DNA of 33,115 nt. It comes from a virus. Taxonomy: Duplodnaviria; Caudoviricetes. The notes under the pieces were generated by a model, which was not told the DNA's origin, searched no databases, and saw only the letters and a program-made list of their open reading frames with translations. Both the position numbers and the translations under genes were made by a program. The number at the start of each line of letters is the position of its first letter. The stretch's first letter is position 1. Of this stretch, positions 1 through 33,115 are shown piece by piece. The stretch lies in the IMG/VR virus record IMGVR_UViG_3300025141_000415, positions 1 through 33,115 of that record, one strand, 5' to 3'.

Positions 1-54
1 AAGTACGAGGCCGATACTCTTCATAGATTGTATGACAGGGCAGGAGTTATATAG
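1..54 (+). CDS. 3' end of a truncated upstream ORF (...KYEADTLHRLYDRAGVI*)
   Basis: Open frame from base 1 to TAG 52-54, which overlaps the GTG of the methyltransferase. Confidence 0.4.
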   Translation, partial: KYEADTLHRLYDRAGVI

Positions 55-815
55 TGTATGAGTTGGCATTATTCGCAGGAGCAGGTGGGGGAATCCTCGG
101 AGGGAAGTTATGCGGTTTCACTTGTGTCGGAGCTGTTGAAGTCGAAGAGTACCCAAGAGAAGTTCTTAAACAACGTCAACGAGATGGACACTTGCCAGAA
201 TTCCCAATCTGGGATGATGTCACAACCTTTAGAATCGACAATCCAGAATGTAGAGAATACATCGAGAAGCTTAGGACAATTAAAGACGAGCTTATCATAT
301 CGGGTGGATTTCCTTGTCAAGATATATCATCAGCAGGTAAAGGCGCAGGGATTACAAAAGACACTCGATCCGGATTGTGGTTTGAATATGCCCGTATCAT
401 TGACGAAATACGACCATCAAGAGTCCTTGTGGAAAACTCACCAGTACTCACTTCTAGGGGGCTTGGAGTCGTTCTCGGAAGTTTGGCCGAAATGGGGTAT
501 GATGCAAAATGGGGAGTGTTGGGCGCTGACAAAATTGGAGCAAGGCATTCTCGAGAAAGAATCTGGATTATTGCCAACAACACTTGCAAGACAATGGAAA
601 AATCGAAAGTGGTACGACAGAAGGAACCCAATGGGGAATCTGGACGAGTTGCCTGCAACAAACCCAAAGGAATTTGGGAATCTGGCTGGTCAATACATCA
701 ACCCTCAATGGTTAGAGCATCACATGATATGGCCGATTGGGTGGGCAGGTCTAAAGCCATTGGAAATGGACAAGTTCCAGCAGTGGTCAAAGCAGCATGG
801 GAAATACTAAAATAA
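54..815 (+). CDS. DNA (cytosine-5) methyltransferase, alpha-type chain lacking motif IX
   Basis: Motif I ELALFAGAGG, IV GGFPCQDIS, VI VENSP, VIII HSRERIWII and X AIGNGQVP. SD AGGAG at 42-46. Confidence 0.93.
   Translation: MYELALFAGAGGGILGGKLCGFTCVGAVEVEEYPREVLKQRQRDGHLPEFPIWDDVTTFRIDNPECREYIEKLRTIKDELIISGGFPCQDISSAGKGAGITKDTRSGLWFEYARIIDEIRPSRVLVENSPVLTSRGLGVVLGSLAEMGYDAKWGVLGADKIGARHSRERIWIIANNTCKTMEKSKVVRQKEPNGESGRVACNKPKGIWESGWSIHQPSMVRASHDMADWVGRSKAIGNGQVPAVVKAAWEILK
58..810 (+). CDS. Overlapping +1-frame methyltransferase beta chain (motif IX donor); true start uncertain
   Basis: 250-codon open frame inside the MTase gene. Contains INPQWLEHHMIWPIGW (motif IX-like, ~697-747) and LPTTLARQWK. 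Confidence 0.75.
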   Translation: MSWHYSQEQVGESSEGSYAVSLVSELLKSKSTQEKFLNNVNEMDTCQNSQSGMMSQPLESTIQNVENTSRSLGQLKTSLSYRVDFLVKIYHQQVKAQGLQKTLDPDCGLNMPVSLTKYDHQESLWKTHQYSLLGGLESFSEVWPKWGMMQNGECWALTKLEQGILEKESGLLPTTLARQWKNRKWYDRRNPMGNLDELPATNPKEFGNLAGQYINPQWLEHHMIWPIGWAGLKPLEMDKFQQWSKQHGKY

Positions 816-828
816 CCAAGGCGAAGAA

Positions 829-972
829 ATGCAAGTAACAATATACATACCAAAGAAGTACGAGGCCGATTTTGAAGAGGCTAAGAAGGCCGCTGAGAGA
901 GAAACTGAAACTGGCGGCATAGGAGCTTATTTGATGGGGATTTATAAAGAATCAAAGAAGGCGAAGAAATGA
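829..972 (+). CDS. 47-aa putative ribbon-helix-helix DNA-binding protein
   Basis: MQVTIYIPKKYEADFEEAKKAAERE...: alternating beta-strand then helix. Not in ORF track. ATGA overlap with the next ORF. Confidence 0.5.
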   Translation: MQVTIYIPKKYEADFEEAKKAAERETETGGIGAYLMGIYKESKKAKK

Positions 973-1109
973 CCAAAATAAAACGCATACAATACATGTA
1001 TGAACATGGTCATAGTGTTGACTCTATTGAGGGATTTACCGGATACAATAGGCGGTATATTCAGGCGGTAGTTAGACGCACAAAAAGATATATCAATAAT
1101 CTAAAATAA
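969..1109 (+). CDS. 46-aa putative helix-turn-helix protein
   Basis: MTKIKRIQYMYEHGHSVDSIEGFTGYNRRYIQAVVRR fits an HTH pattern. Translationally coupled to 829-972. Confidence 0.45.
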   Translation: MTKIKRIQYMYEHGHSVDSIEGFTGYNRRYIQAVVRRTKRYINNLK

Positions 1110-1113
1110 TCAC

Positions 1114-1176
1114 GCCACTCAGCCATAATTATACAAAGACAGTAGAGTGTTTTTTATTCTTGGTTGAGTGGTTTTA
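1114..1176 (+). terminator. Long imperfect hairpin, possible terminator or structured RNA
   Basis: GCCACTCAGCCA (1114-1125) pairs with TGGTTGAGTGGT (1161-1172). Inner AAAGACA/TGTTTTT stem, followed by a short T run. Confidence 0.45.
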
Positions 1177-1196
1177 ATTTAAATAAAGGTAGTGGG

Positions 1197-1406
1197 ATGA
1201 GCAATCTATACGAAAACAAAAAGCACTTTTCAGAGTTTGCCAGCGGTTTATTTATTATATTCGCAGTGGGCATGTCTGCTTACTTATTTGGTCATTGGAA
1301 AGGCCGAGATAAGGTGCAAAAAGAAGCTATTGATTACAGTTATGGAACGATAAATAAAGACGGCTTTCAATGGAAGTCTAAACAGTTAGTTATGAGAGGT
1401 AGGTAG
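1197..1406 (+). CDS. Small single-TM membrane protein
   Basis: Hydrophobic FASGLFIIFAVGMSAYLFG. ATG 1197 follows AAAGGT and is preferred to the TTG at 1164, which lies in the hairpin. Confidence 0.6.
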   Translation: MSNLYENKKHFSEFASGLFIIFAVGMSAYLFGHWKGRDKVQKEAIDYSYGTINKDGFQWKSKQLVMRGR

Positions 1407-1407
1407 G

Positions 1408-1695
1408 ATGAAAGATTATTGTACTTTTTGTGAAACTGTAATAGATGACATTTTTGATGATTTTCCTTGTTGTGATGATCAAAAAATCAGAAGACTAGAA
1501 AAAGAAAACAAAGAACTAAAGGAGGCTTTTGACTTAGCTTACTATCATCTTTGTGACATTCATTTTGCTGCGACTCAGCCAATTTGTAAAGGTAGTGGCT
1601 TTCTAGGTGATGCAATTAAGGAGATGGAGAAGACTGCCAAAACTAATAAGCTTTTTATAGCTAAGAATAATGAAGAATTAGAAGGCGGTGAGTGA
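1408..1695 (+). CDS. Hypothetical protein with N-terminal CxxC...CC and coiled coil
   Basis: ORF track. GAGGT/AGG SD upstream. Confidence 0.6.
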   Translation: MKDYCTFCETVIDDIFDDFPCCDDQKIRRLEKENKELKEAFDLAYYHLCDIHFAATQPICKGSGFLGDAIKEMEKTAKTNKLFIAKNNEELEGGE

Positions 1696-1877
1696 TGGAT
1701 AAAGAATTGTATAATAATATATCAAATACATTCGCGTTTGCGTGTTTGTGTTTTATTGGAATTGTGTTCGAGTCAGAAGCAGAGAAGCCAGTCCCGGTTT
1801 TATTAACGCTGCTTACCGGGGTTTTAGCTGCGATTTATCATAGTGAGTATAAGAAATTGAAAAACCACAATCAGTAA
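1692..1877 (+). CDS. Small two-TM membrane protein
   Basis: Two hydrophobic stretches. GTGA overlap with the previous ORF. Confidence 0.55.
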   Translation: MMDKELYNNISNTFAFACLCFIGIVFESEAEKPVPVLLTLLTGVLAAIYHSEYKKLKNHNQ

Positions 1878-1885
1878 GATATAAT
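1857..1885 (+). promoter_or_regulatory. Sigma70-type promoter for the packaging operon
   Basis: TTGAAA (1857-1862), 17 bp, TATAAT (1880-1885), just upstream of terS. Confidence 0.65.
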
Positions 1886-1908
1886 AGATTAAAAAACGAG
1901 GCGAAGTT

Positions 1909-2295
1909 ATGGCAACACCTAAAACAGGAAATCCAGAAGGAAGGCCAACGAAATATAATCCAGAATATTGTGAGGCAATAGTTTCGTATTTCCTTAATTC
2001 AGAAGAGTATCCGACTTTAGAAGGCTTTTGTATTCCTTATACTTTTTCAACTTCAAGTTTATTTGATTGGGCAGAAAAATATCCTGAGTTTTCGGAATCT
2101 AAAAAAAAGGCTATAGAAATTCAGAAGCATAGGACTATGAAAGGTGCTATGTCCGGTGAGCTTAATTCAACTTATGCAATATTTATTGGCAAGAACTGTC
2201 ACGGGTTAAAGGATAAAGTCGAGCAGGAAGTTTCCGGGCTTGATGCGATTAATATTAATATAGTAAAACCAAGGAAGAAGAGAGGCGAAGAATGA
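1909..2295 (+). CDS. terS: Terminase small subunit (P22 gp3-like)
   Basis: GRPTKYNPEYCE N-terminus, HTH-like segment and WAEKYPEFSE. Lies upstream of terL. Confidence 0.8.
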   Translation: MATPKTGNPEGRPTKYNPEYCEAIVSYFLNSEEYPTLEGFCIPYTFSTSSLFDWAEKYPEFSESKKKAIEIQKHRTMKGAMSGELNSTYAIFIGKNCHGLKDKVEQEVSGLDAININIVKPRKKRGEE

Positions 2296-2690
2296 AAGAA
2301 CAATTTAAAGATTATCCAATTTGTGTTAATTGTAAATACTATATGGAAGAGAAGATAGGGCCATTGCAAATAGCTCAAACATGCGGTTTAACTATGGTTA
2401 ATCCTGTTACTGGTGAATTTCAAGAAAGTAGGTCAAGAATTAAGTTAGCCGCAGCATTTAGAAAAGATGGGATGCCATGTGGTGTTTCTGGTAATTTCTT
2501 TAAGCCAGCGGATAAAAAGAAAAAGGTAGAGCCTAAGAAGAAGCCCGTAAAGGTGGTGGAAGAGGTTAAAAAGGTTGCTCCTACTGTTAAAGTTGAAGTT
2601 CCTGAAATTAAAGAAGAACCTAAAAAAGACGATTTGCTACCACTTGAGCCGGGGCAGAAGAGAAGAAGAAGAGGTAAAGCTAGCGATTAA
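2292..2690 (+). CDS. Hypothetical protein with Cys-rich N-domain and Lys/Glu/Pro-rich tail
   Basis: CVNC...C...C followed by a low-complexity C-terminus. Coupled between terS and terL. Confidence 0.65.
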   Translation: MKEQFKDYPICVNCKYYMEEKIGPLQIAQTCGLTMVNPVTGEFQESRSRIKLAAAFRKDGMPCGVSGNFFKPADKKKKVEPKKKPVKVVEEVKKVAPTVKVEVPEIKEEPKKDDLLPLEPGQKRRRRGKASD

Positions 2691-3982
2691 TGGCTGATAT
2701 AGAAGCAACAGTCAACTTCGAATTTCTGTTAGATTTAACAGATGACATTGAATACGTAGTATTAGAGGGTTCAACTCGATCTTCTAAGACTATTTCTATT
2801 ATACAGTTCCTTATTTTAGAGGCAGTAGAGAATCCAGATACTATAATTCGCTGTTTTCGTCATGACGGGAGCACACATAATTCTACTACAATTCCTTCAT
2901 TTATGTTCTGTATGGGCCATGAGATGTTTAATCTTTGGGATATAGCAGGGTCATTTAATAAGTCAGAGAAGATTTATTCATTTAGTAACGGCTCTAAGAT
3001 ATGTTTTGACGCTACAAATGAACCTATGAAGCTACACGGTAAAGAATCTGATATTGCATGGTTTAACGAAGTCATGGAGATTACATGGGATGCTTACACG
3101 CAGATAGCCTACCGTTGTAAAGATTTAAAGATATTTGACTTTAACCCGTCATTAAATCAACATTGGGTTTTTGATAAAATACTTTCAAGGGAGATTGGAG
3201 TAGCTTATAGGCATTCGACTTATGTAGATAATCCATTTTTAACAGATAAGCAGGTCGCTGCTATTGAATCATATAATCCGGATGATCCTGTTAATATTCG
3301 CAATAATACTGCCGATCAATGGGCATGGGATGTTTACGGATTAGGCAAAAGAGGTAAAATTGAAGGTCAAATATTCAAAACTTATCAAATTACTGAAGAA
3401 TGGCCAGATCGTTATGTGTGTCAAAAGTGGGGTTTTGGTTTAGATTTTGGTTTTAGTGCTGATCCGATGGCCTTAGCAGAGTATAGGCTTTACAATAATA
3501 AGCTTTATGTGAAAGAGTTAGTTTATGAAACTGATTTGATTGTTTCTAAGAATGTATCTAAGCCTAAAGTTCCATCGCTGGAGCATAAGCTGGAAGAATT
3601 AGATATTGATAGAAATATGGAAATAGTCGCTGACTGTGCCCGACCTGATTCAATTAGAGAGCTTCAAATCTCAGGTTATAATGTAATCCCATGTGAGAAG
3701 GGCAAAGATTCTGTTATGGCTGGAATTAATCTACTGCGTGGCTTTATGATTATGATTCACCGTGACTCAAATAACTTCCAAATGGAAGCAGAGCAATATT
3801 CTTGGAAGCAAAGACAAGATGGCGTATGGTTGCAAGAGCCTAAAGATGAATACAATCATTTATGGGACGGTGCTAGGTATTGGGCAATGAGAAACTTATC
3901 ATCGCCTAAAAAATACATGAGCCAGAAGCCGGGAAGACAAATAAAAGTTAAAAGCCGAGTAAGGTCAAGGAAGATAAAATAA
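2690..3982 (+). CDS. terL: Terminase large subunit, PBSX-like
   Basis: Walker A variant EGSTRSSKT, Walker B AWFNE, coupling motif DFNP, nuclease GLDFGFSADP, ADCARP and NHLWDGARY. Confidence 0.93.
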   Translation: MADIEATVNFEFLLDLTDDIEYVVLEGSTRSSKTISIIQFLILEAVENPDTIIRCFRHDGSTHNSTTIPSFMFCMGHEMFNLWDIAGSFNKSEKIYSFSNGSKICFDATNEPMKLHGKESDIAWFNEVMEITWDAYTQIAYRCKDLKIFDFNPSLNQHWVFDKILSREIGVAYRHSTYVDNPFLTDKQVAAIESYNPDDPVNIRNNTADQWAWDVYGLGKRGKIEGQIFKTYQITEEWPDRYVCQKWGFGLDFGFSADPMALAEYRLYNNKLYVKELVYETDLIVSKNVSKPKVPSLEHKLEELDIDRNMEIVADCARPDSIRELQISGYNVIPCEKGKDSVMAGINLLRGFMIMIHRDSNNFQMEAEQYSWKQRQDGVWLQEPKDEYNHLWDGARYWAMRNLSSPKKYMSQKPGRQIKVKSRVRSRKIK

Positions 3983-4398
3983 TGTTCTATTGGGAAGAGA
4001 GACAGGATAAAATAGAAGATATTTTAAGATTTTCCCAAACTATAGAGCGTAATAAAGGGTTTTTACAAGGGTATGAAGATGTTGAGGATTTGATTCAATA
4101 CGTCGATGAGTCCTGCACGATGGGCTGCTATGATGATACGGACGGACTAATACATGGCTTTATACTTCTTGAATGGTTAGACGAAAGGGAAGCTAGTTTG
4201 CATGTTTGTGCTTTTACTAATGAGTTTGACTGGGTTAGAGCATGGAATGAGCAAATAGAATCACATGTATCAGAAATAGTTGATAGATTACATGCTGTTA
4301 TACCACGAAAGAGAATAACTATAGTAAAGCTAACAAAGCGCATAGGTTTTCAATTTAATAAAGTAGGTAATTACTACAAGGGTTTGAAAGAGTTATAA
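3982..4398 (+). CDS. GNAT-fold acetyltransferase-like morphogenesis protein
   Basis: EASLHVC...RLHAVIP...IVKLTKRIGF resembles phage GNAT/DUF2824-like proteins. Confidence 0.5.
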   Translation: MFYWEERQDKIEDILRFSQTIERNKGFLQGYEDVEDLIQYVDESCTMGCYDDTDGLIHGFILLEWLDEREASLHVCAFTNEFDWVRAWNEQIESHVSEIVDRLHAVIPRKRITIVKLTKRIGFQFNKVGNYYKGLKEL

Positions 4399-4440
4399 AT
4401 TATTGTTATTGTTTAATTATAATCTATAAGGAAAAATTAT

Positions 4441-4632
4441 ATGGGAATGTCAAAACCTAAGAAACAGGCTGCACCACCAAAACCAGCTGCACCAGTTAAG
4501 AGAGAGTCTGAAGAAGTTAGAACAGCAGAAGAGGCAGAGATACGCAGAGGCATTAGCCAGAAAGGCAGACAAGCTTCAAATCTTCTACAATCTAACTATG
4601 GCAGCACAAACAAAACTAACTTACTAGGTTAA
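4441..4632 (+). CDS. Small pre-portal virion protein
   Basis: MG-start, Pro-rich segment, helix and C-terminal LLG. This is typical of the gene preceding podovirus portals. Confidence 0.7.
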   Translation: MGMSKPKKQAAPPKPAAPVKRESEEVRTAEEAEIRRGISQKGRQASNLLQSNYGSTNKTNLLG

Positions 4633-4635
4633 GTC

Positions 4636-6285
4636 ATGTATAAGAGAAGCGCCACGAATCCTGAAGAGTTAATAAAATTATATGAGTCTTTGAAAGTTGA
4701 CCGCGATAATATGTATTCTATTTGGGAGGAATGCCGCTTTTATTTCAACTCTGAAAAACAATTAATGCAGCCTAATAACTCAGGCAGTAAACAGATAGAG
4801 CAATCAACTCCATTGAATCCGGTAGGCTATGATGCTTCTATGCGTTTTGCTTCTGGTTTATTTTCCAATACATACTCAGCTGGAGAGCAATTCTTTTCCT
4901 TTAAAGTATCTCAGTCACAATTTGGTGATGATGAAGACCAAATGAAAGACTGGGCTATAGATGCAGCAAAAACTTGCATGGATAGAATTACTAGTACAAA
5001 TTTTTCTATTACTGCCTATGATATGATGCTTAGTTACTCCCGTTTAAATACTGGAGTTATGTATTTTGAGTGGCAGAAAGGTAAAGGCTTAGTATTTAGA
5101 GAGATTCCGATCACTGACTGTTGCATTGCTGAAGATGCAGAAGGTTATGTTAATATAGTTGTTCGCGAGTTTGAACTGACTAATAGACAGGCCTATCAGA
5201 AATGGGGCGATGCTTGCCACCCTAGTGTCAAAGAAGAGGCTAAAGATGTGGATAAATCTAATAATAAAATTAAGTATCTCCATTTTGTTATGCCACGGAA
5301 AGACTTTAAAAAAGACTCCATGAATAAAATGGACTTGCCTTATAAGAGCTGTTATGTCAATTCAGAGAAAAAACACTTAGTTGAAGAAGGTGGATATTCT
5401 TATTTCCCTTATGCTACACCAAGATTTTTACATAATAAGCAGATGCCATACGGTAGAGGACAAAGCTTTACTGCATTAGATGTCATGCGTGTATTGACTA
5501 AGATGGGTGAGAATATTGACGATGGTGTAGAACTTAAAGTTAATCCCCCTATTTTTGCTTTTGGTAATGTTGAGGAAGAAGATATTGATCTTGAGCCGGG
5601 CGGTTTTAACCACTTTGGAGCGGATTCTAAAGTAGAGCACTATCAATCAGCAATTGACCTACCAGCAGCAGACGCAAGAGAGATGCGCAAGGAGCAGGAA
5701 GTTCGCAATTTATTCTTCAATGATGTATTTGTGACTATCGAAGGTGAGGCAGCATTAAAAAATGTAACTGCTACTGCTATAGATTTTTTAAGAGCTGAGA
5801 GGATTCAAGCATTACTACCAATTGTCAACCGTTTATATGATGAATTTTACAGCCCGTTATTGAAAGGAGTCTTGCAGATTCTTGTTGAAAATAACGAGAT
5901 TGAGCCACCGCCTTCAATTGACATTAAAAATCTACGTGTTGAGTATTCAACAAAGTTAGATCAAAAGCTTAAGCTCCAAGATAGTCAACAAATATTGCAA
6001 AGCTTAATGGAAGTGCAGCAAATTTACACTCAAATGATGGAGTCTACTGACTTAAAGCACTTGGTTAATATTGATGAGATTGCACGTGATTTATTCAGAA
6101 ATAAGAATGTATCGCCTAAATATATCAAGTCAGAGGATGAAACCAACGATTCAAGAGCCGCCGAAGCTAGGGCAATGCAGTCACAGCAGCAACAACAAAT
6201 GATGATGGATAAAGTAGGCGCGGCCGATCCATTAAAGAAACCAGAGGCCGGGTCAATGGTTGATCAATTAGGTGAGATGGGATGA
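4636..6285 (+). CDS. Portal / head-tail connector (T7 gp8-like family)
   Basis: 549 aa with FASGLFS, FPYATPRF...PYGRG, VNPP, VTAT and a Q-rich C-terminus. Synteny fits. Confidence 0.92.
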   Translation: MYKRSATNPEELIKLYESLKVDRDNMYSIWEECRFYFNSEKQLMQPNNSGSKQIEQSTPLNPVGYDASMRFASGLFSNTYSAGEQFFSFKVSQSQFGDDEDQMKDWAIDAAKTCMDRITSTNFSITAYDMMLSYSRLNTGVMYFEWQKGKGLVFREIPITDCCIAEDAEGYVNIVVREFELTNRQAYQKWGDACHPSVKEEAKDVDKSNNKIKYLHFVMPRKDFKKDSMNKMDLPYKSCYVNSEKKHLVEEGGYSYFPYATPRFLHNKQMPYGRGQSFTALDVMRVLTKMGENIDDGVELKVNPPIFAFGNVEEEDIDLEPGGFNHFGADSKVEHYQSAIDLPAADAREMRKEQEVRNLFFNDVFVTIEGEAALKNVTATAIDFLRAERIQALLPIVNRLYDEFYSPLLKGVLQILVENNEIEPPPSIDIKNLRVEYSTKLDQKLKLQDSQQILQSLMEVQQIYTQMMESTDLKHLVNIDEIARDLFRNKNVSPKYIKSEDETNDSRAAEARAMQSQQQQQMMMDKVGAADPLKKPEAGSMVDQLGEMG

Positions 6286-6476
6286 ATAAAGAAGAGAGGC
6301 GAGAACTTTATAACGCGGTATTCAAAACACCGCAAGGATTGAAAGTATTAGAGGATTTATCTAAAAATTGTGAGTTTAAATATACTTCATTTAGTTTAGA
6401 GCCTTTAATGATGGCACATAAAGAAGGCAAAAAAGAACTTTTCCGATACATACAAAAACAAATAGAGGCGAAATAA
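6282..6476 (+). CDS. Bbp19-like small protein
   Basis: YNAVFKTPQGLKVLEDL...AHKEGKKEL pattern, between portal and scaffold. Confidence 0.75.
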   Translation: MNKEERRELYNAVFKTPQGLKVLEDLSKNCEFKYTSFSLEPLMMAHKEGKKELFRYIQKQIEAK

Positions 6477-6477
6477 C

Positions 6478-7344
6478 ATGGATGTAACACCAGAAAATGT
6501 AGACACATCACCAGCGGCAGGTACAGAAGTTTCAACCGAGGCTGATGTAAACCCAACAATTAACACTGATAATCTCTTAACTGGCATGGATGATAATATT
6601 CAACCAGATGTAAGTGGTGAATCTTGGCTAAATCAGTTAAGCGAAGAATATAGCAGTAACCCAAACGTTAACAAATACCAGACTCTTGATGAAGCTGCAA
6701 AAGGCTTAATTAATCAAGCCTCACTAATTGGTAAAAAAGGTTTAATCAAACCGGGCGAGAATGCCACACAAGAAGAGATTGACACATTTTATAATGCTAT
6801 TGGCCGCCCTGTAAAATCAGATATGTATAAGTATGAACCGATTGAAGGAGCGCCCCCAGTTGATGATTCAGCTATGGCAGGTTTTCAAGAGTTCGCACAC
6901 AATAAAGGTTTTACACAAGAGCAATTTCAAGCCGCTATTGAATTTGATTATCAGAGGCAACAAGCAGTGCAAGAGTCTTTTGAGCAAGAGCGAGTTCAAG
7001 AGGCTAATACTACTCAAATGGAACTCATGGAAGAAATGGGCGAAGTTGAGTATCAGGCATTTCTCAAGGATGCCAGTAGTGCCGCTAATAGCCTTGGCTT
7101 ATATGATGTATTAGTGGATAATGGTCTGGCTGGTAACAAAGAAGTTTTAAAAGCTTTAGCTAATGCTAGTAAGCATTTAGGGTCAAGTAATATGGTTGGA
7201 GATCAAAAGGTTAGTAATTTAGATTTTGATGGTCAACTTAATGAGCTACGATCTCATGAGGCTTATAGAGACAAGCTGCACCCATTACATAATGACATAA
7301 TAGCCAAGATTGATAAGCTTTATGCTAGGAGATACCCCAATTAA
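6478..7344 (+). CDS. Capsid scaffolding / assembly protein
   Basis: Acidic N-terminus, SWL..L.EEY...KY.TLDEAAK, FYNAIGRP and a C-terminal AYRDKLHP.H motif. Precedes the capsid gene. Confidence 0.82.
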   Translation: MDVTPENVDTSPAAGTEVSTEADVNPTINTDNLLTGMDDNIQPDVSGESWLNQLSEEYSSNPNVNKYQTLDEAAKGLINQASLIGKKGLIKPGENATQEEIDTFYNAIGRPVKSDMYKYEPIEGAPPVDDSAMAGFQEFAHNKGFTQEQFQAAIEFDYQRQQAVQESFEQERVQEANTTQMELMEEMGEVEYQAFLKDASSAANSLGLYDVLVDNGLAGNKEVLKALANASKHLGSSNMVGDQKVSNLDFDGQLNELRSHEAYRDKLHPLHNDIIAKIDKLYARRYPN

Positions 7345-7364
7345 TTAGCTCTTAATCTATCCTT

Positions 7365-7396
7365 AAGCCTCAGTATTAACTTACTGGGGTTTTTTT
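7365..7396 (+). terminator. Rho-independent terminator after scaffold
   Basis: AAGCCTCAGTA-ttaact-TACTGGGGTTT stem ending in a T7 tract. Confidence 0.85.
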
Positions 7397-7541
7397 ATGT
7401 CTGAATAATATTAAATCCATGAAACAAAAAAGAGAAAGAAAAGAAAACCGAGTAAAAGAAAACAAAGAGAAAAAAGCCGTGTCGTAGTACTTGCCCCAGA
7501 AAACAGGGCTTGTCAAGTACCATTTTTAAAAATAGAGAGGC

Positions 7542-7616
7542 ATTGATAGTGTATGATAGCAGGTGATAATCATATGCTATCATTTGCTATCATACTTAAT
7601 TATTATAAATATCAAT
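7542..7616. repeat. 10-bp-phased TGATAG/CTATCA palindromic array
   Basis: TGATAG at 7544 and 7554, TGATAA at 7564, TGCTATCAT at 7575 and 7585. 18-bp arms with 2 mismatches. Confidence 0.8.
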
Positions 7617-7621
7617 ACAGT

Positions 7622-7650
7622 TTGCATAATTCATAAATAATATTTATAGT
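7622..7650 (+). promoter_or_regulatory. Sigma70-type promoter for the major capsid gene
   Basis: TTGCAT (7622-7627), 17 bp, TATAGT (7645-7650). Predicted TSS ~7657. Confidence 0.7.
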
Positions 7651-7656
7651 GTATTT

Positions 7657-7770
7657 AAGGACACCCCTTTGCGGCCCTTGTTATCAATTAACAATGCGGC
7701 CCCTTCCTATTTTAGAAGACAAGGCCATAAGAAAAAAATGGCTTAATATCTAAAATAAGGAAAAAGAGAA
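7657..7770 (+). ncRNA. Structured cis-regulatory 5' leader of capsid mRNA
   Basis: Two hairpins share a GACA(C/A)-versus-C internal loop. An alternative 13-bp helix covers the SD. Confidence 0.6.
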
Positions 7771-8769
7771 ATGCCACTTTCATTCGACACCTATCATAAG
7801 GTACAATACAAAGACTCAGTACTTCGCTTAGCTGGTGAATTAACCGAGTCGGCTTTATTTAAATACATGATGAAAGAATCAAAGAAGGGCGAAGCAGTCT
7901 TTATTGATTCTATCGTTGCCAATGATGAAGCTACAAGCGCGGCTACTGGTGACATCGACGCTAATTACCGCAAAGGCTATGAGCAGGGCACAGCTAATCA
8001 CGCTAACTTCATGCTTACTCAAACGCCACACATGGAAGTAACAAGAGCTAGAACGCTTCTAACTCCAATCCATAACGAAATCGGCCACACGTTCAGATCA
8101 CTTGACGAGGTTCTAGCTAATCGCTCAGAACAGTCTTATGTTCTACGTGAGCTTATGGGTAGAATGGCTAAGAGAAAAGAGCGCATTATTCTTGATGCAC
8201 TTTTTGCCAATAGCGTTCAGCGTGGTAAAGATCAAGGTTCATTATCTACAATCACTTTCCCGACTGCTCAGGAAATACCGGTTGCTGATGATGTCTTTGA
8301 TAAAGAGGTTGTCAATGAAGTTAAGAATCTTTTCGAAGATAACTACATCGGTGCTGTTGGTGAGGACGAGCCTATCTTTATGATTATTTCACCAGAGAAG
8401 AAAAGGCAGCTTATTGCTAACTCTGGCGACACCCTTCATAATAAGGACTTTATTTCAAGTTCTGGTCACTTTGAAGGCGCGACACTTCCAAATATTTATG
8501 GCGTACACATGATTGTACACCCTGAGTTAAAAGTGGGTCGTGGTTATGAAGTTGACGGCGATGGCAATGGTACTTGGTCTGGTGGTCGTTCTGTAGCGTT
8601 TACTCCTAAGTGGGGGTGCTTTAACCAGTTCGACGGTCTAGCAAGTCAGATTGATAAAGATCCGGGCGAGCGCTTCCAGTACAAACTGTATATTGAAGAG
8701 ATGATTAATGCGGTTCGTGTTGACGATAAGCGTATTGCTCACATTCAGTTTGGTACACAAGCACCTTAA
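7771..8769 (+). CDS. Major capsid protein
   Basis: 332 aa after the scaffold with its own promoter. VQY..V..L N-terminus and C-terminal AVRVDDKRI typical of BPP-1-like capsids. Confidence 0.85.
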   Translation: MPLSFDTYHKVQYKDSVLRLAGELTESALFKYMMKESKKGEAVFIDSIVANDEATSAATGDIDANYRKGYEQGTANHANFMLTQTPHMEVTRARTLLTPIHNEIGHTFRSLDEVLANRSEQSYVLRELMGRMAKRKERIILDALFANSVQRGKDQGSLSTITFPTAQEIPVADDVFDKEVVNEVKNLFEDNYIGAVGEDEPIFMIISPEKKRQLIANSGDTLHNKDFISSSGHFEGATLPNIYGVHMIVHPELKVGRGYEVDGDGNGTWSGGRSVAFTPKWGCFNQFDGLASQIDKDPGERFQYKLYIEEMINAVRVDDKRIAHIQFGTQAP

Positions 8770-8785
8770 TATAACTGCATGAAAC

Positions 8786-8821
8786 TGGCCTCAAACTGTA
8801 TTCGCCTCCAGTTTGGGGCCA
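8786..8821 (+). other. 13-bp hairpin after capsid gene, no U-tract
   Basis: TGGCCTCAAACTG / CAGTTTGGGGCCA with loop TATTCGCCTC. Confidence 0.75.
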
Positions 8822-8841
8822 CCTAGTATAAGGATTTAAAT

Positions 8842-9426
8842 ATGTCACTTGCCACGACTTTCACAGATGTTGCCAACTTAGCTTTGAAGAGCTTAGGCGC
8901 TGTATCAATTCAAAGTATTGACGCTAACGACAGCCATTCACAAAGAATTAACGGTGTAATTGATGAAGTAGTTAGGCAGGTACAAAGCGAAATATCATGG
9001 CCTGAGCTTCTAAATGTTCAGCTCCTTGTAAAGCTGCCGGATAACTTTAACAATTCAGATTCTATTTATCGATATCAGTTACCGGAAGATTTTTTATCAG
9101 TAGTTGAAATTGACTCTAATCACCACTGGTCAATATTTGATGGTGTATTATTAACAACAGCAGAAGAAGTTAATTTAATCTATAAAGCTTACAACCCAGA
9201 TGTTACAGAATGGTCTGCTGAAATGACTGAAATGGTTTATAAAAAATTAGCTTCAGAAATAGCAATGCCGACTACACAAGATTTAAACCTATCTCAACTA
9301 GCTATACAGCGTTTCGAAATGTGCCGCGACAGGCTATTACCTCAAATGAAGAACAGATGCAGAAAGAGACAGGAAACATTAAGACGATTTAGTTATCTTC
9401 AAGTAAGAGATTATACCAGAAAATAG
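8842..9426 (+). CDS. Tail tubular protein A / adaptor (T7 gp11-like)
   Basis: DVANLALKSLGA, W, YRYQLPEDFL and KLASEIA motifs. Size and position fit. Confidence 0.85.
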   Translation: MSLATTFTDVANLALKSLGAVSIQSIDANDSHSQRINGVIDEVVRQVQSEISWPELLNVQLLVKLPDNFNNSDSIYRYQLPEDFLSVVEIDSNHHWSIFDGVLLTTAEEVNLIYKAYNPDVTEWSAEMTEMVYKKLASEIAMPTTQDLNLSQLAIQRFEMCRDRLLPQMKNRCRKRQETLRRFSYLQVRDYTRK

Positions 9427-9437
9427 GAGCCTTACTG

Positions 9438-12134
9438 GTGAGTAATAAAATACCTATATTAAAATTCAATACAGGTGAGGTTAGCCCCGAACTATGGTGG
9501 CGCTCAGATATAGATAAGTATATGGGTTCGAGTAGAAGGCTTGAAAACTTTATTGTTCAACCACAAGGCGCGATCAAAAGAAGGTTTGGTACAAGAGTTA
9601 TATCCAGAATAGGCAATAAAGGTGAGTTTGCAGATGCTAGAATAATTCCTTGGGTTATTACTAGAGATGATTATTTTCAATTAGTTTTTACGCCTGATGG
9701 TAAATTATCTATTTATAGTCGGCTTGGTGTTTTGGTAGAGTCTCTTGATCACCCCTATACAGCTCAAGAATTGGCAGAAATGGACTTTCAACAAGTTTTT
9801 GACGTGATGTTTATTGCTCATCAAAACCACCCATTACAGGACTTGAAAAGAACTGCACAGTTTACTTTTACATTAGCAGATCACGTGTTTGGCGGTGGCC
9901 CTTTTAATACAAGAAATGTTGACAATACTCAAACCTTGTCAATGACAATCACTGCTACACAAGATGAATTTACTGTTACTCACTCCGGGTCGAATCCACC
10001 TTTTGCTTATACTGATGTAGGTAGATTAATTAAGGTGCTTTATGATTCAAATAGAACCTTGAATGACAGATATGATACAGGGCAACAAGGCGCGGTTTCT
10101 GATTCTTTACCGGGTTTTGGTACTGTCACAATGCGTACTGAGGGTGGTATATGGGGTGGTCAATTAGACCTAGAAAAAAGCACCGATGGCGGTGTAACTT
10201 GGCAGGTCATAGGTTCTATTCAGAGTAATAGTGATAGTAATGTCGATCAGCGAAACGGTGAAATTCAGCGAGAAGTTGAAGAGTATAGTGCTTTAGTTCG
10301 TGTTAATATGAAAGAGCGTGGTGCGCCTTCTGGTGATTCTGGCTGCGCATGGTATTTAGAAGTTTCTAACGATCAATTTAATTATGTAGAGATTACGGGC
10401 TATACTTCACCTTCACAAGTAACCGCGACTTTAGTGGCTGGTAAATGGGCTAACACTAATGCTACTTATAATTATTCATTAGGTGCATTTTCAGAGACTA
10501 CCGGATACCCTAGAACAGTCACGATATTTGAAGAAAGATTAATGCTAGGCGGCACTAAATCAAAGCCAGCTACAATCTATGGTTCACAAACTAACAACTG
10601 GGAATTATTTGCAGAAGGTACTTTTGAAACAAGCCCTATTGTTTTTAGTCTTTCGAGTGATGTCCGAAATACAATAAATTGGTTAATACCGGAAAAGCAG
10701 TTAATTATCGGCACGGACTCAAGCGAATGGACTATAGGAACTCGCAATAATGACAAGGTTTTATCAGGCTCAAACGTAACAGCCAGAAGGCACTCACAGT
10801 TCGGTAGTGAGCAAGTGGCACCTGCTCAAGCTGGAGATATGACTTTATATATTGAATCAGGTGGCAGAAGATTGAGAACTTCTAACTACAGTTTTCAAGA
10901 TGATGGCTACGTATCCAATGACATGAATTTAATGGCAAGGCAAATAACTGAAAAGGTTAAATTAATAGAGTTAGCATACACCAGAACACCAGACAAATTA
11001 GTGTGGGCGCTTCTTGAAGATGGTAGCTTAGCTAGTTTTACTTTTGAGCCAGACCACAATGTTTTAGCTTGGGCAAGACACCCAATGCCAGACGCAACAA
11101 TCTTGTCAATAGATTCAGTTATTGGCCCGTCTAATGATGAAGTAGGCTTAATAGTTGAAAGGAATGACGGCATATATTATGAGGTTATTAATAACACTAA
11201 TCTTTGCTTAGATTGGCAACAGAAATTTACACTAGAGAGCTTTAAAGAAATAGTCACTCTTGCTGGTGATGAAGATAATTATCTCTATCACGATCATTTA
11301 TTAAGAAGAGAAGAGGCACCTTTTTCTGGTATAGGTTCATTCGTTCGCTTATCATCGCCATTGACCACTCCGATTATGAAGTATGCAGGATTAACTTTAG
11401 AAAAGGGTAAAGATTACTTAAAGTATAGTGATACATTATTCTGGCTCAATACTGTTACTAACTTAGATTTAATCACTGTATTTGATGGCCTGTCTGAAGT
11501 TTTAGTGTATGACAAATTCTTAGGTGTGGAAAGCTTCACAATCACAGTTAATAAAGATAGGGTTAATATGTCTAGTGCGGTTATAAGATATGACGGTGCA
11601 CTGCTAGTAAGAGATGTAGATTATTTTGAAATGTCTGGAGCCGGTCAATTTCTTATAATTGGCCAACGAGATAAAGATATTGATCTATATGAGATTCTTG
11701 ATGCTATATTAATTCCATTGGCTATTGATGACTGGCGTATACAATCAACTCGCGCTTTGGTTTCTATTGAAGGTGAGGACGTGGCCGAGTTCACAGTAGG
11801 ACTGGAAGAGGAAAGTTTTATTGAAATAAATGACCCTGCTCCGGTAATGGGGCCGGGAATGAGAAGGAATACACCAGAAGGCGAAATTTATTTATATAAT
11901 TCTATTGGTGGGGAATTATCCGTCAATGGACAGGATTTTGACCCATTATTTTTTATTGGTGTAAATACTACTACTAATCAATTAATTGAGCCTTTTACAG
12001 GAAAAAAGAGACTTGCTTTTAATCACGGCTACAGTAATGACGAAGACGATAGTATAATGATAAGAAATAAATCAGTTCACGGCATGACAATCTGTGCCTT
12101 AAGTTTACTTGGAAGAGTTACAGGGAGAAAATAA
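9438..12134 (+). CDS. Tail tubular protein B / nozzle (T7 gp12-like)
   Basis: FNTGEVSP, QGAIKRRFGT, GYPRTVTIFEERL and AWARH motifs. GTG start with AGGAG SD. Confidence 0.88.
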   Translation: MSNKIPILKFNTGEVSPELWWRSDIDKYMGSSRRLENFIVQPQGAIKRRFGTRVISRIGNKGEFADARIIPWVITRDDYFQLVFTPDGKLSIYSRLGVLVESLDHPYTAQELAEMDFQQVFDVMFIAHQNHPLQDLKRTAQFTFTLADHVFGGGPFNTRNVDNTQTLSMTITATQDEFTVTHSGSNPPFAYTDVGRLIKVLYDSNRTLNDRYDTGQQGAVSDSLPGFGTVTMRTEGGIWGGQLDLEKSTDGGVTWQVIGSIQSNSDSNVDQRNGEIQREVEEYSALVRVNMKERGAPSGDSGCAWYLEVSNDQFNYVEITGYTSPSQVTATLVAGKWANTNATYNYSLGAFSETTGYPRTVTIFEERLMLGGTKSKPATIYGSQTNNWELFAEGTFETSPIVFSLSSDVRNTINWLIPEKQLIIGTDSSEWTIGTRNNDKVLSGSNVTARRHSQFGSEQVAPAQAGDMTLYIESGGRRLRTSNYSFQDDGYVSNDMNLMARQITEKVKLIELAYTRTPDKLVWALLEDGSLASFTFEPDHNVLAWARHPMPDATILSIDSVIGPSNDEVGLIVERNDGIYYEVINNTNLCLDWQQKFTLESFKEIVTLAGDEDNYLYHDHLLRREEAPFSGIGSFVRLSSPLTTPIMKYAGLTLEKGKDYLKYSDTLFWLNTVTNLDLITVFDGLSEVLVYDKFLGVESFTITVNKDRVNMSSAVIRYDGALLVRDVDYFEMSGAGQFLIIGQRDKDIDLYEILDAILIPLAIDDWRIQSTRALVSIEGEDVAEFTVGLEEESFIEINDPAPVMGPGMRRNTPEGEIYLYNSIGGELSVNGQDFDPLFFIGVNTTTNQLIEPFTGKKRLAFNHGYSNDEDDSIMIRNKSVHGMTICALSLLGRVTGRK

Positions 12135-12215
12135 TGGAAAATAGTAAGATACATTCACTTTTTAATTTGGAGTTGGCCTAAGTGGGTTCTTGCCACTATT
12201 GGAATTGTCGCCTCA

Positions 12216-12668
12216 TTGGCGAGTATGTTTCAACAACATCAAGCTTCACAGGCGGCCGCTAAGCAAGCCGAATATGATGCAGAGTACGAAGCTGAAGTAG
12301 CTGAGAATCAAGCAGAGCAAGAAAGGCTTAATCGAGCAGAAGCAGAAAAGATTGAGAGAAGTCAAACAGCAAGGCGCAGAGCTGCACAGCGAGCCAGTTA
12401 CGCTAAGTCTGGTGTATTGCTTGAGGGTACTCCACTTACAATGATGACTGAGCAAGCTGGTGTTGATGAATTGAATATACAGCAGGGAAATTTAGAGAGC
12501 CGACAAAGACAAGCTAATTTAAGAGCTGGAGGTCAAGCCGCGCTACAGTCCGGCAAAAAACGATCTAGTGCTTTGAAAAGAGCTGGAAATATTAACTTAT
12601 TGACTAGTGTAGGTAGAACAGCAGTTCAAGGCTATAAGGATTATAAATGGTGGGAGGCCAATAAATAG
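12216..12668 (+). CDS. Small internal virion (ejection) protein; start uncertain
   Basis: Ala/Gln-rich, with QRASYAKSGVLLEGTPL motif. The hydrophobic N-terminal segment extends upstream of the called start. Confidence 0.75.
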   Translation: MASMFQQHQASQAAAKQAEYDAEYEAEVAENQAEQERLNRAEAEKIERSQTARRRAAQRASYAKSGVLLEGTPLTMMTEQAGVDELNIQQGNLESRQRQANLRAGGQAALQSGKKRSSALKRAGNINLLTSVGRTAVQGYKDYKWWEANK

Positions 12669-12670
12669 CT

Positions 12671-14275
12671 ATGCCCGAATTTGACTTTACTCGCCGAACT
12701 CCACAAGGACAAGTTCAAGCTTCCGGCCCAAGAGATCAAGGCACTGGAATTAGAGCACAGGCTGACATTAATCTAGCGCAAGGATTAACACAAATTGCTT
12801 CTAGTGTACAAGATATAGGCAAGCAGAGAGTCCAAGAACAAGCTGAATCTGATATGTCCGCGTTTCAAGCTGAGCGAATCAGAAGAGAACAGGAGTTTCG
12901 CGAGCAGTCAGCTAGTATAACCAATGCCGCCGAATATAAAAAAGCCGTTGATAAATACATTACAGATTTAGATAAATACGCGTCAGGCAAGCGACAGGAC
13001 GGGACAAAAGTATTTAGAAATGGTATGGGATCAGCGGCCTATAAAGAGTTTAATAGGAGTTATGCAGCCAAGTTTAAAGCCCAAGGTTCAGAACATTCTT
13101 TTCAATTAGACCGTAAGCGCGACAGATTGAATTATAGAATGGCTATCGAATCAGGTGTGAAAAATAACAATCCTGATGCTATTACACAGAGCTATGACAG
13201 CTTGGTTGCTTCTGGCCATTTAACCGCAGAAGAAGCGGCCATTGAGAAAGAGCAGAGCATTAAAAATATGACTCTTAATCATTTTAATGAGACTCGCGCG
13301 AAAATGATGCTAGGCGTTGAAGAGGCTATTGAGCAAAGCACAGATTTAAAAAAGACTGGTGAAACTATTAAAGGTGCTTTTGAGACTTATAAGGCTGAAG
13401 TATACGCCAATAAAAATTTAAACGATCAAGAAAGAAAATCTTTAATTGATGGCGCTAAAAACAGCCTTAAATATTTAGAGTCTGCTAAGAAGGTTGAGTA
13501 TCAAGCCAATAAGGAAGCTCAAGAGAGTTATAAGAACTCGGTGACTCAAAGCTATCTTCTTGATGTAATAAAAGACCCAGCTAATATCGTAAGTATAGGT
13601 AAGCAATACGCTATACAACACCCTGATATGGATAAGGCTTTATTGACTAAAATATCCAATAATACTTTAGAGGCTCACAATAAATTCCAAAAAGCCCAGA
13701 CTGATTTTTTGCAAGAGATGTTTCAAGGATGGGAAGATAAAGCCACTAAAAATAGAATTATGTCAATGCAGTTGAATACTAATGAGGATTATAGTAAAGC
13801 GATTGATGAGGTTTCTAGTATCGGTAATCCTACTATTAAGAGCGCCATGATGTCTTGGATTAAAGATAATCAACCGGGCAAAGAAAAGAAAGACCCCGTT
13901 TTATTTGAGGCTATCCAAGGCTTAAATAAGAGCCTTGAAGGTGCTTTAGGACTAGACCTAACAAGAACACAAGCAGGTAAATTAACTAAACACCAGAAAT
14001 GGGGGATAGAGAATACTTGGTGGGATACAAGGCCAGAGCATATACCAGATGAAAAGGTAGGATTAGGTATCTTCGTAGGTGGTGCTGATGCTGGATATCG
14101 AACTGACACAAAGAATGCTATAGTTAATGAGTATATAAGAATTTATAATACTGATGGAAAGAAAGCCGCTGATGATTTTAAGACCAAAGCCATTCAAGAG
14201 GCACAGTCTGAAATCAACAAAAGAAAGTTAGGCGAAAAGTATTTAAGGCCATTGATTAGACCTAAAGTGAGATAA
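12671..14275 (+). CDS. Medium internal virion (ejection) protein
   Basis: MP-start helical 534-aa protein between the small and giant ejection genes. Confidence 0.7.
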   Translation: MPEFDFTRRTPQGQVQASGPRDQGTGIRAQADINLAQGLTQIASSVQDIGKQRVQEQAESDMSAFQAERIRREQEFREQSASITNAAEYKKAVDKYITDLDKYASGKRQDGTKVFRNGMGSAAYKEFNRSYAAKFKAQGSEHSFQLDRKRDRLNYRMAIESGVKNNNPDAITQSYDSLVASGHLTAEEAAIEKEQSIKNMTLNHFNETRAKMMLGVEEAIEQSTDLKKTGETIKGAFETYKAEVYANKNLNDQERKSLIDGAKNSLKYLESAKKVEYQANKEAQESYKNSVTQSYLLDVIKDPANIVSIGKQYAIQHPDMDKALLTKISNNTLEAHNKFQKAQTDFLQEMFQGWEDKATKNRIMSMQLNTNEDYSKAIDEVSSIGNPTIKSAMMSWIKDNQPGKEKKDPVLFEAIQGLNKSLEGALGLDLTRTQAGKLTKHQKWGIENTWWDTRPEHIPDEKVGLGIFVGGADAGYRTDTKNAIVNEYIRIYNTDGKKAADDFKTKAIQEAQSEINKRKLGEKYLRPLIRPKVR

Positions 14276-14276
14276 T

Positions 14277-17200
14277 ATGGAAATTGCCCCTTATAGTTTA
14301 CCACAGCCACTACCAGAGCCTTTATTTGATAGTGGAACTCCTGAAGAGCAGCCGCGCCAACAACTTCCAGAAATGGAAATAGATGTTGATGCCCTAATGA
14401 GTGATATTAATAGTTTTAGTGGTGATCCAGAAGAGGCAAGAGTATTAACCAATCTTTATATAGGCCATAAAATAGGCACTATCCCAAAGCCGGAAGATTA
14501 TAACGCGAATGTAAATTCTTATATGTATTCTGGTGCAGCGGACAATGATCCGATTAAAAACTTAGAGCACATTAGAAGAGGTTTTGCTCCAGAAGAAGAT
14601 AAAGCTTACACTCAGTTACAAGACTTTGAAGCATTGACACCAGAGGAGCAATGGGATAGAATCAAAGCGCCTTTTGAAGTTGGTCGTGGTGTTGCTATCG
14701 GTGCGACTATGCCAGCTATGATTCCTCAACAATATCAGCAAGAAGTATTTGTATCTGAAGCCGATAAAAAGAAGCATATCAATAGCCACATAAATAAGCT
14801 TAGGAATAGCAGCCAAACTTGGAAGCTCCAGCAAGGTAAAGGCTTTTCAGACAAGGCCAGAAACATGGTCAATAAAATGGTTATGACTAAGCAGCCGCCT
14901 AATCTTTTTACTTATATGAGTCTTTCGGAAAGAGAGCGAAACAATTTTTTTATTTATGCTTCCGGTCGTAATCCTAAGTATGATGTTGGTTTTTTTGAGT
15001 CTCTTGGTGGTACTATAAGCCAAGCCGCAGTTGATATAAAAGACAGTTTTAAGAAAACAGGTGAATCTATAGTAAGGTCACACTTAGGTGTAGAAGACCC
15101 AGAAGAGTTTTTCCTAAGATTCAATGCTAAGTTTGGCGATACATTTAACGCTGAGAGTGTAACCGATGACAAGCGCAAAGAGATACGAAACTGGGTACTA
15201 GATCAAATTCAGCCAACTGTGGAAGAGGGGGACGCGCTATCTATTGGTGAGGCTTATTCTCAAAAGACATACGATACCACAGACATGATAATGAATCAAT
15301 TTGAAGAACATCTTGAAATTGGCGCTCAATCCCGTATGCAAAAAAAGCTTGAAGCAAAAGCAAAAGCAGCAACAAGACACAATTATAAAACTGGTTTAGT
15401 TGGAGATGCTCTTTTAACTGCTACCGAGATGGGTATGGATTTGGGCGCGGTAGCCGCTTTAAGTGTTGGTACTCTTGGTATGGGCGGCATGGCTTATTCA
15501 GCAGGTAGGTTTTTTGGAGATTATGAAGACTCACTTTTAGACGCTGGTGTTGATCCAGATAAGGCAAAAGCAACAGCCCTATTAACTTCAATCCCTTATG
15601 TATTAGTTGAGCAATTACAGGCAGGCCAAGTATTTGGTAAGCAATTTAAAGGCGTTGCTAATAAAATTGTCGATGATTTAGATATAGGTAAGATTGCCAC
15701 CAATGCAATTAAAAATAGCAGTAATCCTAAAATATCAAAGATTGCTACTGGCGCTAGAATTACAGCGGATTATGTAGACAATGTTAGTGCTGAATTAGTT
15801 GAAGAGATAGCACAAGAAGTTTTCTCAGAAGTCGGCAAGCATAGTGCTATAGAAGGGTATGAGTTAGAAGAGTCAATTGGCAATGTTATTGAGACAGCAA
15901 AAGAGGCATTTAAAGGCTTAGTTGTTTTAGGTGTTGGCACTCCTGCATATAGAGGTATTAAAGGCGAGTACAATGGTGATTTTATTGAACAAGATATATC
16001 TGACACTATTGAGGGAACTTTTACACCTCTTACAAGGCAAGAAGAAGAAGCGATAGGCTTAGGTGACCTAAGAGCTGAAGAGTATCAAGAGGCAGAAGAT
16101 AAAGACGCTTATTTAGAAGAGATGGGCTATAATGAGAGGCAACGAGAGCTTATACACGCCACTCAAGACATTGAGCAAGAGGAGATTCAGCAAAGAGTTG
16201 GTCAATTAGATGCTCAAGAAGCTCAAGAGCTTAAAGCGCCTACCACTGGAGTTGAAGCACTCCGAGCAATGACACAAAGGTTTGAGCCATTCGCTAATAT
16301 TAAAGAAGAGGGTGACGGGCTAAGAATAACCACAGATAAAGGTTTTGACTTTGCTGTCAAATTCAATGGTGATATAGGTGGGGACTTTGGTACATCAGAC
16401 CCAAGACTAGCAACAATTAACCTTAGTGAAAAAAGCGGCCTACCTACATTTAATCATGAATTTGGCCATATGATTAGAGATATGGGGGGCGTGACTGATA
16501 CAGAATGGAAGTCAGTTGTTAAGATTGCCCGTGAGTCACTAGGTGCTGAGGAAGTCGCTAAGATAATAGCCAAAAATAAAGAAGGTTATGAAGCTAGAGG
16601 AATTAAATTTACTGACGATATAAAAGACCATGAAATATTTGCCAATGCCTTAGAGGAATGGACACTTACTGGTGATGTCCCTGTTGATGCTCGCGGTGCT
16701 CTACAAAAGTTTTTAGACTTTATAAAAGATATGTTAGCTCAGTATATCGGTGGTTCTCAGAGTGGTCAGAGAGTTATATCAGATATTCAGTCAGGTAAAA
16801 TACTTGAGAGAAAACCATTAGGCCGCGCCAAGCAAAAAATGGAGCGTGCAGCCAAGCGCAGAGAAGAAGAAAGAGATTTTGCTAAAGTAAGGAAAGAGCG
16901 ATTATTTATTGAAGAGGCTTTAACAGAGGCAGAGGCTAACAATAAAGAACTTGTTTCTGCAATTGAGGCTTTAAGTAGATTAGAGCAAGCGCCAGATTTT
17001 GTTAAGCAAAAATTATCCACACAAGAAAGAATAGATCAAGCGACTGGCATAGTTCGACCTACTGAAGACATGAGGCCTGAAGATTTTATCACTGGTGATG
17101 AGATTATCGAAAGTGAATTGCCCGGAGACTTCTTCCAAGATAAAGCGGAAGGTGCCGGAATATCACCAGAGGAGTTATATGGCTTTGGTGAGACCATTCA

Positions 17201-20200
17201 GGATCCAGTATTGAAATTTATTGAAGAAAATGGCGGTATAGCTAGAACTCCAGAAATTGAGCAGGAGATAAAAAACCGCTTTGAGAACATGGTCGCAACT
17301 AGGCGCTATGTCAATAAAAGCGGTGCTCTTGATTGGGATCAAATGGCAGAGCTATTAAGCACTGAACCAAGCAGCCCACTTTTTGAAAGAGAAGTGACAA
17401 AAGATGACATTTTAGATTATCTTGCCCAAGACTCCGAAACAAAGTTCTCTATAGCCCCACGCACAGACTCGAAAGCTTTTAAAGACTGGTTTGGCGATTC
17501 TAAGGTAGTCAATGAAGACGGCAGCCCGAAAGTTGTTTATCATGGGACTGGTGCTCAATTCAATGAATTTAGTAAAAAAATGATTGGAACAAAATGGGGC
17601 GCTGATGAAAAAGGATTCTTCTTCACTTCAGGGGAAAATATAGCTAAAGAGCATTATTTTGAAGAGGGTGGCAGAGTAATTCCGGCTTATGTATCTTTGC
17701 AAAATCCATTGATTATAAATAAAGATTTTTTGAATAGTGAGGGTATGAGCGACATTGATACTCTCGGTGAAGATACGATAACGTTTTGGGATTCTTACCA
17801 AGGTTTAATTTTGGATGATTGGTTAAAATCTGAACATGATGGTGTTATTGTTGTAGATGAAGTCGGCTTTAATGGTCAAGCAGATTATATGGTGGTGGCC
17901 TTCGAACCAACCCAAATCAAATCCGCCACAGAAAACATTGGCACCTACGACCCAGCCAACCCAGATATAAGATATTCCTTATCTCCAAGATCAGAGCGTG
18001 ACGCGGTTACAGTTCTTGCCAATGCCATTGTTACCGGAAAAGCTAAGACACTAGCACAGCGAGAGCAGATACTTAACTCTTATAAAATCCCATTAGAGAA
18101 TCAAGCGGCTATAAAAGAACGTGCATTTGATATAGCAGAGCAAGTACAAAGCGAAATAGACTCGCTTGAGAATACGCAGACTATACGCAATGCTATCCGT
18201 AAAGCTGAGATTAAACAGTTCTATGATGCTGAGAGAAAAGCTATTCTTGAAAAAGGTATAGAGCAAGGTGAACTGCTTGAGATGGCTAGAGCTAGACTAA
18301 AAGAAGACCGCAAAAAACTAAAAGAAGCGACTAAGCAACAGCAAGAACCATTGCCAAAAATGGACGAAAGAGTGAGGTCTATTAATGATGAAATGGCTAT
18401 GCTTAAAGTTGTTGATGATATTGTCAATGATACACGTAAAAAAGTATTCCCTAAAAAAGAACCTAAGAATTGGCAACGTGATCCAAGAATATTAGGTACT
18501 ATTCGTGAATCTGTTAAATCTGCTGGTAATTATTTATTGAAGAATGTTGCACCGGGAGCAGACAAGCAAAAACTTAAGCAGCAAATAAAAGAACTGTCAG
18601 ATAAAGCCACATACAGAGGTTTGAGAAGTGCGTCAGAAAAAGTACTTAATAATATTTTATCTAAAGCCGAGACAACAACAAGAAAAGAAGTTCAGAATTC
18701 ATTAAAAAGCACTCTTAAAAATTATAGTTCAGAGCCACCAGCTAAAGTAGAAGCTAGAAAAAGAACTATAGAAGGCGATAGGCATTTATTTTTATATCAT
18801 GGCTACAAAGCTATAGGCATGAGTCTTGAGAAATCTCAAGAGAAAATGGAAAGTATAAATGGTGATCTAGAAAGATTGCTAAAAAAGAATGATGCAGGAT
18901 CAGATATCCTTATAGAGGATAAAGAAATCGAATATAGAGCCTATATGACTTTTGGGGGTTTAAGTGACAAAGAAGCCAATATACCAGATATAGTATCAGC
19001 TCAAGAGTACGCAGAAAAAGTAATTGCTGATGGTAAGGCTTTAGTAGAAAAACTACAAAAAGAACATGACGAAAAATACGCAGAGACTAGACAGGCTATA
19101 ATTAGCGCAATTCTAAAAGCTAAGCCATATGTTGAAAAAGTTGACGACCCAAGCAAAATAAGTCAATTGTTTGATTTTTTCAAAACAATGAATGTAAGAG
19201 AGCAATTAGAATATATTACAGAGTACGGATCTGACCAAGAAAAAAGCTTACTGAAAAAAATATTAGACTTTAATGGTACATCTAAGATAAAAAAGAAAAC
19301 ACGCATACTTGAAATGAATCGCAAGCTAGAAAAAGTAGCTCAAGATTTAGGCATAAAAAATATAGAAAATTATGCATTAGATAGAAGTAAGCTTGAAAAG
19401 AAGTTTCGCAAGTATTCACACGAAGGCCGAACGGATATGAGTCGCGCTAATCTTATGCAACTTTATATGACTTTCAGGCAACTGGATGTTATAGAAATGG
19501 CCGCTAGAGTAAATAATGATGGCGAGCTTATCAATCCAGATTTATACAAACGTCTTCAACAAATGCCGGAAATAAGAAAAGAATTAACAGATCAAGAAAT
19601 GCGCTTAGCTGATGCTATGGGCGATTTAATTTCTGAGATGTTACCGGATATAAATAAAGCCTATAAAAAGCAATATGGCATAAATATGAAGATTCAGCCG
19701 GAAAATTATTGGTCTTTAAGAGTTCAAGTAAAAAGCGCTGGATATGAATCTGTCATGGCTACTGTTTCAGAAGCTCCGGGATTTACTATACAGCGTGTAG
19801 CTCATAAAAATGATTTAGACGAAAGAGCAGATATATTCGAAGTTTTCTATGGTCATGTATCAGACGCAGCACATTATATAGAAACAATTGATAGTCAATT
19901 AGCTATACGTAGCACTTTAACAAATCGCAATTTTAAAGAAGCGGTTAGGCAAACATACGGAAAGGAAACTCTAAAACAAGTAGATGGTTCTATAGTAGAT
20001 ATGGCTATAGATCGTGCTTTAAATCCTGATAAGGGTATTGCTATTATTGATTTTGTGCGTTCTATCATGAGTACTATTTCAATCGGATATAACCCTAAAT
20101 CTTGGTTAGTTACTGCTACTGGTGCCGTAAATATCTTTACTACTCATAAGGGTATGTTCCGCACTATCGGGGCTATATCGAAAAATCCAGACCAATATAA

Positions 20201-21038
20201 AAAGAATATATCAACTGTTTTAAATTCGGCAGTAGTCCAAGAAAGGTTAAAGCAAGGTTTAAACGAGCAAATGAGAAACGCTCGTGAAAGAGCTAAAGCA
20301 AATAAAGCGGTTAAAAAATATGTTGATATGGGTTTTCATCCTTTATCATGGGTAGATTCAAGAGTAGCTGCTTTAGCTGGTGGGGCTATTTATACAGAGT
20401 TCCAAAATTCAGAAGCAGCAGCGGGATTAACTCCACAAGAAATAGAAACGCAAGGTTTAGCGTTAGTAGATTACGCTATACAAAAAGCTTACCAACCTAC
20501 AGACCCTGACATGTTACCTTCTGCTATAAGACGTGGCGGTTCAGTGATAAAAGCAATATTCCAATTTATGACAGAGCCCATGTCTAAATTAGGTTTATAT
20601 GCTAAAGATTGGAATGCAGCAAAAGTTATGTGGCAAAAAGGCAAAAAAGATGAGGCAGTTAAAAAGGCACTTAAAATAGTTATAGGCCAGCATATAATAG
20701 TTCCCGCAGCCTACTGGATGGCAGGTGAAATTATGCGCTTAGGTGAGGATGACGACTGGGAAGAGAGATTGGATAGATTGGCTGTTCATATTATGGTTGG
20801 CCCTATGTCAGGGTTACTTATAGTAGGTACAGGTTTAGATATTGCAGCTAAACACATAGTAGGAGAAAAAATATATTTAGGATCTTCTACACCTTCAGAT
20901 AGAGTTATTAACGAAGTTAAATTTTTATTAGACCGTGCCACTAATTGGGAAGATGAAGAAATTGACGAAAAAATATTAAAAATAATTAAACAATATAATC
21001 CTGCTGTAAAAAACACTTTAAAAATAATAGAAGATTAA
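14277..21038 (+). CDS. Giant internal virion / polyvalent protein with metallopeptidase and ADP-ribosyltransferase-like domains
   Basis: 2253 aa at the gp16 position. HEFGH at 16455-16469. FKDWFGDSKVV...VVYHGT...GFFFT...YVSLQNP...HDGV...FEPTQIKS at ~17460-17980. Confidence 0.85.
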   Translation: MEIAPYSLPQPLPEPLFDSGTPEEQPRQQLPEMEIDVDALMSDINSFSGDPEEARVLTNLYIGHKIGTIPKPEDYNANVNSYMYSGAADNDPIKNLEHIRRGFAPEEDKAYTQLQDFEALTPEEQWDRIKAPFEVGRGVAIGATMPAMIPQQYQQEVFVSEADKKKHINSHINKLRNSSQTWKLQQGKGFSDKARNMVNKMVMTKQPPNLFTYMSLSERERNNFFIYASGRNPKYDVGFFESLGGTISQAAVDIKDSFKKTGESIVRSHLGVEDPEEFFLRFNAKFGDTFNAESVTDDKRKEIRNWVLDQIQPTVEEGDALSIGEAYSQKTYDTTDMIMNQFEEHLEIGAQSRMQKKLEAKAKAATRHNYKTGLVGDALLTATEMGMDLGAVAALSVGTLGMGGMAYSAGRFFGDYEDSLLDAGVDPDKAKATALLTSIPYVLVEQLQAGQVFGKQFKGVANKIVDDLDIGKIATNAIKNSSNPKISKIATGARITADYVDNVSAELVEEIAQEVFSEVGKHSAIEGYELEESIGNVIETAKEAFKGLVVLGVGTPAYRGIKGEYNGDFIEQDISDTIEGTFTPLTRQEEEAIGLGDLRAEEYQEAEDKDAYLEEMGYNERQRELIHATQDIEQEEIQQRVGQLDAQEAQELKAPTTGVEALRAMTQRFEPFANIKEEGDGLRITTDKGFDFAVKFNGDIGGDFGTSDPRLATINLSEKSGLPTFNHEFGHMIRDMGGVTDTEWKSVVKIARESLGAEEVAKIIAKNKEGYEARGIKFTDDIKDHEIFANALEEWTLTGDVPVDARGALQKFLDFIKDMLAQYIGGSQSGQRVISDIQSGKILERKPLGRAKQKMERAAKRREEERDFAKVRKERLFIEEALTEAEANNKELVSAIEALSRLEQAPDFVKQKLSTQERIDQATGIVRPTEDMRPEDFITGDEIIESELPGDFFQDKAEGAGISPEELYGFGETIQDPVLKFIEENGGIARTPEIEQEIKNRFENMVATRRYVNKSGALDWDQMAELLSTEPSSPLFEREVTKDDILDYLAQDSETKFSIAPRTDSKAFKDWFGDSKVVNEDGSPKVVYHGTGAQFNEFSKKMIGTKWGADEKGFFFTSGENIAKEHYFEEGGRVIPAYVSLQNPLIINKDFLNSEGMSDIDTLGEDTITFWDSYQGLILDDWLKSEHDGVIVVDEVGFNGQADYMVVAFEPTQIKSATENIGTYDPANPDIRYSLSPRSERDAVTVLANAIVTGKAKTLAQREQILNSYKIPLENQAAIKERAFDIAEQVQSEIDSLENTQTIRNAIRKAEIKQFYDAERKAILEKGIEQGELLEMARARLKEDRKKLKEATKQQQEPLPKMDERVRSINDEMAMLKVVDDIVNDTRKKVFPKKEPKNWQRDPRILGTIRESVKSAGNYLLKNVAPGADKQKLKQQIKELSDKATYRGLRSASEKVLNNILSKAETTTRKEVQNSLKSTLKNYSSEPPAKVEARKRTIEGDRHLFLYHGYKAIGMSLEKSQEKMESINGDLERLLKKNDAGSDILIEDKEIEYRAYMTFGGLSDKEANIPDIVSAQEYAEKVIADGKALVEKLQKEHDEKYAETRQAIISAILKAKPYVEKVDDPSKISQLFDFFKTMNVREQLEYITEYGSDQEKSLLKKILDFNGTSKIKKKTRILEMNRKLEKVAQDLGIKNIENYALDRSKLEKKFRKYSHEGRTDMSRANLMQLYMTFRQLDVIEMAARVNNDGELINPDLYKRLQQMPEIRKELTDQEMRLADAMGDLISEMLPDINKAYKKQYGINMKIQPENYWSLRVQVKSAGYESVMATVSEAPGFTIQRVAHKNDLDERADIFEVFYGHVSDAAHYIETIDSQLAIRSTLTNRNFKEAVRQTYGKETLKQVDGSIVDMAIDRALNPDKGIAIIDFVRSIMSTISIGYNPKSWLVTATGAVNIFTTHKGMFRTIGAISKNPDQYKKNISTVLNSAVVQERLKQGLNEQMRNARERAKANKAVKKYVDMGFHPLSWVDSRVAALAGGAIYTEFQNSEAAAGLTPQEIETQGLALVDYAIQKAYQPTDPDMLPSAIRRGGSVIKAIFQFMTEPMSKLGLYAKDWNAAKVMWQKGKKDEAVKKALKIVIGQHIIVPAAYWMAGEIMRLGEDDDWEERLDRLAVHIMVGPMSGLLIVGTGLDIAAKHIVGEKIYLGSSTPSDRVINEVKFLLDRATNWEDEEIDEKILKIIKQYNPAVKNTLKIIED

Positions 21039-21079
21039 CAGTTTTAGAAGTACAATAAAAAAACGGAGAATTTACGCAA

Positions 21080-23254
21080 ATGTCACAGCCAGATAATTAT
21101 GAACCTCAAAGCGTTACAGGTACAACCGCGTCACTGGAAGTTGTCTTGCCTTGGACATTTGACGGGATCAATGAACTTGCTATTATTCAAACAGATGGCA
21201 CCACAGTAGTTCAATTTTCAAATAATGATTTTAATGCGTTTGTTGTTGACCAGACTGTAACAGTTGAAAACTTTTTTGGCGATGGCAATACAACCACTAT
21301 AACTGTTTCAAGAGATACAAAGAAGACGCAAGAGTTTACGCAGTCTGAAGAAAACCCTCTTGACTCTGCTGCGCTTAATGCGTCCCTTGACAAAATAGTT
21401 AGAATGATTCAAGACACAGCATATAAAACTGATCTCCTTGTTGATGATAGTTTATTTGGTGATATAGCTAATTTATTAGCCACTGCAATCACTTCAGATG
21501 ATCCTTTTGATATTCCGACGAAAGATAACAGAAAAAGTGTCTGGTTAGGTTTTGATGAAGAAGGGCAGTTATTTTTAGGCGTACCAAGTAATGTGGCGCC
21601 ACCGGGCGGCCCAGTAAATCCTGAAGACTTTTTAACAGTAGTAACAGATATTAAAGTAGTTACTGGAACAAGTTATACTTTATTGGATTCTGATTCTGGT
21701 AAGTTTATTATCTTTACAAATGTTGCGGACGTTACAGTAACAAGCCCTAGTGATCTCACATTGGGCCACCAAGTAATGTATCTTAAAAAAGCTGCTGATA
21801 ATGAAATAATTCACGTTGCGGATACTGGGGCAGAGCATGTAAATGATATCCCAGTTGTTGCAAGTAAACAGTATGCGTGGTATTCACATGTTGTTTTTGA
21901 AAATACTGGCGGCAATGCAGCTAAGTATAGATTCATTGGTGAGGTTGACACAGTAGACACTAATAATAATGAATTAGTATCTAGAACAATTACCATACCT
22001 AATGGTTCGACTGGGGCAGATGCACAAGCCCTAATAAATGCCGCAGGAAAATACCTAAGTGAGGGAGTAGAGCTAAAGATAGTATTTGAAGATACTACGT
22101 TAATTTTAACAGAAGCATTACTAATATCAGATTTCACAGGCCCGGGCATACTCACGGTCGAATCATTAACGCCTGCTCCACAAGACACAACCACAGCTAG
22201 ACCAGTTGTGATAACTAATTCTAACACCCCATTAGCTTCAGAGTATGCCGACCCTACTGACTATATAAACCAATTAAATTGGACTGCCTATTCTGCCAAC
22301 TCTTGTATGTTTATATCTGGTAATACATGTTCACAAGTTAGCCTTAGAGGTTTCTCTTTTAGCTCAAAAGTATTCCCTTTAGTTGTGACAGCTAACTCCG
22401 CAGCTATGGATATTAGATATAATTTCTTCAATCAAATTAGTGCGTTTACTTTGGCTGAATATAGCGTAGCTGCTAGTTTAAAAATCAATGGCGGCATGGT
22501 GTATACTTTCCAGAATAAATACACCACAGATACAGACACTAATGGCCTTTTACTTCATGGTTGCCAAATGCAATTAAATCAGCCTGCCGGAGCTGGCAGT
22601 AGGCTAGTGGTCGGTGGCAGTGGAGCTTCAGTCGCGTATGATGCTGGAACTTTTACACCTTCAGTTGAGTTATACGAAATGGACGGTTTTTGGACTCCAG
22701 AATCAGAAGATGGATCATCTAGCCCAGTTGTTGATCGTATTAGAGTTATCGGCAATGCTATAAACGGAACAACCGAATTAACATCCGCCACAGCGGTGGC
22801 CACTGTCAATGGTGCCACGTTTAGTACAATAGGTGGTTTCACTACTTCTTGGGTTGCGCCTTTTACTGCTTTTGGCCTCCTAACAGAATCAAATACAAGA
22901 AGCATTGAAATATATCAAAGACTACACCTAGAGCAAGGGGCTGGTGATGGTGATGAAGATACATATCTTATAGAAACAGAAATTGATTTTGTTAATAATC
23001 AAATAGATAGCACTTGTTATGGCACTGCTGGTTCTAATCGCGTAACATCATATGCTTTGAGTACACCTATATTAGCTGGAAGTAACACATATGTTTTTTC
23101 ACCAGTAGGTAATAATAATCCTACTTATAGTCCAAATGCACCTTCAATAACTTTCGACGGTACTACCAAACAAGTTACTGGATTACCTTGGATAACTACA
23201 CAAGAGGGCGCAGTTCAATATGGTTGTAAGCTTGAATACTGGGTAAGAAAATAA
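21080..23254 (+). CDS. Tail fibre / tailspike
   Basis: T7 gp17-like N-terminal anchor (ITVSRDT...LNASLDKIVRMIQD), TSYTLLDSDSGK domain and beta-rich remainder. Confidence 0.8.
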   Translation: MSQPDNYEPQSVTGTTASLEVVLPWTFDGINELAIIQTDGTTVVQFSNNDFNAFVVDQTVTVENFFGDGNTTTITVSRDTKKTQEFTQSEENPLDSAALNASLDKIVRMIQDTAYKTDLLVDDSLFGDIANLLATAITSDDPFDIPTKDNRKSVWLGFDEEGQLFLGVPSNVAPPGGPVNPEDFLTVVTDIKVVTGTSYTLLDSDSGKFIIFTNVADVTVTSPSDLTLGHQVMYLKKAADNEIIHVADTGAEHVNDIPVVASKQYAWYSHVVFENTGGNAAKYRFIGEVDTVDTNNNELVSRTITIPNGSTGADAQALINAAGKYLSEGVELKIVFEDTTLILTEALLISDFTGPGILTVESLTPAPQDTTTARPVVITNSNTPLASEYADPTDYINQLNWTAYSANSCMFISGNTCSQVSLRGFSFSSKVFPLVVTANSAAMDIRYNFFNQISAFTLAEYSVAASLKINGGMVYTFQNKYTTDTDTNGLLLHGCQMQLNQPAGAGSRLVVGGSGASVAYDAGTFTPSVELYEMDGFWTPESEDGSSSPVVDRIRVIGNAINGTTELTSATAVATVNGATFSTIGGFTTSWVAPFTAFGLLTESNTRSIEIYQRLHLEQGAGDGDEDTYLIETEIDFVNNQIDSTCYGTAGSNRVTSYALSTPILAGSNTYVFSPVGNNNPTYSPNAPSITFDGTTKQVTGLPWITTQEGAVQYGCKLEYWVRK

Positions 23255-24027
23255 TGTTTTACCCACACACAATAAAGGGCCAGCCGTTTCCAAGATTGGA
23301 TCAAATTGCATCTGCTGAACTTCCAGTTAGTACAGCTAATTCAAATGGTAGCACCCAGTATTTTACGGTAGGTAGTAACCCTGCCTTAGATCTTGATGAT
23401 GGCAATAAGTCTCATGGAATGTGGTTTAAGACTACGGATACTGGGCATAAGTACCTAATGGCCAAAACTCAAGAAAAGCCACACAATGACTATTGGGATA
23501 TAACATTAAGATATGGATCGGTAAGTGTTCGAGTAATTGAAAATGACGAAGCAAATACAAGAAGATACGACACCAACAACACTTATAATGATGGGGCATG
23601 GCATTCATTAGTAGTTGTATGGAATGGATTCGGCACTTTTACAATTTATGTAGATGGCGTATCTGTAGCAGTTACAGCGGTCAACAGTGACGCTATAGCA
23701 GGTCCTATTTCTAATAGTGAGTTATTTAGTATAGGCGCGTCAGCTACTGGAACTACAGCGCCTATGCTTGGCACATATGGCTTTGTCGGTGTTTGGGATT
23801 CTAATTTAAGTGCTAGTGCTGCGGCAGATTTCCACAATAGTGGCAATTCATTATGCTATACTAATTTGCCTCCTTCATTAACTTCGACTTTGGTGGAGTA
23901 TTGGCATCTTGCAGAGTTTGTTGGTCACACCTCAGATAAATTAACTGGACAGCATTCGTCTCTAAATGCCACCAATATAGGTTCAACGCCATTTACTGGA
24001 AGTGGTTTATTAATTAAATGCTCATAA
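23254..24027 (+). CDS. LamG / concanavalin A-like virion-associated protein
   Basis: MWFKT, NDGAWHSLVVVW, TIYVDG, FSIGA, VGVWDSNLS and LVEYW. Confidence 0.8.
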   Translation: MFYPHTIKGQPFPRLDQIASAELPVSTANSNGSTQYFTVGSNPALDLDDGNKSHGMWFKTTDTGHKYLMAKTQEKPHNDYWDITLRYGSVSVRVIENDEANTRRYDTNNTYNDGAWHSLVVVWNGFGTFTIYVDGVSVAVTAVNSDAIAGPISNSELFSIGASATGTTAPMLGTYGFVGVWDSNLSASAAADFHNSGNSLCYTNLPPSLTSTLVEYWHLAEFVGHTSDKLTGQHSSLNATNIGSTPFTGSGLLIKCS

Positions 24028-24059
24028 TGTAAATTAAATAAAACTAACGAGGAATAAAG

Positions 24060-24317
24060 ATGTCACTAACACCGGGGAAAGATAACTCAGTCCACAACAT
24101 GCATGGTACAATATATGAGAAAGTTGTTTCAGCTCCATATACATATCATTGCCATGCAGCAATTAGTTCACAAGCTAAATTAGCTAATCCAGTTTGGACA
24201 ATATGGCGTGAACACGATGACGGCAATATAACATGCCCTACTGACGGCACCAATCCTACACCAGATGGCAATATAGCCACTGACCCAACTATATTAACTT
24301 ACTGGGCAACGGCATAA
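24060..24317 (+). CDS. Hypothetical protein (tail-associated region)
   Basis: GAGGA SD; ORF track. Confidence 0.65.
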   Translation: MSLTPGKDNSVHNMHGTIYEKVVSAPYTYHCHAAISSQAKLANPVWTIWREHDDGNITCPTDGTNPTPDGNIATDPTILTYWATA

Positions 24318-24318
24318 A

Positions 24319-25011
24319 ATGAGCGTATATAATCTTCGCCCTTATATAGGTGTCTCGCCCTTGGTCGGTGGTTATATACAACCGCCCTATAACAATGGCG
24401 CTATCCAAAGAAACTTTACAACTCTTGATAGTACATTCGGTATGTATTATTCAATTCCTATTTATACTATGTCGGCTGGTGATACCGTAGAGTTTATCTA
24501 TCTCGCGCCCTTGGCTATAACTTCAGGGACAAATGAAATTATAGGTGGGGACATTACTGGCGCTAATGATGCGCGGTTTAATATGTTGGGGGCAGGAACC
24601 TTTGCAGATGCCGGATTTAATAATACTTTCCTTCTTGATGGCGTATCGACATCAACATCGGCAATATACCCGACGGACGGTAAATTACATAGCGTCAAGC
24701 TCACATCTAACAGTACATTAGCTATAACAACTTTAGGAGCAAGGCAAAATAATACAGGTTATTACGATGGCATTTTATACGATGTGATAATACGCAATTC
24801 TTCCAATGTAATACAGAGGGAGTATCGAATTAATGAAACTTGGGCGGGGCCTTCAACTACTCTTATTGACCATAGCGGCAACAACCAACACGGTACAGCC
24901 GTTAATATCGACACTGATGATAGTGAGAATTTTACATTTAATGGGAATGTTAGTCCTAATACTTGGACTAATGACGGGGCCACCAAAGTAATAGAGATAG
25001 CGGGCACATAA
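24319..25011 (+). CDS. Beta-sandwich, lectin-like tail-associated protein
   Basis: DGKLHSV, LGAR...YYDGILYDV and LIDHSGNNQHGT resemble a degenerate LamG. Confidence 0.6.
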   Translation: MSVYNLRPYIGVSPLVGGYIQPPYNNGAIQRNFTTLDSTFGMYYSIPIYTMSAGDTVEFIYLAPLAITSGTNEIIGGDITGANDARFNMLGAGTFADAGFNNTFLLDGVSTSTSAIYPTDGKLHSVKLTSNSTLAITTLGARQNNTGYYDGILYDVIIRNSSNVIQREYRINETWAGPSTTLIDHSGNNQHGTAVNIDTDDSENFTFNGNVSPNTWTNDGATKVIEIAGT

Positions 25012-25466
25012 TGGAAAAAATTTGTACATTAATAGCAATACCAGACGAGATTATAGAGGGATCGACTTATGATATTCTTAATAAGCGATGGCCTAATGCA
25101 GCTTGCCATGACGGTATTAATAAAGTGTTCAACGGTTATGACGGTGACGCGGATACTTATTTAATTGTTGCTGATGAGTTCAAAGAGGTTGAGGGGGAAA
25201 GTAATTATATAGGAAGGCTTGTTGTTTTTTTAGCTCCTATATTATTTGCTGATGATAGAACATTGCCAATACATATACTAAAACCTATTATGAGTCAGTT
25301 ATTTAGGCATCCAGCTTACCGTATTTTTTGTGGTAATTATGAAACTGTTGAAGAGTTAAATATTGATTATAGATTAGTCTTTGGTGTTGATGTCGATGAT
25401 TCAAAAGATTTAGAGACATTAAATGCAGAGTCAAGAGATATGTTAAAACTAGTTTTGGGAGGTTAA
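25011..25466 (+). CDS. Hypothetical protein
   Basis: TAATG coupling to the previous gene; 151 aa. Confidence 0.65.
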   Translation: MEKICTLIAIPDEIIEGSTYDILNKRWPNAACHDGINKVFNGYDGDADTYLIVADEFKEVEGESNYIGRLVVFLAPILFADDRTLPIHILKPIMSQLFRHPAYRIFCGNYETVEELNIDYRLVFGVDVDDSKDLETLNAESRDMLKLVLGG

Positions 25467-25470
25467 TTAA

Positions 25471-25803
25471 ATGGCACAAAAACGCCTTCAAGACGGGGCC
25501 AACGCTTCTATACCTGCAATACAAATTACTTTGCGCCAGATAGTGAAGGCGGCTAATGCTAATGCGGCAGAAATAGACGCTAGTTTAAAAGATTGGGGAT
25601 ATTACACCAATAACGTAGAATACACAGGCACAGAGACAATTATTGCAGCAGGTACAGTTTTGGAATGCACACTTGGAACTAATACACTTTATAGATTCAT
25701 AAATGGCACTAATAACGCCAATGGCTACCCTATAGAGGATTCTTTTTATAGTGACTTCGATGGCATAAACTTAACTAATCTTATAGTTACAAGGGGCGCA
25801 TAG
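25471..25803 (+). CDS. Hypothetical protein (possible tail accessory)
   Basis: GGAGG SD; 110 aa. Confidence 0.65.
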   Translation: MAQKRLQDGANASIPAIQITLRQIVKAANANAAEIDASLKDWGYYTNNVEYTGTETIIAAGTVLECTLGTNTLYRFINGTNNANGYPIEDSFYSDFDGINLTNLIVTRGA

Positions 25804-25804
25804 T

Positions 25805-28198
25805 ATGGCAATGGTAAATATGGGTACTTACAGCACTGTAAACGGTGTTCAAGAGTACTCAACAGTAAACTTATTAACAAGTGCATCAGCTTCTGCAACA
25901 AACGAGCAAATTTTACTTAGATCGAACGGGGCGATAAAAGCAAGTGGCGGTTCTGCTGCTATTACTTTCACTAATTGTCAGATATTCTTAGATGATGTTG
26001 CTAATCCGGGTAACTGGTACGACTCAGGTACAGCAAACCTCACCTATAATGGTGATAATAATAGCAGAAATAGCACTACTATGCCTCTTGACTTTAATAA
26101 CTGTTCCATCATATATCGGACTACAACAACAAGAGCTATATTTCTAAGTAATCTAACAAACACAAAAATATTCCGACAGCAGACAGGAGGTGGAACTTTT
26201 AGAGTTTACACGCAAGGCGGCGCTAATTTAGATGGAATGTTACTTGACAGTGTTACTTGGGAGCCTGTCTTGCAATTCTCCTCAGCAAGTAATGTAATAC
26301 TTCAAAATACCGGCACTGGATTCACTAATTTCAACGTGCCCCGCATGGACTTTTTGTACCTTAGAGAAATAAACGTTACCAACTCGGCCTCACTTGGAGT
26401 TGGTAACGGTGGAAATAATTCAATCGTTATAATTAATGCTATAGCGTTTGATGATACAACTATATCAATGGGAAGTATAAATAGTAAATACTTTAAAATA
26501 ATCAGTTCAAGCTGGAATTTTAAAGACCGAGATCTAGGCATTGATGTTGAAGATGCTCTATTGATTCTCAATAGTGATAAATCAGGATCAATGACCGAGC
26601 TAGGTAGGTACACAACAAACTCAGATGGTTTACTAGTGGGAACTTACGATTCATTTAATGAAACTACTGGGGCAAACCAAGTGAGAGAAACGCTATATAT
26701 TTGGCCTTCTTATAGTGATACATCTGGATCTTCACATGGCACTGGCGCTTTTACTTATGATTTGATAGATGTAGATACACAGATAGAAATAAGGGCTTAC
26801 GGATATGAGCCGCCAGTAGGGTACATCGTCGGTGATTCTTATGCGTTAACTGATCCACAGGGTACATTAAATGCGGATTATTCAGTTGAAACTTATCAAG
26901 TATTTACAATGAATAATGACTTGAATATCACAGAGCAAACGAAAGCTACTGTTTTAGCTTATACCGATTTAGGAACAGCAGAAAAGCTTTATGATAGGCA
27001 TAAGGCAGAGTGGCGAGATAATGACAATTACGCGCTTATTGGCAAAGTAGGTTCACAGCTAGATTTAGGCGCTATTAATTTAACCATTGACGCTACTGCG
27101 GTATCAGTTTACACGGCTAATACTACAAGCATCACTGCTAAAGCTGCGACTTATACAGGCGGCGCAACTTCGACTACTGGAGATGTAACGACATTAAACG
27201 GGGCTTTACTTTCTGGAGGTATTTTCAACTGTGATATTAATTATCAATCGGGCGCAGGTACTACGATCACAGAAATTACTTGCACTGGCACGGTAGATTT
27301 TGACACAGCCGGAACTTATACAATAGATGGCGGGACTATAAATGAAGTAACTAATACTTCCGGCGGTGCTGTTACATTACTTTTAGAAAATGGCGCTGTA
27401 ATTACAACTAATACAGGCCCCAATATAACGCTGATACAAAACGTCAATGTATTTAATTCTAATCTAATAAACTTAACTCGCGTACATTTATATAATGTAA
27501 CTAAAAATGCAAGTTTAGATAATAGCGCTGTTTCTGGTAGTGGTGGCTATAGCTTCACTGCCAATTTATTAAGTGCTTCAGTTGACATCGGCGACACATT
27601 AAGAATAAAAGCAGCACAAACAGACGGAGTAACCGCGCAAGCTGAATATGAAGAAAGCGGAATTATCACGGCGACAGGATTAGAGTTTATCGGCACTCAA
27701 AGTGCAGAACCTTCATATAATACATGGGCCTTAGACGGTTCAAGCTTCACAAGTAAATTTACTGCTAATTATGTCAATGACAGGGTAAATATCATAGTTT
27801 CTGGAGCTTGGAAGGTTTCGGAGTTTGGCGCGTGGTGGATGTACAATCTAACAACAGCTACAGGCATAGAAGAATTTTTTGGCGGTGTCACAATTATAGA
27901 TGAAGCGAACATAGGCATTAATCCTAGCATAGTTAATATTTTCCTAGATACTACAATGACAAGTGGAACAGCTTTTCAAGAAGATAATAGGAGACTATTT
28001 CGCATAGGTGATGAGAATACTAGACCAGTGCAAGATCCTACTACTGGTGGCGGGTCTGTAGATGTTGAATGGCGTAGCCGTGTGTCTATCGCTAATAGTG
28101 AAGATGTTGCTACTAGAGACAATCAAGCGGAGCTTTTAGAGGGTATTATAAATGCAAGTATAAAAAAACCGCATACAGGAACATTACCGGATACATAA
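25805..28198 (+). CDS. Large Thr/Asn/Gly-rich beta-helix/adhesin-like structural protein
   Basis: 797 aa with beta-solenoid-like composition, at the end of the tail module. Confidence 0.65.
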   Translation: MAMVNMGTYSTVNGVQEYSTVNLLTSASASATNEQILLRSNGAIKASGGSAAITFTNCQIFLDDVANPGNWYDSGTANLTYNGDNNSRNSTTMPLDFNNCSIIYRTTTTRAIFLSNLTNTKIFRQQTGGGTFRVYTQGGANLDGMLLDSVTWEPVLQFSSASNVILQNTGTGFTNFNVPRMDFLYLREINVTNSASLGVGNGGNNSIVIINAIAFDDTTISMGSINSKYFKIISSSWNFKDRDLGIDVEDALLILNSDKSGSMTELGRYTTNSDGLLVGTYDSFNETTGANQVRETLYIWPSYSDTSGSSHGTGAFTYDLIDVDTQIEIRAYGYEPPVGYIVGDSYALTDPQGTLNADYSVETYQVFTMNNDLNITEQTKATVLAYTDLGTAEKLYDRHKAEWRDNDNYALIGKVGSQLDLGAINLTIDATAVSVYTANTTSITAKAATYTGGATSTTGDVTTLNGALLSGGIFNCDINYQSGAGTTITEITCTGTVDFDTAGTYTIDGGTINEVTNTSGGAVTLLLENGAVITTNTGPNITLIQNVNVFNSNLINLTRVHLYNVTKNASLDNSAVSGSGGYSFTANLLSASVDIGDTLRIKAAQTDGVTAQAEYEESGIITATGLEFIGTQSAEPSYNTWALDGSSFTSKFTANYVNDRVNIIVSGAWKVSEFGAWWMYNLTTATGIEEFFGGVTIIDEANIGINPSIVNIFLDTTMTSGTAFQEDNRRLFRIGDENTRPVQDPTTGGGSVDVEWRSRVSIANSEDVATRDNQAELLEGIINASIKKPHTGTLPDT

Positions 28199-28205
28199 TA
28201 ATATT

Positions 28206-28652
28206 ATGAACTTTCATAAAAAATATAAAAGAATAACGCCTTGGTGGCGATGCTTTACTGCTGAATACAAAATGATAGCTATGCACAGTGAAATGACTGG
28301 TGTCACTGGCTTTGAGTACGAAGATTATGTGATCAAACTTACAAGAGATGGGCGATTAACTGTAATGCCTGATTTTATGTTTGGAGCTTCAGGCCCGACT
28401 CTTGACAGGTTCTTTGGATTCTTTAAAAAGAAGATGAGAAAGATTAGACGCGGAGTATGCTTTCATGATGCAGGCTATTACCTGTCACAAATGGGAGTAT
28501 TTAAAGGTCCTCATTCAAAATTAATAAAGCAAAAGTTTGATAATATGTTTGGCGATATGATGATTGCTGATGGTGTTTGGTCTATTCGTTCTGACATATG
28601 GGAGAGTTCAGTAGAAAAATTTGGTAAATCTTCTTGGGAGTCAAAGAAATAG
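28206..28652 (+). CDS. DUF1353-like protein
   Basis: VMPDFMFGASGP...GVCFHDAGY...FDNMF..MM...GV matches the GAS-P / HDxxY pattern. Confidence 0.6.
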   Translation: MNFHKKYKRITPWWRCFTAEYKMIAMHSEMTGVTGFEYEDYVIKLTRDGRLTVMPDFMFGASGPTLDRFFGFFKKKMRKIRRGVCFHDAGYYLSQMGVFKGPHSKLIKQKFDNMFGDMMIADGVWSIRSDIWESSVEKFGKSSWESKK

Positions 28653-28654
28653 AA

Positions 28655-28683
28655 TAGTCAAATACAACTTTAAATAGTATAAT
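28655..28683 (+). promoter_or_regulatory. Possible sigma70 promoter for the last two late genes
   Basis: TAGTCA, 17 bp, TATAAT. Confidence 0.4.
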
Positions 28684-28720
28684 CTTATGAGCGAGGCGCT
28701 AATGAAAAGAGGTTAAAGAT

Positions 28721-29080
28721 ATGGAATTAACTATAGAGGGAATAATAGGTATAATTACCTTGGTCGCTTCCGCGTTTGCTTTTTGTGTTAAAAAAGAATT
28801 GAAGCTAACTAAAGATATTGCTACCTTAGCTGAGAAGCATCAGGCATCTAAGTTCTCATTGGGCGAAAGAATAACCAATATAGAAGAGGGGGCAGCTTCT
28901 AAATTTAACGAGATTAGAGAAGAGTTAAAACCCATGAAAAGCAAAATAACAGAGTTAGACAAAGAGGTGTCAGTAAGTTCGGTTAAATTAGATAATGTTC
29001 TTACTAGCATCGGAAGGCTAGAATCTATAGTAGGTAAAATATTTGATATAATGGATAAGAAGCAGGATAAAATTGCATAA
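28721..29080 (+). CDS. N-terminal TM + coiled-coil protein (holin- or i-spanin-like)
   Basis: One hydrophobic N-terminal helix followed by heptad repeats. Confidence 0.55.
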   Translation: MELTIEGIIGIITLVASAFAFCVKKELKLTKDIATLAEKHQASKFSLGERITNIEEGAASKFNEIREELKPMKSKITELDKEVSVSSVKLDNVLTSIGRLESIVGKIFDIMDKKQDKIA

Positions 29081-29243
29081 ACTTAAATATATATTATTTA
29101 CGTTCCTTTTATCTTCTTGTGTTATCCAGAAAGAAGTTAATATTATAATTAAAGATTCAAGTAATATTGGAATAGAGACTAAAGTGTCAGGCTCGGATTT
29201 AGAAGATTTAAAACCAAGCTTAAAAGTTCCTTTATTACCTTAA
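29073..29243 (+). CDS. 56-aa lipoprotein (o-spanin-like candidate)
   Basis: TTG start with AGGA SD. MHKLKYILFTFLLSS-C lipobox. Overlaps the previous gene by 8 nt. Not in ORF track. Confidence 0.6.
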   Translation: MHKLKYILFTFLLSSCVIQKEVNIIIKDSSNIGIETKVSGSDLEDLKPSLKVPLLP

Positions 29244-29263
29244 AGATCATCCTGCACACAATG

Positions 29264-29302
29264 AAGCCCCAGTAGTCCACCCTTGCTACTGGGGCTTTTT
29301 TT
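29264..29302 (+). terminator. Rho-independent terminator ending the late operon
   Basis: AAGCCCCAGTAG / CTACTGGGGCTT stem with T7 tract, between convergent gene blocks. Confidence 0.9.
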
Positions 29303-29316
29303 ATACACGTTTATTG

Positions 29317-29352
29317 AATATGTATACAAAACCTTAATTTCGTATACATATT
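29317..29352. repeat. Perfect 11-bp inverted repeat
   Basis: AATATGTATAC (29317-29327) / GTATACATATT (29342-29352). Confidence 0.7.
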
Positions 29353-29367
29353 GATTAGCTACTTAGA

Positions 29368-29748
29368 CTAGAAAGGAGTATCATCTTGCTCAACATTAGG
29401 CATTGGCATTTGCGGCCTAGCTGGCATTGCTGGCGGTGCCTGAGCTGGTGCGGATTGCGGCGCTTGATATTGCGGCTGCTGATATTGACCTTGCGACTGT
29501 TGTTGAGGGGGTTGCTGTGGCTGCTGTTGCGGCTGCCAAGTATCCAAGCTAATAGAGTGAGTATGCCCGTACTGGCTAATCTGCTGCCTGCGATTAATAT
29601 TTAAATTGATGTATCCTCTATCATTTAGGCAATTCTGCATATTCTTTAGATCTTCAGCAGAAAAGCTAACTCTAATAACTGAGCCTCCATCTTGAAATAC
29701 ATGCTCTTTGCCATTACCGAAATAAGTTTTTTGTTGCTGGTTATTCAT
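29368..29748 (-). CDS. Single-stranded DNA-binding protein-like
   Basis: Compact beta-rich N-domain, Q/P-rich linker and acidic DDTPF tip. Located in the recombination block. Confidence 0.7.
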   Translation of the reverse strand: MNNQQQKTYFGNGKEHVFQDGGSVIRVSFSAEDLKNMQNCLNDRGYINLNINRRQQISQYGHTHSISLDTWQPQQQPQQPPQQQSQGQYQQPQYQAPQSAPAQAPPAMPARPQMPMPNVEQDDTPF

Positions 29749-29767
29749 TTGCTACCTCTTTTTTTTA

Positions 29768-30328
29768 TTAGATATGTATTTGTTTTAATCTTTCTTCATA
29801 AGCTTTTTCTAGCTCATTTTTTCCGGCATGTTCAGTCTGTTGAGCTTTCTGCCACTTCTCATTAAGTGCATCAATAGAGTCAGCAGCTTCAAAAGCTGAC
29901 AAGATAGCTTTAAGGGTTATTTTTGGCTGAGGCTTAGGCTCTACATATTCAATAGTAACCTTTCTTCGCTTTCCCCTAGTTATGGCTACATAAGAGCTTA
30001 AACCATTCTTATCAATATGAGATAGCCCACGAATACGAATGCCGCCTATTTCAGCCCCTGCCCATTTAACAGAACCTTCACCATAGAGTTTAATTGTTTT
30101 GCCATGCCAGTTTTCAGACTCTTCGCCCCAAGCTTCACAAAGTAATCTAAGCATTCCCTTACATGGCTTATAAGGCTTATTTAAATCATTCTTATAATGA
30201 ATTGATACTGGTTGATCTCCGGCAGTTACATTGACTGTAGTTATTTCGATGATCTTTTCACCGCTGCGGATGTCGTCATAGTTTAATTGGTCACTCTTAG
30301 CTATTATTGCATGTGATACATTAGGCAT
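29768..30328 (-). CDS. Conserved-looking phage protein, candidate single-strand annealing protein
   Basis: KSDQLN.DD, QPVSI, KPYKPCK, WG and GGIRI motifs. Sits between exonuclease and SSB. Confidence 0.55.
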   Translation of the reverse strand: MPNVSHAIIAKSDQLNYDDIRSGEKIIEITTVNVTAGDQPVSIHYKNDLNKPYKPCKGMLRLLCEAWGEESENWHGKTIKLYGEGSVKWAGAEIGGIRIRGLSHIDKNGLSSYVAITRGKRRKVTIEYVEPKPQPKITLKAILSAFEAADSIDALNEKWQKAQQTEHAGKNELEKAYEERLKQIHI

Positions 30329-30992
30329 GATAAATACCTCCCATTTTTATAACTGTTTGTTGAACTTCCAAAATAAAATCATCAAGTAAAACTCTTGCTT
30401 CGTTGATGAATTGCGTGTACTCACTGCGGTATATCTTTTTAATGAAAAGATCATTGATTTTATTTCTATCATCATAATGACCAAAAGACCACCACTCAAC
30501 GCAATCATCCATAATCATAGGGCATAGACATTGCCAAAGGTGCTCTGGTGGTACTCTATCATCCTCAAAATATTCAATGTGCTTTTTTCCGGCCTTTGAT
30601 TTAGTTTCATAGCCTCCAACAATAACGCCATTTTCTTTACAGATTGCATCGGGGCTAAACTTGAACATTTCATGCTTATCACTCTGGAGCATACCGCATG
30701 ACTCAAAAGTTACTCCAAGTGCCTTTGCCGCTTTCTCTACAGATATAGGCTCTAAGTCGTGGCCTCTCTGCATAGCTTCATTGGAGAAGTCGTCTATCTC
30801 AAGTATGCTCTGGAACTCTGAAACCAATTCGAGTAAAAGAGTTCTTTGGATTTTCTTATCTCCAAGAGTCCATTTTTTTGTTTTTGCTGAATATTTTGCT
30901 CCGATGGCTGACTGCATCTTGGTGCCAGTGATACAGCGAAATCTCTCTTCGTGCCAAATATCGCTACCCTGTGCTATGTTAATTATTTTCAT
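30321..30992 (-). CDS. YqaJ / lambda-exonuclease family protein
   Basis: QGSDIWHEERFRCITGT, AMQRGHDLEP, FSPDA, YETKS and WQC motifs. Confidence 0.9.
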   Translation of the reverse strand: MKIINIAQGSDIWHEERFRCITGTKMQSAIGAKYSAKTKKWTLGDKKIQRTLLLELVSEFQSILEIDDFSNEAMQRGHDLEPISVEKAAKALGVTFESCGMLQSDKHEMFKFSPDAICKENGVIVGGYETKSKAGKKHIEYFEDDRVPPEHLWQCLCPMIMDDCVEWWSFGHYDDRNKINDLFIKKIYRSEYTQFINEARVLLDDFILEVQQTVIKMGGIYHA

Positions 30993-31015
30993 CTACTCAC
31001 TTCCTTTTTTATTCA

Positions 31016-31351
31016 TTAGCTTATAGGTTTTTGCTTTATGCTTATGCGACATATATTACTTTTTAGCTTTGGCCTATGTATTGGGAATATCTTATTTAAA
31101 CATAATTCACTATGTTTATTATCAGATAAAATAGCCTTCTCCATATCTTTGCTATCTTCACCGCAATATATAATCGAAGTAATGCTCATTAAGGCATCAA
31201 TAGTTCGTAACTTAAACTTATCAATAAGCCCCATTTTATTTTTATTTACTGGGTCTGATAGGTGCTCTGTTATCCTAGATCTTAAAGGTTTTATTGTATG
31301 GCCTATGTAGAATTCACCACTTGGGAAGTTCATCATATAAACAGCTCCCAT
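31016..31351 (-). CDS. GIY-YIG endonuclease (short, freestanding)
   Basis: AVYMM...FYIGHT...RITEH...E...LN motif set. Confidence 0.75.
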   Translation of the reverse strand: MGAVYMMNFPSGEFYIGHTIKPLRSRITEHLSDPVNKNKMGLIDKFKLRTIDALMSITSIIYCGEDSKDMEKAILSDNKHSELCLNKIFPIHRPKLKSNICRISIKQKPIS

Positions 31352-31353
31352 AA

Positions 31354-31503
31354 CTATCTCCTTAATACCGCTGTTTTCTTATAATCTTGGATCCACATAT
31401 CAATCAACTTTTTCATTGATACGCCCTCTAGTTTAGCAATAGCTTTAAGATCATCTCTTGATCCTTGCCAAACTTCTATATGTTTATGCTTTGTTTTATC
31501 CAC
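31354..31503 (-). CDS. 49-aa ribbon-helix-helix regulator
   Basis: GTG start with AAGGAG SD. MDKTKHKHIEVWQGSRDDLKAIAKLEGVSMKKLIDMWI. Not in ORF track. Confidence 0.7.
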   Translation of the reverse strand: MDKTKHKHIEVWQGSRDDLKAIAKLEGVSMKKLIDMWIQDYKKTAVLRR

Positions 31504-31527
31504 AATATCTCCTTATTTGGATTACTA

Positions 31528-31556
31528 ACTATAAGCCTTACTTAAATATAAATCAA
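31528..31556 (-). promoter_or_regulatory. Leftward sigma70 promoter
   Basis: On - strand: TTGATT, 17 bp, TATAGT. Confidence 0.7.
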
Positions 31557-31601
31557 GATAGAACTTAAGGAATAATTTAAAGAAAAACTTTAAGTTTAGT
31601 A

Positions 31602-31630
31602 TTGATTATAATTATTTATACCCTTATACT
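31602..31630 (+). promoter_or_regulatory. Rightward sigma70 promoter
   Basis: TTGATT, 17 bp, TATACT. AAGGAG SD downstream. Confidence 0.72.
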
Positions 31631-31656
31631 ACCTACATAACCAAAAAGGAGACACA

Positions 31657-31977
31657 GTGAAATACACAGTAGAGATAGAAGAAGAAACAAGAACTCTAGA
31701 GTTTGCTTTAGAGGTTGAGTGTCATTACTGGAATGAACCAAGCCGCACTACTGGAGCATGGGAAGATTGTTACGAAGGTGATGCAGGTTTTGATGTGATT
31801 AGTGTAGATATACGCTCAGTTATAGTGATTGATGATGACGGCAAAGAGACATTTATTAGAGCTGATTTTGTCTTATTTGATTTAATTGAATGTGAGTATC
31901 AAGCCAAGATTGAATTAATTCTGGATGAAGATGACGAACTTTTTGAAGCATGGAAAAAAGATCAGGAGAATATTTAA
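31657..31977 (+). CDS. Highly acidic early protein
   Basis: GTG start with AAGGAG. Very Asp/Glu-rich. Confidence 0.75.
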   Translation: MKYTVEIEEETRTLEFALEVECHYWNEPSRTTGAWEDCYEGDAGFDVISVDIRSVIVIDDDGKETFIRADFVLFDLIECEYQAKIELILDEDDELFEAWKKDQENI

Positions 31978-31979
31978 AA

Positions 31980-32408
31980 ATGAGTAACGTCAATAAGGCA
32001 GTACTAAGGGACGCATTAAAAGGTGTGTCAGTTCCAGATAGTTTAAAAATGGGTTCAAGGCGCTGGTATCAGATGAAAGATACCAAAGACCCTAATGATG
32101 ACTTTTTAACTCAGACAATCGAAGCCATGAAGGCATCCGGCAATAGTATTATCTTAGATCATATATGCGAAGAAATGGGCGGCTGCTTTGTCAAGTATGA
32201 AGAAGCTGGAAAGAGCACAGGAAATATGCACAAAGATGCCTCTTGCCTGCTTTCTGAACTTACAGATGTATACACAGTAATGTCTGAGTCAATGAAGGAC
32301 GGCAAAATAGATATGAACGAAGCCGCAGCTATTCGCAAGGAAGCAAAAGAAGCGATGCAACAAATTGAAATCATGCTCGATAACGTACAAAAAGGGAAGT
32401 ATCAATGA
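31980..32408 (+). CDS. CII-like regulatory protein (Phage_CP76-like)
   Basis: ILDHICEEMGGCFV and DGKIDMNEAAAIRKE motifs. ATG 31980 preferred because of AGGAG at 31963-31967. Confidence 0.65.
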   Translation: MSNVNKAVLRDALKGVSVPDSLKMGSRRWYQMKDTKDPNDDFLTQTIEAMKASGNSIILDHICEEMGGCFVKYEEAGKSTGNMHKDASCLLSELTDVYTVMSESMKDGKIDMNEAAAIRKEAKEAMQQIEIMLDNVQKGKYQ

Positions 32409-32563
32409 CTCCAGAAAATTACCAAGCAATCAACAAAGCTCTTTGTTATGCTGAAGCTCAAGTAGAGGTTTTAATCATGGCTGGAGATCATGAGACAGCG
32501 AGAGAGATAGTTTTATATCTGGCTAAGGCAAGAGTAGCTTTAAATGATGAGGCCAACAAATAA
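32405..32563 (+). CDS. 52-aa hypothetical protein
   Basis: MTPENYQAINKALCYAEAQVE...; ATGA overlap with the previous gene. Confidence 0.55.
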   Translation: MTPENYQAINKALCYAEAQVEVLIMAGDHETAREIVLYLAKARVALNDEANK

Positions 32564-32660
32564 AAAAGCCTTACTTCAATTTTGATTTAATGATGGTGTT
32601 AAGTTTTGGATTAATATTTTTAGTGCTCGTTTTAATTGTAATACAAATAGGGATAAAAGA

Positions 32661-32924
32661 ATGGTAATTGGTGAAAGAATATGCAGAAGGTGCAAGAAAA
32701 CAAAGCCAACTAGTCAATTTGATAAGCCAGCTAACAATTTACGCAGACTAAGAACTTGCCGTGAGTGTTACGCTGGGGACGGTATAATCAAGCAGGATAA
32801 GAGCGAAGAGGAGATAAACCGCATTAAGGCAATTATGTCTGTACCTGTCAATATCCAGAAGACACAAGCTTATTACATGGGCAAATTTTCAATAGCTAAA
32901 GAGCAAAAGCTAGGGGTGTTATGA
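32661..32924 (+). CDS. Zinc-finger protein
   Basis: CRRC...K...F...CREC. Confidence 0.65.
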   Translation: MVIGERICRRCKKTKPTSQFDKPANNLRRLRTCRECYAGDGIIKQDKSEEEINRIKAIMSVPVNIQKTQAYYMGKFSIAKEQKLGVL

Positions 32925-33010
32925 AAAACAGATATATAACCTGCATTAAGTGCGACAAGAAAGGCTTATACGATAGAGAGTCAAAAAGCTTTAAGTGTGG
33001 GAGCTACTAA
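32921..33010 (+). CDS. 29-aa zinc-ribbon-like peptide
   Basis: MKNRYITCIKCDKKGLYDRESKSFKCGSY; ATGA overlap. Confidence 0.35.
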   Translation: MKNRYITCIKCDKKGLYDRESKSFKCGSY

Positions 33011-33011
33011 A

Positions 33012-33115
33012 ATGAACACAGCACAAAACGGCAAAGGAAGCAGACCACGACCAATAGACCGCCAAAAATGGGAGGAGTCGCCACTTTGGAATAATATGAA
33101 ATCAAAGTCCAAAAA
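33012..33115 (+). CDS. Small phage protein with GKGSRPRP motif, truncated at window end
   Basis: MNTAQNGKGSRPRPIDRQKWEESPLW...; GGAG SD. Confidence 0.55.
   Translation, partial: MNTAQNGKGSRPRPIDRQKWEESPLWNNMKSKSK

Follow-up and report, generated by a model that had tools for sequence, protein, structure and literature searches.

The window analyzed here is the full length of the 33,115-base virus record IMGVR_UViG_3300025141_000415, which is 92% complete and carries a podovirus head and tail module with genes for the terminase, the portal (4636-6285), a Bbp19-like protein, a scaffold-like protein, and the major capsid protein. For the window capsid, tblastn gave no match to an annotated phage, and no match was obtained among prokaryotic genome contigs either. 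Table 1 collects the features of the leader that precedes the capsid gene, in which HP1 and HP2 denote two hairpins with 4x1 internal loops and the OFF helices denote the pairings with which these hairpins compete.

Table 1. Coordinates of the capsid leader elements and of the neighboring genes and signals in the window
Feature	Position	Strand	Basis
Bbp19-like small gene, candidate ligand	6282..6476	+	PF25181 E 1.3e-9; in all 4 other switch-bearing genomes compared
Scaffold-like (capsid assembly) gene, leading candidate ligand	6478..7344	+	tblastn; PF05396-labelled look-alike cluster; all 4 genomes compared
Terminator-like hairpin and U run, predicted end of scaffold transcript	7365..7392	+	consensus scan only
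Sigma-70-like promoter (TTGCAT, 17 nt, TATAGT), predicted start near 7657	7622..7650	+	consensus scan lists overlapping site 7621-7650
HP1, 4x1 internal-loop hairpin, ACAC opposite C, long strand 5'	7657..7679	+	fold; clade comparison
OFF helix 1, 7673-7683/7689-7701, HP1 3' arm and linker with HP2 5' arm	7673..7701	+	fold; clade comparison
HP2, inverted 4x1 hairpin, C opposite ACAA, ends 44 nt before start codon	7698..7726	+	fold; clade comparison
OFF helix 2, 13-bp anti-SD helix, 7704-7716/7749-7762, one bulged A	7704..7762	+	fold; own-vs-cross pairing test
OFF helix 3, HP2 3' arm (7722-7728) with 7738-7744	7722..7744	+	fold; counterpart predicted in L001, L002, L004
Shine-Dalgarno-like AAGGA	7757..7761	+	sequence
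Major capsid protein gene, 332 aa	7771..8769	+	PF19821 E 2e-8; phrog_3437 major head protein E 5.9e-18

With a terminator-like hairpin after the scaffold gene and a promoter-like site before the leader, the capsid gene is likely on its own transcript. The consensus scan gives this site a score of 9/12, and promoter-like sites are not commoner than chance across positions 6000-10000 (12, vs 11.5 in shuffles); the support for the putative promoter is positional. Relatives have a promoter-like site at the same position, with a perfect TTGACA in L002, and a TATA-like hexamer, read by eye, lies a few bases 5' of HP1 in 9 of 12 clade leaders. The other three, which are GC-rich, do not have this hexamer, and their HP1 lies shortly downstream of the scaffold stop. 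In the capsid leaders L134, L160, and L162, also read by eye, a promoter-like site appears to run straight into HP2, without HP1.

The scaffold and capsid genes are separated by 390-504 nt in the four closest phages and by 155-198 nt in six further members of the clade. In the window (7345-7540), L002 (990-1260), L004 (upstream of 1380), and L015, this gap holds a purine-rich repeat and, after it, a CCGTG/CGTAGTA-like sequence, while the gap of L001 (1020-1330) is unrelated in sequence to this repeat. Between this region and the capsid promoter, positions 7544-7592 hold an imperfect inverted-repeat array of TGATAG-like units, which occurs once in the window, is kept in L015 and L002, and is a candidate operator for a transcription regulator. 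Directly after the capsid stop codon and before the ribosome-binding site of the next gene lies a GC-rich hairpin (8778-8822; GGCCTCAAACTG ... CAGTTTGGGGCC), which the consensus scan does not call a terminator. Elsewhere in the window, 14277-21038 encodes an internal virion-type protein of 2,253 aa with an ART-PolyVal ADP-ribosyltransferase domain at residues 1079-1223, and two long same-strand frames overlap at 54-815 and 58-810, one being a C-5 DNA methylase (Pfam) and the second also matching methyltransferase-labelled PHROGs.

Competing predicted folds in the capsid leader

The first-pass annotation had described a two-state RNA switch in this leader, and every element that it placed within 7657-7770 is present at its coordinates, including the repeat of TGCGGCCC at 7670 and 7695. 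Each hairpin is the best fold of its own stretch, that of HP1 in isolation being weak (−1.9 kcal/mol), and that of HP2 having an energy of −7.1 kcal/mol. A scan of both strands of the 33 kb window finds this pair a single time, and it turns up in at most 2.5% of 200 shuffles for any of 33 leaders; a covariance model built from seven close leaders likewise found no second motif copy in the window. Loop-loop kissing between the two hairpins was ruled out by inspection, as ACAC and ACAA are not complementary.

The minimum-energy fold of the leader is the OFF state, with a z score of −3.46 and none of 200 shuffles as stable. It contains both the 13-bp helix over the Shine-Dalgarno (SD) sequence and the stem enclosed by it (OFF helices 2 and 3), as had been proposed, as well as OFF helix 1, which the annotation had missed and whose pair probabilities are 0.79-1.0. 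The latter is supplied by the TGCGGCCC repeat and takes up the 3' arm of HP1 together with the 5' arm of HP2, such that HP1, too, is taken apart in the OFF state; the inner part of the helix (7680-7692) is able to persist in the ON state. The self-complementary GGCC is present three times in the leader, such that the arms are able to swap partners.

Explicit energies are −11.7 kcal/mol for HP1, linker, and HP2, vs −30.4 kcal/mol for the three OFF helices. The predicted probability that the SD sequence is unpaired is 0.21 when the RNA folds freely vs 0.97-0.98 when HP2 is held, and the SD sequence stays buried (0.22) when HP1 alone is held. In these predicted folds, HP2 and the SD-burying helix are indeed mutually exclusive, as claimed. 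Relative to the free ensemble, the ON ensemble costs 16.2 kcal/mol at 37 °C and 19.7 kcal/mol at 4 °C. An RNA thermometer was ruled out, as the gap between ON and OFF stays at 15-20 kcal/mol from 4 to 50 °C, and an attenuator was ruled out because the consensus scan places no terminator-like site in the leader. A fold that buries the SD sequence and excludes the conserved fold, a feature of translational ON riboswitches, was thus found by computation in the window, and was not seen in 4 of 13 clade leaders.

Conservation and co-evolution across capsid leaders

Our clade set comprises 14 leaders, including that of the window, gathered by capsid homology (34-92% identity). The two-hairpin descriptor finds the HP1 and HP2 pair in 13 of these, and L007 fails it because of a bulge in the outer stem of HP1. 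A DNA-pattern scan of viral contigs returned 78 stretches, just four of which are, by eye, capsid leaders with both hairpins, the rest looking like chance matches in coding sequence; three further same-family capsid leaders were obtained in this way. Searches with their capsids contributed 116 viral loci, one genome locus, and 16 hand-chosen annotated phages, with single proteins serving as queries because deep capsid alignments are too divergent as seeds. Eleven loci with a short flank or no clear start were left out, and the resulting 137 leaders reduced to 88 non-redundant ones, of which three are seeds chosen by the motif itself.

Both hairpins are present in order in 40 of the 88 leaders, vs 3 of 169 coding-window controls; 14 leaders are assigned to the HP1 type, 24 have HP2-type hairpins only, and 10 have neither. 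The 24 with only HP2-type hairpins weaken the argument for two sites. The motif peak is confined to the 200 nt upstream of the capsid start, with the end of HP2 mostly 27-63 nt from the start (63 of 66 leaders), and the two hairpins are about 18-56 nt apart in most two-hairpin leaders. As for an aptamer-type element, the loops are conserved, yet the linker is variable and HP1 is missing in many leaders. The covariance model from the seven close leaders is too narrow for distant ones (9 matches in the 88 sources). Among cultured or annotated phages, both hairpins are found in DU_RP_II, Vibrio phages 1.182.O and K227, and the Manatee Spring podoviruses, while the HTVC010P leader has an HP1-type hairpin only, and that of Alteromonas phage ZP6 has two HP1-type hairpins with GUAG/U loops. 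By host, the motif ranges over Alteromonas, Vibrio, and Ralstonia phages, and it is also present at a prophage-like locus of an alphaproteobacterial bin. The motif is not enriched within −130..+30 of the scaffold start (1 of 34 loci). One cultured phage, L246, has a second HP1/HP2-like pair across its scaffold start (4858-4976), in coding sequence and possibly by chance.

The annotation had called for a covariation analysis of related capsid leaders, and in this analysis both loops proved to be conserved and the stems to co-vary. A plain MAFFT alignment of seven close leaders gave no significant covariation (74/500 and 393/500 shuffles as high), while in a model-fitted alignment of nine leaders, 88.7% of the cells are paired and compensatory changes occur in 9 of 13 pairs, with 0/500 shuffles as high, the fitting itself favoring this result. 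When the leaders are anchored at the loops, 71 of 84 flanking cells are paired for HP1 (12 clade leaders; shuffled mean of 54) and 84 of 91 for HP2 (13 clade leaders; shuffled mean of 61), counts that are inflated because the scanner itself selects paired stems. The stems also show G-U changes beside the compensatory ones.

The terminal loops of the hairpins vary freely, and the conserved unpaired letters are those of the internal loops, which come in two types, AYAM opposite C or GUAG opposite U. Of the 38 leaders with two hairpins, 33 have the same type in both (Fisher p = 3e-5, without correction for kinship). We note that the GUAG/U label requires five changes, at least three of them forced, on a quick capsid tree of 84 rows, such that this agreement reflects few events and not 38. 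GUAG/U loops are present in both hairpins of L115 (ZP6), L119 (K227), L166, L170-L175, L184, and L191. No residue columns of the capsid or scaffold were found to track the loop type, the top columns following the tree. Taking these observations together, we are highly confident that the leader is a real, conserved, and apparently uncatalogued capsid-leader RNA.

The proposal of a switch had also been made to hang on conservation of the anti-SD helix in homologues, and the pairing was found to co-evolve with each phage's own ribosome-binding site (RBS). In this test, duplexes were computed between each HP2 and the −25..+3 region of its own leader as well as those of other leaders, using GC-binned permutations. 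In the 13 leaders of the window clade, pairing of HP2 with its own RBS amounts to −12.6 kcal/mol vs −10.3 kcal/mol for the others (p = 0.00065). The preference is also seen in the L047 group (30 leaders, p = 5e-5, the floor of the test), in the cultured/other group (8 leaders, p = 0.008), and over all 66 leaders (p = 5e-5, again the floor), and is absent in the L072 group (15 leaders, p = 0.69). A far upstream control segment gave no own-RBS signal, and neither did HP1, which was thereby rejected as the anti-RBS partner. In subsets picked post hoc, with the data already seen, six AT-rich leaders (p = 0.004) and nine leaders with OFF helix 1 (p at the floor) show the preference, and four short-linker leaders as well as eleven GUAG/U leaders do not, the latter for either hairpin.

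Lineages differ in which arm of HP2 faces the RBS: the window, L010, L026, and L109 use the 5' side, and L007 and L019 the 3' side. Such variation would be expected if the expression platform had been re-invented. OFF helix 1 is found in 9 of 13 clade leaders, with altered linker sequence, in a test that also counts the linker stem, a helix that can form in either state. L008, L009, L022, and L023, which form one well-supported subclade on the capsid tree, keep both hairpins without OFF helix 1 and show no own-RBS preference; for L008 and L009, the fold predicted as the ground state is that with the hairpins. When the ON state is forced, 23 of the 66 leaders gain more than 0.1 in RBS access and 8 lose access. 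A two-state translational switch is probable for the lineage of the window.

Proposed switching mechanism, candidate ligands, and alternatives

The annotation had read the leader as a switch that a ligand, probably a phage protein such as scaffold, turns on by binding the paired internal loops. The conserved loops, the co-varying stems, and the anti-SD pairing with the phage's own RBS support this reading in part, and those refuting conditions of the annotation that were open to a test did not hold; against it, 4 of 13 clade leaders do without the OFF helices. The form of it that we prefer, for and against which we judge the case to be evenly balanced, is a conserved two-state capsid leader whose predicted rest fold hides the RBS, and which would be switched on as a protein, probably a phage head-assembly protein, binds both loops during transcription.

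In this mechanism, HP1 would form first on the nascent RNA. If unbound, it would be displaced by OFF helix 1 before HP2 is complete, and the RNA would end in the three OFF helices; if held, it would allow HP2 to form (with a probability of about 1 at lengths 7728-7740), and, with HP2 then held in turn, the SD sequence would emerge free. The holder would be a dimer or two copies of one protein, and the purpose would be to withhold coat synthesis until expression of the scaffold operon, which is transcribed separately. This path was modeled from equilibrium folds at each RNA length, not from kinetics: with nothing held, HP1 is about half formed up to length 7692 and then displaced, and with HP1 held, HP2 is full at 7728-7740 and lost on the appearance of the downstream arms. 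With the ON state some 16 kcal/mol above OFF, capture at equilibrium is implausible, which leaves transcription as the stage at which the switch would need to operate; capture at that stage, followed by ribosome loading, is the likely route in our model. Non-canonical pairs in the loops may make the gap between ON and OFF smaller than computed.

The portal, Bbp19-like, scaffold, adaptor, and nozzle proteins and one internal virion protein are common to the window and the four other switch-bearing genomes, as is the capsid by family, and the reader of the loops, if phage-encoded and shared, is probably among these morphogenesis genes. Our best single guess for the holder is scaffold, a tentative choice made by analogy, as it is preferred through logic and the P22 precedent only; the next candidates are the Bbp19-like protein or the capsid protein. 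In tblastn, the scaffold-like protein matches proteins annotated as capsid assembly, scaffold, or protease in pelagiphages and others, and comparison of the Bbp19-like protein returned its own family only. A single-sequence structure model of the scaffold was too poor to interpret (pLDDT of 46). A fuller account, which we regard as doubtful, is that of a family-wide assembly checkpoint in HTVC010P/BPP-1-like podoviruses, in which scaffold would read the two inverted C-loop-like bulges on the capsid mRNA as it emerges, trap the +16 kcal/mol fold, and thereby license the making of coat, with an AYAM/C-GUAG/U code co-evolving with the reader. A Cys-rich protein of 132 aa without family match is encoded between the small and large terminase (2292-2690); it occurs in three of five related records, close relatives only, and is absent from three of the four other switch-bearing genomes.

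An alternative that we find unlikely is that the paired loops bind a protein and originally served a purpose other than SD opening (for example, feedback repression by free capsid protein, scaffold recruitment to nascent coat, or 5'-end protection), with the OFF helices added in some lineages. Such an origin would fit the clade leaders that keep the hairpins without OFF helices (4 of 13, with the hairpins as the ground state in L008 and L009), the lack of an own-RBS signal in the L072 and GUAG/U groups, and the conserved distance of the HP2 end from the start. However, the hairpin and SD-burying states exclude each other in the window, eight clade relatives, L109, and L116, and binding of the loops would therefore open the SD sequence in these leaders.

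An ON switch of the same kind in which the ligand is a host factor, a small molecule, or an ion appears improbable to us. The span of the motif, from Alteromonas, Vibrio, and Ralstonia phages to the prophage-like alphaproteobacterial-bin locus, would suit such a ligand, as would the lack of a phage residue that tracks the loop type, and the change between AYAM/C and GUAG/U loops may be a matter of geometry alone, with an A.C wobble exchanged for an isosteric G.U wobble. Against such a ligand, hairpin spacing varies widely, unlike in a compact aptamer, and both loops change letters jointly within phage lineages.

Switching without any ligand, by a folding timer in which a short-lived hairpin intermediate gives ribosomes a single chance to load ahead of the relaxation to OFF, is quite improbable. 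The MS2 maturation leader is a precedent for such a timer, and the large gap favoring OFF suits a one-way process. However, unheld HP1 is displaced at lengths 7698-7704, before HP2 is complete, and without holding, the outer stem of HP2 never exceeds a probability of 0.14 (at equilibrium for each length); in addition, the unpaired loop letters are conserved, and capsid genes require high output. Finally, it is highly improbable that the structure arose by chance or that the element acts at the level of DNA, as an activator site or through single-stranded hairpins, given the compensatory and G-U stem changes, the co-evolution with the RBS, and the location directly after a promoter-like site, even with GACAM present as a direct repeat and the case for RNA being drawn from sequence.

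Comparison with known systems

The annotation had not recognized a named riboswitch, and Rfam 15 at gathering thresholds agrees, with no matches in the window; it also gave none at 14 homologous loci, with GP20-a/GP20-b and Mu-gpT-DE among the families covered. In E-value mode, there are 18 sub-threshold matches in 7345-7800. Translational ON riboswitches have mutually exclusive folds, one of which buries the SD sequence, and a variable expression platform. The capsid leader shares, by prediction, the exclusive folds, including one that buries the SD sequence, and differs in having two small, separate hairpins with a variable linker instead of a compact aptamer, and in its lack of an Rfam match.

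The C-loop consensus contains a C-A-A/C bulge. With an A.C or G.U closing wobble, the bulge of the capsid leader reads Y-A-M, also in a small asymmetric internal loop, a likeness by sequence pattern only, and the closing pair differs from that of the C-loop in being a wobble. The C-loop module is further defined by crossed cWS and tWH pairs (PMC6237812).

Comparative genomics has yielded 8,495 viral candidate RNAs, some of them directly before phage capsid genes (Fremin et al. 2023; PMC10690425), and both these candidates and the GP20-a/GP20-b motifs resemble the leader in lying directly before phage structural genes; the GP20 families differ in that they gave no Rfam match on it. The capsid domains listed for those candidates are HK97, N4, PHA00201, and capsid_maj_Podo, and the supplementary listing as available has no match to 'pfam19821', a comparison by labels and not by models or alignments. 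We found no description of the capsid-leader RNA in the literature, where the models of PMC10690425 and the supplement of PMC5737381, the main text of which does not contain the word 'capsid', may hold the motif.

The matching of coat to scaffold in tailed phages is known mainly from P22, and protein-activated phage translation mainly from Mu Com. The leader is a defined, mutable RNA element before the capsid gene, found across a family that includes HTVC010P-like marine phages and cultured isolates, and the question of coat and scaffold matching is thus directly testable. As a genetic part, too, a leader that is tightly OFF and is kept ON by a protein for a short time would be of use.

In P22, the scaffolding protein regulates translation of its own gene (10.1101/2022.12.13.520362). 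The action proposed here is alike in that a head-assembly protein would act on translation and balance head components, and differs in that P22 regulates its own scaffold gene, whereas here the motif stands before the capsid gene and at the scaffold start in 1 of 34 loci. In phage Mu, the start signals of mom are buried in an inhibitory structure that is opened by a factor on an adjacent hairpin, Com, which recognizes CC(N)2-3GAG in a hairpin loop (PMC6483171). The capsid leader likewise has a predicted inhibitory structure over its translation start signals, backed by co-evolution with the RBS. It differs in its target, which is the capsid gene, in its three OFF helices, and in its two inverted internal loops (AYAM/C or GUAG/U) in place of a CC(N)2-3GAG terminal loop, and no Com-family zinc-finger Pfam match was found among the proteins scanned in the window, i.e., in a record that is 92% complete. 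The leader would work like Mu Com/mom, yet is not a member of that system.
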